DNA from: an uncultured Planctomycetota bacterium
Lineage (GTDB): Bacteria; Planctomycetota; Planctomycetia; Isosphaerales; Isosphaeraceae
Length of the DNA: 64,000 nt
NCBI GenBank assembly: GCA_963845755.1
Contig: CAWJTV010000001.1
Coordinates: 160,001 to 224,000 of the forward strand
Reading direction: 5' to 3'
In this document: one piece after another, positions 1 through 64,000 of the stretch
How positions within the stretch are numbered: position 1 is the first letter of the stretch
Layout of the letters: every line of letters begins with the position of its first letter
The notes under the pieces: model-generated
What the model was told of the DNA's origin: nothing
Databases searched by the model: none
Seen by the model: only the letters and a program-made list of their open reading frames with translations
Made by a program: the position numbers and the translations under genes

Positions 1-99
1 ATCGACGATCGGGAGTCGGTTTTCCTGCGCCTGGCGGCCAGCGAGTTGGATCGGGAGGAGTTCGTCGCCTGGGTTCGCGACAGGATCGTCCGAAAGTAA
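1..99 (+). CDS. C-terminal end of a Doc/Fic-family (death-on-curing) toxin, partial
   Basis: Frame 1 reads IDDRESVFLRLAASELDREEFVAWVRDRIVRK*, resembling the typical Doc C-terminal helices; catalytic motif lies outside the window. Confidence 0.55.
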   Translation: MDDRESVFLRLAASELDREEFVAWVRDRIVRK

Positions 100-338
100 G
101 CGAGGACTTCGCGGGACGTGTCTCGGGCCCGCACGCCTTGTCACACGATCAAGGCGCTCCAGCCACCGGGCCGCTCCCGGTCGTGCCTGGACAAGATCAG
201 CGTTCCGAACCAGGAGGCGTGCGGCTTCATTCGCGGCGGCGAGTGCCGCAGCAATACACCGTCGAGATTCCCTGCCGATCAGGGCGAGCGGAACCGATTG
301 ACCGGGGAGGAGAGCCATGGCGGCGGCGTGCTGTACCG

Positions 339-740
339 TCACGTTGAAGGACCGGCGGGATTCCCGGACCGGATCGCCTGGCGTTCACGGATCAGCGCGG
401 CCGCCTCGTGACATTCTCGCAATCTCATCCGATAGGCCACGACGGTCGGATTCAACTGGATGAGCCGATCGACCTGGCCGGCATCGTGGACCCTGACGAT
501 CTGCGGATGGCGGAGTGTCGGGGCATTCCGGGCCTCGCGGAGGAACCCCTCGATGTCCTCGCGCCCGGCGATCGCCCCGGGCCGGGGACGCTTCAAGGCC
601 ACGGCTCGATTGAGGATTGTGTCCCACGTTCGGTAGACGACGCCGAACGCGCCATCGCCGATCATCGCATGCAGCTCGTAGCGGCCGATGCGGGCGATCG
701 GATCCGTGCCAGGCGCGCCCGAGCGCCCTTCTCGACTCAC
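339..740 (-). pseudogene. Truncated Ser/Thr protein kinase (N-lobe only)
   Basis: IGRYEL..IGDGAFGVVY..VALK..FLREARN..LRHPQIVRVHDAG, then similarity is lost; no HRD/DFG motifs. Confidence 0.75.
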
Positions 741-938
741 GCCGCACAGCTCGATCCCATCCCAGCCGCCGAGAAGCTGCTTGGTTCGGCCATGCCTCAG
801 TGATACGCTGGAAAGCCGAGCGAGACATGGACGTGCTCTCCCACGGCGGATCCAGAACCGCCGGGATCGCTCGACAGTTCAGAGGGATACTCGATCCCTG
901 ACGAAAGGGGAATGATGTCAGGCAGTCCATCGGTTCGG

Positions 939-1552
939 ATGCGGATCTTTCTCGTCGGCGCGGGGGAACTCTGGGCCGAGCCGTGGCGGCCGAGCTCGGC
1001 ACGCGGCATCACATCCTCGCCGCGGGCCGCAAGTCCGGAGATGTCCGGCTGGATCTCTCGGACGCGGCGAGCATCCGCGACGCGCTCGTCAAGGTGGGCC
1101 GGCTCGACGCCGTCGTCTGCACGGCCGGCGAGGTCGCCTTCGCCCCGCTGTCGGCGATCCATCCGGCCGGGATCGGCGAGTCGGCCTACACGCTCGGCCT
1201 GACGAACAAGCTCCTGGGCCAGGTCAATCTGGCCCTGGCCGCGCGCGAGCACCTGGCAGACGGCGGCTCGATCACCTTGACCTCGGGTATCCTCGCCGAT
1301 CAGCCGATCGCCGCGGGCTCGTCGGCGAGCATGGTCAACTGCGCCCTCGAGGGGTTCGTCCGCGCCGCGGCGATCGAGCTGACCCGCGGCCTTCGGATCA
1401 ACCTCGTCAGCCCGAGCATCCTGGTCGAGTCGCTGCCGAAGTTCGGGGCGTTCTTCCGCGGCTTCGAGGCCGTTCCTGCCGCCCGCGCCGCGCTGGCCTA
1501 CAGCCGGAGTGTCGAAGGGCTCCAGACCGGTCAGGTCTATCGGGTTTATTGA
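939..1552 (+). CDS. Short-chain dehydrogenase/reductase (frameshift in G-run near 965)
   Basis: MRIFLVGAG joins GTLGRAVAAELG if one G is added; LDAVVCTAG, GSITLTSG, RINLVSP motifs. Confidence 0.85.
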
Positions 1553-1614
1553 ACGGCGATGCGGGTTGCAAAGGTTCTAGCCCGACCTCCCTTCGCCATG
1601 AGCGGACAGGACCC

Positions 1615-3105
1615 TCAAGGCATGGGAAGGTCATGGAATTCGAAGGGGATTTTCGCCCCGGCGCGGACGATGCTCGAGATCCGGATTTCCTTGGCCTCGC
1701 CCAGTTGAGGCATCTGGGGGAACCGGAAGGTCACGTGTCCGGAATCCTGATCGATCGAGGTCTGGTAAAAGCTGCTCTGGCCTGTCGATGTGAGAATCTG
1801 GATGGGCCACTGCGATGGATCGGTTCCGAATCGTGGTCCCATGCCTCGGCCCATCATCTGGGGGCGCCCGCCGAATCCCAGGCCGTTGATTGGTTCCCCG
1901 GGGAAAAGCTCGTCCAGGTCGTCGATCGTCAGCTCGATGACCACCTGCCTCCTCATGGGATCGGTGTCGATTGAATGGACGACGACGCGCCGCTCGTCGT
2001 TCTGGAAGGTCTTGCCCGCGGCGCCTTCCAGGGGGATGACGAGCGGATTCGGTCGCAGCGCCGAGACTGAGACTTCGACCGTACCGCGCAGCGTCTTGAT
2101 GAGCTTCCCGGGTGCCTCGGGCCGGTGCAGCGGGATGTTGAGGTTTGCTGTGGTCCCCCCCATCCCGGCCATGATGGCGGCTCCCATCATTCGTGGTGAA
2201 CCAAAGGGGCGTTCCTCGTCGCTCGCGGCGGTCATAAGCGAGTGCCCCAGTTCGTCGAACGGCTTCGAGAAGCTTGAGGTTACCGGCCTCGCTCAACGTC
2301 ATGCGCGGCTCGGGGACGATCCCCAGTTGGGCGTGGAACTGGACGATTCGGGCGGGGGCGGCCGCGACCTTCTGCGCCTCAGCCGGCCCCTCGGCACCCG
2401 CGGGCAATGGGTCTACGCGTGGGAGAGCCCCTTTTTTCCTGGCCACGGGAGCGATCCCTCGGGTGCCGGGGCGAAGCTGGCCAACCATCGAAGGCCCGAC
2501 TGGAAAAGGATATTGCTCTGATAGGAAAGTGATATCACATGGAAACGGAAAGAGCCGTGGTTATCGCTCGGCTGGGTCACGGCAGCCGGATAGTATGACA
2601 AGACCAAACTCGGTTGTGGTGCGCCCGGACCCCGCGGGCCCATGAATTGAGAGTGAGCGGTGAGCTGACCGGCCTCGCAAAGCCGGTCGATCGCCTTCCA
2701 GAAGGGGACCGGTTGCGACTCGCGGAGCGTGATGCGCCGGGCCCCGGAGTCGGGCGCTGTTTGGCCGACCTTGACTTCGAACCCCGCCTGTTTGCTGAGC
2801 GATTGGACGATCTCGTCAAGAGTGGCGTCCTGGAAGTCGAGGCGGACCGGGGTTTCCTGAATCAGGAGGTTGCCCTCGATCTTGTTGATCAGGGCCCTGG
2901 CCCGCGTACGGACCTCGGCATCCTTGGATTTGAGCGCGGACCGCAGCGCGGGTAGGGCCTTGGCGCCGAGGTTCTCGAGCGACTTCGTGGCTTCGCGCTC
3001 GGCGTAGCTCGCCGAGCCAAGCTTCTCCATCAGCGCGGCCGCGTCGCGCGAAGGGTCGGCCTGTTGCCCCAGCAGAGCGAGGACGATCAGGTTCGCGCCA
3101 ATCAT
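1615..3105 (-). CDS. Planctomycete exported protein with HEAT-like N-terminus (split by about 2 frameshifts)
   Basis: GAAGGAG RBS, MIGANLIVLALLG signal-like start, LGSASYAERE..ALPALRSALKSKDAEVR helical repeat; continues through ORFs 1631-2488 and 1615-2235. Confidence 0.6.
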
Positions 3106-3453
3106 CGGAGATTCTCCTTCGTCGATTCGGATCCGGACCGCCACGTCGTATCCCCTTTGTACATCGCGTTCGATCTCCGTACGAGAGGGCACCACTCGAC
3201 GCCGGCTCGAACGTGCGCCGGATTCCGGCAACGGTCGACACTGACCGCCTCATGAAGAACACAGACCGGACAAGGGTGTTATGTCCAACCAAGGCGGAGT
3301 CGTGCCATCGATCGTGGCAGCCCCGAGTGACCCGGGTTGGTAGCCGTTGGGCGGGGGCTCTCGGCACCCGAAGACTCGCCGCCGTCTGCTGGAGTGCAGT
3401 CTCCGCCCACGCCGGGGTCTGGGCGTGAGACGTCCGGTCGGCCCGTTGCCATT

Positions 3454-3810
3454 TCAAAGGAACCCAGTCAGCCACTCGATGAGGCGCTCGCGGATGACCA
3501 CCTCGGAGATGACTTCGTCCTCATCGCCGATCGACGGCACGTCGGCATCGTCCGATTTGGAGCTGGTATCGGACGAGTGGTCTACCAGGCCGATTTCCGT
3601 CAGGTGGCGCAGCAGCGTCTGCTTGGTGAGCGGCTTCTCCCGAACGACCGGCTCACCGACGTTATCGGTGGTCGCCGCCGTCGTCTCCATGGCTTGACGG
3701 AGCCGGAGCAGGGCATCACGGATGACATCCACTTCGCTGTCGTACTGGCCCGTGCGTACCGCATCTTCGATCAAGCGTGCGAGGTCTTGCGGAATGTGAA
3801 TCGTCATCAC
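3454..3810 (-). CDS. ParD-like / ribbon-helix-helix antitoxin-type protein
   Basis: MTIHIPQDLARLIEDAVRTGQYDSEVDVIRDALLRL fits the ParD/CopG RHH pattern; GGGAGG RBS. Confidence 0.7.
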   Translation of the reverse strand: MMTIHIPQDLARLIEDAVRTGQYDSEVDVIRDALLRLRQAMETTAATTDNVGEPVVREKPLTKQTLLRHLTEIGLVDHSSDTSSKSDDADVPSIGDEDEVISEVVIRERLIEWLTGFL

Positions 3811-3926
3811 GGGACCTCCCTTGAGCGTTCCGGAGTCACGACCGTCGGGCCGCGTCGAGGAGCGTCAGGTGTCAGGGAACAGGGTGCTCTGTGCGATCGC
3901 CGGCGTCCTGATGGGCCGTGATCACC

Positions 3927-6900
3927 TCAGGGATGCCTCTCGTCAGCTCGTCCTGTCGGCTTCCGAATGCCCTCGGCGGAGCTGATGATCAGCAAGCCAT
4001 CCTTGACAGTATAAGCCAGACCAAGCTGCTTGAGCATCAGCCTCAAGGTCGTCTTGAGCGGCACACCGTCCAGGTCGATGCTCACAGTCGAGGTCATCGA
4101 CCGCCCGGCTTCCTTGAGGCCGAGCGGGTCCACATGGATGGGGATGCCGTCGGATTCGGGGGTGGCGATCTGATACTTGATGTATGTGAGCACATCGTCC
4201 AGCGGCGTCGCACCGGCGAAAGACATGGAGATGGGCTGTTCGAGCTTGGCCAGCACCCTCTTGGTCCCTGGCGATGAGTCAGCGGCCGCGCTCGCCGTCT
4301 CGTTCCGTTCCCGGTCGATGCCCTTGGGCGAGCTGATGATCAACACGTCATCCTTGACGAGGTAGGCCAGGCCCAGTTGACCGAGGATCTGCGGGAGTGT
4401 GATCTTCAAGGGGGCGCCTATCACGTTCATTTGGACCGTCGATGTCAGGGTCTGCCCGGCTTCCTGGAGTCCGAGCGGGGCGACGTAGATCGGGAGGCCC
4501 GGGTCGGTCGGCTTTTTCCCCTTGAAGGTAGCCTGCTTGATGTAGATCAGGACGTTGTCCAACGGCGTCTCGTTGGCAAAGCCCATCGGGACGGTTTCTT
4601 CGAGCGTGGCCAGGATGGCTCGGGTCCGGGGCGAGATCACCCCGTCCGGCCGGGGCCCCTTCGAGGTGACCGCGGGCGGCTTGGGTTGCGGGGCCTGTTT
4701 CAGTGGCTTCTCGATGGGTGGCATCGCCCAGATCCGGACGGTCCTGTCGAACGACGTAGACACGGCGCGTTGGCCGTCGGGCGAGAACGCAACGCGCCAT
4801 ACCAAGCTCATATGGCTATACCATCGGTCAATCTTCTCGCCCCTCTCCAGGTCCCAGAGCCACACGGCGGTGTCCTCACCAAACAGCGCACGTCGGCCAT
4901 CGGGAGAGACCGCGACACACGAAACGTTGAGAGAGATCCGGCGTAGTGGCTCTTCGATCACCCGTGACACTGCGGCCAGGTCGGGGGCACTCGCAACGGT
5001 CAGGGAGATCCGGCGCAGTTGCTGGCCGGTCTCCAGATCCCAGACGATCGGCCCGTCCCCACTGGTCGCCAGGACACGGCGGTCGTCCGGGAATAGGGCC
5101 AGATCGGTCACGCCCTTGCCGTGAGTCATCCGCCGGATCTCTTTTCCCGTCTTCACGTCCCAGACGCGGATCGTCTTATCGCCGCTGCCAGACACGATGC
5201 GACGGCCGTCCGCGCAGAAGGCGATTTTCGCGATCCCTGACTCGTGTCCGCGAAAGGTCATCAGCTCCTCGCCCGTCAACAGGTCGCAGAGGTGGATCGA
5301 CATCCCGCAGACGTAGGCCGCATGCGGCGCATCGGGAGCGAAAACGACCGAGCCGAGGCTGCTCTCCTCGCGTCGAATCAGCCGGGAATCGCCGGTCTCC
5401 AGATCCCAGAGACGCAGGGTTTTATCCTCACTCGCCGTGAGCGCCTGACGTCCGGTACGCGAAAGTGCCAGGGAGATCGCTCCCGGGTCATGACCCGTGT
5501 ACTTGCGAGGAATCTTATTCATGCTGGTGAAGTCGGCGAGCCAGAGGGCGGGGTCGGTGCCCGGGAGCCATTGTCGGTTCTGGAAGTCGCCGCCGGTCGA
5601 ATAAAGGACGTGGCGGCCGTCGGGCAGCAGGAATGCGTTGTTGAGGAGGTCATGCGGGCTCATGAAAAACCCCCGCCTGATCACGCCGTCGTCCGTCACC
5701 TCGGGGTCGGCCACGCCGTACGGCCCCTGTGGCGTGGCGGGTACCGTCGCCTGGCGCCGTACGGTGACAACTGTCTTGTCCCCTCGCTTCAGCGCGAAGC
5801 GGTCGGTCGAGAGCTTGAGGCCACCACCCCCGCCGGCCAGTTGTAATTCGTAAAGGCCGGCCTTCAGCTCGATGCGATTGCTGGTCTTCGGGTCAACGAT
5901 TGTCACCTGTTGACCGCCCTGATTGACGATCACTTCGATGTTGGGATCCCTCGGACTCGATGACCAGTTCGCCGGTGGGCGTCCGGATGCTCAAGACCTG
6001 ATAGAAGATCAAGGCCAGAGACACCACGACGATGGGCAGCAAGGCCAGGGCCGCCGCGATCCACACCCACGGCCGCCGCGGGCGTGGCGCCGAGCGGGTT
6101 GCCTGTTCCGATGGCTTCTGCTCTCCCACCATGGAGGCGGACGATTGCCACGTCGCCGGCAAGGCGCGCGCTTCGGCCGGTGCCCGTGCGTCGAGCCCCG
6201 TCGCAGCGGCCCGTGTGTCGGCGAATGGGGCCAACGCCTGTACCGCTTCGTCCGGCGTCTGAAACCGCCGCGCCGGATCCTTGGCCATCATCCGCTCGAC
6301 GACCTGGGCCAGCGCCGGGGGCACATCGGCGCGGAGTTCCGGGAGCGGCCGCGGTGTCCTCTTGCTGTGAGCCATCAGCTTTTGGATCAGGCTGCGGTCA
6401 GGGAACGGAGGGAAGCCGGCCAGGAGGAAGTAGAGCGTGCAACCGAGGCTGTAGACATCGGCGCGGATGTCAGCGGCGTGCGGATCGTCGATCTGCTCGG
6501 GAGCAATATAGTCGGCCGAACCCAGGATCATCCCATCGGCGGTCATACCGGCGTGCGAGCCGACCTCGCTGGCGAACCGGGCCAGGCCGAAGTCGAGGAT
6601 CTTGACCTGACCGCGCGTCGTCCGCATCAGGTTCTGCGGCTTGATGTCGCGGTGGACCATCCCATCTTCGAAGGCGTGCTGGAGCCCCAGGGCCGCCTGG
6701 CGGACGTACTCGCACGCTTCACCGATTGGCAGCGGTCCGCGGCGATCTACCAGCCGGGCTAGGTCGGTCCCTTCGACGAATTCCATGACCAGCATGTGCG
6801 TCTCTCCAGCCTGCTCGGCGTCGTAGGCGGCCACGATGTTCGGATGGGAAGCCAGCCGCGCGGCCGACTTGACCTCGCGACGGAATCGCTCGACCAGGGC

Positions 6901-7357
6901 TTCGCTGCCCAGCAAGTCAGTGCGGATCACCTTGAGGGCAACCGGCCGGTCCATCAGCCGATGCTCGGCGCGGTAGACGGTCCCCATGCCGCCGGTGCCG
7001 ATGGCCGCGAGGACACGGTAGCGCGGATGGTCATTCAGCTCCCTGGGGAGGCCGACGACGGTCGGCTCATTGTGAGGAGTAGCCCCGGCACCGAGACCGA
7101 CGACGAACGACGACGGGACCTGGAAGCCCGTCGGCGGCTCGACGGCGGACTCATCCTCCGTCACCGGCACCGTCGCCCGCGCCGCGACCGCGGAGTTTTT
7201 CGACCAATGCGTCCTCCGGTTGGTCCCGGATCCACTGGCAACACGAGTCGCAGGACGACAGGTGTTGCTCGATCTCGTCCATCTCCGGTGCATCCAGTCG
7301 GCCCTGCGCATAGGCCGCCAAGCGGTTGGTCGTGGGGTGGACCTCGATATCCGTCAT
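3927..7357 (-). CDS. Ser/Thr kinase: zinc-finger (HxxxCxxC) N-terminus, kinase, TM helix, WD40 repeats, two STN-like repeats (frameshifts near 7170-7200 and 5950)
   Basis: EQHLSSCDSC; GTGGMGTVY, VALK, HRDIKPQN, DFG, APE; TM WVWIAAALALLPIVVVSLALIF; GH..WD repeats; duplicated 'F..TPLDxVLxYIK..PIxVxPLGLxEAG' module. Confidence 0.9.
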
Positions 7358-7377
7358 CGCAAGGACTCCGGGCCTTT

Positions 7378-7438
7378 GTCGGGTGGGTGAAACCCACCGA
7401 GATCGGGCGATTTCTTTGGTGGGTTTCGCCCACCCTAC
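7378..7438. repeat. GTAG-type REP inverted doublet
   Basis: Minus strand GTAGGGTGGGCGAAACCCACC...GGTGGGTTTCACCCACCCGAC between sigma and kinase genes. Confidence 0.7.
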
Positions 7439-7484
7439 TTGGAGAATGCCGGCCCGACGAAATCCTTTCAAAGTACGTGAGGAT

Positions 7485-8069
7485 TTAATCAACGAGCCCT
7501 TCGGCATTACGGCGCAAGTGGCTCAGGACGCGAGACTTGGCGATCAGTACGGCGTTGACGGTCAGGCCCAGCTCGGCCGCGACGGCTTCGGCCGATGCCC
7601 CATCGATGGCCTGCCTTCGGAACGCTTGCCAGGTGACCGGCCGGAACTCGGGCTCGATCAGGCCCAGGAGGCGTTGCAGGACGAACTCGTCGTGCTCCCG
7701 ATCCCAGCGACGGCTCAGGTTGCTGGCCGGGTCCTCCAGTTGATCGAGCGCCGAGTCGAGGTCCGGGGGGTGGGTCGTCCGAGTTCGAGCGCGTCGAGAC
7801 CGCCAGGATTGGCGGAGGCAGTTGATCGTGATCGTCCGCAGCCAGGTCCGGAACGCCCCGACGCGGCCGTTGTGCTGGAAACGAGAAACCTCGCGGACGA
7901 CGATCTCGAGGACCTCCTGAGTGAGATCCTCCGCGTCGTCGGCCGAGACGCCCTGGCGACGGAGCCAGGAGCTGATCAGGGGGGTGTAGAGGTCCACCAG
8001 TCGCCGCCACGCGACGGAATCCGAGCGATCGTTCAGCCGTTGCAGTAGCGTGGCGGACGTCTCGGCCAT
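7485..8069 (-). CDS. ECF RNA polymerase sigma factor (kinase-associated planctomycete type)
   Basis: TSATLLQRL..AWRRLVDLYTPLI..DAEDLTQEV..FRTWLRTI..VAAELGLTVNAVLIAKSRVL; GAGGAGG RBS. Confidence 0.92.
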   Translation of the reverse strand: MAETSATLLQRLNDRSDSVAWRRLVDLYTPLISSWLRRQGVSADDAEDLTQEVLEIVVREVSRFQHNGRVGAFRTWLRTITINCLRQSWRSRRARTRTTHPPDLDSALDQLEDPASNLSRRWDREHDEFVLQRLLGLIEPEFRPVTWQAFRRQAIDGASAEAVAAELGLTVNAVLIAKSRVLSHLRRNAEGLVD

Positions 8070-8816
8070 GGGGCCTCCTCACCGGCTCCCGAGGTCCTCG
8101 GAATCTCGGCGCCGACAGGGCCGGGCTGAGGTCGGCGCCGTGGGGTGAGCGGGCTTGCCCGGGTCGTTGGCCGGCAGCCGATACTTGACAACGCCGAGTG
8201 TCCCGGGCCCAGGCGACGTCGCGGCCGTCGAAGCATGACGAGCGTTCATCGAGTCTGGCGTCTCGGCGCTCATGATCCAACCTGCCGATCGGCTGAAGAC
8301 GACCTCGATTTGCCACGAGGCGAACCGCTATTCTACTGCGGCCGCCTTCTCCGGCCAATCGGCGGCCGGGAGGGCCTCGCCCTCGCGAGATTGCCGGGCT
8401 CACCGCGCGAGGCAGGCCTCCTTCGAGTAGGCTCGCCGAGCAGAGAAACCGAAGCCTGTCGAACACCCGTTGACGATCGGGACGAATCCGATCGAGGCGA
8501 ACATCGTCATCGACGACCGCGGCCACGAGGCGCCCGAGTCGAAATCCTCGGTGTGACGGTACGTCTTACGGGGTAGGATGAGTCAGGATTCTCTTGCGGA
8601 CCAGCGCAGGAGTTGCTCGTCGAGGCGCTTCCAGGTCGTCCGGATCAATCACACTCGGCGACCGACCCTACCGAGGCCGGCGGCACATCCACAGACATCG
8701 CGCGCGGGATAGACGGGAACCGCTCAAGCAACTCGGCCGTCGAAAACTGAAACAATGCGGCCTCGCCCTGACAGTAGTATTACGGATAGGCCAAGCGCAT
8801 TCCGGAGGGACACATC

Positions 8817-11553
8817 ATGGCGAACGGGCAATCTGAAGCCGTCCTGAATCGACCCCAAGCGGTCGTGGATGCAGGAACAGTTGCGGGAGTGAGCGACGGT
8901 CAACTGCTGGGGCGGTTCACCGCCCATCGCGACGAGTTAGCCGAGATCGCGTTTACGGCCTTGGTCCGCCGCCACGGGCCGATGGTGCTGCGCGTTTGCC
9001 GGCAGGTCCTGGGCGACTGGCATACCGCCGAGGACGCCTTCCAGGCCACGTTCTTGATCCTGGCGCGGAGAGCCGGATCGATTCGCAGGCCGGAGTTGCT
9101 GGGGCATTGGCTTTATGGCGTGGCCTTGCGGACGGCGCGGACGGCGCGGATACGGAACGAGCGCAAGCGGCGACGCGAGATCTCCGGAGGGGAGGATATG
9201 GGGGTTGAACCGATCGGTGACGTCGAGCGACCCGAGTCGCCATTGATCTCTCGCGAGGAGCTCGAGGCCCTGCACGAGGAGGTGTCCCGATTGCCCGAAC
9301 GATATCGCGTCCCCGTTGTTCTCTGCGAGCTGGAGGGCCTGAGGTATCATGAGGCAGCACTGCGACTGCGCTGCCCGGTGAGCACGATCGGCATACGGCT
9401 GAAACGGGCGCGGGAGCGGCTCCGCCTGAGGCTGACTCAACGGGGTCTGGCCCCCACGGCTGGACTGATCGGCGCACTCTTCGGCAAGGAAGCGGCTTCA
9501 GCGTGGGTGCCATTGAGGCTGGTCACGGCCACCGTCCATGCCGCGACGCGGTTCGCGGCGAGCAAGGCCGCGGCGAACGGTTTGGTCTCGATGGGGGTCA
9601 TCGCCCTGACCGAAGGGGTCCTCAGGAGCATGGCCCTGGCCCCCCTCAAGCTGGCGGCCAGTCTGGTGTTGGCCGTCGCGATCGTCGCGACGTTCGGTTG
9701 GGTGGGCGCGCGACCCGAAACACCGGTCCTGGCCGCGCCGGTGCAAGCCGCGCTCCAGCCGATGGACGAGACTCCGCCCCCGCAAGTTCCGGCCCCTCCA
9801 GCCGCTGCCGCTCAACACAACCCCATCCCCGACGCGGCAGACCGACTCAAGTCCGCCCTGACTCTGCTCGATCACCTCTTCCCCTCCGATCGAAAAGGGG
9901 AGGCGAAGATCGGCGAGGATGGGCGCAGTCCCCAGAGCAAACCGGTAACCCGCGCGGCGCGCGGCAAGGTGCTCTTCGCCAAGGACTGGGCGCCGAATGA
10001 TCCCAGGAGCCACGGTGGCGACGGTCTGGGACCCGTCTACAACGAGACCTCGTGCGTGGCCTGTCATGGCCAGGGCGCACCCGGCGGCGCCGGTCCCGGG
10101 AACAAGAACGTGGTCCTCGTCACGGCGAGTCTCACGAGCCAGGACAAGGCCAAGGACCTGGATCAGATCCATCCCGGATTTCGCAGCGGTCGCAGCACGG
10201 TCCTCCACCGATATGGGACGGATCCCCGGTATGGGTCATGGCGGAGACAGTTCTACGACTCCGGCCCCGACGACTCGCCCAACCGTCCCAAGAACGTCGA
10301 CGAGGATCTCGTCGAGGCTCGAATCCGAGGCTTGCAGCAGCAGACAACACCAGGTCAGCGGCTGCACGACCGATCGATCAGCCTCCGGCCGGTGGATGGC
10401 GTCAACCTCACCGTTTCGCAACGGAATACCCCTCCCCTCTTCGGCGCAGGTCGAATCGACGTGATTTCGTCCAAGGTGCTGGCCGCGGTGGCGGCGAACC
10501 AGCCTGCCGAGGTGCGGGGCAAGATCAGTCGTACTCCGGACGGCCGCGTCGGCCGGTTTGGCTGGAAGGCGCAGATCGCCAGCCTCGCAGAGTTCATCCG
10601 CGCCGCGTGTGCCAACGAGCTCGGCCTTGAGGTCCCCGGCCATTCGCAGGCCGCCTCGCCGCTGGCTCCCTCCCAGAAGGCCAAGGGACTGGACATGACC
10701 GATGCGGAGTGTGACGACCTGGTGGCCTATCTCCGGACCCTGCCCGCGCCGGTCGCGATCGATCCGTCCGGCCCGCACGGCACTCAAGGCATCCGGGAGG
10801 GTCGCCGCCTCTTCGCCGACGTGGGCTGCGCCGATTGCCACGTCCCGACCCTCGGCAACGTTCGGGGGATCTACAGCGACCTGCTGCTGCACGATCTGGG
10901 CCCGAGCTTGGGCGATTCCGGCAGCTACTACGGGACCGAGGGTCCCAGCTCACCCGGAGGGGCGAGTCCCCAGGAGTGGCGCACCCCGCCGCTGTGGGGC
11001 TATCGCGATTCCGGGCCCTACCTCCACGATGGGCGGGCAGAGGACCTGGAAGAGGCGGTCGCGCTGCACGGCGGGCAGGCTCACGCGTTCGACTCGACGG
11101 TTCTTCGCCCTCACCGCAGAGGATCGGTTCCATGTCGAGGAGTTCCTGAAATCGCTGGTCGCTCCCTCGGCCACCGCCGAGCCGGGAGTTTTGCTTGCGG
11201 CCGAGATGGAGTACCAGTTCGAGCTCGAGGAGGAGCGCACTCCCGAGAGCCTCGTCCGGCGGCGATGGGCGGAGGCCGTGGCCCGTGGCGAGCGGCAACG
11301 ACGTGACGATCACGAGCGTCTGCGCGCCCAAGAGGCGGCGAGGCTCGCCCGCGTGCGATTGCAAGTCGCCCGAAACCTGGAGAAGAGTGGCAAGATTAAT
11401 AGCGCGCTGAAGTTCTACGCCAGGATCGCTCGCGAGGCCCCCGACACGGAAGAGGGCCGGGAGGCCGCCTCGCGAATCGATGCATTCCGCCGGAGACGTG
11501 AACTTCTCGATGGCCTGTCCTATCCGGGGTCAACGAGGATCGATGCTCAATAG
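8817..11553 (+). CDS. ECF sigma factor fused via a TM helix to a di-heme oxidoreductase (DUF1111-like) domain plus TPR-like tail (frameshift near 11085)
   Basis: SDGQLLGRF..RHGPMVLRVCR..AEDAFQATFLIL; TM LAASLVLAVAIVATFGWV; GDGLGPVYNETSCVACH, GRFGWKA, GCADCHVP, YSDLLLHDLG, EWRTPPLWG, YLHDGRA. Confidence 0.88.
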
Positions 11554-11595
11554 AGCCCTTCATACTCGGGTGTAAATCCGAGCCCGACGCGCCGT

Positions 11596-12694
11596 TTACC
11601 ACTTGTCGATCGCGCCCGAGGGCACCGGGATCTCGGCGTCGTAATGGCTGGGCAGCGGCGAATCGGGGCCTTCCATTCGGGCAATCGCGACGACCTCGTC
11701 GAAGAGCGCCGGGCTGGAGAGGTTGAGCAACTGGCGGTAGAGCGGGCGGGGCATGCGCGTGAAGTGGAAATACCACTTGAGGATCTTGCGGAATTGCAGG
11801 CAGCCGAACCGCTCGCCGCGGCGGGTGACCAGTCCGTGGAAGTGCTCGCACATGAGGTCAACCCGTTCCTCGTAGGATGGATCCACCCCGGGGTGGCCGG
11901 TGCGGCTCCAGCAGTCGAGCTGCCGGAAGAAGAAGGGATTGGCCAGGGCCCCTCGTCCGATCGAGACGGCTGCACAGCCGGTCTCGACGAACGTCCGCGC
12001 CGCGTCGGCGATCGTCCGGATATCGCCGTTGGCGATGACCGGGATCCGGTCAACGGCCTCGACCACCGCACGGATCCCCGCGATTGACCGAGCCCTTGAA
12101 ACCTTGCTGCCGGGTCCGGCCGTGGATGATCACGCCCGCCACGCCGGCCTGCTCGAAGGCGCGGGCCAGGCCGGGCGCTGTCAGCGATTCGTCATCCCAG
12201 CCCAGGCGCATCTTCACCGTCACCGGGATCTGGACGGCTCTCACGACCGCGCCGACCAGGTCCACGGCGCGATCCATCTCGCACATCAAGGCCGAGCCGC
12301 CGCCCCCCTTGACCACCTTACGTACGGGGCAGCCCATGTTGATATCGACGGCCGTAACTCCTTGCGCTTCCACCCATCGGGCCGCTGGGGCCATCTCGGC
12401 CGCGATGGCCCCGTAGATCTGGATCGACAGCGGACGATCTGCGTCGCAGGTCTCGGACAGCTCGAGTGCGCGGCGGCGACCCTCGATCAGCGACCGGGCG
12501 TTGACCAGGTCCGTCGTCGCCAGGCCCAGGCCCCCGCATCCGCGCACGGCCAGCCGGAACGCCAGGCTCGTGTAACCGGCCAGCGGGGCCAGGAAGAAGC
12601 GAGAAGCGATCCGCCGTTGGCCCAGATGGAACGGCTCGCGCACAATGGGGGGAACCTCGGGTATCCGGCATTCGCGGTGTTCTGACAAGATCAT
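11596..12694 (-). CDS. dusB: tRNA-dihydrouridine synthase B (frameshift near 12075)
   Basis: LAPLAGYT, DINMGCPV, PVTVKMRLGWD, IHGRTRQQ, IPVIANGDI, IGRGALANP. Confidence 0.9.
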
Positions 12695-12715
12695 CTCCAT
12701 CCTGATTGGGTTCGC

Positions 12716-13944
12716 ATGCAACGACGCTCTCATTCTAGCCCTGAACCCACCGAGCTACGAGTCCAGTACGATTCGGCCGTCGACGAAGAGTTCTGGGTGC
12801 TGACGACCGACGCGGGGCGCCGGTTGCTCGACGAGGTCGCATCCGTCCGAGCGATTGGCCCGGCGGACGTGTCTCGGTTCCGAAAACGGGCCGCGCCTGG
12901 GGTTGTGGCCGCCGCTGTCCGATTGTCGATCGCGCAGAAGAAGGCGGTCGCGAAGTTCGAGCGCGGGCGCGGATGTGGGTCGAGGCGACCGGTCTCGAGC
13001 AGGCGACCGCCGAGCCGGTCGCCCGGCACAAGGCCAGGCGGTTCGAGTCGGGTACGCTCGTCGTGGATCTCTGCGCGGGGATCGGTGGCGATGCAATCGC
13101 GCCGGCTGCGCGATCGCAGGTTTTGACGGTGGATCTCGATCCCGGGATGTGCCGGCGGATCGGCTGGAACGCCGCGGTCTACGATGTCGGTGATCGGGTC
13201 CTTGCGGTGCAGGCCCGGGCGGAAACCTTCACGATCCCTCGAGGGGCATGGGTCCATCTCGACCCGGACCGCCGGGCTGGCCGCAATCGCCGCGCCCGTG
13301 CGCTCGAGGATTACGCGCCTGGCCGCTCGGCGTGGGAGTCGATCGTCCGAAGGGTCCCTGGCGGGGCGATCAAGCTCAGCCCGGCCAGCGACTTCGCGAG
13401 GCACTTACCCGGACCTGGGTATGAAATCGAGCTGATCAGTCTCCGCGGCGAGTGCAAGGAGGCAACCGTCTGGTTCGGCGAGTTGGCCGGTTGCCGGCGG
13501 CGGGCGACTCGGCTACCCGAGGGCGTCACCTGGACTGACCGCGACATCGGGAGGCCCGGTCCCGTTCCGATCTCTCCGCTCTCGAATTGGATCTACGATC
13601 CCGACCCCGCACTTATCCGCGCCGGGCTGGTCGATGGGTACGCCCGGGCACACGGGCTCTGCCGTGTTGCCGGCGGGGTCGACTACCTGACCGCGGCCGT
13701 CCTCGTCGCAACGCCGTTCTTGAGCGCTTTCACCGTGCGCGACGTTGCGCCGATGGACCTGAAGCATTTGCGTCGGATGATCGAACGGCACCGCGTCGGG
13801 ACTCTGGAGATCAAGGTCCGCGGGGCGGACGTCGCGCCGGAAGCCCTCCGCTCGCAGTTGAGGCCCCGCGGCGCCGAGTCGGCCACGCTGCTGATTGTTG
13901 GTGGGACCGGCCCCGCACGCGCCGTGCTGGCTCAAAGAGGATAG
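12716..13944 (+). CDS. Class I SAM-dependent methyltransferase with THUMP-like C-terminus (frameshift near 12965)
   Basis: LEQAT, VVDLCAGIGGD, LDPDRR, IKLSPA, YDPDPALIRAG, LEIKVRG. Confidence 0.8.
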
Positions 13945-14016
13945 CAGGTCATGTCTCATTCCATCGATCCGGGCGGCGTCCGCCGTGGATCGAGTGCTCG
14001 GATTGCGCCAGGGCGA

Positions 14017-16518
14017 TCAGGGGTTCGGTCGCTCCGGCCTGGTGTCTGTTTTGCCGAGGGCAACCTTCTTGGCCTCGGCTTTATCCTGCCTGATCTTCGC
14101 TCCGACCGAATCGGTCGGCTCCCGTTTTCGCAGGGGATCAGCCGCGATCATCTTGATCAGGAGGTGGTTCGAGACGCCATTGGGCGTGGCGACGTCGATA
14201 CCCAGGAGGGGATTGCCCTCGGCGCTCGGGGTTGGAGAGGCGTCGCAGGAGACGGTGACCTCCAGCAAATTGCGACTGACGAGCACGGACCTGGCCGGTC
14301 TTCCGCCCGCGATCACGTGGGTATCGTGAACGCTGAAGTTTCTCCCTTCCACGAAGAGAGTCGACTCCACTCCCTGTTCGGGCGGCCGGCCATGCCAGCC
14401 GACTAGCGAGGGACGAAGTTGCAAGCCCAGTGAGCAGAAGATCCGTGAATCGTTGGCGTCGCCGCTGCTGGGAACCCGCACGACCATGCGCTGAGTGGGC
14501 ATCATGTCCTTGAGCTGCTCGAGACGCTCCGTGGCGATCAGGTATTCCTCCGGGCGATATTGCCCTTCCACCTTGGCCCGATTGAGGGCACTTTCCGCCG
14601 CGACGAGCTTACGGCCCAGGACCGAGGCTTTCTCCAGGTCCGACCTCTGGCCATCGCCCACCTCGCTGGTGCGGAACCAGTTGGCCACGGTGACGAACTC
14701 GATCTTGGGGATGAAATTGGGCATCTCGATCAGCGCCGTGCATTCCCGCTGGCCCGGCTCGATGCTCTGATCGTCGCCGATCGGGTTGGGCAAGCGGCCG
14801 TTGAGCAGAAGCGCGACGTCGGTCAGGAGTTGACCGTCACGGCCTCTCCGGCTCTGGATCCTCGGGTAGAAGACCCAGCCGAACGTACTCGGGCCGGCGC
14901 CGAAGCCGACCATGGTGGGGTTCAAGCGAATGGCCGTTTCATCATCCGCGGAGCGCCGGTCGGTCGTGAGTCCGGCGATCGCCCGGGTGGGACCGGCCAG
15001 GCTCGAGCCGACAAGGTCGAGGGCGGTCTGGGTCCGGCGGCTGTAGGCGTCGGCGACGTTCTGCTGGGCGATAACCGGCTCGATGGCATAGACGCGCAGC
15101 GGCCACTTCGCGTTGACGTAATGCTCGAAAGCACTCATCGCCTGGTCGGAGACCTCCGGCTCGAAGAAGCTCAGGCTCCTCAGAGTCTCCCGCTTCAGCG
15201 ACGGGTCTTGATCGGTCATGTCCTGCTTCAGGCGGCGGTTGATGCCGGCGGCCTGGATCCGCAAGGCGAATGTGAGAAGGCTCACGATTTCCGCGCGACG
15301 GCCGCTCCCTTCGACCTCCTCGTGTGCGACCTGGCCCGAGGTCTTCTGGACCTGGCCGTCCTTGGTACCGCGGCCCTGCAACTGGACGATCCGGGTGAAG
15401 TCTCGCCTGGCGATCTGGTCGCCGATCTCCTCGAGCGGATCGTAGGCCGAGGCGACCTTGGTGGAACGGACGGGGGTCGCGGCCTGCTCGAGGAGATGAT
15501 ACGACGTCTCCAGCTCGCCGCGGAGCCATTCTGCAACCCGCGCGGTGCGATGGTGGGGCTCGTCCCCGAGGTGCCTGGCGAGCTGATGCTCGATCTCCTC
15601 ACGGAGCCGTTCGATGCTGGCTTGCCCATAGAAAAGCTCGGTGTCGGCGAACGAGACCAGCGAGAACGGCCCGGCACTCGGCGCCGCGGGTTGGTCGTGG
15701 GCTTCCGTCCCCTGGTGGCAGACCGCCTGGGTCAGATTGTTGACCGTTTCATTGATCACGACATTCCTCAAGGCGCTGCGCAGCGTGTGCTTGGTCATGA
15801 GCGGCTTGGCAGAGACGCTGATGATCGCTCCTTTGCCCCTCCGGCTCCGCGGCCCGGGCGAGAGCGTCACCGGGATCCGGATCAAGTAGAGCCCATATCC
15901 CGGTCGGTCGGCCAGGTCGTCCCCCGCATTGATGCGCCGCAACTGGTTGAGGTGGTTCAGATAGTTGGAATGCTCGTCGAGCACCACGATCGGTTCCAGG
16001 GATGCCGGCGGCTTCGGGGCGGCCGTCGGGTTCGCTCCCGGAAGTGTCGCGCTCAGGCTGGCACGCTCCTGGTCGATCGAGCGGAGTTGGGTGGCATTGT
16101 CGGCGAGGGTTGGGTTTGCGGCGTTCGCGGCCTTCGGCCCGGGATTCGCCCCCGCCTGGATGAGCGTCGCCTCGGTCTCGCCGCGATAAACCGAAGCATT
16201 GATATCCCCCCGGAACCCTAACTTCAGCCACTCGGCCATCTGGGCCTCGTACTCCGAGCGGAATTTCGCCAGACGGTCCTGACCCCAGACATCGGGGGTC
16301 TTGACGTCGATCGTCCCGTAGGAGGTCATCACGCGATCGAGCTCGTCGATCATCTGCTCCGCCTCGGGGAGCCGGATCGGTTCGTCGATCTTCATGCCCA
16401 AGCTCGCCGGACGGAGCCCCTCACCGGTCCCCACACAGGCCACTCCCGGCATCACGATCGCCGCGAGCAAACTCGCGCGCGCGGCGAACGACAGTCCAGC
16501 CCGTCGTCGAGTGACCAT
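14017..16518 (-). CDS. Large exported hypothetical protein, possible lipoprotein
   Basis: Long GC3-rich ORF; MVTRRRAG..LLAAIVMPGVAC signal/lipobox-like start; C-terminal IPT-like VEGRNFS..VATPNGVSN. Confidence 0.65.
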   Translation of the reverse strand: MVTRRRAGLSFAARASLLAAIVMPGVACVGTGEGLRPASLGMKIDEPIRLPEAEQMIDELDRVMTSYGTIDVKTPDVWGQDRLAKFRSEYEAQMAEWLKLGFRGDINASVYRGETEATLIQAGANPGPKAANAANPTLADNATQLRSIDQERASLSATLPGANPTAAPKPPASLEPIVVLDEHSNYLNHLNQLRRINAGDDLADRPGYGLYLIRIPVTLSPGPRSRRGKGAIISVSAKPLMTKHTLRSALRNVVINETVNNLTQAVCHQGTEAHDQPAAPSAGPFSLVSFADTELFYGQASIERLREEIEHQLARHLGDEPHHRTARVAEWLRGELETSYHLLEQAATPVRSTKVASAYDPLEEIGDQIARRDFTRIVQLQGRGTKDGQVQKTSGQVAHEEVEGSGRRAEIVSLLTFALRIQAAGINRRLKQDMTDQDPSLKRETLRSLSFFEPEVSDQAMSAFEHYVNAKWPLRVYAIEPVIAQQNVADAYSRRTQTALDLVGSSLAGPTRAIAGLTTDRRSADDETAIRLNPTMVGFGAGPSTFGWVFYPRIQSRRGRDGQLLTDVALLLNGRLPNPIGDDQSIEPGQRECTALIEMPNFIPKIEFVTVANWFRTSEVGDGQRSDLEKASVLGRKLVAAESALNRAKVEGQYRPEEYLIATERLEQLKDMMPTQRMVVRVPSSGDANDSRIFCSLGLQLRPSLVGWHGRPPEQGVESTLFVEGRNFSVHDTHVIAGGRPARSVLVSRNLLEVTVSCDASPTPSAEGNPLLGIDVATPNGVSNHLLIKMIAADPLRKREPTDSVGAKIRQDKAEAKKVALGKTDTRPERPNP

Positions 16519-16854
16519 GAACCCCCCGCGTCCGGGCCGTTCGACCCCGACGTTGACAAGTTTCGCGATGTGCTTGTAGTTCGGACTGCGAGGTCCGGCC
16601 AGGGACGCTCGCAGGCCATCGCGCGATCCCCGCTTCCCGAACTCCGCGCCTTCCAAGTCGTCTTCCGGTGGGTTCGCGTGCCCTGGATTCGCCGCGATCC
16701 CACCTCTTCTTTGCGATGTGAAACGACCTGCTCGCGTGCAACGCGGCATTATCGGGAAGACCCCGCGGCTGTCAACCTCGAATCATCCCGGGCGGACATT
16801 TCGCGAACCCGCGTCTTGACGATCTCGGCCGATCGAGACTTCGCGTGCATCTTC

Positions 16855-19800
16855 TCAAAGTCTCTCGATCGAGGGATCGCCCAGCTCGTCCATCGCCGAG
16901 GTGTGATACTCGACCAGCGGGGCCTCGGGAGATCCGTTGCCATCGGCGGCCGCCCCGTTGCCGTCGCTCATCCCTTCATCCCCAACCGGGACCGGCTCGA
17001 CGGGCGCCACCCGCGCACCATTGCCAATGGGCGGGACGGGGCCCTCGGGGCGCGGTCGGACGGCGAACTTCTGCTTCACCTCGTTGAGCCATTCCGCCTC
17101 GGGCAGGCCGTAGGGGCGGAACTTCTCGATCCGGTTCTCTTCCTCGCTGTAATAGAGGGCCCGGTTCTCGCCCAGCTTGCTGGCCGCGGGGGCGTCGATC
17201 ATCGTGCTCGAGTCGTTGGAGCTCATCTGGAACAGGATGCGGTTCTCGAATTCCTTCATCCCCTGACGATCGAGGGTCCGGTTCAGGTTGTTGACGCTGT
17301 CGCACCAGACCATCGTGTGGATGCCCAACGGCGGGCCGTCGCGGAGGATGTCGCCGAAGAGCTTCGAAGGCGGCATGGGCTTGTCCTCGTCGTATCGCGA
17401 GAACCCGAAATCATCGTCCGACTTGCGGAGGTCGCGGAACCGCTGGATGTCGTAGATGAAGATGAAGATCGGGACCTGGTCCTCGGTGGCCTCGGTCTGA
17501 CGCCGGCCGATCTCCGCGGCGAGATCGGTGAAGGTCGAGCCCAGGTCGCGCCAGGTGACGTTCTTGATCGAGTGCGGGACGATCTCCGCGAGGTTGCCGA
17601 GCTTGCCGTGGAGCCAGGAATCGACGGGACTGCCGTCGAGGAGGTAGAAGCGGCACGCCCGGCGGCTGGTCGGCGGGTGCTGGGCGGAGATGCTCAGGAT
17701 CGACATCATCATCATCGCCAGTGCCGCCTCGTCGTTCTGGCCGACGATCAGGACGTTGCTGCCGCTCTGCGGGCGGAAGACGATGCAGGTGGGGTCCTTG
17801 ATGGCGATCGCGTCGCCCAGCCAGGCCGTGTTGACCTTGGCGGGCTCGGCCGGCCACTCGGTCGCCTCGAGCAAGGGGATTCAGGAGCGGGTTCTTGCTC
17901 ACGTCGGCCGGCAGGTTCCCCTCGAAGACGATCGGCGGCGGCTTCTGGATGTTGCGGTCCTTCGCCATCTTCTTCATGAGCTCCAGGTACGCCTCGCGCT
18001 TATCATCCGAGAGCCAGACGACCTGGAAGAGGTTGTTCCCCTCCATCATGCCGTTGGCGTCGTTGTAGATGGCCTCGCCGGGCCGGGTCAGCAGGCGGGC
18101 CGCGGTGTTGTCCTCGCTCAGGATCAGGTGGGCGTCGGCCTCGCTGCATTGCAGGGCGATGCGTACGGCCATCTGTCCCAGCGTGGCCCTGGGCAGCGAG
18201 TACGAGCCGCCCAGGGTCTGCGAACCCAGCATGACGTGCATGCCGAAGGCACGACCTTGCCGGACCAGCCGGTCCATCAGCAGAGAGACTTCCTGAGCAA
18301 TCTTGTCATCCTCGACGAAGAACTCCTGGAACTCGTCGATGACCAGGAGGATGCGCGGCATGGGCACGTCGGGCCGGGCTTCGCGGAAGCCGGCCACGTC
18401 CTGACAGCCCACCTCCCGGTAGATTTCGCCGCGTTCCTTCATCTCGACGTCCAGCCGCTGGAGCACGCTCAGGCCGAACTCGCGCTCGCTCTCCACCGCG
18501 ATGACCCGGGCGTGGGGCAGCGCCATCGCGGCATAGACCTTGAACTCGACGCCTTTCTTGAAGTCGATCAGGTAGAGCTCGAGCTGGTTGGGATCGTAGC
18601 GGAGTGCGCCGTTGGTGATCATCGCGTGCAGCATGGTCGACTTGCCCGAGCCCGTCTTGCCGGAGGTCAGGGCGTGCTGCGAGGTCCCCTTGCCCAGGAT
18701 GAAGTGCTGGAGCTTGGTGGCCCCGGCGCGGCCCAGCGGGATGTCGATGATCTTGGCGCTGTTGAACGTCCAGAACTGGTCGGGCTTCGGCGCGATGAAC
18801 TCGAACGGGACCTCGACGCGATTGGCGTCGCGGGCCGCGGCTCCGACCTTGTGGAGGATCTGCGAGAACCGGGCCTGGTCGGGGGGGGCGTCCAGGGCCA
18901 GCGGGTACCGGCCGAGGTTCGGCTCGCGCCAGTTGAGTTTGTTGTCCTTCCAGATCATGTTGACGCAGTGGTTCTCGATGTCCTTCAACTGGAAGCCCGA
19001 GGGGAGCTGGAGCTTCGTGTCCAGGAGGATCAGCGCATACACGCCGCACCGCGCCCCGCTGCTGACGATGCTGACCAGCCGTCGGATCGCGTTGTCGTTG
19101 AAGTTCGTCGGGAAGTTGGCGACGACCACCACGCGGAACGGCTCGGCGACCTCACCGGCCATCGTGTTGTATTCCTCGATCGTCTCGAACTCATTGCGCA
19201 GGTACTTCTGAATGACGTTCTCCATGTGCTCGGTCAGGTCGGTCAGCCGCTGCTCGATGTGAGGGGCCTCGGTCCAGATGCGGTTGGTCACCAGCAGCTC
19301 GTGATAGTCGCCCAGGTGCATGAAGGCGGCGAAATTCTCGCCCAGTCCGACCGGGTCGATGATGGTGAAGCGGACCTTGCCGGCCGGGATCGAGGTCAGA
19401 TAACGGAGCATCAGGGCCTGGAGCAAGGGGACGGCCTGGTCCTTGCCGCCGTCGGCCGCACGGATGAGCATCGAGCCGTGGATGGGGAACGGCAGGAGGG
19501 CGGGCAGGTCCCAGTGGGTCGGCACCGACTTGAGCCGAGGATCGCGCGGCACGCCGTTGGGAAACTGGTTCAGATCGACCGAGAAGAGGCCGAACTGGAG
19601 GCCCGGTGGGACCTCGGTCGGTGGCTTCCAGCCGTCGAGCTCCGGCCGGTTCCACTCCAGGAATCGACGCTCGGCTTCCTCGTTGACCCCACGCAGCGAC
19701 TCGTCGACCTTCGCCATGCCGGTGGTCCAGTTCTGGATCAGGTTCTGCCAGGCCTGGTCATAGGCCAGCTTGGTGGTCTCCTTGAGCTTGCGCTGCGACT

Positions 19801-21037
19801 CGTCGAGCTCCTGCTTGTCCTGGGCGTACTTCTTCTTGATGGCCTCGACGAGGGGCGGGTACTTCGCGTTGACCTTCTTGAGGTCCTCGTCGCGCTTCTG
19901 GCGGATCTGTTCGGCCTTGGCGGGGAACTTCTCGTCGGCGGCCTTGCGCTGGTCCTCGCGGCGCTGCTGGGCCTCGCCCACCAGCCGATTCATGGTCTCC
20001 TCGGCCTCGCGGACCCGGTTGGTCCGCCGATCCTCGAACTCCTTGATCTTCGCCTCGTACTCCTTCTTGACCCAATCCTGGTTCTGCTCGACGAGCTGCT
20101 CGGCCTCCTCGAGGCTCTTCCGGAGCGGGACGGCGTGGCGCTGCACGCGCGGTTTGGCCATCGAAGCCAGGCCGAGATAGGCCCCCACGCCGGCTCCGAT
20201 CGCGGCGATACCCCCCGCAATGCCGGCTCCGGTCCAGCCGATCGCCGTCTGGGTGCCCAGCGCGGCGGCAATGCCGCCGCCCAGGAGCAGGAATGGCCAG
20301 ACAAAGGTCTGGGGTTGCAGGAACTTGGGGAGCTTGAGCGCGTCGAGGGCCGCCAGGTCATCCACCATCCGGATCAGGTCGAGCCGGAGCCGCGAGAGAG
20401 GATCATCGCCGGTGGGGAGTTCCGGCGCTTCGGTCGGAGCGTCTCCGTCAGTCGTCGCCTCGCTCTCCGGCGGAGGGGCCACGACCGGCTCGGCCGCGCG
20501 GGCCGCCAGGATCGCCTCCGCCTCCTCGGGAGTGGCCAGCGACAGCCGGCCGCACCGCTTGAGCAGGTATTTCGCCTCTTCCTGACGGACATGCAGCTCC
20601 TCGATCGCGACCGACCAGTTGGCCTCGGTCGCACGCCGCCACTTGGTCCCCTCGTCGCGCGTCCCCTCGAAGACCGTCAGCGCGTGCCAGCCGGTCTCCT
20701 CCTTGGCCTTCTTGGCCTTGCGCTGCTCCTTCTTGAACTGGTCGTCGATCTGCTGCTTGGTCTGCGCGTACTGGGCATCACACGCCTGGGCATCGCGCTG
20801 GTACGTCTGGAGGGCCGATTGGCGCGCCCGGGCATACTCGGACTCCATGCTCTCGAGGTCAACCTTGAACTTGGAGGCAAGCTGATGAGAAGCCGCCTGG
20901 CACTCCTTCTCTTCCCGGTCGATCCGGCGGCGGAACCCGGTCTCGGTGTCCGTCTCGTCCTTGGCCCGGGCCGCGATCAACGCTTCCAGGTCGTTCAGCG
21001 AGGTTGTCTCGATTTGGACAAGTGGCGACTCAGGCAT
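16855..21037 (-). CDS. Membrane-anchored FtsK/SpoIIIE ATPase, type VII secretion (EccC/EssC-like) (frameshift near 17875)
   Basis: Coiled coils flanking 2 TM helices; GKTGSGKS Walker A, LIDFKKGVEF, ILLVIDEFQE Walker B, RQGRAFGMH; two flanking degenerate ATPase-like domains. Confidence 0.9.
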
Positions 21038-21225
21038 GGTGCGTGGTCCTGGTGTTGTCGTGAGCGGCGAGTCGCGAGTCGTGGCAACGGACAAGTAAGA
21101 CGATGCCTCACGTCCCGAGGAACGTCGATCGGGCCTGTTGGGTGGGATCGTGAGACCCGCATTCAACGTGACCGGCCGGTCCTGGATGGTTTCAGATTCG
21201 CCCTTCGCCATTCACCGATACGATG

Positions 21226-21438
21226 TCAATCTTCCTTACACTGAGCACGGATCTTCCCCAGGGTTTCCGAGAGCTTTTCCATGCCAATCATCGCATGCTT
21301 GGCGTGCTGCTCGAGGGGAATGATGTGGTTCTTTTCGAAATCACGCGCGTTGGCGTCGGCCCAGGTCTCCTTGGCGATGTCCCACTGTTCGCGCAAGTGT
21401 TTGAGGGCATGTTGCAGCCGTCCCGACTGAGCGCTCAT
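21226..21438 (-). CDS. Small WXG100-like protein (70 aa, central W-A-D)
   Basis: LREQWDIAKETWADANARDFEKNHIIPLE; helical; lies in the WXG/FtsK operon. Confidence 0.7.
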   Translation of the reverse strand: MSAQSGRLQHALKHLREQWDIAKETWADANARDFEKNHIIPLEQHAKHAMIGMEKLSETLGKIRAQCKED

Positions 21439-21564
21439 TTTCGTAGTCCTTAGGTCCGTGTGTCCTTGAGAAGATCGCGGATGCCGTCCTTCCGGTTCCC
21501 GGTCGTCGGCAAGTACCTGAGCAGCCCGCGGATGCCACCTGGCGTCACTCGCGGACGGACCGAC

Positions 21565-22215
21565 TCAAGGATTCGAGTTGGCCGGCTGGGTTACCGCTCC
21601 CGGAGTCGTTGCCGTTGCGGCTTCATCGTTCTGCTGGCCGTCGGTCGAGTCGGCCGTGGCCGTGGCAGCCGCGCTGCCCGCGGCCGTCGGCGCCGTGGAG
21701 GTCGTGCCGGCCGGCTCGTTCCGGGCGCCGTGGGTACGGCCGTCGCCAGGTAGGCTTCCAACGACCGGGTCATCTTCTCCAGCGCGGCCACCGAGCGATC
21801 AAAGCCGCCAGCGAGGTGGTCGCCCAGCGGTTGGGAGTGGGAATGATACTCGGCGATCGCGTGGTGAAGCATCGGGATCAGCTTCTTCACCAGCGCCACC
21901 TTCTCCTCGGCCACCCGGAGACGCCGCTGCGCCTCGCGCAGCGCCTCCTTCTGGTCGGCGTCGGAGACCGCCTCGCTCCCCTGCTGCGAGATCTTGCGGC
22001 GGTGCAGATCCGCTCGCGCCTGCATCAACTCCTCCTGCCGGCGTTTGATCTGCGCCTGCCAGTAGCCGAGCTGGTCCCGCTCGAGCCAGTCGCGCATCCG
22101 CCGCAGTTCCATGTCCACGCCACTAAGCGAGTTGCGCATCTTCCGCGAAGATGATCATCGCGTTCTTGAAGTCTTTGAGCGTCTGGACAGACAACACATT
22201 GGCAGTTCGGCTCAT
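21565..22215 (-). CDS. Coiled-coil protein of the WXG100/FtsK operon (frameshifts near 22136 and 21720)
   Basis: MSRTANVLSVQTLKDFKNAMIIFAED joins RNSLSGVDMELRRMRDWLERDQLGYWQ...; Ala/Thr-rich tail in shifted frame ends TGA at 21565. Confidence 0.7.
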
Positions 22216-22402
22216 GCTTCTTTGTCCTTGGGTCCTGGAGCCCTTGAGTCCTGGAGTCTTCGAGTTCCTGTCCCTTGCCGTGATTGGCCACGCCATCGCC
22301 TGATGGCTTCATCGTGACCGCCGTCGCCGGCATGTCCCGACTCGCAGGCGATCCGAGCCGACAAGGGACCGAGGACTCGAGGACCCAAGGAATTAAGAAC
22401 AT

Positions 22403-22675
22403 TTACCGCTGTTGCAGGTACTCCTCGATGCGTTCCGCCTTGCGGAGCAAGAACGGGATGTGCTGATTGGTCGAGTCGACGAACCGCTTGACCACCTGGA
22501 GGGTCTGCTCGAATTCCTCGACGAACTTGTCGTGCTCTCGGTCGCGCCAGGACTGGCTCAGGCCGCTGAGCTGACCGTGCAACGTGGTCAACTGGGTCAT
22601 CATTTCATTGTTGAACTGCTTGAGCCGGGCGGCGAATCGGCGGAGTTCTTCCGGGTTGACGATGGCTTGAGCCAT
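22403..22675 (-). CDS. WXG100 family type VII secretion target (90 aa, W-R-D variant)
   Basis: MAQAIVNPEELRRFA..LSQSWRDREHDKFVEEF..LLRKAERIEEYL; GAGG RBS. Confidence 0.88.
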   Translation of the reverse strand: MAQAIVNPEELRRFAARLKQFNNEMMTQLTTLHGQLSGLSQSWRDREHDKFVEEFEQTLQVVKRFVDSTNQHIPFLLRKAERIEEYLQQR

Positions 22676-23443
22676 TTCGTGCCTCACTTCCGCGACGGGA
22701 ACGGGTGAATTCCACGCGACGCCGCCGCGCCGGCAGTCTGCTGCGACGACCGCATTCCACGCGATGCAACGTCGTGACTTGTTTCTCTCGATGGTATTCG
22801 CCGCGACGCTGGCTGTAAAGTCGCGCGTCTCCTGAACAGCGCCGTACCCCCATTCCGCGAGCCCCCTCCTTGACTCCCCTTCCCGCCGCCGTGACGCCGT
22901 GACGACATCCGAGTCCGACTGCGATCTCGACCCGACCAAGAATCGGCGTTTTCCCATGTCACCTGCGGCAAGGTTAGCGCCTTGCCGGCACTTATCGCTC
23001 GCCCCATCCGATGCTTACAATCAAGCTGTATCGTATGCCGATAGGCTTAGGATTGCGATTTTGATGTCTTTTTAGTCCAGATCAGAGACATTCCACGGCG
23101 CTCTCTTGATGATTTGAAGAACGATTGCCCCCGTGTGCTGCCCCAAGAAAATCGTACGTTGTTTTTAGTGAACGCCACCAGGGATTTGGGGCAGGAAGAG
23201 GTAGCTTTTGCCTTGGAGATCCGGTAAACCATAGAACTCAGGTTTCGCACTGGTCTGGGCCGAGGGACGAGTTGCGCGATTCGCGACGAGCATCGATTTT
23301 CTGAAACGAGGCTGCCTTTTGGTTGCGTTTTCGAATGGATACGGCCGCTCGATCGCGGTAGGAGCCCATGTCCCATGACCATCCGAGCGCGGGACTTTGA
23401 GAATCCTTCAAGTTCACGTTTTGAGAAGAAGGAGTATTGCAGC

Positions 23444-24160
23444 ATGAAAAAACATCGGAGACTCCTCTGGAGTCTGGGCCTGAGTGCCTTGTTGGGCCTC
23501 ATGGCCGGTAACGCTCAAGCCGGATCGATCACGTTGAGCGTCGATCTGGGCGGAGTCGTGATTTTCACAGCGACTTCCGTGGCGCCGGATCAAACGGTCT
23601 CGGCGAATCTGATCGCATTGAACGCTGCTTTGACAGCGCACGGTTCGGCGTACCAGTTCTCGTCGCTCAGTACCAACAGCAACTATACTGGTGGCGCCTT
23701 CGGATCCTTGCAGACCAACGCCCAGATCAATACCTCGGGCGGCGGCACGACCACGGCCACTCTTTCGATTGACGCGAGCCAGGATGGTTTCCTCTCCCCG
23801 ACGGGCGTTAATGGATACCTGGTGAGTTCGTTGGCCGCGAATTCTTCCATCACGACATCGGGGACCCTGGCGTACACCAGCGACTATCAGGGGATTCCGT
23901 CAGCAACTTTGACGGCCACCGCGCCCGGAGTCGATTCCGCTATGACTCCGCCGCAGGCCGTCGGAGTGATCCCCCCGAGCTACTCGCTGTCGAACCATTT
24001 CTCGATCAACCTCGCCGATAATATCGGTACCTCGGTAGGTGCCACGGGCACGGCCACGCTCAACGCCATTCCCGAACCGGCGAGTGTTGTCATGATGTTG
24101 ACCAGCATGCCCGTGCCCTTCGTGGTCATGGGTCTTCTCCGCCGTAATCGCAAGGTCTGA
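23444..24160 (+). CDS. PEP-CTERM sorted surface protein
   Basis: AAGGAG RBS, signal peptide ending AQA, Ser/Thr/Gly-rich body, IPEPASVVMM-hydrophobic-LLRRNRKV. Confidence 0.85.
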   Translation: MKKHRRLLWSLGLSALLGLMAGNAQAGSITLSVDLGGVVIFTATSVAPDQTVSANLIALNAALTAHGSAYQFSSLSTNSNYTGGAFGSLQTNAQINTSGGGTTTATLSIDASQDGFLSPTGVNGYLVSSLAANSSITTSGTLAYTSDYQGIPSATLTATAPGVDSAMTPPQAVGVIPPSYSLSNHFSINLADNIGTSVGATGTATLNAIPEPASVVMMLTSMPVPFVVMGLLRRNRKV

Positions 24161-24187
24161 ACGGCTTGATCGATCGATCTTAAGGGG

Positions 24188-24409
24188 CGGTGAGATGGCG
24201 CGGCCTTGAGGGCCGGGCCGAATTGCCGACTCTGTTGATGTCATTCAGACTGGCGGCGATTCATGGATGAATCGTCGCCTTTCTCGATTTTCTGAGATTC
24301 GGTGAGATGGCGCGACCTTGAGGGCCGGGCCGAATTGCCGACTCTGTTGATGTCATTCAGACTGGCGGCGATTCATGGATGAATCGTCGCCTTTCTCGAT
24401 TTTCTGAGA
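24188..24409 (+). repeat. 112-bp tandem duplication containing a terminator-like hairpin
   Basis: Units start at 24188 and 24300; hairpin GGCGGCGATTCAT-GG-ATGAATCGTCGCC followed by TTTCTC. Confidence 0.9.
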
Positions 24410-24447
24410 ACGGGCGCGGTAAGTTGGAAAGCTCCCCAGCTTGACAC

Positions 24448-24476
24448 TTGACAAATGATGGGAGTCTGGGTGAAAT
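24448..24476 (+). promoter_or_regulatory. Putative sigma70 promoter
   Basis: TTGACA-N17-TGAAAT upstream of the second PEP-CTERM gene. Confidence 0.4.
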
Positions 24477-24633
24477 GGGCGGTTGAGGCGAGGCCAAGGG
24501 GACAGCCGTCAACGGCCCAAGGGCAGGAGGTAGGCCCCGCCCATTGGCTTCCCAGTTTGCCCCCGTACTCGCTTCCTCAGCGGGACTTTGTGAATCCTTC
24601 GAGTTCAGTTTTGATATGAAGGAGTCTTGCACC

Positions 24634-25354
24634 ATGCAAAAGCGTCGGGGAGTTCTTCCGGGCCTCGCCCTGTGTGCCCTGGTCGCCCTCGGGGGTAGTC
24701 AGGCCGAGGCCGGATCGATCACGTTGAACGTCGATCTGGGCGGAGTCGTGATTTACACAGCGACTTCCGTGGCGCCGGATCAAACGGTCACGGCAAACGT
24801 GGCCGCACTGAACACAGCTTTGTTCAGCGCACGGTTCGGCGTACCAGTTCGATGGGATCAGTGCCAACAGCAACTATACCGGTGGCGCCGACGGATTCTT
24901 GCAGACCAACGCCCAGCTCTTTACCCCGGGCCCCGGCACGACCACGGCCACTCTTTCGATTGACGTGACCCAGAGTGGTTTCCTCTTACCGGCGGGCGAT
25001 GGAATCCTGGTGAGTTCGTTGGCTGCGAATTCTTCCGAGACGACAACGGGGACGGCAGCGTTCACCAGCGACTTTCAGGGGACGCCCTCACCAACTTTGA
25101 CGTTCACCGCGCCGGGAGTCTACTCCGCCATGACTACGCCGATGGCCGTCGGAGTGATCCCCTCGGGCTACACGCTGTCGAACCATTTCTTGATCAACAT
25201 CCCCATAAATCCCGATACCTCGCTAGGGGTCACGGGCACGACCACGCTCACCGTTACGACGATTCCCGAACCGGCGAGCGTTGTCATGATGTTGACCAGC
25301 ATGCCCGTGCCCTTCGTGGTCATGGGTCTTCTCCGCCGTAAGCGCAAGGTCTGA
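24634..25354 (+). CDS. PEP-CTERM surface protein paralog (frameshift near 24828)
   Basis: Strong similarity to 23444-24160; IPEPASVVMMLTSMPVPFVVMGLLRRKRKV tail. Confidence 0.85.
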
Positions 25355-25448
25355 ACGGCTTGATCGATCGATCTCAAGGGGCGGTGATGAGATGGCGCGG
25401 CCTTGAGGGCCGGGCCGAATTGCCGACTCTGTTGATGTCATTCAGACT

Positions 25449-25500
25449 GGCGCCGATTCACGCCAGCCTTCGGGCTGGGATGAATCGTCGCCCTTTTTTG
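25449..25500 (+). terminator. Intrinsic terminator
   Basis: GGCGCCGATTCA-CGCCAGCC-TTCG-GGCTGG-GATGAATCGTCGCC then a T-run; UUCG tetraloop. Confidence 0.75.
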
Positions 25501-26432
25501 TTCTGTCTGGTAAGAATCCCACTTTCATCATGCCTCGACTTTCCGGTTCCTGCGGACGGTTCGATGCAATACCATTGAATGACTGATCACTCAAAGCTCA
25601 AGACCACCGTATCGATCCGGAGTGATTGCGCGGGGCCCCGGTTCGGCCCCTCATCCGTCCCGCGGGCACCCTTGGCCGAGACGCCTCCAGCTTGGCCCCG
25701 AGATACCCGAGAGTTCTCGGCAAGCCCCACGACGTCGGGGTGAGTGAGACCGCCGGCCGGCGGCGCCGATCGTGGCATAAAGTGGCACACTCTATCATAA
25801 ATGGGGAAGGTCCCCATCCCCGATCTCGTTGGCCGCAAGGGAGTTCGGGACGACCACCTGCCGGGTCGGTCCGGTCGGCTCTGGCGACGGGCCGATGGCC
25901 GAAAGCGACGAGTTCCGGCATTTCCTGACATGGGTTGTGATGACGCCTCGGACGCGACGGGGAACGGATCGTGCGAGCCTTCTACTATGAGGATGCCTCA
26001 ACTTTGGAATTTCGTTAATGCACCTATGCCGGAAGTTTCGGTTTTTCTCGACCGAACTCTCAACGGGAGTGGGAGATAAAATTTTTTTCAAAAAAATATT
26101 GGCTGTGGACTGCGCGGGGCCGTTGGCCTGCCGGGGGGCGGGAAAGGAGCGAACGACGGAGCGATTGGCCGCGAGGGCTCTCTCGAGGCCTGCGCCCCGG
26201 CGGCTGCCGTGACGGGCACGGCCATCGGTGGACTTCGGCGAGGACTTCCCTTTAGGGCGTTCGGAAACAAGGAAAGTGCTGCCAATGAACGAGTTCGGTA
26301 TCCGAAGCCGCGCCCCACGTCTTCACCTGCGTGGCATGCCGGCAGTGGTCGGCTTTCCGCCCGTTTGGCGACCTGAGCAGAAAACGGAGCGTCCGTTCTT
26401 CGATACGCGCTTAACTTAGGGATCGAGGAGTC

Positions 26433-26533
26433 TCACGCGGAGACGCGGAGCACGCGGAGTCCGACCGAGGCAGCCGAGGATCGGATTTCGCGTGCGATGA
26501 GTGGTTTCTCCGCGTCTCCGCGTCTCCGCGTGA
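26433..26533. repeat. Miniature inverted-repeat element built of CGCGGAG units
   Basis: TCACGCGGAGACGCGGAG...CTCCGCGTCTCCGCGTGA. Confidence 0.7.
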
Positions 26534-26786
26534 AATGCGGATTGGGAACGAACCGCGTTGCGGTGCAACGGCGTTCGAGCGCTTGGAATCTTACTGAGCG
26601 GGGATCTGCGCCAAGGGTCGGATGCGAATGGGCCAGGACCGGCCAACCTGACCGGGGAGATGGTGTACCGTGACGTTTCACTCCCGTGTCGCCCCGGCGC
26701 ACTCAAGAGACCGCGACCGCGAGGTCTTGGCGGCTACGATCCCTTGAGCGATCGTCGATCGAGTTAACGAACGTCCGGGGCCGAGG

Positions 26787-29700
26787 TCACGACGTCCAGT
26801 ACCACAAGGAGGCGCCGGGGGCGGTGAAGTAGAGCGACGTGCCCATCACCACGAAGTTGGTCGGGATGTTGTTCGAGCCGGTCTTGAGGTTGGTGTCCAT
26901 CACCGTCCCGGACGACGTCCCGTCGCTCTGCCACACCTGGAAACCGCTCTTCGCCGTGTAGGCGGTGAAGTACAGCATCCCATTCATGGCGATCAGGTTG
27001 GTCACGTCGGCGGTCAACGTGCCGTTGATGTCGGTCACCATCGCTGTCCCGCCGGCCGTCCCGTTGCTCGACCACAACTGCTCGCCGTCCACACCGTTAT
27101 TGGCCGCGAAGAACAGCGTGTTGCCCACGGCCGTCAGATTCCCGGGACTCAGGCCCCCACCGCTGGCGTTGCCACTGCTGAGCATCGTCGCCGAGCCGCC
27201 GCTGAACGACCACAACTGCTCGCCGTCGGGCCCGTCGTTGGCCGCGAAGAACAGCGTGTTCCCCATCGCCGTCAACTGCGAGGGGTTCAAGCCCATCCCG
27301 GCGGCGCCGCCGCTGGTCAACCGCGTCGTCCCGCTGGACGTCCCGTTGCTCGACCACAACTGGAACCCGTGGGTCGGGTCGAAGCCGCTGAAATACAGGG
27401 TCCCCCCCACCGCGGTCAGGTACTGCGGGATTGTGCCGCCCCCGCTGGCGTTGCCGCTGCTGAGCATCGTCGTCCCGCTGGACGTCCCGTTGGTCTCCCA
27501 CAACTGCGAGCCGGCAGTCGAATTGCTGGCCTGGAAGTAGAGGACGCCGCCGGCGACGGTCAGCTCGCTGGGATAGGAGCCGGGCTCATTGTTGGCCCCG
27601 GGGATGTCGGCCACCATCGTGGTCCCGTTGGCGGTCCCGTCGCTCTTGAAGAGCTGGGTGCCATCGTTGAGGTCCAGGCCGGCGAAGTAGAGGGTGCCGT
27701 TGCCGTTGGTCAACTGGGACGGATAGAGGCCGAAGTTGGGGACGCCGTCGTTGCTGTCGGTGACGTAGCTGGTCCCGGCGGCGGTGCCGTTGCTCGACCA
27801 CAACTGGTCGCCGTGGGTCAGGTCGTCGGCGGCGAAATAGAGGGTCTTGCCGACGGCGGTGAGGTCCTTGGGATTGATACCGCCGTTGGTGTCGTTCGAG
27901 TTGGTGAGCTGGATGGTGCCATTGGCGGTGCCATTGGTCTCCCAGAGCTGGGAGCCATGGGTGGCGTCGTGGCCGACGAAGAAGAGCTCGCCGTTGATCG
28001 CCACCGGCGCCGACATGACCGTGGGGCCGAAATTGATGCCCGTCAAGGTCGGCGTGGGCGTGGGCGTCGGCGTGGGCGTGGGCGTGGGCGTCGGCGTGGG
28101 CGTCGGCGTCGGCGTCGTAACATTGATGGTCACCGCGTCGCTGGCGGTGGTGTAATCGGTGGTGTCCGTGGGCGTGAAGACGACCGAGAGAGTCTGGCCA
28201 TTGCCCGCGGGGAGGACGGTTCCTGCGGGCGGGGTGTACGTAAATTCCCCGGCCACGCTCCCCGACGTTCCGCCCACCTTCCAGGAGGATGTGGCGTCGA
28301 GCTGGGTGCTGCTCAGGGCCGTGCCGTAGACGATGCTGGCCGGGTTGGCCCAGGTGATGGTGGGCGTGGCCTGCGTCACGTTGATCGTCGCCGTGGCACT
28401 GGCGCTCTTGTAGTCCGTCGTGTCGGTGGGGTTGAAGGTGACCGACAGCGTCTGGCCTGTGCCCGCCTTGAGGATGGTTCCCGCGGCCGGTGAGTAGGTG
28501 AAGCTCCCGGCCACGCTCCCCGACGTTCCGCCCACCTTCCAGGAGGATGTGGCGTCGAGCTGGGTGCTGCTCAGGGCCGTGCCGTAGACGATGCTGGCCG
28601 GGTTGGCCCAGGTGATGGTGGGCGTGGCCTGCGTCACGTTGATCGTCGCCGTGGCACTGGCGCTCTTGTAGTCCGTCGTGTCGGTGGGGTTGAAGGTGAC
28701 CGACAGCGTCTGGCCCGTGCCCGCCTCGAGGATGGTTCCCGCGGCCGGTGAGTAGGTGAAGCTCCCGGCCACGCTCCCCGACGTTCCGCCCACCTTCCAG
28801 GAGGATGTGGCGTCGAGCTGGGTGCTGCTCAGGGCCGTGCCGTAGACGATGCTGGCCGGGTTGGCCCAGGTGATGGTGGGCGTGGCCTGCGTCACGTTGA
28901 TCGTCGCCGTGGCCGAGGCATCCGTGTAATCGGTGGTGTCGGTGGGCACGAAGAGGACCGAGAGCGACTGGCCGTTGCCCGCGCCGAGGACGGTGCCGGC
29001 AGCCGGGGTGTAGGTAAACTTCCCGGGCACGCTGGCTGTCGCGTCGAGCTGCGTGCTACTCAGTGCAGTGCCGTATGTGATGTTGGCCGGATTGGGCCAG
29101 GTGATCGTCGGCGTGATGGGTGTGGGCGTTGGTGTCGGTGTGGGCGTTGGTGTCGGCGTGGGCGTTGGTGTCGGTGTGGGCGTTGGTGTCGGTGTGGGCT
29201 GCCATTGCCACATCGACGCACCGGGGGCGGTGAAGTAGAGCGACGGGCTATTCGTCACGAAGTCGGTCGGGATGTTGTTCGAGCCGGTCTTGAGGTTGGT
29301 GTCCATCACCGTCCCGGACGACGTCCCGTCGCTCTGCCACACCTGGAAACCGCTCTTCGCCGTGTAGGCGGTGAAGTACAGCATCCCATTCATGGCGATC
29401 AGGTTGGTCACGTCGGCGGTCGATGTGCCGTTGATGTCGGTCACCATCGCTGTCCCACTGGCCGTCCCGTTGCTCGACCACAACTGCTCGCCGTCCACAC
29501 CGTTATTGGCCGCGAAGAACACCGTGTTGCCCACGGCCGTCAGATCCTCGGGACTCAGGCCCCCACCGCTGGCGTTGCCACTGCTGAGCATCGTCGCCGA
29601 GCCGCCGCTGAACGACCACAACTGGTCGCCGTCGGGCCCGTCGTTGGCCGCGAAGAACAGCGTGTTCCCCACCGCCGTCAACTGCGAGGGGTTCAAGCCC

Positions 29701-30559
29701 ATTCCGGCGGCGCCGCCGCTGGTCAACCGCGTCGTCCCGCTGGACGTCCCGTTGCTCGACCACAACTGGAACCCGTGGGTCGGGTCGAAGCCGCTGAAAT
29801 ACAGGGTCCCCCCCACCGCGGTCAGGTACTGCGGGATTGTGCCGCCCCCGCTGGCGTTGCCGCTGCTGAGCATCGTCGTCCCGCTGGACGTCCCGTTGGT
29901 CTCCCACAACTGCGAGCCGGCAGTCGAATTGCTGGCCTGGAAGTAGAGGACGCCGCCGGCGACGGTCAGCTCGCTGGGATAGGAGCCGGGCTCATTGTTG
30001 GCCCCGGGGATGTCGGCCACCATCGTGGTGCCCGCAGCAGTCCCGTTGCTCTTGAAGAGCTGGATGCCGTCGTTGAGGTCCAGGCCGGCGAAGTAGAGGG
30101 TGCCGTTGCCGTTGGTCAACTGGGACGGATAGAGGCCGAAGTTGGGGACGCCGTCGTTACTGTCGGTGACGTAGGTAGTCCCGTTGGCGGTGCCGTTGCT
30201 CGACCACAACTGGTCGCCGTGGGTGAGGTCGTCGGCGGCGAAATAGAGGGTCTTGCCGACGGCGGTGAGGTCCTTGGGATTGATACCACCGTTGGTGTCG
30301 TTCGAGTTGGTGAGCTGGATGGTGCCATTGGCGGTGCCATTGGTCTCCCAGAGCTGGGAGCCATGGGTGGCGTCGTGGCCGACGAAGAAGAGCTCGCCGT
30401 TGATCGCCACCGGCGCCGACATGACCGTGGGGCCGAAATTGATGGGGGTCGCGGTCAAGAGCTGGCGGCCTTCCAGGTCCTCGATCTGGATTCGCCGCGC
30501 GCGACCTTCCGCCTGCGGCTGCCGGGAGTGACGACGCGACGCCCGAGTTGCAGAAACAT
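26787..30559 (-). CDS. ELWxxDGT-type repeat surface protein with two near-identical propeller domains, PT linkers and Ig-like repeats (frameshift near 30495)
   Basis: GAGGTG RBS and ATG at 30559; Arg-rich leader + IEDLEGRQLL; many QLWxx[ND]GT repeats. Confidence 0.88.
28120..29110 (-). repeat. 258-bp (86 aa) intragenic tandem repeats, Ig-like, between Pro-Thr linkers
   Basis: Equivalent positions at 28243, 28501 and 28759; TPTITWANPASIVYGTALSSTQLDAT unit, plus one shorter diverged copy. Confidence 0.9.
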
Positions 30560-32702
30560 ACGATCACCTCGCATTGTAATATCAGGGAAGATGGGGCACG
30601 CATTATCAAAATCTTGCTGTACGTCGGCGATCGCGTCGTGCTAGCCGCGGGTCTCCTACCGGTGCCCGAGTCGGGCGAGATATTGCTAAAGATCCCGGAG
30701 CCGCCTCCGCTCCCGGGAGATGAGTCACATCGAAGGACATCGAAGACCCCTCGCGCTAGGAAGCGAGGGAGCGAACCCGCGCGGCCCCCAGGGACCAACC
30801 CTGCACCGGGAACAAAGACTGGCCATCCCCTGGGGATTCCCGGGCCTTCACACATGCATTATTTGTTAATTAGGAACCGACGACGAAGTCGTGATTGCAC
30901 GGGGTCGGCCGCGAGCGAGGCCGGCCTGGGAGTATTCTGACGCTCCGCGACTCATACCCTAGGAGGTATGAACATTATCACGAGAGCCATTAGAACATAG
31001 CGGTGGCATAGTATCGTCGAGCGGTGCGGGAAAAGTCAAGGATTCACAAACAAATTCCAGGTTCCAAATCACTTGACGACGAGCATCTTTTGGCCCTCCT
31101 TAATAAAGAATCTCGATCATTCAAAGAGACGACTTTGGCAGGATCTGCGAATGACACCGGCGTACCATGGCGTTCCCATCGAGGAAGGCCCTTGACTCAC
31201 CCCTTCACGCCGCAGCCCTGCCCCTAACCTCCTTTCCGTTCTCCGCGGTAGGCCCGCATCGCGTGGCATTCGGGGATCCCGACGTCCGATCCGCATCCCA
31301 CTCCCGACCGGCGCGATCGATCGGTCGATACACGGATCCATCGCGGGTGGATGGAATCGCGCGGCCTCGAGGATCGGAAAGGTCGGCGTCGAGCCACAGA
31401 CGAACTCTCAACGTTGATCTCGGTCCGCGCATCCTCCGGGGACGGAGGACCGGGTCGACTTTGCGGGATGTCGATCGACGACTCCTCCGGTCTTCGGCCG
31501 AGCGACGGCGCACCGAAGGCACGAAGCTTTTCCGATCGGGCCATCTGCGCCGGCTGGCTGACCGCTCCGTCGCCGACTCGCAGGGCAACACGGACCCCGC
31601 CCCGATCACTCCGAGTCACCATTCTATGATGCTTGTGGTTATGCATAAATCCATTCACGAAATTGCTTCTTCATAAATCAGGGCCGTCGAGTTCGCCCCC
31701 ACGGTCCACGCACGACGGCCCGCGGGGTTCATCGAGGCGGTACAGTGCCGACCGTGTATCGCCCCTCACTGCATTCCGGACCTCGGGACTCCCCTCTGCA
31801 GATGGCAAGAAGCTGCTCGACCCTCAAGGGCGGTGCGACCGCCAATCCCACCTCGGCAAGGGCCAGGTCTCGGCCCCATATGGTGTCCGCCGTCCTCGAT
31901 CCCGGTCACCGACGGGCCTCATCCCCCTGCCCGAGACGTCGAACACGTCAAACGCTCCCTGAGCGGTCCTCTCGTGGAATTCAATAAGATTTGCGCAATC
32001 GAGAGATTGGCAAGTGAATCGGGACACGGACGAGGGCCGCGTACTTCCGGCAATGCCTTCGAGGGCGACCGGCTTGAGAGTCGCGGAGGTTCTCCGCCAT
32101 TCGAAGCCACATGCGAGCCTGCGAGGTCGGCGGGCTCCGCCTCCGTACTTTCGCCATCCGGCCGACGGTCGCGACTCTTCGGTCGAGAGGCCCATCCCAA
32201 TCGACCCGTACAGAAGTGTTATCGACGAAGGTCCGCCGACACAGACACTTCCACCTGCTCGCCTTATTAAAACAGCAGATACGACGGGCCATTCTGGTAC
32301 GAGAGCCATCATCCAGCGTCCCATGTGTATGCAATCATGTTGATCGAAAGTCCGGTCTGTTGATTTGGTGCAACATTCCCGAAATCAGTATAGAACATCA
32401 GAGGTCGCTCTACGGAAACATCGTCGCGAATCACGACACGTCGTTCACGCCCGGCTGGTCCAGGAAATCACGGCCCGGCCGGCAATTTGGCCTCCATCGG
32501 GTTGACCTCATCGCGGAAGGGCGACACGCCAGGGTGAGAACATGGATCTTCTCCGCCAGAGTCGGGGAATGCCATCGGGCACGTCAACAGGGGGAGCCCG
32601 CGAATCGATGCGCGGGGAATCTGCATACGGGCGGGCAATCCCCCCGTTCATCAGACATTCATCGATCGCTTGGTTCAGGTTTCGCAGTTCTGAGGAAGCT
32701 TA

Positions 32703-32780
32703 GGAGCTATCTCAAAAATAGGTCCCAGACTCATGAAGTCCTGGAAAACCAGCCCGACAGGGCATTTTTGAAACAGCTCC
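32703..32780. mobile_element. 78-bp MITE / internally deleted IS remnant (IS5-like ends)
   Basis: 16-bp terminal IRs GGAGCTATCTCAAAAA / TTTTTGAAACAGCTCC (2 mismatches) flanked by TTA on both sides. Confidence 0.7.
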
Positions 32781-33979
32781 TTAGCGGGTAGCCAATGGGC
32801 GCGGCCCAACCGAACCGCTGCGAACAGAGGCCCAGGAATTCTCCGTCCGGAGAGTTCCCTCGTCGTCAAACTGTTCCGGCGTTATCGGCTGTTTGTTCGA
32901 GGAAAGCCACAGGCTGGACGCCGAGGCTCTTGGGTGTCAATCTCGTCAACCACGACTCGCTCCACTCATGGAAACGTTGTCGCTTCCTCGCAATCGTGCG
33001 GACTTCTTGGTGGAGTTGTGTTGAGCCGTGGATCTGAGAGCGACCTCGTCAATATAGATATAGATCGACTCGCGAGTTGTCAAGCGGAATTAAGCTTATT
33101 TCTCCTAATGAGCATGCTCATTTCTCTTTGGTCGATCTATTCGATCATTCATGGAAGTTTCCTTCCATGCACCATGGTCTGCAACGACCCGGGTGAGTCG
33201 TGGGTCCGGCCGGACTGCCAGATCGACGTGTGAGAGTCGGCGGCCGGCGTGGTCGTACCCGTGATACGGAACCGGCGTGTGCGCGGGCGCGTTGCATGAA
33301 GATAGTTTAGCAGCGCTCATCTCGTTTACGTTGATCAGGCATGGGCCCCTGACCTCGATACCGGTTCGAGCCGGCGAGCCCCGAGGAGTCCCGCCGGGCA
33401 CGGTCAGTCCCCGCGGGTCGGAGGGCTCCGCGGCACCTCTGGCTTGAGCGGGCCACCCGGCCGTTGGCGCACAACCCGGGCTCGAAAAGGGCGGCCCGGC
33501 AATCTTGCGATCTCACCGCGACGTTTTCATCATATCAGTGTATCGGAGAAAAACGATGCGACGAGAGGATAGGTTGCGGATGGTGGGAGGCGCGGTGGAG
33601 CTTCGCCGCGATTTGCTGTGAGAGATAGCGAATCGATCAGCGATCCCTTCTCTGATTCAGCTCATGTGCGGAATCGCGTGGGCAGCGCGACGAGGAGACC
33701 TTCGGTCTGGCATTCGAGCGAGGTCGGGAGACCCGCGCGGAGGTTGGTGCACTTCCGATTTCCCCGCGCCGGCCAATTCATCGATCTTGTCCGGAACCTG
33801 GGGCGCATCGGCATTTGCGTGTGGGACATGAGGCATGCCAGCCCAGCCCCGATCGGGGTGCAAGGCCGCGACAGTGTCGGGAGCCGTGCGCCGACGGCGG
33901 AGACGAGGCCGGGACCGTGGCCTCCGCCACGGTCCCCGGACCGACCCAGTCCTCTCGTCGAGGCGGCCTGCGGCGGAGA

Positions 33980-35353
33980 CTACGATTTCCAACCCCACAA
34001 GGAGGCACCGGGGGCGGTGAAGTAGAGCGACGGGCTATTCGTCACGAAGTCGGTCGGGATGTTGTTCGAGCCGGTCTTGAGGTTGGTGTCCATCACCGTC
34101 CCGGACGACGTCCCGTTGCTCTGCCACACCTGGAAACCGCTCTTCGCCGTGTAGGCGGTGAAGTACAGCATCCCATTCATGGCGATCAGGTTGGTCACGT
34201 CGGCGGTCAACGTGCCGTTGATGTCGGTCACCATCGCTGTCCCACTGGCCGTCCCGTTGCTCGACCACAACTGCTCGCCGTCCACACCGTTATTGGCCGC
34301 GAAGAACACCGTGTTGCCCACGGCCGTCAGATCCTCGGGACTCAGGCCCCCACGGCTAGCGTTGCCGCTGCTCAACATCACCGTGCCCGCCCCGGTCCCA
34401 TTGCTCTTCCAGACCTGCGTGCCGTGGACCCCATCATTGGCCGCGAAGAACAGCGTGCTCCCCACCGCCGTCAGGTCGGTGGGATTCAGGCCCAATCCGG
34501 CCGCGCCGCTGCTGGTGAGCCGGTTTGTCCCGCCGGACGTCCCGTTGCTCGACCACAACTGGAACCCGTGAGTCGGGTCGAAACCGCTGAAATACAGGGT
34601 CCCCCCCACCGCGGTCAGGTATTGCGGGATTGTGCCGCCCCCCTTGGCGTTGCCGCTGCTGACCATCGTCGTCCCGCTGGACGTCCCGTTGGTCTTCCAC
34701 AACTGCGAGCCGGCAGTCGCATTGTCGGCCTGGAAGTAGAGGACGCCGCCGGCGACGGTCAGCTCGCTGGGATAGGAGCCGGGCTCATTGTTGGCCCCGG
34801 GGATGTCGGCCACCATCGTGGTGCCCGCAGCAGTCCCGTTGCTCTTGAAAAGCTGGGTGCCGTCGTTGAGGTCCAGGCCGGTGAAGTAGAGGGTGCCGTT
34901 GCCGTTGGTCAACTGGGACGGATAGAGGCCGAAGTTGGGGACGCCGTCGTTACTGTCGGTGACGTAGGTGGTGCCGCCGACGGTGCCGTTGCTCTTCCAG
35001 ATCTGGTCGCCGTGGGTGAGGTCGTCGGCGGCGAAGTAGAGGGTCTTGCCGACGGCGGTGAGGTCCTTGGGGTTGATGCCGCCGTTCTTGTCGTTGGAGT
35101 TGGTGAGCTGTATCGTGCCGCTGCTGGTGCCGTTCGTCTCCCAGAGTTGGGTGCCGTGGGTGGCGTCGTGGCCGACGAAGAAGAGCTCGCCGTTGATCGC
35201 CACCGGCGCCGACATGACCGTGGGGGCGAAATTGATGGGGGTCGCGGTCAGGAGCTGGCGGCCCTCGAGATTCTCGACATTGAGACCGAACTTAATTCTC
35301 CGCCTGGACGTGGCCTTCGCGGAGGGACAACGCTTCGTCGGGAGAGAAAACAT
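33980..35353 (-). CDS. ELWxxDGT-type repeat protein, single domain paralog
   Basis: VENLEGRQLLT signal motif; near-identical to the domains of 26787-30559. Confidence 0.9.
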   Translation of the reverse strand: MFSLPTKRCPSAKATSRRRIKFGLNVENLEGRQLLTATPINFAPTVMSAPVAINGELFFVGHDATHGTQLWETNGTSSGTIQLTNSNDKNGGINPKDLTAVGKTLYFAADDLTHGDQIWKSNGTVGGTTYVTDSNDGVPNFGLYPSQLTNGNGTLYFTGLDLNDGTQLFKSNGTAAGTTMVADIPGANNEPGSYPSELTVAGGVLYFQADNATAGSQLWKTNGTSSGTTMVSSGNAKGGGTIPQYLTAVGGTLYFSGFDPTHGFQLWSSNGTSGGTNRLTSSGAAGLGLNPTDLTAVGSTLFFAANDGVHGTQVWKSNGTGAGTVMLSSGNASRGGLSPEDLTAVGNTVFFAANNGVDGEQLWSSNGTASGTAMVTDINGTLTADVTNLIAMNGMLYFTAYTAKSGFQVWQSNGTSSGTVMDTNLKTGSNNIPTDFVTNSPSLYFTAPGASLWGWKS

Positions 35354-35881
35354 GGGCTGTCTCCGTCAGGTCGGGGGGGAGGCCAAGTCAACGTGGCTTT
35401 GTCGGGGCGTTCCGCGCCGAGTGCGCGGGGAATCTTCGCCCCAGGTGTCTCCCCCGGATCATCAAAACATCCATCATTCCTGTGGCAGAGTAGGCCAATA
35501 TGGCACGGCCCGATCGGGACGCCCCCGCACCCTCGGCGCAGGAACGCTTTGTCCCGGGGCACTCCCCGGCCCTTCAATCATTCACCGATCGTGCTAGAGG
35601 GAAGGTGACCCGCCGCACATGCAGAGTCACGGCTGAGAGCCAACTGAACGCGCACGCCTCTCCATCTCGGAGAGTCTACGCTCGTCGAGGTTCCCTCATT
35701 CACTGCTTTGTTGATTGGATGCCGCTGACGCGATGCCAGGGCTGTTGATTAGGGGTTGCTCTGGGTGACCCGCCGTGCCTGCCGCCTGCGATTCTTGCGG
35801 ATTCCTTCTGAGTCCTCGAATCGTTGCGGCCCTCTCCCGAGGGATTCGTCGCAGGGTGGGTCTTTGAGAAAAGGGTGCTGT

Positions 35882-35910
35882 ATCGTAGGCAGGCTCATTG
35901 GGGTTGTCAA
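35882..35910 (-). promoter_or_regulatory. sigma70-type promoter
   Basis: Minus strand TTGACA-N17-TACGAT about 530 bp upstream of the 35353 start. Confidence 0.65.
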
Positions 35911-36550
35911 GAGCTAATGCGCTCATTTTTCAGCATGCTCATTTCCATGTTTCCTCAATCGAATTGATCGCTCACCAATGGCATCCGCCTTACATGCATG
36001 TCTTCGAGTGATCCGGCGTGGCGGGTGCCATCGACGTCCCGCATCTCGGTGCCGCGTGCCTTGATAGGGGGCCGACCGAGGCCGATCTAGGCATTGAAGC
36101 GAACGGCGTGATGATGCGGGGTCTTCATCGCCATGGTGAGGAGTCGTCGCGACCTGGCGCGTTAAGTTGGGCCAACTGTAGTCGTGATGGCATCTATAGG
36201 CAGTCTACTTGTCCTACTAGTTATGCCGGGATCGCGGTGCGTCAGACGTTCTCTTATACCACAGTCGTGGAGCCCACAAGACATCTCGATCGTCCTGGCA
36301 ACTTTCTTATCGATCACACAATGTCGAGAGGATGAAAGCGTGCTGCCTTGCGAATATGGGGGCCGCGGGACTCTGATCGTCCGCCATTCGAGCATCTAAC
36401 GCCGATGTGGCCGACGGTCGGGGAAGAGGACGCCTTCCACCATTCCCAACGTCCGGCCAGCCCGAGGTCATTTTGTCGAAGCCGGCTCCATCCGGCGATC
36501 GTCATTTCACTGATAAGCGCTCTAGAGCGCATAACAGATGGGTTGCGCAC

Positions 36551-36760
36551 ACCCTTTCAGCCGAGGTTCTGCGGCCTGAAGGGCTGCGGGAACCCAGCCC
36601 AGGGTGAAACCCTGGGATTCGTGCACTTCGCGCCTTCCTCGTGCACCCTGAAGGGGTGCCGGACGTCTCCTGCGGCCCTTCAGGCCGCCGGAGCTGGGGG
36701 CTGGCTTGCCGCGGACCCCGGGTTTCACCCGGGGCCTGGCTCCTGCGGCCCTTGGACCGC
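36551..36760. repeat. REP-like palindrome cluster
   Basis: GCGGCCTGAAGGGCTGC, CCCAGGGTGAAACCCTGGG, CACCCTGAAGGGGTG, GCGGCCCTTCAGGCCGC, CCCCGGGTTTCACCCGGGG in inverted arrangement. Confidence 0.65.
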
Positions 36761-36829
36761 TGACGAAACAACTTCCCGAAAACCCGCTGGTAAGTACGAG
36801 TCTGTCCTGGAAGCCTCAATGGCCGTCTC

Positions 36830-36895
36830 GTAGGGTGCTCTGTGAGCACCGAATTCGGCAAAGTACACCGGATCGGTGCTCACAGAGCACCCTAC
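36830..36895. repeat. GTAG-type REP inverted doublet
   Basis: Perfect 23-bp IR GTAGGGTGCTCTGTGAGCACCGA...TCGGTGCTCACAGAGCACCCTAC. Confidence 0.8.
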
Positions 36896-37227
36896 AAAGA
36901 CCTTCCGAGATAGTCACTAAGTACCTCCGGAATCCGGGAAGTTATTTCGTCGGCATTCCTAGGGCCGCCGCCGGACGTCGCCCCCCCCGGGCTGCGGCGA
37001 GTTCGATCGCTCGCGCGGGCGCATGCGCAATGCAATCGTTACGCGCTCTAAATCAATCCACGCAAAGGGAAAAGCGGGGATCGGCGGACGGAGCTACAAA
37101 ATGCTCGGCGGATTCGTGTCGTTGTAAAAGCCGGCTTCGTCCGGCGACTCTTCGATGGGCTTTCCTCATGGCGTGGACCTCTTAGCCGCCACCGGCGTCC
37201 TCATCCCTGGCGGACGTGTCGATGAGT

Positions 37228-37259
37228 CAAATCCCCCCGCCCCGCGAGGGGCAGGGGGG
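37228..37259 (-). terminator. Putative terminator hairpin
   Basis: CCCCCCTGCCCC-TCGC-GGGGCGGGGGG followed by ATTTG, downstream of 37313. Confidence 0.5.
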
Positions 37260-37312
37260 CGTGCGGATCGAACGAAGAGCCGGGAAAACCCGTCGCATCC
37301 CGTTTGCTTGCC

Positions 37313-39234
37313 TCAGGGCGTGATACTCACCGCTTTCGGAGAGATAGTGAACACGGTATTTCCTCCCAGCAGCGCGCCGAAAGCGCTACTGACCCCGCCC
37401 GCAGTAATCGTGACCCGGCCTCCCTTTGCAAATGTCTTCTGGGTGGCGTTCGTCGCCAGTGTGACGATCGTATTCGTCGGGTCGTTGGTCGCCGACACGA
37501 CGGCGATTGGATGCAATATCGTCTGAGGGGGCTTCTTCCTGACCTTCTTCGTGGACGTCCAATCCACCTGATAGTTGTTCACGTTGTCGGCAGTCCCCGA
37601 ATTCATCGCCGTACTATACTGGAATACGATCTCGACAACCGGTTTGCCGATCGGCTTGCCCTTCTTGTTGTGCCTAAGATGGACCATCTCGATCCGCTCC
37701 GAGATGATCGTTGGCGTCGGCGGCGGCGTGGGTGTTGGCGTCGGTGTCGGTGTCGGTGTGGGTGTTGGCGTCGGTGTCGGTGTGGGTGTTGGCGTCGGCG
37801 TCGGTGTGGGTGTTGGCGTCGGCGTCGGTGTCGGTGTGGGTGTCGGTGTCGGTGTGGCCTGCCATTGCCACATTCCCGTCGTGTCCGTGGCGGAGTAGTC
37901 GGTGAACGAGAGCGAAGAACCCACGGGTACAAAGTTCGCGAAGTTGTTGATCTGGCCGGTATTGAACTCGCTCGCGTTCGTGTCCATCACAGTCCCGGCA
38001 GCGGTCCCGTTGCTCTGCCATAGCTGGAACCCGCTGGCGCCCGTGTAGGCGGTGAAGTACAGCGTCCCATTCGCGTTGACCAGGTTGCCCACGTCGGCGG
38101 TCAACGCACCGTTGATGTCGGCCACCATCGCCGTCCCGGCGGCGGTCCCGTTGCTCGACCACAACTGGTCGCCGTGCACACCGTCATTCCCCTCGAAGAA
38201 CAGCGTGCTGCCCACGACTGTCAGGTTGGTGGGGTTCAGCCCACCACCACCCGCGTTCGCGCTGGTCAGCATCGTCGCGGCGCCGGAGTGGTCCCCGTGA
38301 ACGACCACAACTGCTCCCCATGCGTCCCGTCGTTGGCGATGAAAGAAAGCGTGCTGCCGATGGCCGTCAGGTCTTGCGGGTTCAGGCCCACTCCGGTTTG
38401 GCCGCCGCTGGTCAGCCGTATGGTCCCACCGGCCGTCCCATCGCTCGACCACAACTGGAAGTTGTTGGTTGCGTCGAAGCCGTTGAAATAGAGCGTATTC
38501 CCCACCGCCGTCAGGAACTGCGGGGCCGTGCCGCCGCTGGCTGCATTGCCACTGGTGAGCATCGTCGTCCCGCCGGCAGTCCCGTTGGTCACCCACAATT
38601 GCCCGCCGGAACCGGCACTACTCGCCTCGAAGAAAAGCAGGCCGTTGGCGACGGTGAGGTCGTTGGGACTCGCCCCGGTGGAGCCGTTGATGTCGGCGAC
38701 TATCGAGGTGCCGGCGGCGGTGCCGTCGCTCTTCCAGACCTGGGCCCCGTGGGCGCTATCGGTGGCGACGAAGAAGAGGGTGTTTCCCTCGACGGTGAGG
38801 TCGCCGGGATTCGCCCCGGCGGTGCCGTTGATGTCGGCGACCATCGAGGTGCCGGCGGCGGTGCCGTCGCTCTTCCAGACCTGGGCCCCGTGGGCGCTAT
38901 CGGTGGCGACGAAGAAGAGGGTGTTTCCGTCGACGGTGAGGTCGCCGGGACTCGCCCCGGCGGTGCCGTTGATGTCAGCGACCATCGTGGTGCCGGCGGT
39001 GGTGCCATTGCTCTTCCAGAGCTGGGTGCCGTCGGCGCTATCGGTGGCCGCGAAGTACATGACGCCGTTCATCGTAACCGGCTGAGACGGCTTAGGTAAC
39101 GTGGCGTTGAAGGGGATGGATACCAGAGAAGATAAGAGCATCCGGCCCTCGATATCCTCGACCAACGGCCGGACACGATGCTTCCTCCGGGATGCGGACT
39201 TCGAAGAAAGACGACGTTTCCGCCGCGAGGACAT
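37313..39234 (-). CDS. Third ELWxxDGT-type repeat protein with PT linker and basic C-terminal domain (frameshift near 38295)
   Basis: MSSRRKRR..VEDIEGRMLLS; QLW/QVWKSDGT repeats; (PT)n at 37712-37857. Confidence 0.85.
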
Positions 39235-40239
39235 GGAGTGCGGTTCCGGCCCGGCCGGAATGGCGGGGGACTCGAGTTCGGCATGATGGCCATCAGCCGA
39301 CAGCGGCGAGGATTCGGTGCCAGCGAACCCATGGCGCGACTCCGAGACCGGCCGACGACGGCTCCGGTTTCTCGCCTCCATGCCCGACCGCAAGTCTGCC
39401 AGGTTGCTGGGAACGTGTTGAGGATGCTCCATGTCTGCTCTCTCTGTTCCGAAAGGTCAAAAAACCTCGCCGCCCTGATCGAATCATGACGACTCGGGAG
39501 TTCCGATTCCGACAGTAGTGACCACATGCCCCCCCTGGCCTTTTCCCAGAACGGGCAAAACGTCTTGCTACGAATCCGTTGTCGAGGGCATGGGGGGAAA
39601 GTGGTAGCGAACGATAGCCTCTGATTGGTAGAGACTAGCACATCAGGTTCACCCCTGTCATGGATCAATCTCCCGAACCCCGACGATACTGATGCTTTTT
39701 GTCAACATGGGTCATCCTCAGCAACCCTCACAGAAAAGATGGATTGAGCAGTTATAGCGATTTATCTGTATAGACCGTCTCCAAACGTGAGTGGACTTCA
39801 TCGAAACCGCCAATTCCTACCATCGCTCCGCGCAAACATGGTACCCTCAATGAGGGTTGCTCTTGGACTTGGAGAACGTCCCGGTGAGACCATTTCCAAG
39901 TCAAAATAGAATGAGCCTAAAGGGTTGCTGAGAAAGGAGTAATACTCCGCTCCATCTCTTGAATTCGTCATACTGAGTCGAGGCTTTCACAACTTAGCAA
40001 CCGTTCACGCCTCGTTACAACCCTCTCAAGGGGTGACATTCCTGTATATCTCACTACCCTCTAATCCCGCAGAACCTTTCTCGATGCCTCGATGATCGGC
40101 TCTCGAAGGCCCATTATAAGAGGATGGTTGATTGCAATCAATAGAGTAGTACAAGAATTCGTGACCGAAGGGACTGCCCTGTCATCCCCCTCGAGCGGGT
40201 CGTTCAGGGAGTCCCGCCCCGAGACCTCGAACCTGAGGT

Positions 40240-40345
40240 AGTCGTCTTTGTCAAAGTGATCCTGACAACACCCGAAGACATTCCCACGCATGTCGTGGAG
40301 CCCCAATAGGTTGGGCCGTTTCACGCCGACGGGATCCGTGACGAC
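40240..40345 (-). pseudogene. Degenerate formylglycine-generating enzyme (SUMF1/FGE) domain fragment
   Basis: TDPVGVKRPNLLGLHDMRGNVFGCCQD is an eroded version of the PVG..PN.FGLYDM.GNVWEWC.D motif. Confidence 0.7.
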
Positions 40346-40466
40346 TGGCCTCTTGACCGGCCGCGGGTGCCACCTTAGCATCGAACCGCCTCGAATCGAT
40401 GGCCGTCGGGCGGGCCTCTGTGGCTACCGAACCTTCGGGTGAGTCGTGCCTCGGGAGACGCGAGGG

Positions 40467-40832
40467 ATGCCAGAGCTGATCCCACAACCGAGTCGAGTTG
40501 AGGCCGCGGGCAACAAGCCCAAGCGGATCGACGAGTTTTTCGGCCGGGTGAACTCGGGGCATACGGAGCTGAGCATCGCGCGGATGCGAAGTCCCGGCGG
40601 CTGGGTCGAGCCGGGTCAGACTCCCGATTTCGACGAGTACACCGTGGTGCTCGCGGGCCTGCTCCGGGTCGAACATTGTGGTGGGCTGATCGACGTCCGG
40701 GCCGGGCAAGCGGTCGTCGTCCGCCGTGGGGAATGGGTGCGCTACAGCACGCCCGAGCCGGACGGCGCCGAGTACATCGCCGTCTGTCTCCCCGCGTTCT
40801 CCTTAGATGGAGCACGACGCGATTCCGACTAG
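40467..40832 (+). CDS. Cupin-domain protein
   Basis: KRIDEFFGRVNSG..SPGGWVEPGQTPDFDEYTVVL..GEWVRYSTP..YIAVCLPAFS. Confidence 0.8.
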   Translation: MPELIPQPSRVEAAGNKPKRIDEFFGRVNSGHTELSIARMRSPGGWVEPGQTPDFDEYTVVLAGLLRVEHCGGLIDVRAGQAVVVRRGEWVRYSTPEPDGAEYIAVCLPAFSLDGARRDSD

Positions 40833-40865
40833 CGGGCCCGGCAATAAGCGCTCTGAGAGCGCGGG

Positions 40866-41777
40866 ATGGCGATCGTGGAACAAGACGACTCTATGAAGGG
40901 GAAGGTCTGTCTGGTGACCGGTGCCACATCGGGCATCGGCGAGATCACGGCGCGCGAGCTGGCCCGGCGCGGGGCCGAGGTTCTCATCGTCGGACGATCC
41001 TCCGAGCGTTGTGCCGCGACGCGCGAGCGGATCCGCACCGAGACCGGTACGGCGGCCGTCGATTCGCTGATCGCCGACCTATCGATCCAGGCCGACGTCC
41101 GGCGGCTGGCCGGCCAGGTCCGGGAGCGTTGCCCACGATTGGATGTGCTGGTTAATAATGCCGGCGGCATGTACTTGACACGCCGCGAGAGCATCGATGA
41201 TATCGAAATGACTTTCGCACTCAATCATCTTTCCTATTTTCTTCTGACAAACTTGTTGCTCCCACTGATCAAGCAAAGTGCGCCTGCTCGAATCGTCAAT
41301 GTGGCCTCCGACGCACATCAGGGGGGCCTGATCGACTTCGACGATCTTCAGCGACGGAAAAGCTACAGCGGCTGGGGGGCCTACAAGCAATCCAAACTGG
41401 CGAACATCCTGTTCACCTACGAGCTGTCGCGACAACTCGAGGGCTCCGGCGTAACCGCGAACACGCTCCACCCCGGCTTCGTGCGGACGAACTTCTTCCA
41501 GGATTGGGGGGGATGGGTCGGATTCATCACCAAGGTCGGGGCCTCGATGATCGCCCTCACACCCGAGCAAGGGGCACGGACCTCGATCTACCTGGCATCG
41601 TCGCCCGAAGTTAGGGACGTCACGGGGCAATACTTCGTCAAGGAAAAACCGGCGCGGTCGTCGAAGCGATCGCACGACCGGACCGTGGCGCAGCGGCTCT
41701 GGCAGATCAGCGAGGAGCTGACCGGGATTTCGGCGGACGGACGGGCCGAGTCCGGCGCGGCCGGCCCTTCAATCTGA
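40866..41777 (+). CDS. SDR family oxidoreductase (retinol dehydrogenase-like)
   Basis: TGATSGIG, NNAG, YKQSK catalytic YxxxK, HPGFVRT. Confidence 0.92.
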   Translation: MAIVEQDDSMKGKVCLVTGATSGIGEITARELARRGAEVLIVGRSSERCAATRERIRTETGTAAVDSLIADLSIQADVRRLAGQVRERCPRLDVLVNNAGGMYLTRRESIDDIEMTFALNHLSYFLLTNLLLPLIKQSAPARIVNVASDAHQGGLIDFDDLQRRKSYSGWGAYKQSKLANILFTYELSRQLEGSGVTANTLHPGFVRTNFFQDWGGWVGFITKVGASMIALTPEQGARTSIYLASSPEVRDVTGQYFVKEKPARSSKRSHDRTVAQRLWQISEELTGISADGRAESGAAGPSI

Positions 41778-41780
41778 GCG

Positions 41781-42284
41781 TCACACCGATTGGCCATGCA
41801 ACCGTTTGAGGAGCTGGATCTGCCCCGCGTGGTAGACGTCGTGCAGGGCGATGCCGTAGAGCAGGCTGGCGAACGGGACCTTGCCGCCCAGAGGGACGTC
41901 GTGGAGTCGCTCGACCGGGAACGCGGCGATCTCGGCCCGAAGTAGCCGATGTTCCGTCTCGAGCAGCGCCAGGAACTCTTGCCAGCGCGACTGGCCCAGT
42001 GGCGAGTGGATGGCGAACCAGTTGCTCCCTTTAAGGGCGAAGGATCCACGTTTGTCGCCGCGGAGCCGCCGTCGAATCGCGTATTTCCAGTAAGCACAAT
42101 GGACGACGTGCTCGGCGATCGAGTGCCGGCTCGGATGTGGCCGCCATTGTGCTTCCTCGGCTGAAAGCCGACGGATCGCCCCCTTGAGGTTGGGACCGTG
42201 CCAGGCTTTCCTGTCGTAGCTCTCGTCGAGGATCCCCACCAAGAGTGCGACCGTGCCCGACCTCGGAGTTTCCTGCGCTTTCAT
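41781..42284 (-). CDS. DinB family protein
   Basis: AWHGPNL..HSIAEHVVHCAYW..HDVYHAGQI. Confidence 0.82.
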   Translation of the reverse strand: MKAQETPRSGTVALLVGILDESYDRKAWHGPNLKGAIRRLSAEEAQWRPHPSRHSIAEHVVHCAYWKYAIRRRLRGDKRGSFALKGSNWFAIHSPLGQSRWQEFLALLETEHRLLRAEIAAFPVERLHDVPLGGKVPFASLLYGIALHDVYHAGQIQLLKRLHGQSV

Positions 42285-42980
42285 CTTCGGCGTTCCCTTC
42301 ATTAACTTGCCGCTTGGAACCGTATGCTGGAGACGGCCGTCCCCGCGCTGCCCCTCGTCCGCTGCATTTTCGGCTCGGAGGGATTGCAAGGAGAATACGA
42401 GAACGAATTGTTCCTCAAGAATGAGGAGGAACGCTTGCATTGACGGATCGGATGAGATTCTCCGCATCGAAGTTGATTCGAGAAACTCTCCCGCACAATC
42501 CGGGCGTTCGTTGTAAACCTTTCCGCCATACCCGGCCGATAAACCTTCCATGATGACGACGCGGCGGGCTCCCCCTTGATCCCCTCGGTTCGAAGGAGGC
42601 TGCCGGAGAAGTCAAGGCCCGTCCTCGGCCCTGCGATCGCGATCAATTCGACGATCGCAATCAAGAGCGGCCATTTTTCCCCAAGGGGGCGCTCTTTCGA
42701 TCGGCCGCGGACTTGCTGAGTCCCCTGTCTTATCGCTCGCTTGCTGGCTCCTGGACACCGCACGACGGGCGTAATCGCCGGCGAAGAGCGGCGCAAGAGA
42801 GTGAAGGGGGGGATGCTGTTTCCTGCATTGTCGCTCAACTGAGAATCCTCGCGCCAACCGCGCATTTCGGATCATCCAGTTCACCCTGATTAGCCGATCA
42901 ATCGCTAGGATCCGGCTCTGCGGGAGCGGTCGATACCGTGATCGCGCCACGGAACCCGTACAGGAAGGGGAGTGTGTAGG

Positions 42981-44687
42981 ATGAAACGATCCGCCGCGCC
43001 AGTGATGCTCATCATGGCGTTGCTGTTCTCCGGTGCCGAGCCTGCCCGGTGCGGGGCTCAGCAGCCGTCATCGGCCATGCCATCGTCGAACCAGCCGCCC
43101 ATGACCGTACCGTCGCAAGCCCAGCCGGGCCGATCGACCGCGCCGAGTACGGCCCTTCCTGGCTCTGTGCCCTCGGTGGCGCCCCTTCAACCGCCGGGCG
43201 AAGGGGCCATGCCGTCGGCCACGGCCCTGGCGCCCGGGGCTGGGGACCTGTCCTTGAAGCTCAAGCCCGCGCCGCTGGACTCGACCGATTTCCGTTTTCC
43301 GATCAATCTCGCCACGGCCTTACGACTCTCCGACGCGCGTCCCCTGATCGTGGCGGCCGCGCAGGCCAGCGTGTGGGTGGCCGAGGCGAAACTGACACGG
43401 GCCAAGGTCCTCTGGGTCCCTCAGCTCAATCTCGGTGCCGATTATATCCGGCACGACGGTGGCGGCCCCGACTTTAACAAGGGCATCATGACCGCGCCGA
43501 GCGTGAACTTCTTCTACGGCGGTGGTGGCATGTGGCAGAACGTCGCCATGACGGATGCCATCTTCCAGCCCCTGGTCGCGCGGCAAGTGCTGAGGTCCCG
43601 TCAGTTCGACATCCAGACCGCGAAGAACGACTCCTTGTTCATGACCGCTAAAGCCTACTTCAGCGTGCACGAGTCTCGGGGGATGTTCGCCGGCGACCTC
43701 TACTGCGTCGAGCGAGGGCACGACCTGATCGAGCGGATCGCCCAATTGAGCCACGAACTGGTCCCCGCGGTCGAAGTGGATCGGGCCAGGAACCTGGTGG
43801 CCGACATCGAGCAGAAGGCCACCATGTCGCGCCAGCGGTGGCGCGAGCACAGCGCCGACCTCACCCAGGTTCTGCGACTGGATCCCCGCGCCGTGGTCGT
43901 CCCGCTGGAGTCCGATCATCTCCAGCTCACCTTGATCGACCCGGCCAGGACGCTCGACGACCTGATCCCCGTCGCTCTCACCAATCGCCCCGAGCTCGCC
44001 GCTCACCAGGCGATGGTCCAGGCGGTGGCGTCGGCGATCCGCCGCGAACGAGGGCGACTCCTGCTCCCCAGCGTCCTGATCAACGGCTTCCAGACCCCCT
44101 ATGAAATGATCCAGGCCGGGATCTTCGGCCTGGGCCCCAACAACCTCATGAACCAGTGGACCGGCCGTATGGACCTGAGCTATCAGGCACTCTGGGAACT
44201 GGAAGCCTTCGGGATCGGCAATCTGGCCCGGATCAAGGAGCAACGTGGTGAACAATCGAAAACCATCATCGAGCTCTTCCAGACCCAGGACCACGTGGCC
44301 GCGGACGTCACCCGCTCCATGGCGCGTCTCCAGTCGGCGACCGCGCGAGTCAGCCAGGCCGATCGCGCCTTGCGCACCGCCATCATCACCTTCAACGGCA
44401 ACTTCGAGGGCCTGAGACACACCACGCGATTTGGCGACGTGCTGGTCCTGGTCAACCGGCCTCAGGAAGTGGTCTTCGCCCTCCAGTTGATGCAGATCGC
44501 CTTCTACGAATACTTCTCCACGGTCGCCGACTATAACCGGGCCCAGTTCGAGGTGTTCCACGCGCTGGGCTACCCTGCCCAGGAAATCACCTATCTCCGG
44601 CCCCCCGGCGACATCCAGCCGGTAGACCTCGCGCGGCCGACCTACCTGCCGGTAGTGGGGAATGGGCCGCCTCCGGCAACTCGTTAG
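42981..44687 (+). CDS. TolC-family outer membrane efflux protein
   Basis: Signal peptide, PINLATALRL, ALTNRPEL, duplicated OEP helical halves, YNRAQF. Confidence 0.85.
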   Translation: MKRSAAPVMLIMALLFSGAEPARCGAQQPSSAMPSSNQPPMTVPSQAQPGRSTAPSTALPGSVPSVAPLQPPGEGAMPSATALAPGAGDLSLKLKPAPLDSTDFRFPINLATALRLSDARPLIVAAAQASVWVAEAKLTRAKVLWVPQLNLGADYIRHDGGGPDFNKGIMTAPSVNFFYGGGGMWQNVAMTDAIFQPLVARQVLRSRQFDIQTAKNDSLFMTAKAYFSVHESRGMFAGDLYCVERGHDLIERIAQLSHELVPAVEVDRARNLVADIEQKATMSRQRWREHSADLTQVLRLDPRAVVVPLESDHLQLTLIDPARTLDDLIPVALTNRPELAAHQAMVQAVASAIRRERGRLLLPSVLINGFQTPYEMIQAGIFGLGPNNLMNQWTGRMDLSYQALWELEAFGIGNLARIKEQRGEQSKTIIELFQTQDHVAADVTRSMARLQSATARVSQADRALRTAIITFNGNFEGLRHTTRFGDVLVLVNRPQEVVFALQLMQIAFYEYFSTVADYNRAQFEVFHALGYPAQEITYLRPPGDIQPVDLARPTYLPVVGNGPPPATR

Positions 44688-44983
44688 CGCATCCGCCGCT
44701 TCGACTCGGGTGAAGAAGTCCGAATGCGCCTTTCGCACGCAACCCATGCAAGGGGGATCCCGAATCCCCCAATTCTCCCTCTCGACCCGATCGCCACTGC
44801 CCCCGCAGATGAGATAAGCGATTCATGCCGAACGTCATCTGACCACTCGATCGCGCGCAGCTTGCGAATCGTCGGTTAGACTTAGTGGGGCCGGTCCACG
44901 GCCCGAGATGACGGTCGAGCGGAACCCTGAGCGGACAGCACGCCAGGGTCCATGTGATCGCAACTCTTTAAGGGGGCACACGG

Positions 44984-46045
44984 ATGTTTTCGCGGATGCG
45001 GCACAGTGGCGGAGTCCCATTGACGGCGCTGGTCTTGGGTGTGAGTTCCTGGATCTTCACCAGTTCATCGGCGATAGCCCAAGTAGGAGTTTCCCAAGGT
45101 GATGGCGTTCCCGCCACCGCGTTGGCGGTGACGGGGATCCCGACCGCGCTGCGGGACGATTGGTCCGGCGGCCCAGTCCGATGGAACCCATACGACCCTC
45201 CCGCCACCGGCTACGCGGGGATGGGTGACAGTGTGATCCACTCGTGGCTCTGGGAGCAAGGCGTCGCGTTCGACTACGCGCGGCACCATGCCGTGGGCCC
45301 CGGCTCCCTCGGCTATGCCACCTCGGGCAACGGCGAGTTCGGCGTCTACCCGGGCTTCCATGGCTTTGGCATGTCGTTCAGTCGGGGTTACGGATACGGC
45401 GGCGATGGCCTGGGCGTCGGCGCCAATGGCGGCTATCCGTATTACGGCGGCCCTGGCTATCCTCGTGGCGGCTACTGCTACCCTGGCCCGATGTTTGCCA
45501 GCGAGGGCCCCTTCGGGCCATTCACCGGCCCTCCGCCTTATCCGGAAGCGTACTTCGCCCCCTACACCGCCGCCGCCGCGACGACCGGTTCGGCCAGTGG
45601 CACCGCGCCGTTCGATCCGTTCAGCACGCCTTCCATCGAGGGCGCGCTCCCTCCGTCGGCCTCCTTGGCGCCGGGGCCGAACCCGATTTCCACGGTCCCC
45701 GCGCACTACCGCCTGGGGATCCAGGACGAGTCGGTCGTCAACCCCGACGGGACCCGCGGCTTGAAAATCACCAGCGTGGTCCCCACATCTCCGGCGGACA
45801 AGGCCGGCCTCCAGGCGGGCGACGTCATCCTTTCGATCAATGGCTTTCACACCGATGTACCCGGGAACCTGGTCTGGATCATCGCCAACGAGGCGCCCAA
45901 TAATCTCCTCACGATGACCGTTCGCAAGGTGGGTGATGGCAAGGAGCATCCCGTCATCGTCCAGCTCCCGCCGGTCCCCGTGGACACGTCCCGGCCGTCC
46001 TACCTTCCCCCGGCCGGCAATGGGCCGCCCCCGCCATCCCGCTGA
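44984..46045 (+). CDS. Exported Gly/Tyr/Pro-rich protein with C-terminal PDZ domain
   Basis: Signal peptide; LGIQ..GLKITSVVPTSPADKAGLQAGDVILSING. Confidence 0.85.
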   Translation: MFSRMRHSGGVPLTALVLGVSSWIFTSSSAIAQVGVSQGDGVPATALAVTGIPTALRDDWSGGPVRWNPYDPPATGYAGMGDSVIHSWLWEQGVAFDYARHHAVGPGSLGYATSGNGEFGVYPGFHGFGMSFSRGYGYGGDGLGVGANGGYPYYGGPGYPRGGYCYPGPMFASEGPFGPFTGPPPYPEAYFAPYTAAAATTGSASGTAPFDPFSTPSIEGALPPSASLAPGPNPISTVPAHYRLGIQDESVVNPDGTRGLKITSVVPTSPADKAGLQAGDVILSINGFHTDVPGNLVWIIANEAPNNLLTMTVRKVGDGKEHPVIVQLPPVPVDTSRPSYLPPAGNGPPPPSR

Positions 46046-46292
46046 GTATCACCAGCGTCTTCTCATGCTGGTATCAGTGAAGAGGATTCTCTTCAATCCG
46101 TTGCGGCAAGATGGGCACGGTTTGCCGATGGTCGCCCCCATTCAAGGGCGTTCGGCAAGCCGTGCCCATCCGGCGTCAGGTCCCGGCTCGACAAGGACGG
46201 AGTTTTCGGCGAGAAGTATTGATTGAACCCCCCCGAATTTCCGACGTAAAGAAAACGAGGGGTTTGTATCTACTCGAGCCAAGGGGCCATCC

Positions 46293-47069
46293 ATGCGCCA
46301 ACGTCCGGTCATGAGATTCCTGCCGGATCTCGAGCGATTTGAGGCGAAGCCATTGCTCAGCGCCGGTCCGATGACATCTCACGTCGCGAGTCTCGCGGCC
46401 GGGTCGAAGGGCTCGGCCCTGGATTCGGCGGAGACTTCGGTCGCCCACCGGGCCGCCGTCAAATCGGCCCATGACGCCGGTACGAGGCGACACGGAACCG
46501 CGGGCATCGGGTACCTCGCGTACCGCATCACAAACCCGACCGGTCGGCCCGTTCACCTGATACCCCCCTTCCAGCAGGTCCTGGTCCAAAATGTCCAACC
46601 GGTTCCCGGCAGGACTTACAACGTGCTCTATATCGCCGTGAGGAACGGGACGGCGAAGACCTTCACGGCCAGTGACGGGTTCACCGTACGAATCCCCGGC
46701 AATAGCGGCGGCCACGCCGTGAAGCAAGAGGGATTTCCGGTCCTGACGGGCAATGAGGTGTGGAAGCCGAATACATGGATGGTCTTCTATGTTCTGAGCA
46801 AGAAGTACTACCCGCTGTCGCCGCAGGTTGGAGCGAGTTTCCAGCTCCAGGCGGACGGCCGGTCATCCACGTTGGTGGCGGGTCCATCGGGAATCTTCCT
46901 CCGGCTCAAATATAATCCGGCCACCTTCGCCAGCACTCTCAACTGGATCGTAGCCTTTAGCCAGGGCGCGCAGTTGGGCAACGGTTCGAGAGTGGGCATG
47001 CCGGACACGGCCATCAATGTGCTCGTCTCGGCAGGGACCAACCGGATCGATTTTGGTGGCCACTTCTGA
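46293..47069 (+). CDS. Secreted hypothetical protein with LExRxLL-like signal (paralog X1)
   Basis: MRQRP..LERFEAKPLLSA; paralogous to 49324-50058; ends RIDFGGHF. Confidence 0.75.
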   Translation: MRQRPVMRFLPDLERFEAKPLLSAGPMTSHVASLAAGSKGSALDSAETSVAHRAAVKSAHDAGTRRHGTAGIGYLAYRITNPTGRPVHLIPPFQQVLVQNVQPVPGRTYNVLYIAVRNGTAKTFTASDGFTVRIPGNSGGHAVKQEGFPVLTGNEVWKPNTWMVFYVLSKKYYPLSPQVGASFQLQADGRSSTLVAGPSGIFLRLKYNPATFASTLNWIVAFSQGAQLGNGSRVGMPDTAINVLVSAGTNRIDFGGHF

Positions 47070-47351
47070 TCGGCCCCTCACGCGGCCAATGAATAATCCA
47101 ACGGCCCGGCCCAGGGCCATCCCCCTGGGACGGGCCGTCATCGTTTTCGCGCGAACGCGAGGCGTGGCAAGGGAGTAAACCAGGGGATGGCGAGTCCTGC
47201 ATTGTCTTCCAATCGAGAATCCTGGGTCGAGTCCGGCATTTCCGATCATCCCGCCCACGACGGTTTGTCGATGAATCCCCAAGAACGCGCTCAACCGGAG
47301 TGGCCGATATGATCGTCGCCGAAGAACCCGTGTTGGAGAGAGGTTTGTACG

Positions 47352-49179
47352 ATGGAACGATCCGCCTGGCCATTGATCGTCCTCGTGGTCTTGGTGTTCA
47401 TCTGGGTCGGACCTCTACCATGTGTGGCACAGACGCAGACCCTGCCCGTGCCCAGGTCGTCACCACCGACTCAATCGGCCTCGCCGACATCCAGCGCCGC
47501 CGAGGTCTCGATCCCGCCGCCTCGCGACTTTTCCCGAACGGGCGGATCGTCCTCTGCAGCGGCGCCGGCATCTCGGGTCGCCGTGCCGGCGCCGCGCCGC
47601 GTCCTCCTGGCTACGAACGGATCGTCCTCGGCGACGGCGACGTCGGCCGGCAGCACCCAGCCGGCGCCGGACGCGGTTCAAGGAACAGGAGAAGCGATCG
47701 TGCCGTCCACTTCGGCCCTCGCTCCCGTTCAGGGCGAGCTGGCCTTGAAGTTAAAGCCGGCGCCGCTGGAGCCGACCGACCTCCACTTTCCCATCAACCT
47801 CGCCACGGCGTTGCGTCTCTCCGATGCCCGGCCGCTGATCGTGGCCGCCGCGCAGGCCAGTGTGTGGGTGGCCGAAGCACAGCTCACACGGGCCAAGGTC
47901 CTCTGGGTTCCTACCCTCATGGTGGGTGCCGATTATATCCGGCACGACGGCGGTGGTCCGGATTTTAACAAGGGCATCATGACTGCGCCGAGCGTGAACT
48001 TCTTGTACGCCGGTGCGGGTGCGGACCAGTACGTCGCCGTGACCGATGCCATCTTCCAGCCGTTGGTCGCGCGGCAGGTCCTCAAGGCAAGGCAATGGGA
48101 CATCCAGTCGGCCAAGAACGATGCCCTGCTCCAGACCGCCGAGTCCTACTTCAACGTGCATCAGCATCGGGGCAAGTTTGCCGGCGCACTCTACTGCGTC
48201 GAGCGGGGGCACGACCTGGTCGAGCGGATCGCGCAATTGAGCCGGGAACTGGTCCCGACGGTCGAGGTGGATCGGGCCCGGAACATGGTGGCCGACCTCG
48301 AGCAGCAGGCCACATCCGCCCGGGAGGCCTGGCGCGTCAACAGCGCCAACCTCACCCAGGTCCTGCGGCTGGATCCCCGCGCCGTGGTGATGCCGCTGGA
48401 GCACGATCACCTCCAGCTCACCTTGATCGACCCGGCAATGGCGCTCCACGACCTTCAGCAGATGGCCTTGACCAACCGCCCCGAGCTCGCCTCGCTCCGG
48501 GCGATGGTTGAGGCGGCCGATGTGAAGATTCGCCGGGAGAAGTTGCGGCCGTTCCTGCCCATCGTCATGATCAATGGCTTCCAGAGCGCCGGCATGTATC
48601 TCCAGGCCGGAATCTTCGGCCTCGGGCCCGAACAGCGCCATGAACCAATACACCGGTCGCGTCGACACCAGCTTTCAGCTCATCTGGCAATTCGACGCCT
48701 TCGGAATCGGAAACCTCGCGCGGGTCAAGGAGCAGCGCGGTGGTCAGTCGGAGGCCATCATCCAGCTCTTCAGGAGCCAGGACATGGTCTCGGCCGAAGT
48801 GATGCGGTCCCTGGCGAGTCTCCAGTCGGCGACGGCCCGGGTCACCCAGGCCGACCGCGCCCTGCGCACCGCCATCATCACCTTCAACGGCAACTTCGAG
48901 GGCCTACGGCATACGACCCGCTTCGGCGACATCCTGGTCCTGGTCAATCGGCCGCAGGAAGCCGTCTACGCGCTCGAGCTGATGAAGCTCGCCTTCGACG
49001 AGTACTTCACCACGGTCGCGGAATACAACAAGTCGCAGTTCCAGCTCTTCCACGCGGTGGGTTACCCCGCCCGCGAGATCGCCGATCTCCATCCCCCCGG
49101 CGATATCCTGCCGGTCGAGACGGCGCGGCCGGCCTACCTGCCCGTCGTGGGCAATGGGCCGCCCCCGACAACACGCTGA
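47352..49179 (+). CDS. TolC-family outer membrane efflux protein, second copy (frameshift near 48630)
   Basis: Colinear with 42981-44687; extra G in CTCGGGCCCGAAC compared with the paralog. Confidence 0.85.
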
Positions 49180-49323
49180 AACATCGGCCTTCTGGCGGGC
49201 TTGGCCCCCCCATCAACGAAGTAATGCCCCTCGGCTCGGAACTTCTTGGCGCGAACGAACCGCCACGGATTTCCGACGTATTGAGAGGAGAGACTCTCGT
49301 TCTCTCCAGCCGAGGCTTCATCT

Positions 49324-50058
49324 ATGCGCCAGCGCCCGATGTTGAAATTCCGTCCAGGTCTCGAGCAATTGGATCACAGGCAACTCCTCAGCGCCGGCGG
49401 ATTGGCGAGCCTCGCGAACCACTCGAGGGACCCAACAGTTCACTCGGCCGATCAGTCGCGTGCTCGCGCGTCAGACGGTGACATCACCAGTAGTCGATCC
49501 GCACTCCCGACTGGGTTCCTCGCGTTCCGCATCACCAATCCGACGCATCAGATCCCCGTTGATCTGGTTCCTCCATTTCAGCAAGACCTGGTCCAATCGC
49601 GCCATCCCGTGCCCGGCGAGGTCTACAACGTGCTTTATGTCGCCGTGAAGAACGGGACTTCCCAGACCTTCAGCGCCAGCAACCGCTTTACCGTCAGGAT
49701 GACGAATCAGCCCCGCTCCGTCGCCTTCCCGATGCTGACGGGGACCCAGCAGTGGAAGCCGGGCCAGTGGATGGTGCTCTACATCCTGACCAAGAAGTAC
49801 TATCCGGTGTCGCCCGTGGCCGGCGGCTTCCAGCTCGATGCCGGCGGTCGGTCCTCGACGCTCGTGCCGGGACCGTCGGGGATTTTTCTTCGGCTGACCT
49901 ATAATCCCTCCACGTTCGCCAGGACCCTCAATTGGATCGTCGCCTATGGCCCGGGCGCGGAGTCGGGCGCGGGCCCGAAACTTGGCCTGCCTGACACGGC
50001 CATCAACGAGCTCGTCGCCGCCCGGACCCACCGCATCGATTTCGGCGGGCATTTCTGA
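49324..50058 (+). CDS. Secreted hypothetical protein (paralog X2)
   Basis: LEQLDHRQLLSA; RITNPT, YNVLY.AV.NGT, KKYYP, GPSGIFLRL, RIDFGGHF shared with X1. Confidence 0.75.
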   Translation: MRQRPMLKFRPGLEQLDHRQLLSAGGLASLANHSRDPTVHSADQSRARASDGDITSSRSALPTGFLAFRITNPTHQIPVDLVPPFQQDLVQSRHPVPGEVYNVLYVAVKNGTSQTFSASNRFTVRMTNQPRSVAFPMLTGTQQWKPGQWMVLYILTKKYYPVSPVAGGFQLDAGGRSSTLVPGPSGIFLRLTYNPSTFARTLNWIVAYGPGAESGAGPKLGLPDTAINELVAARTHRIDFGGHF

Positions 50059-50074
50059 GGGACCGATCACGACC

Positions 50075-51208
50075 TCATACGCTGACGATCACCACATCGA
50101 TCCCATCGACAGTGCGGAGGAGCCGTTCGAGGATCGAGCCGTGCAGGAGGCGGTGATACCAGGGCTGGCGACTCTGGCCCATGAGGATCACGCGGATGCT
50201 ATATTCCCGCGCGAAGGCCAGGATCGTCCTGACCACGTCCGGCCCGCGGAACGTCATGGGCACGCCTCCGAGCTGTTGCGCGAGTTCCAGGCTCTTGCTG
50301 ATGGCTCGTTGCGTCGCGGCATCGATCCGCGTCAGGTCCTCGGCCGGCGTCTGGATATAGACGGCGTACCACGGAGCATTCAACCGATCGGCCAGCCGGG
50401 CGGCCTTGCGGAGCAGGGCCGGAGCATTCGGGCTGCGGCTCGACAGGCCGACCATCAACCGGTCGGTCACCGACACGGGCGCGCGGTCGGCCTCGGCACG
50501 ACGGCCGCGACGGTCGATCAGGTGGGCCATCTCCGTCAGTGTGATCTCTCGCAGCCGGGTCAGGTTGCCCTGGGTGAAGAAATTCGCCAGTGCCCGCTCG
50601 GCGCGCTCCGGAGGGTAGACCTTGCCCGCCCGCAGGCGTTCCAGCAGGTCCTCGGTCGAGACGTCGATATTGACGATCTGATCGGCCTCCCCCAGCACCG
50701 AGTCGGGCAGTCGCTCCTTGATCTTCACCCCCGTGGCCCGCTCGACCTCATCGTAGAGGCTCTCCAGGTGCTGGATGTTGACCGTGGAGATCACATGGAT
50801 TCCGGCCCGCATCAACTCCTCGACATCCTGATAGCGCTTGGAATGGCGGCTGCCAGGGGCATTGGTGTGCGCCAATTCGTCGACCAGGCACACCGTCGGC
50901 CGACGGGCGAGGATCGCATCCAGGTCCATCTCGCGCAGCGTCACGCCCCGATACTCGATCGAGCGGGGTGGGATGAGCTCCAGGTCTCCGATCTGCTCGG
51001 CGGTCTCGGCGCGGCCATGCGTCTCGATCAGGCCGATTGCGACGTCGAGGCCCTGCTGCTTGAGCCGGTGCCCTTCGCGGAGCATGGCATAGGTCTTGCC
51101 AACGCCCGCGGCGGAGCCCAGGTAGACCTTCAGCCGGCCGCGTTCCTGGCGGCGGATCAGGCTGAGGAACTGCTCCGGGGTCGGACGGCTGGGTTCGACG
51201 ATGGCCAT
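50075..51208 (-). CDS. kdpD: KdpD N-terminal sensor + Usp domain only (no TM or kinase domain)
   Basis: GRLKVYLGSAAGVGKTYAML, LVDELAHTN, KRYQDV, NIQHLESL, Usp tail, stop at 50075. Confidence 0.88.
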   Translation of the reverse strand: MAIVEPSRPTPEQFLSLIRRQERGRLKVYLGSAAGVGKTYAMLREGHRLKQQGLDVAIGLIETHGRAETAEQIGDLELIPPRSIEYRGVTLREMDLDAILARRPTVCLVDELAHTNAPGSRHSKRYQDVEELMRAGIHVISTVNIQHLESLYDEVERATGVKIKERLPDSVLGEADQIVNIDVSTEDLLERLRAGKVYPPERAERALANFFTQGNLTRLREITLTEMAHLIDRRGRRAEADRAPVSVTDRLMVGLSSRSPNAPALLRKAARLADRLNAPWYAVYIQTPAEDLTRIDAATQRAISKSLELAQQLGGVPMTFRGPDVVRTILAFAREYSIRVILMGQSRQPWYHRLLHGSILERLLRTVDGIDVVIVSV

Positions 51209-51225
51209 GACCGGACCTCCGAGGA

Positions 51226-51792
51226 TCACTTCGGGGGCGTCGCATCGTCCAGGGCCAGATTGAGCCGCAACACGTTCACCCGTGGCGGGGCACCGACTAT
51301 CGCCCCGGATCGCTCGATGTGGGCCGCCATTTGCGCGCGCAGTCGATCCTCCGTCAACCCTCGGGCCGCGGCCACGCGCCCGAGCTGATACTCGGCCGCC
51401 TCGAGGCTGATGTGCGGATCCAGGCCCGAGCCGGAGGCCATCACCAGGTCCACCGGAGCCGGCTTCTCCCTGCTGGCCTTCACGGCCTCGGCCCGCTCGG
51501 CAATCTTCTTGCGCAAGTCCGGGTTCTTGGGACCGAGGTTCGATCCTCCCGTCGCGTCCGCCTTGTAATCGACGGCGGACGGCCGAGGATGAAAGTAACG
51601 ATCGGAGGCGAACGGCTGGGCCACAAGGTCCGAACCGATCACGATCCCCTCACGATCCGAGATGGGACTTCCTTCGGCCTGATGCGGGAAGGCCAGGTGG
51701 GCCAGTCCCCAGACCGCAACCGGATAAGCGGCGGCACACAGCACGAAAGTCACTGAGCAGGCGAGCAACGCCGTCTTGATTTCGCGAATCAT
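51226..51792 (-). CDS. kdpC: K+-transporting ATPase subunit C
   Basis: FPHQAEGS, YFHPRPSA, GGSNLGP, ASGSGLDPHIS, VNVLRLNLALD. Confidence 0.95.
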   Translation of the reverse strand: MIREIKTALLACSVTFVLCAAAYPVAVWGLAHLAFPHQAEGSPISDREGIVIGSDLVAQPFASDRYFHPRPSAVDYKADATGGSNLGPKNPDLRKKIAERAEAVKASREKPAPVDLVMASGSGLDPHISLEAAEYQLGRVAAARGLTEDRLRAQMAAHIERSGAIVGAPPRVNVLRLNLALDDATPPK

Positions 51793-51966
51793 CACGCAGA
51801 GTCTCCGATCGGGCCGCTGGAATTGCCGGAGGGGGCCGAAGAGCCGCGCTCCTGAGAACAGGTGGAGGAACAGGTGGAGCAACCGTACACTAGTTTCATC
51901 GGCGTCAATACAATAAATAAAATATTTTAATGATTACATTTATCAACATGAAGCTTTTGAACCGCA

Positions 51967-54106
<2,140 letters not shown>

Positions 54107-54189
54107 CGAAACATCTCCTCCATTCTTCCGAGTTCAGTCTTTTGTTCACAATTTACTTGCATCGGGCACGCCGGAGCGAAGCGCCTGAG

Positions 54190-55943
54190 CTACGGTTGAA
54201 CGGTCGTCAGGTGGTCGGCGATGGGGCCGAGCACGAGCGCCGGCATGAACGACAAGGCGCCGACGAGAATCACCGTCCCCAGCAGCATGCCGGCGAACGT
54301 CAGGTTGTCCGTCTTCAGCGTGCCGACCGTCTGGGGGACGCGTTTCTTCTGGGAGAGGAAGCCGGCGATCGCCAGGGGGAAGATCAGGGCCGGGAATCGT
54401 CCCAGCAGCAGGACGATGCCCGTGGCGATGTTCCACGGCGGGTTGTTGTCCCCGAGGCCCTCGAACCCCGAGCCGTTATTGGCCGCCGCCGAGGTGAACT
54501 CGTAGAGGATCTCGCTGAAGCCGTGCGGGCCGGGGTTGGCGCAGAATGCCTTCCATGAGGTCGCCGCGAAGATCGCCGTACCCACGCAGATCAAGAGCGG
54601 ATGGAACAGGACGGCCATCATCGCCAACTTGACCTCCTTGGCCTCGACCTTCTTGCCGAGGTATTCGGGCGTCCGCCCGACCATCAGACCGGCGATGAAC
54701 ACGGCGACGATGATGTACGACAGCATGTTGAGGAACCCGGCGCCGATGCCGCTGAAGACGACATTCAGCATCATGTTCGTCATCGGCACCATGCCGGCGA
54801 TCGGGTTGAGGCTGTCGTGCATGCTGTTGACCGAGCCGTTGGAAGTGGCCGTGGTGATCGCTGCCCAGGTCGCCGACGCCACCGGCCCGTTGCGGACCTC
54901 CTTGCCCTCCATGTTCGGCCCCTGGGCCACCGGCAGCCCCTCGATGGCCGCGCTGGGCTGAGCTTCGGCGGTAACGGCCACGATCATGCCGACCAGGAGG
55001 AAGGCCAGCATCACGCCATAGACCACCATGGCGTGGGCGCGGTCTTTGAGCATCCGACCGAACATGACCAGCGAAGACATCGGCAGGACGAGGATGGAGA
55101 ACACCTCGAGCAGGTTGCTCCAGGGTGAGGGGTTCTCGTAGGGGTGGGCCGAGTTCGGATCCGAAGAAGCCGCCGCCGTCGGTGCCGAGCTGCTTGATCG
55201 CCACCAGCGCGGCCACCGGGCCGCGGGCAATCGTCTGGGTGGTCATCTTCGTGGCCTCGCCATCGAGCGTCTTCGCCTGCAACGCTCCCTCGAAGGTCAT
55301 CGGCATCCCGGTGGCGACCAGCAGCAGCGCGACGATCAGGGCCAGGGGCACGAAGACGAGGACCAGGCTCCGCATCAGGTCGAGGTAGAAATCGCCGAGA
55401 TGCTTATCGCTGCGCAGGCCGCGGACGGCGGCCAGCATCACGCACAGCCCGGCCGCGGGCGTGACGAACTGGAGCCAGACGATCCCGCCGAGCTGGCTGA
55501 AATACGACAGGTGCTGCTCGCCGGAGTAGTGCTGGAGGTTGGTGTTGGTCACGAACGAGCAGACGGTGTTGAAGATCACGCCGGTGTCGGCGCCGGGGTG
55601 GTCGACTCCGGCGGCGTCCTTGTATCCCGTGGCCCCCAGTGACCCCTTTCCGTCGGGGTTCAACGGCAGATACTGCTGAACGTAGAGCAGGCCGAAGGCC
55701 AGGACGAAGAGGGCGGCGTTGAACGCCAGCAGGGCCACGGCATACCGCTTCCAATCCATCGAGGCCGGCTCGCGGCGGCCGAGCAGTGCGCCAGAGGGCC
55801 ATCGGCAGCACATCCAGTCCCCGGCCGACGCGGTCGGCCGGTGGATCGAGGACGCGGGCCATCCATAGCCCGATCGGCACCGAGGCCGCAATCGGGAGGG
55901 CGAGCGCCCAGAACGGGTGGATCCACGAGAAGATCAATTCCAC
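54190..55943 (-). CDS. kdpA: K+-transporting ATPase subunit A (frameshifts near 55800 and 55160)
   Basis: SFVTNTNLQHYSGE, IKQLGTDGGGFF, NSAHPYENP, GRTPEYLGKK, SAAANNGSGF. Confidence 0.95.
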
Positions 55944-55968
55944 GGACAGATCTCCGGTCAGGTGTGGT

Positions 55969-56049
55969 TCAGAAGCGTTCGGGCCGGATCATCACGTACC
56001 CGAGATAGATCAGCGCGAGCACAGTCAGCACGGCGGTCAGGTAGAGCAC
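55969..56049 (-). CDS. kdpF: KdpF peptide (26 aa)
   Basis: GTG start after GAGAGGGG; MLYLTAVLTVLALIYLGYVMIRPERF with the diagnostic PERF end, directly before kdpA. Confidence 0.88.
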   Translation of the reverse strand: MLYLTAVLTVLALIYLGYVMIRPERF

Positions 56050-56079
56050 GGCAGCAGCCCCTCTCATGTCATAGCGCGG

Positions 56080-56160
56080 TCAGAGCCGGTCGCAGGCCGC
56101 GACCAGGCCGAAGAACAGGGCGAACAGGATTATCCCGATAGCAAGTGTACCAAGGGCCAT
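56080..56160 (-). CDS. 26-aa membrane micropeptide upstream of kdpF
   Basis: Strong GGAGGAGG RBS; MALGTLAIGIILFALFFGLVAACDRL. Confidence 0.75.
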   Translation of the reverse strand: MALGTLAIGIILFALFFGLVAACDRL

Positions 56161-56243
56161 GGTTGTCCTCCTCCATCGGTAGTCGGCGGCGAGATCGGAC
56201 CGATCCGATCTCGCAAGCGTTGCCATTTCGCGGACGTCCGCGA

Positions 56244-57054
56244 TCATTCCGCAGCCGGGTTGATCGCCGCATTCTGGTAATCGAGGCCGAACCGCTCGCA
56301 GTAGCGCTTCAGGCCGTCCAGGGCCAGGGCATGGTGACGGTCGCGGCTCAAGGCCCTCCGGTAGGATTGGTAGGCGGCATGGTACTCACGCAAGCTCTCC
56401 TGGAGAGCGCCACGCAGTGCGTTCGCCGCGGCGGAGTTCGGATCGAGGTCGAGTGCCTGCTGAAGCAGATACTCGGTCAGGTTGACCTGGCCTCGCTCCC
56501 ACGCCGCGCCGGGCCACCGCGAGCGTTTCGGTAAACCGATGGGCCAGGGCGCCGAGCGAATTGGCCGTGGGCCGGTAAGATTCCGTCTCGACATGGGGGC
56601 GCCTCCGGAGCACGTCCAGGACCGTTTGGCGTAAGACGGTGGGTTGAACCGGCTTGGACAGGAAGTTGACGGCACCCAGCTCCCTGGCGCGGATGGCACT
56701 CGGGACGCTGCCGTGGGCGGTGATGACCACAATGGGAACGTCGATCCTCTCGTCGCGGAGTCGTCGGAGTACTTCCATCCCATCAAGTCCGGGCATCCGG
56801 AGATCGAGGAGTGCGACGGAAACCGCGTCGCTCCGGATGGCGCCGAGGGCTTGCTCACCGTCCTCCGCTTCGCTCACCGCGTATCCGGCGGCCTCGAGGG
56901 CCACGCGGAATCCCAGACGGCTGCTGGCCTCGTCGTCCGCGACCAGGATTGGGGAAGACCCGCCGCAGGGGGTGGTCTGGTTCGCGCCGCCGAACCACTG
57001 GGGTTCGAACCGCTTTTCACTGTTAGTGTTGATATATTTAATTATATTCGCCAT
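56244..57054 (-). CDS. Response regulator receiver + TPR protein (frameshift near 56500)
   Basis: ILVADDE, LLDLRMPGLDG, ITAHG, FLSKP; then LQQALDLDPNSAAA..YRRAL TPRs; start uncertain. Confidence 0.8.
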
Positions 57055-57656
57055 CTGAAGCTCGGTCCGTTTGCTGTCAACCCGAAGACATTCCGATCCT
57101 TCCGAGATTTCGTGAGAGCAAGAATCCGAAAGTCGAAGCCATGCGTGTTCTTCCGATACGGATTGGCGAAGGGACGTGATGTCGGTCGTATTGTTGCAAG
57201 ATGGACGCATCCCACCGAATCGGAGGCACGGTGGGCCATGCCCACCTGACGGACGAGGGGGTTGTTAGCATCGGCCGTGCCGGATCCGAGGACCCGAATC
57301 CCAAATCAAGGTACGGTGACGAGTTGTGATCTTAGCATTGTGAGCCGCGAGCGATAGAACCCCGGAGTTCGCCCTGCAAAGAGCACGATTCCGGCCCCCG
57401 AGGATTGCAGAATGCGCGACGCGAAGCCGCGATCCTTCGCGATTCATCCTCCACGTTTCCTGCTTGACATTCCCTCCACTTCCACGAAGTGCGGCACGAG
57501 ATGGCTTACCACACACGCCCTCACCCACCCGAACCTTCGAAAAGTTCGACGTAATCGTCCGATTCGCTCAATTCGCGACAATCGGAGAACCGATCAACGA
57601 CGACACGGGCGATCGTTCTGGAACGCTCGGCTCGACGGGGCAGAAGGAATCGCTCG

Positions 57657-59265
57657 ATGCGTTGGCTGTCCTCGATCGCCCTGACCGGTCTGTTGCTCGC
57701 ACTAGGCCCTGCGCACACCGGCGGCTCGCCCAGCTCGCGCCGACGGAGGATCGTCAGTCTCTGCGAGCCGAGACGGGAGGCGAGGCTGGGAAGCCAGCCA
57801 TCTCGGCGGTTAAGAGTCGCGAGCGAAGCCTGCCTGCGCCCACCGTGGCCCCGCGCCCGAACCCGCCGCCGCGGGGAAGCCGGTTGTCGGGGCTTCGCGA
57901 TTTCTTCGTGAGGAGGTCGCGATGGTTCCAGGGGCAACCGTCATCAACCCGGGCGGGGAGCGCTACGTCGGCCCGCGCGGCAGGGGCCCCAACCTCGATC
58001 ACGCAGTCGGGCACGCCCGTGGCGCGGAAATCTTGGCCGCCCTCCCCACACCCGGCGGGGCGGCGGGGCCGTCGCCGACCGTCCCGCCCGCCCCGACCCC
58101 GCTCCTGCTCAACAAAGCGCTGGGCTTTGGGGACAAGCCGTATCGCGTCTATGGCTGGATCCAGAACAGCTTCACCGGCAACGCCAACGGCATGCCCAGC
58201 AACCGTGAGAACTTCGGCGTCTATCCCAATCACCTGGCCGACCAGTGGATGGGCAACCAGTACTATCTGACGATCGAGAATCCGCTCGATGCGATCGACA
58301 CGGTGAACTTCGGCTTCCGTTTCGACATGCTCTTCGGCAACGACTGGTTGTTCACCAAAGATTATGGGCTGTTCGACCACGCCTGGCACAACAATTCCTT
58401 TCCTGGCCTGGACCTGCCGCAGATCTATGGCGAGGTCCATTTGCCGATCCTGACCCCCCTGGGCCTGGATATCCGGGCCGGGCGATTCTTCTCGCTCACG
58501 GGATTCGAGAGCCCGCAGGCGATCGCGCGTCCGCTCCTGTCGGTGCCGTATCTCATGAACTTCACGCCATTCACCTTCTTCGGCGGATATGCCAACCTCC
58601 ACGTCCACCCACGTCTCAATATCTGGAGCGGCACCATCGACGGGTTCGATCGCTGGCCCAACGAGCCTTACAAATGGGGGTATATCGGCGGGTTGACCTG
58701 GAAGTCGCGCGACGAGAAGCTCAACCTGGTCATCGGCGGAGTGTCCGCCTACGACCAGCTCCCGATCTTCCCGCCGGCCAACGCCGTGGACCTGCCCGTC
58801 GGCGTCCCCGGCCCGGGGTTCCTGCCCGGCCGGCCCAACCCATTCTATAACAAGAGCCGGCGAGCCTACCTCGTTGCTGTCGCGACCTACAAGTGGACCG
58901 CCAAGCTGACGCAGGCCATGGAGACGGGGAACGTCTACGTCCCGCTGACCCTGGGCTACGGACACAACCGGTTTATCCCGGTTTCGGCGTCCTATTACGG
59001 CCTGGCCAACTGGTTTCTTTACGAGATCACGCCGAAGGTGACCGGGGTCTGGAGGAGTGAAATCTTCTGGGATCCCTATGGATTGGCGACCGGGAACGCG
59101 GATGTCTACCACGAGATCACCCTGGGACTCGTCTACAAGCCCAAGGAACACATCTGGATCCGGCCCGAGGTCCGGTACGATTGGTCCCAGTACACTCACC
59201 CTTACAACGATGGGACCCGCAACAGCCAGTTGACGATGGGCTTCGACATCATCTTCCTCTTCTGA
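57657..59265 (+). CDS. BBP2/OmpL-like outer membrane beta-barrel protein (frameshifts near 57720 and 57935)
   Basis: MRWLSSIAL signal; VYGWIQNSFTGN, LPQIYGEVHLP, GRFFSLTGFE, IRPEVRYDWS, terminal Phe. Confidence 0.8.
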
Positions 59266-59323
59266 CGAGGTGGAGGAATCGGGAATCCCTTCTGGGTTGC
59301 GGTCCCGGGTCGCGTCGAGAAAC

Positions 59324-60810
59324 TCAAGGGCCCGGGGGCGGACTGGCTCGCCGTGCGACTTTCTCGTCAACGGTCGTCGGCGCAACCTCCACGGGAGCGT
59401 CGTCGGTGAGGAGCGATAGTTCGCTGACGATCACGCGTTCCGAGCCATCGATCGGCCGCCAGGGCTCCGAGCCGGTCGCTTCGGCCTCGGAGGGCGGGAT
59501 GCGTTGACTGACGACCTCGATCCACTGGCCGTCGCTGACGCCCGTCTGGATTTCCGTCCGCACGGCATGGCCCTGCTCGTACATCCAACAGAACGTCTGG
59601 TCGCCGCTATACGTTAGTGCGTTCAACGGCAGAGTTCGCACTCCGGGCCGATCGATGAACACCTTGACGTAGGCGTACATCCTGGGCAAGAGCTGACTCT
59701 TGGGGTTGACCAGGTTGACCTCGGCGCGGAGGGTCCGGCTCTTGGCGTTTAGGGCCCAGGCCGTCCGGGTGACGGTGGCCGGGATCGGTTCGTCGCGGTA
59801 CGCCTTGGCCAGGACGGTGGCCTTGGTCCCGATGCGGACGAAGTTGGCGTCCGCCTCGGGAATATCGACGAAGACGCGGACGATATCGGTGCGGTTGACC
59901 ACGTAGATCGGCGCGGCGGCGGCGCCGGGCGAGAGGTCGCGCGCCGGGGATCCTGGCGGTGGGCCGTGGGGTCGCCGGCACCGGGCAGGAGGAAGTCGAA
60001 CGTATTGGCGTTGCGGACGGTGATCACGCCGTCGAACGGCGCCGTGAGCGTGAGGTAGCTCACCCAGGCCTGCAGCCGACGCTCCTCGCTCTCGGCCACC
60101 TTCAGGTCCGCCTCGGCGACCTGGACGTCGACCTCGGCCTTGGCCAGCACGGCGCGCCGGGAGCGAAGCTCCGCCCCCGCCCGCTTGACCATCGCCTTCG
60201 CCTGGTCCCGCGCCGCCGAACTCGACGCGAGCTGGTCCGTCGACTCGCGGAGGACACGGGGGGCGATCACGTCGTTGGAGATCTCACTCTGCATCCGCTT
60301 GACCTCCGTGCTCCAGCGGTTGACTTCGGCCTGGTACTTGTTGAGGATTTCCTCGGCCTCCTTGACGCCCGCCTCGGCCGCCGTGACGTCGGCCCTGGCC
60401 ACACTCACCACCTCCTTGGCCAGGTCGATCCGCTCCCGATCCAGCACGACCCTCGCCTTCCTGGTACCGTGGTCCTCTTCCAGCTCGGGCACGAAGAGCG
60501 TGGCCAGCACATCGCCCTTCTTCACCTTGTCGCCGATGTCCACGAGCCACTTCTTGATGTAGGCGGTCGGCTTGGAATAGATCGAGGTCCGCTCATACGC
60601 TTCGATGAAACTGGGCTGACCGACGACCCGGACGATATCCCGGATCGGCGGTTCGAGAATCCGCACGGTCGGCGGCTTCGCGTCGCCCGTAAAGTCGAGT
60701 CCAGGGTCATGGCGGCAGCCCGGTGTCGCAAGGGCCGCCAGGAGCCACAACGCCAACCAGCGGCAGCCGGCGAAGCGATCCGATATCAGGGGCCGAAGAA
60801 CCAGGCGCAT
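59324..60810 (-). CDS. RND periplasmic adaptor (membrane fusion) lipoprotein (frameshift near 59950)
   Basis: ATPGC lipobox; VDIGDKVKKGDVLA, LTAPFDGVIT, VRVFVDIPE, SRTLRAEV, IQTGVSDG. Confidence 0.9.
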
Positions 60811-61369
60811 CGGGAACCTCATGAGATGGAAGACTTCTTCACCAGCGCCGTCGGTCTCGAGATCGGCGCATCGCCGCAGTCCGGGGATTGGCCTTCTCCA
60901 TCGGACTGCGCCGGAGATGGGGCCGACGGGCGCCCCGCCGAACCGACCTCTCGGCTCGAATTCGCTCGCGAACGACCTCCAACGGGCCGTCGTGCGCATG
61001 AGGACTCGTTCCGGCAAATCGACGACGAACGGACCAGACTCCGGACGACTACGAAGGGGTAGAACGAAATCGCCACGACCGAGGGAGACTCCTCCCGAAT
61101 CGTCGGGGCGACACGATTTCCGAATAAGTCAATTGAGCTGAGACGGTTGGGGGTTTGATACGGGCCGCCTCACCCTCGACGATCGTGGTATCCTCAAACC
61201 ACGCCCATCGATGAGGCTATCACCTGGGTTAGAGCCCGTCAACCTACCCGATTAGCGGCGATCCTGGCCCCGGGCCGCAATCGCCACTACCCGGGCCGAC
61301 CCCGAAGTCCCCACAGGAGCCAGCGACGGCCGGTGGGACGATCCTGAAGCTCCGTCGCCGAATCCCGGA

Positions 61370-64000
61370 TCAAGAGGGCGGTCCCTCAGGGGCCTCGGGA
61401 CTACGGTCGCCAGATGAAGAATACTCGGCTGTGATCGGGATCGGAGGAGACACGTCCACAGCGACCGGGATCAAAGGAGACACGTCGGCCGCGTCCCCCG
61501 ACGCGTCGTTGGCTTCCGGGGCGATGCCGTTCCCAGCGAGGTGCGGTGCGGACGGCAGGGACGGCTGCAAGAACTCCATCGGCTGGTTCGAGGCGATGCC
61601 GTTCCCAGCGAGGTGCGGTGCGGCCAGCAGGAGGGATGGTGCCGCCGCGTGCGCGACCACGTGGCCGGAATGGCCCTCGCGGGCATGGTCGCTGGGGTCG
61701 TAATACGCACTTTCGGGGTCGTTCGGGTAGATCGACGGCGACACCGCCACCTTGTTGCCGATCACCACCGCGAAGATCGACGGCACCACCAGCAAGGTGG
61801 CGAAGGTTGACATCACCAGCCCGCCGATCACCGCCAGGCCCAGCGGTGCTTGCATCTGGCTCCCCCGCTCCAATGCCAACGCCATCGGCACCATGCCCAC
61901 CGTCATCGCGCAGGCCGTCATCAGGATCGGACGCAACCGCTCGCTGGCACCCTTGATGGCCGCCTCCACCGAGGGCACGCCCTTCTTCCAGTGCTCGTCG
62001 ATGAATGACACCAGCATGACCGAGTTCGACACCGAGACGCCCAGGGACATGATCGAGCCCATGAACGACTCGATGTTGAGCGAGGTCTTGGTGAAGTAGA
62101 GGACCGTCGCGATGCCCGCGAGCACGCCCGGCACGGAGCCGATCGCGATCAGCGACAGCCGCGGCGATTGGAAATAGGCGGTCAGGAGCACGAAGATCAC
62201 GAACACGGCGACCGCCAGCCCGATCCCGAGCGACAGGAACATCTCGCGCATCGGCGGGAGCTGGCCCAGGGGCTCCACCCGGACGCCGCGGGGCGGTTCC
62301 CCGGCGGCGGCGATCGCCCCTGCGACCTGTCGGGAGGCCCGCCCCATGTCTTCACCCTCCACGTTCGCGGTCAGGGTCAGGTAGCGCTGCGACATGTCGC
62401 GATCGAGCTCGCCGGGCCGCACGCCCTTGCGAACGGTCGCCACGTCGCGGATCATCAGGTTGACCAGGGGATTCACCGACTGGAGCGGCAGGGTCTCGAG
62501 GTCTTCCGGCTTCTCCATCCGCAGGGGCGGGATCTGGATCTGCACCAGGTAGTCGAAGCCGGTCTTCACGTCGATCCAGTAATTGAGGTTGGTGAATCGG
62601 GTCGACGAGGTCGCCATCACCAACGCATGGGCCACATCCGCGACCGTGGCAGAGCTCAAACCCGCCTTCTCGCGGTCGATGTTGACCTCGACGCTGGGGT
62701 AATCGAGCGTCTGCACGAACTGGATGTCCCGAAGGTAAGGGATGGATTTCATCATCCTGGCGATCTTCGACGCGTGCTGCCGGACCATCTTCAGGTCGGT
62801 GCCGACGATGCGGACCGCGATCGGCGTCGGCGAGCCGAAACTCATGACCGAGGTCACGATGTCGCCCGGCTCGAGACCGAATGTCGACATCTTGGCTTGC
62901 CGTAGCGCTTCCGCCTTGGACAATCCACCCTGTTCCATCCGCTCGGCCAGCCAGGGGATCACCCGATCGGGGAGAACCTTGCGGAGCCGCTCACGGAACT
63001 CGTCGATTCGGATCCCGCTGCTTTCCTTCAGCGCGATGCGCAACTGGCCGTCGTCGGGCCCGCGCATGAACAGCACCATGTTGTCGATGCCGAAGTTCGG
63101 GGCGACTTGCCCCACGTAACCCATCGTGATCTGGACGTTCTCCGGCTTGGCCTCGCGCTCGATCTCTTCGAGGCACTTGACCGCCATCCGCCGGACCAGC
63201 TCGAAATTGGCCCCCGGCGGCGGCCGGAACCGCAGGACGAATTGCCCGGAATCGATCTGGGGGAACAGCTCGGTACCGACCTGCATCCCCAGTCCCCCCA
63301 GGATCAGGATACACCCTGCGACATAGGCGGGCACCACCCACCATCGCAAGCGAACGAACCAACCCACCACCTTGCCGTAGGCTTTGAGCGTCCTGCCGAA
63401 CAGTCCGCCCTCCCCCTCGTCCCCGCCATGTCCCCCGTGGGGCCTGAGCAGGGCCACGCACAGGATCGGCACGAAGGTGCTGGAGAGCAGGTACGCCGAG
63501 ATCATGGCGAACCCGACCGCGAGGGTCAGCGGCATGAACAGTGCCCGCAGCGGGTCGCCCATGATGAACGCTGGGACGAAGACCGACAGGATGCACAACA
63601 ATGCCAGCAGGATCGGCACCGCCGTGGCGTAATTCCCGCGCAGCACCGCCGTGGCGATCATGGGCGTGCTCCGCATCTGCACGTGGATGTTCTCGATGGT
63701 CACCGTCGCCATATCGACGAGGATGCCAATCGCCAGCGCCATGCCGCCCAGCGACATGATGTTGATCGTGTTACCCGTCAGCCACAGGCCCACCAACGAT
63801 CCCAGCAGCGCCAGCGGGATGTTGGACACGACGACGATCACGCTCCTCAGGTCGCCGAGGAACAGCAGGATCATCAGACCGGTCAAGCCCGCACCGATCA
63901 ATCCCTCGATCGCCACGCTCTCGACCGCCGCCACCACCGTCGGCGACTCGTCGAACTCGAAGTTGATCGACACGTCCTTGGGGACCGCGTCCCGGAACAT
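61370..64000 (-). CDS. RND efflux permease (AcrB/CusA family), 5' part outside window
   Basis: INIMSLGGMALAIGILVD, FPQIDSG, RLRPILMT, PLGLAVIGGL. Confidence 0.95.
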   Translation of the reverse strand: MFRDAVPKDVSINFEFDESPTVVAAVESVAIEGLIGAGLTGLMILLFLGDLRSVIVVVSNIPLALLGSLVGLWLTGNTINIMSLGGMALAIGILVDMATVTIENIHVQMRSTPMIATAVLRGNYATAVPILLALLCILSVFVPAFIMGDPLRALFMPLTLAVGFAMISAYLLSSTFVPILCVALLRPHGGHGGDEGEGGLFGRTLKAYGKVVGWFVRLRWWVVPAYVAGCILILGGLGMQVGTELFPQIDSGQFVLRFRPPPGANFELVRRMAVKCLEEIEREAKPENVQITMGYVGQVAPNFGIDNMVLFMRGPDDGQLRIALKESSGIRIDEFRERLRKVLPDRVIPWLAERMEQGGLSKAEALRQAKMSTFGLEPGDIVTSVMSFGSPTPIAVRIVGTDLKMVRQHASKIARMMKSIPYLRDIQFVQTLDYPSVEVNIDREKAGLSSATVADVAHALVMATSSTRFTNLNYWIDVKTGFDYLVQIQIPPLRMEKPEDLETLPLQSVNPLVNLMIRDVATVRKGVRPGELDRDMSQRYLTLTANVEGEDMGRASRQVAGAIAAAGEPPRGVRVEPLGQLPPMREMFLSLGIGLAVAVFVIFVLLTAYFQSPRLSLIAIGSVPGVLAGIATVLYFTKTSLNIESFMGSIMSLGVSVSNSVMLVSFIDEHWKKGVPSVEAAIKGASERLRPILMTACAMTVGMVPMALALERGSQMQAPLGLAVIGGLVMSTFATLLVVPSIFAVVIGNKVAVSPSIYPNDPESAYYDPSDHAREGHSGHVVAHAAAPSLLLAAPHLAGNGIASNQPMEFLQPSLPSAPHLAGNGIAPEANDASGDAADVSPLIPVAVDVSPPIPITAEYSSSGDRSPEAPEGPPS

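Follow-up and report, generated by a model that had tools for sequence, protein, structure and literature searches.

The closest described relatives of the channel proteins studied here are the outer membrane factors (OMFs) TolC, ST50, OprM and CusC (PF02321), with which they share the fold and the linkage to adaptor and RND genes. The C-terminus of an OMF leaves the equatorial belt, and the tail of OprM is reported to affect partner recruitment; the same account counts the OMF C-terminal region among the least conserved (PMC8277102). In Escherichia coli, the lipoprotein YbjP, reported to carry a globular domain of its own, sits on the periplasmic surface of the non-lipidated TolC via an extended linker, and is described as dispensable for efflux under laboratory conditions (PMC13082787; PDB 9tg4, 9v52). 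We analysed a 64,000-nucleotide stretch of DNA (the window) from an uncultured member of the Isosphaeraceae, a family of soil planctomycetes, in which two TolC-like proteins end in a short tail that, unlike the OMF C-termini of that account, ranks in the top tenth for conservation (46 of 469 among 17-residue windows) and is common to a non-OMF protein. We put about even chances on the reading that, in a TolC-like channel specific to the Isosphaeraceae, this tail forms the C-terminal arm, and that the copy on the accessory protein tethers it to the same channel site.

The 22-residue tail has the consensus PVDTxRPxYLPPVGNGPPPATR-stop. It is Pro-rich, without a hydrophobic helix, and matches nothing in Pfam. 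About 17 of its residues are conserved, ending in xGPPP at a constant distance from the stop, and towards the end of the tail the length never varies and the sequence hardly does; the last residue is Arg in 99% of TolC tails, while the residue preceding GPP is Asn in 85% and otherwise Asp, Glu, His, Thr, Tyr and others. The three copies that the earlier note had reported are all present, on the + strand, identical in length and with the stop codon directly after each: one after the last OMF helix of TolC1 (44619..44687), one on the accessory protein (45977..46045) and one at the end of TolC2 (49111..49179). The 14.3 Mb genome, cut into 246,868 six-frame segments and scanned with the tail profile, gave five matches of 42-56 bits, each C-terminal, against 14.8 bits for the next best, which excludes chance. 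Besides the three in the window, two lie on a second TolC pair (contig C11), whereas three further TolC loci of this genome lack the tail.

TolC1 (42972..44687, + strand), the first OMF of the pair, has a signal-peptide-like N-terminus, as do all tail carriers, and a Pro-rich linker. The Pfam OEP profile matches it below the cut-off (E 7e-4) and TolC2 above it. The TolC model (pLDDT 83) has the duplicated two-strand and long-helix topology, and Foldseek matched it to ST50 (E 3e-16) and TolC (2.7e-15); there were 43 matches at E<=0.001, and those listed are OMFs. In this assembly the reading frame of TolC2 (47352..49179, + strand) shifts at about 48620-48630, which puts its tail in a second frame; the reads of four DNA runs leave this site uncovered. 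The TolC proteins thus have both the topology and the adaptor/RND linkage of OMFs, but they are only 12-17% identical to the solved ones and their genes are mostly paired.

The tail is the normal C-terminus of this Isosphaeraceae TolC-like subfamily, where it ends 119 of the 120 top homologues; Paludisphaera borealis and Tundrisphaera lichenicola also have recorded homologues. The only carriers are these TolCs and one accessory family (GY/PDZ), both among 1.84 billion representatives and, match by match, in 15 genomes. The tail is present in 71 of 121 family genomes, and no full match was found in 400 other Planctomycetota genomes. Looking for the tail region in short proteins (30-193 aa) scored nothing, but this search was insensitive, since such tail fragments are known from the search of representatives. 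Half a tail was seen on transposase-like debris at one locus (L170). C-terminal sorting signals such as PEP-CTERM and LPXTG have a membrane helix and basic residues behind the motif, and many unrelated carriers per genome. The fixed length to the stop and the two unrelated folds that carry the tail are what would be expected of a general sorting or anchoring signal of planctomycetes, but with five carriers in the genome, two carrier families overall, no full match in the 400 other Planctomycetota genomes and tail-less TolC loci in the same genome, we consider that explanation scarcely credible. It does not act as a sorting signal of general use, and the earlier suggestion of a sorting tag is not supported.

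The accessory protein (44984..46045, + strand) consists of a signal-peptide-like N-terminus, a Gly/Tyr-rich GY domain at about residues 106-204 (45299..45595, + strand), a PDZ domain and the tail. No lipobox is visible by eye. The fold of the GY domain is not predicted (pLDDT under 50), and a comparison with the Atlas gave three matches under 0.9, which are leads only. By profile and fold the PDZ domain is of the HtrA/DegS type (about residues 242-328; 45707..45967, + strand). It is the only stretch that matches HtrA/Deg, since the trypsin-like protease domain is absent. In keeping with the view that the protein shares nothing else with the channel, tblastn against TolC1 found no similarity beyond the tail. 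The protein was therefore rightly called unrelated as far as its sequence goes; its context says otherwise, as it is a fixed, co-inherited member of the TolC locus.

Both modules of the accessory protein are optional. The PDZ domain is missing from 15 of 61 GY genes, and the adjoining TolCs are still tailed; the tail is retained by 35 of 120 accessory homologues, while 77 of the 112 PDZ-bearing homologues lack it, and some members of the family end in decayed Pro-rich extensions. It had been proposed that tail-less PDZ orthologues would mark the tail as a one-off capture of a TolC 3' end. Many orthologues are indeed tail-less, but retention in 35 homologues, in other genomes, speaks against a one-off event. 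These counts also bear on the suggestion that the tail is a ligand of the PDZ domain, the protein's own copy being auto-inhibitory or a self-assembly ligand. The domain is intact and HtrA-like, and its gene adjoins the TolC genes. HtrA-type PDZ domains, however, prefer a hydrophobic last residue in their ligands, which makes the terminal Arg as atypical as had been remarked; the tail is kept where the PDZ domain is absent or deleted (L098 and P0272), as are the TolC tails beside PDZ-less GY genes; and the last tail residues are modelled with low confidence even with a PDZ domain in cis. We regard this role as very unlikely.

Directly downstream of the accessory gene lies LEX1 (46293..47069, + strand), which encodes an orphan protein of 258 aa with a planctomycete-type LExxExxxLLS leader; a paralogue with 55% identity, LEX2 (49324..50058, + strand), follows TolC2. 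The resemblance to the planctomycete extracellular leader PF07595 is by eye, as LEX2 scores 12.8 bits against a cut-off of 25.5 and LEX1 has no match. No LEX family or structure was found in Pfam, NCBIfam, the Atlas or PDB sequences (one match at E 0.87). A GAACC-N15-CGTA motif, putatively promoter-like, precedes both genes (46225..46248 and 49257..49280, + strand). A convergent block on the opposite strand holds an RND periplasmic adaptor in two frames (59324..61017, - strand) and an RND permease with an approximate start (61700..64000, - strand) that extends beyond the window, where further adaptor and RND genes follow. Binding of the LEX C-terminal Phe by the PDZ domain was considered and rejected for lack of co-variation, as the Phe end occurs beside PDZ-less GY genes and diverged ends beside PDZ-bearing ones.

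Across the family, most loci have the TolC pair flanked by adaptor and RND genes (TolC positions in this comparison come from tail marks and a separate placement of homologues). The GY domain occurs in 67 of 121 family genomes, every one of them within the 71 tail genomes, and LEX in 68 of the 121 and in 67 of the 71. The accessory protein is thus co-inherited with the TolC pair, LEX and the RND/adaptor genes. Literature searches, mostly outside subscription journals, on planctomycete TolC with PDZ, Isosphaeraceae outer-membrane efflux, the planctomycete extracellular motif, and OMF accessory proteins with a PDZ domain gave no relevant paper.

Selection acts on the tail as protein, as the earlier note had concluded from a few codons. 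Across 88 TolC and 12 GY/PDZ tails all synonymous classes vary, which also rules out that the tail conceals a DNA or RNA element. For the 12 GY/PDZ tails pN/pS is 0.30 (pS 0.55, pN 0.16), a value biased low because the rows were chosen for having the tail; for the same reason the conservation in 36 tail-bearing rows (tail 0.84, PDZ domain 0.68, linker 0.31) is biased high. Codon identity between a GY/PDZ tail and a TolC tail of the same locus is 0.19-0.71 and never near 1; recent gene conversion from the adjoining TolC is not seen. PDZ-type tails moreover have a signature of their own (Asn at -19 in 51% vs 14%, Ser at -1 in 51% vs 10%), which suggests vertical inheritance after capture.

How the accessory protein came by its tail is indicated by gene order. 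All 11 tailed GY genes in the loci lie directly before LEX, where TolC's own end otherwise sits; among GY genes preceding LEX, 11 of 23 carry the tail and 12 do not, as against none of the 34 elsewhere. This distribution points to capture of the tail through local rearrangement, followed by retention. By eye, no stop-codon remnants of a tail were evident behind the tail-less LEX-preceding GY genes at 13 loci. The two trees, one of them a quick tree, require 7 and 5 changes with an open backbone, and fit a single gain with losses as well as several gains. The position before LEX would also suit a fusion scar, and the accessory tail might then have no function and be merely what is left of a gene fusion, whether refreshed or newly copied from TolC: most orthologues lack it, several loci hold sister TolCs within a single genome and thus recombine, some homologues have the decayed extensions, and there is the half tail on transposase-like debris. 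Against this, the tail has been kept across deep branches through saturating synonymous change, is never near-identical to its neighbour in codons, and is better conserved than the PDZ domain and linker in the tail-selected rows. A relic therefore seems improbable to us.

Turning to the tethered arm, we propose that the TolC-like channel functions as part of an RND efflux locus, where LEX and the GY protein are its uncharacterised partners. The arm would leave the equatorial belt and pack on the TolC surface. A GY(-PDZ) gene would have come to stand after the first TolC and before LEX, and there its 3' end would have been joined, in frame, to a duplicate of the 3' end of TolC. Lineages with that gene order would often have retained the duplicate, since it ties the accessory protein to the same channel site. 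Such a tether must be optional, as most GY proteins have no tail. The earlier idea of docking onto one envelope complex is weakly supported by co-inheritance and by a complex model in which the accessory tail was combined with two TolC1 chains deprived of theirs. This model scored 0.33 against 0.00 for the best of three controls, although one of its three runs gave 0.00. At least 11% of contacts recur between the runs, which have a partner pLDDT of at least 36 and give no interface. Of 157 solved pairs 116 attain the mark for this score, as do 2 of 215 mismatched ones, and those reaching it at 0.60 or below comprise only 18 solved pairs and both mismatches. In addition, TolC has its own arm in cis, which the accessory copy would need to displace.

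The monomer models of the accessory protein and TolC1 do not place the invariant last tail residues with confidence, so the tail's partner may be another protein. The tail could then be a linear motif for a third component (the RND adaptor, LEX or an envelope enzyme), with TolC and the accessory protein both docking there and not on each other. Competition with the tethered arm would then be unnecessary, LEX accompanies the tail in 67 of 71 genomes, the near-invariant yet unplaced terminal residues would be accounted for, and the OprM tail is reported as important for adaptor interaction (PMC8277102). However, some loci (contig C11 and L157) have a TolC pair with intact tails but neither LEX nor GY, although a partner could come from another locus, and the weak complex score would point to TolC itself. 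We hold this alternative to be unlikely, though worth keeping in mind.

A different role is conceivable in translation. XGPP and planctomycete LPPP arrest motifs have been published (PMC10987492), and the tail shares with these and with RAPP-like peptides a C-terminal xGPP/PPP near the stop of exported proteins (PMC12992588, PMC10987492). The tail might thus be a ribosome-pausing peptide that acts in cis while Sec-exported proteins are being made, effective on whatever protein carries it and tuning the next gene or holding the chain at the translocon; some 17 conserved residues at a fixed distance from the stop, signal-peptide-like starts on all carriers and the restriction of GY tails to genes that another gene follows would agree with this. 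RAPP-like peptides, as described, are nevertheless small upstream ORFs with Arg, Gln or His fixed before Ala/Gly-Pro-Pro, the Arg being reported as irreplaceable in ApcA, ApdA and ApdP (PMC12992588), while the tail ends full-size channels and varies at that residue. Of the 115 TolC tails, 87 have a module gene within 1.3 kb downstream, as have all 11 GY tails; 25 have none and 3 are at edges. Many carriers, unlike the arrest peptides in these accounts, thus have no co-directional module gene to control; conservation is about as high without a downstream module gene (0.92, n=24) as before LEX (0.95, n=32). Spacers to the next gene run from under 100 to about 300 bases; inspection by eye shows no sequence common to them, and several contain a promoter-like motif. 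Pausing thus has a low probability in our view.

We could speculate further, as a possible but doubtful extension, that the locus encodes an undescribed multi-part efflux or export machine of two TolC-like channels, an adaptor, an RND protein, an orphan exported-type protein and a Gly/Tyr-rich protein, with the portable 17-22-residue arm as an exchangeable docking module whose accessory copy swaps into the site of the channel's arm, or, in a bolder form, as a new class of C-terminal ribosome-pausing peptide in full-size outer-membrane proteins.

The likeness to YbjP and TolC, an accessory protein attached to a non-lipidated TolC, is predicted for the GY protein, which differs from the published lipoprotein in being encoded in the locus and in that its docking would run through a duplicate of the channel's tail. 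The narrow range limits the wider importance of the locus. TolC-type accessory partners are newly described (YbjP, 2026). The locus adds two candidates that belong to no known family and that accompany the channel in about 67 of the 121 genomes of the Isosphaeraceae, and it offers a natural experiment in which the same accessory protein occurs with and without the PDZ domain, and with and without the channel-tail copy. The accessory protein has acquired this copy, probably as a means of attaching to the channel. If the tail is a docking arm, the protein would join the channel by copying the channel's own C-terminus, and this short sequence could serve as a tag by which proteins are attached to the channel.

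Three copies of a 22-residue C-terminal arm, the tail, lie where the earlier note placed them, each with its stop codon directly after: on the paired outer membrane factors TolC1 (44619-44687) and TolC2 (49111-49179), and on a 353-aa accessory protein (45977-46045). Searching the 14.3 Mb genome in all six frames with a three-tail profile, we found five C-terminal matches at 42-56 bits, the remaining matches being noise at 14.8 bits or less. Two of the five belong to another TolC pair, on contig C11 (112157-115800; one TolC in two frames), whose neighbours are a TPR-like protein, an adaptor and an RND gene, with no gene for LEX, an orphan exported-type protein, or for the Gly/Tyr-rich (GY) domain. 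Contig C34 encodes a TolC paralogue, 38% identical, with an unrelated C-terminus ending PPTR, and contigs C36 and C34 hold three stand-alone PDZ-domain paralogues, all without the tail.

The predicted model of TolC1 (pLDDT 83) is an outer membrane factor whose closest structural matches are ST50 and TolC, and by predicted fold and context the channels belong to this family. The tail comes after the last helix, with residue scores of 73-74 and below 50 for the final three. TolC2 shifts frame near 48620-48630. Because the nearby Kdp and adaptor genes are likewise split (KdpA, KdpB and the adaptor each lie in more than one frame), we suspect assembly errors; raw reads give no coverage at the TolC2 site. 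The Kdp potassium-uptake cluster, with a response regulator (50075-57210), separates the TolC block from a convergent adaptor/RND block; these two usually adjoin each other in relatives. The accessory protein consists of a signal-peptide-like start, a GY region, an HtrA-type PDZ domain without a protease, and the tail. Structure prediction gave no confident fold for the GY region, whose unassigned domain (45299-45595) is GFGLSxHxGYGYGGxxLGVGAxGGYPxYGG-like and is also seen as a stand-alone protein of 220-280 aa without PDZ.

The tail ends 119 of the best 120 of 2196 TolC1 homologues and 35 of the best 120 of 188 accessory homologues. Whether PDZ relatives carry it has a divided answer: among the 112 of these best 120 with a PDZ domain, 35 are tailed and 77 tail-less, most of the latter stopping right after that domain. 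In the window's family, a 30-column tail profile finds a match in 71 of 121 genomes, the named ones mostly Isosphaeraceae, while 400 other genomes sampled from the phylum gave no full match and three partial ones (E 0.001-0.009). Among 1.84 billion representatives it found 41 proteins, sorted by eye into 25 TolCs or TolC fragments, 11 whole or partial GY/PDZ proteins, 3 short fragments that could not be assigned, and 2 repeat proteins matching by chance. Similarly, 58 matches sorted one by one in 15 genomes chosen for odd or high tail counts comprise 51 TolC (two of whose tails count double through frameshifts), 4 PDZ, 1 GY and 2 of other kinds, one being a half tail on transposase-like debris, the other weak and internal. 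Since the carriers thus sort to TolC, GY/PDZ and a few stray matches, a general sorting signal is excluded. The half tail (last 12 residues; locus L170, 1498-1776, minus strand) lies upstream of another gene, whose leader reads LESRQLLA; the same debris also occurs in the protein P0270, there fused to PDZ and tail. Four PDZ-less GY proteins (P0076, P0081, P0083 and P0114) have PPPGPR or PPGPR ends below the profile threshold, possibly decayed or convergent Pro-rich ends; that of P0083 aligns loosely with the tail.

Selection at the protein level, suspected from the window alone, holds in the wider set: across 88 TolC and 12 GY/PDZ tails, each conserved position is encoded by several synonymous codons, and pooling gives a pN/pS of 0.17 over 600 sampled pairs of TolC tails and of 0.30 over 66 pairs of GY/PDZ tails (pS 0.55), ratios biased low by a selection pattern demanding conserved residues. 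Codon identity between accessory and same-locus TolC tails is 0.19-0.71 (9 comparisons), against 0.30-0.59 with other TolCs. Because near-identity within loci is absent and accessory tails have residue preferences of their own, we argue for an old capture followed by vertical inheritance.

The TolC pair co-occurs with adaptor and RND genes, LEX and a GY gene. LEX is present in 68 of the 121 genomes, 67 of them tail-positive, and the GY domain in 67, every one tail-positive (lists compared by eye); we attach no P value, as related genomes are not independent. In the loci, 15 of 61 GY genes lack PDZ, so the co-inherited part is the GY domain, not PDZ. Two gene orders prevail, TolC-LEX-TolC-GY and the window's TolC-GY-LEX-TolC. 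GY genes are tailed in 11 of 23 cases where LEX is next and in 0 of 34 where anything else is; a further four sit at the edge of a contig, among them L037, where the beginning of a tail is visible. Directly before LEX stands a tailed TolC in the first order, a place taken by the GY tail in the second. The simplest account would be a rearrangement in which a GY(-PDZ) frame became joined to a copied TolC 3' end. The locus recombines, since in several loci a genome's two TolCs group as sisters. With 7 and 5 changes on trees whose backbone is open, a single gain with losses and several gains are both possible. In Tundrisphaera lichenicola the entire locus is carried by a plasmid of 177 kb, which may be part of the reason why its distribution is patchy.

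What could the tail do? The earlier note had suggested a ligand for the accessory PDZ domain. This is unlikely, because the tail is retained without PDZ in L098 and P0272, TolC tails are kept where neighbouring GY genes have no PDZ, and a terminal Arg is atypical of PDZ ligands. Pausing of the ribosome is another reading. However, PMC12992588 describes an irreplaceable Arg in three RAPP arrest peptides (arrest peptides are also treated in PMC10987492), whereas the residue before GPP here is Asn and variable; moreover, tail conservation is 0.92 without a downstream module gene versus 0.94-0.95 with one, and spacers to the next gene vary. Pausing may still serve the carrier's own biogenesis.

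The docking part of the earlier idea fares better: our best reading, which we hold at about even odds, is that the accessory tail would dock on the TolC channel. The 32-residue accessory tail with two tail-less TolC1 chains gave a complex score of 0.33 (runs 0.33, 0.00 and 0.37), against 0.00 for the best of three controls. This score is graded weak. Of 157 solved complexes, 116 reached the mark, and of 215 mismatches, 2; at scores of 0.60 or less these were only 18 solved complexes yet both mismatches. The runs had contact agreement of at least 11%, partner pLDDT of at least 36 and no interface output. It shifts the odds of docking only a little, and the partner may instead be the adaptor or LEX. 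OMF C-termini, according to PMC8277102, are variable and take part in partner recruitment. The nearest precedent for a channel-surface accessory is the E. coli lipoprotein YbjP (PMC13082787), in which we saw no sequence feature of the proteins here. Titles and abstract openings of the papers listed by our literature searches gave no account of the tail, the locus or the accessory proteins.

The two LEX paralogues (46293-47069 and 49324-50058) take their name from the LExxExxxLLS leader of LEX1. The domain (~190 aa, 43-66% identity over 39 copies) mostly ends DF(G/A/S)G(H/Y/R)F and has no match in Pfam, NCBIfam, PDB or Atlas. Each is preceded by a GAACC-N15-CGTA motif (46225-46248 and 49257-49280), which we take to resemble an ECF sigma promoter; similar motifs precede LEX in three other loci, and the spacing has no clear genome-wide enrichment (107 versus 51-108 for other spacings). 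An inverted repeat with arms of ~19 bases (46110-46170), between the accessory gene and LEX1, could be a terminator or a small repeat element. Because it is inherited near-perfectly together with this TolC family, LEX is a candidate subunit or cargo, arguably of equal interest to the tail. The tail itself is real and under selection: a C-terminal arm of a TolC subfamily, restricted to one bacterial family and, judging from sequence, present as an optional copy on an accessory protein that is co-inherited with the channels.
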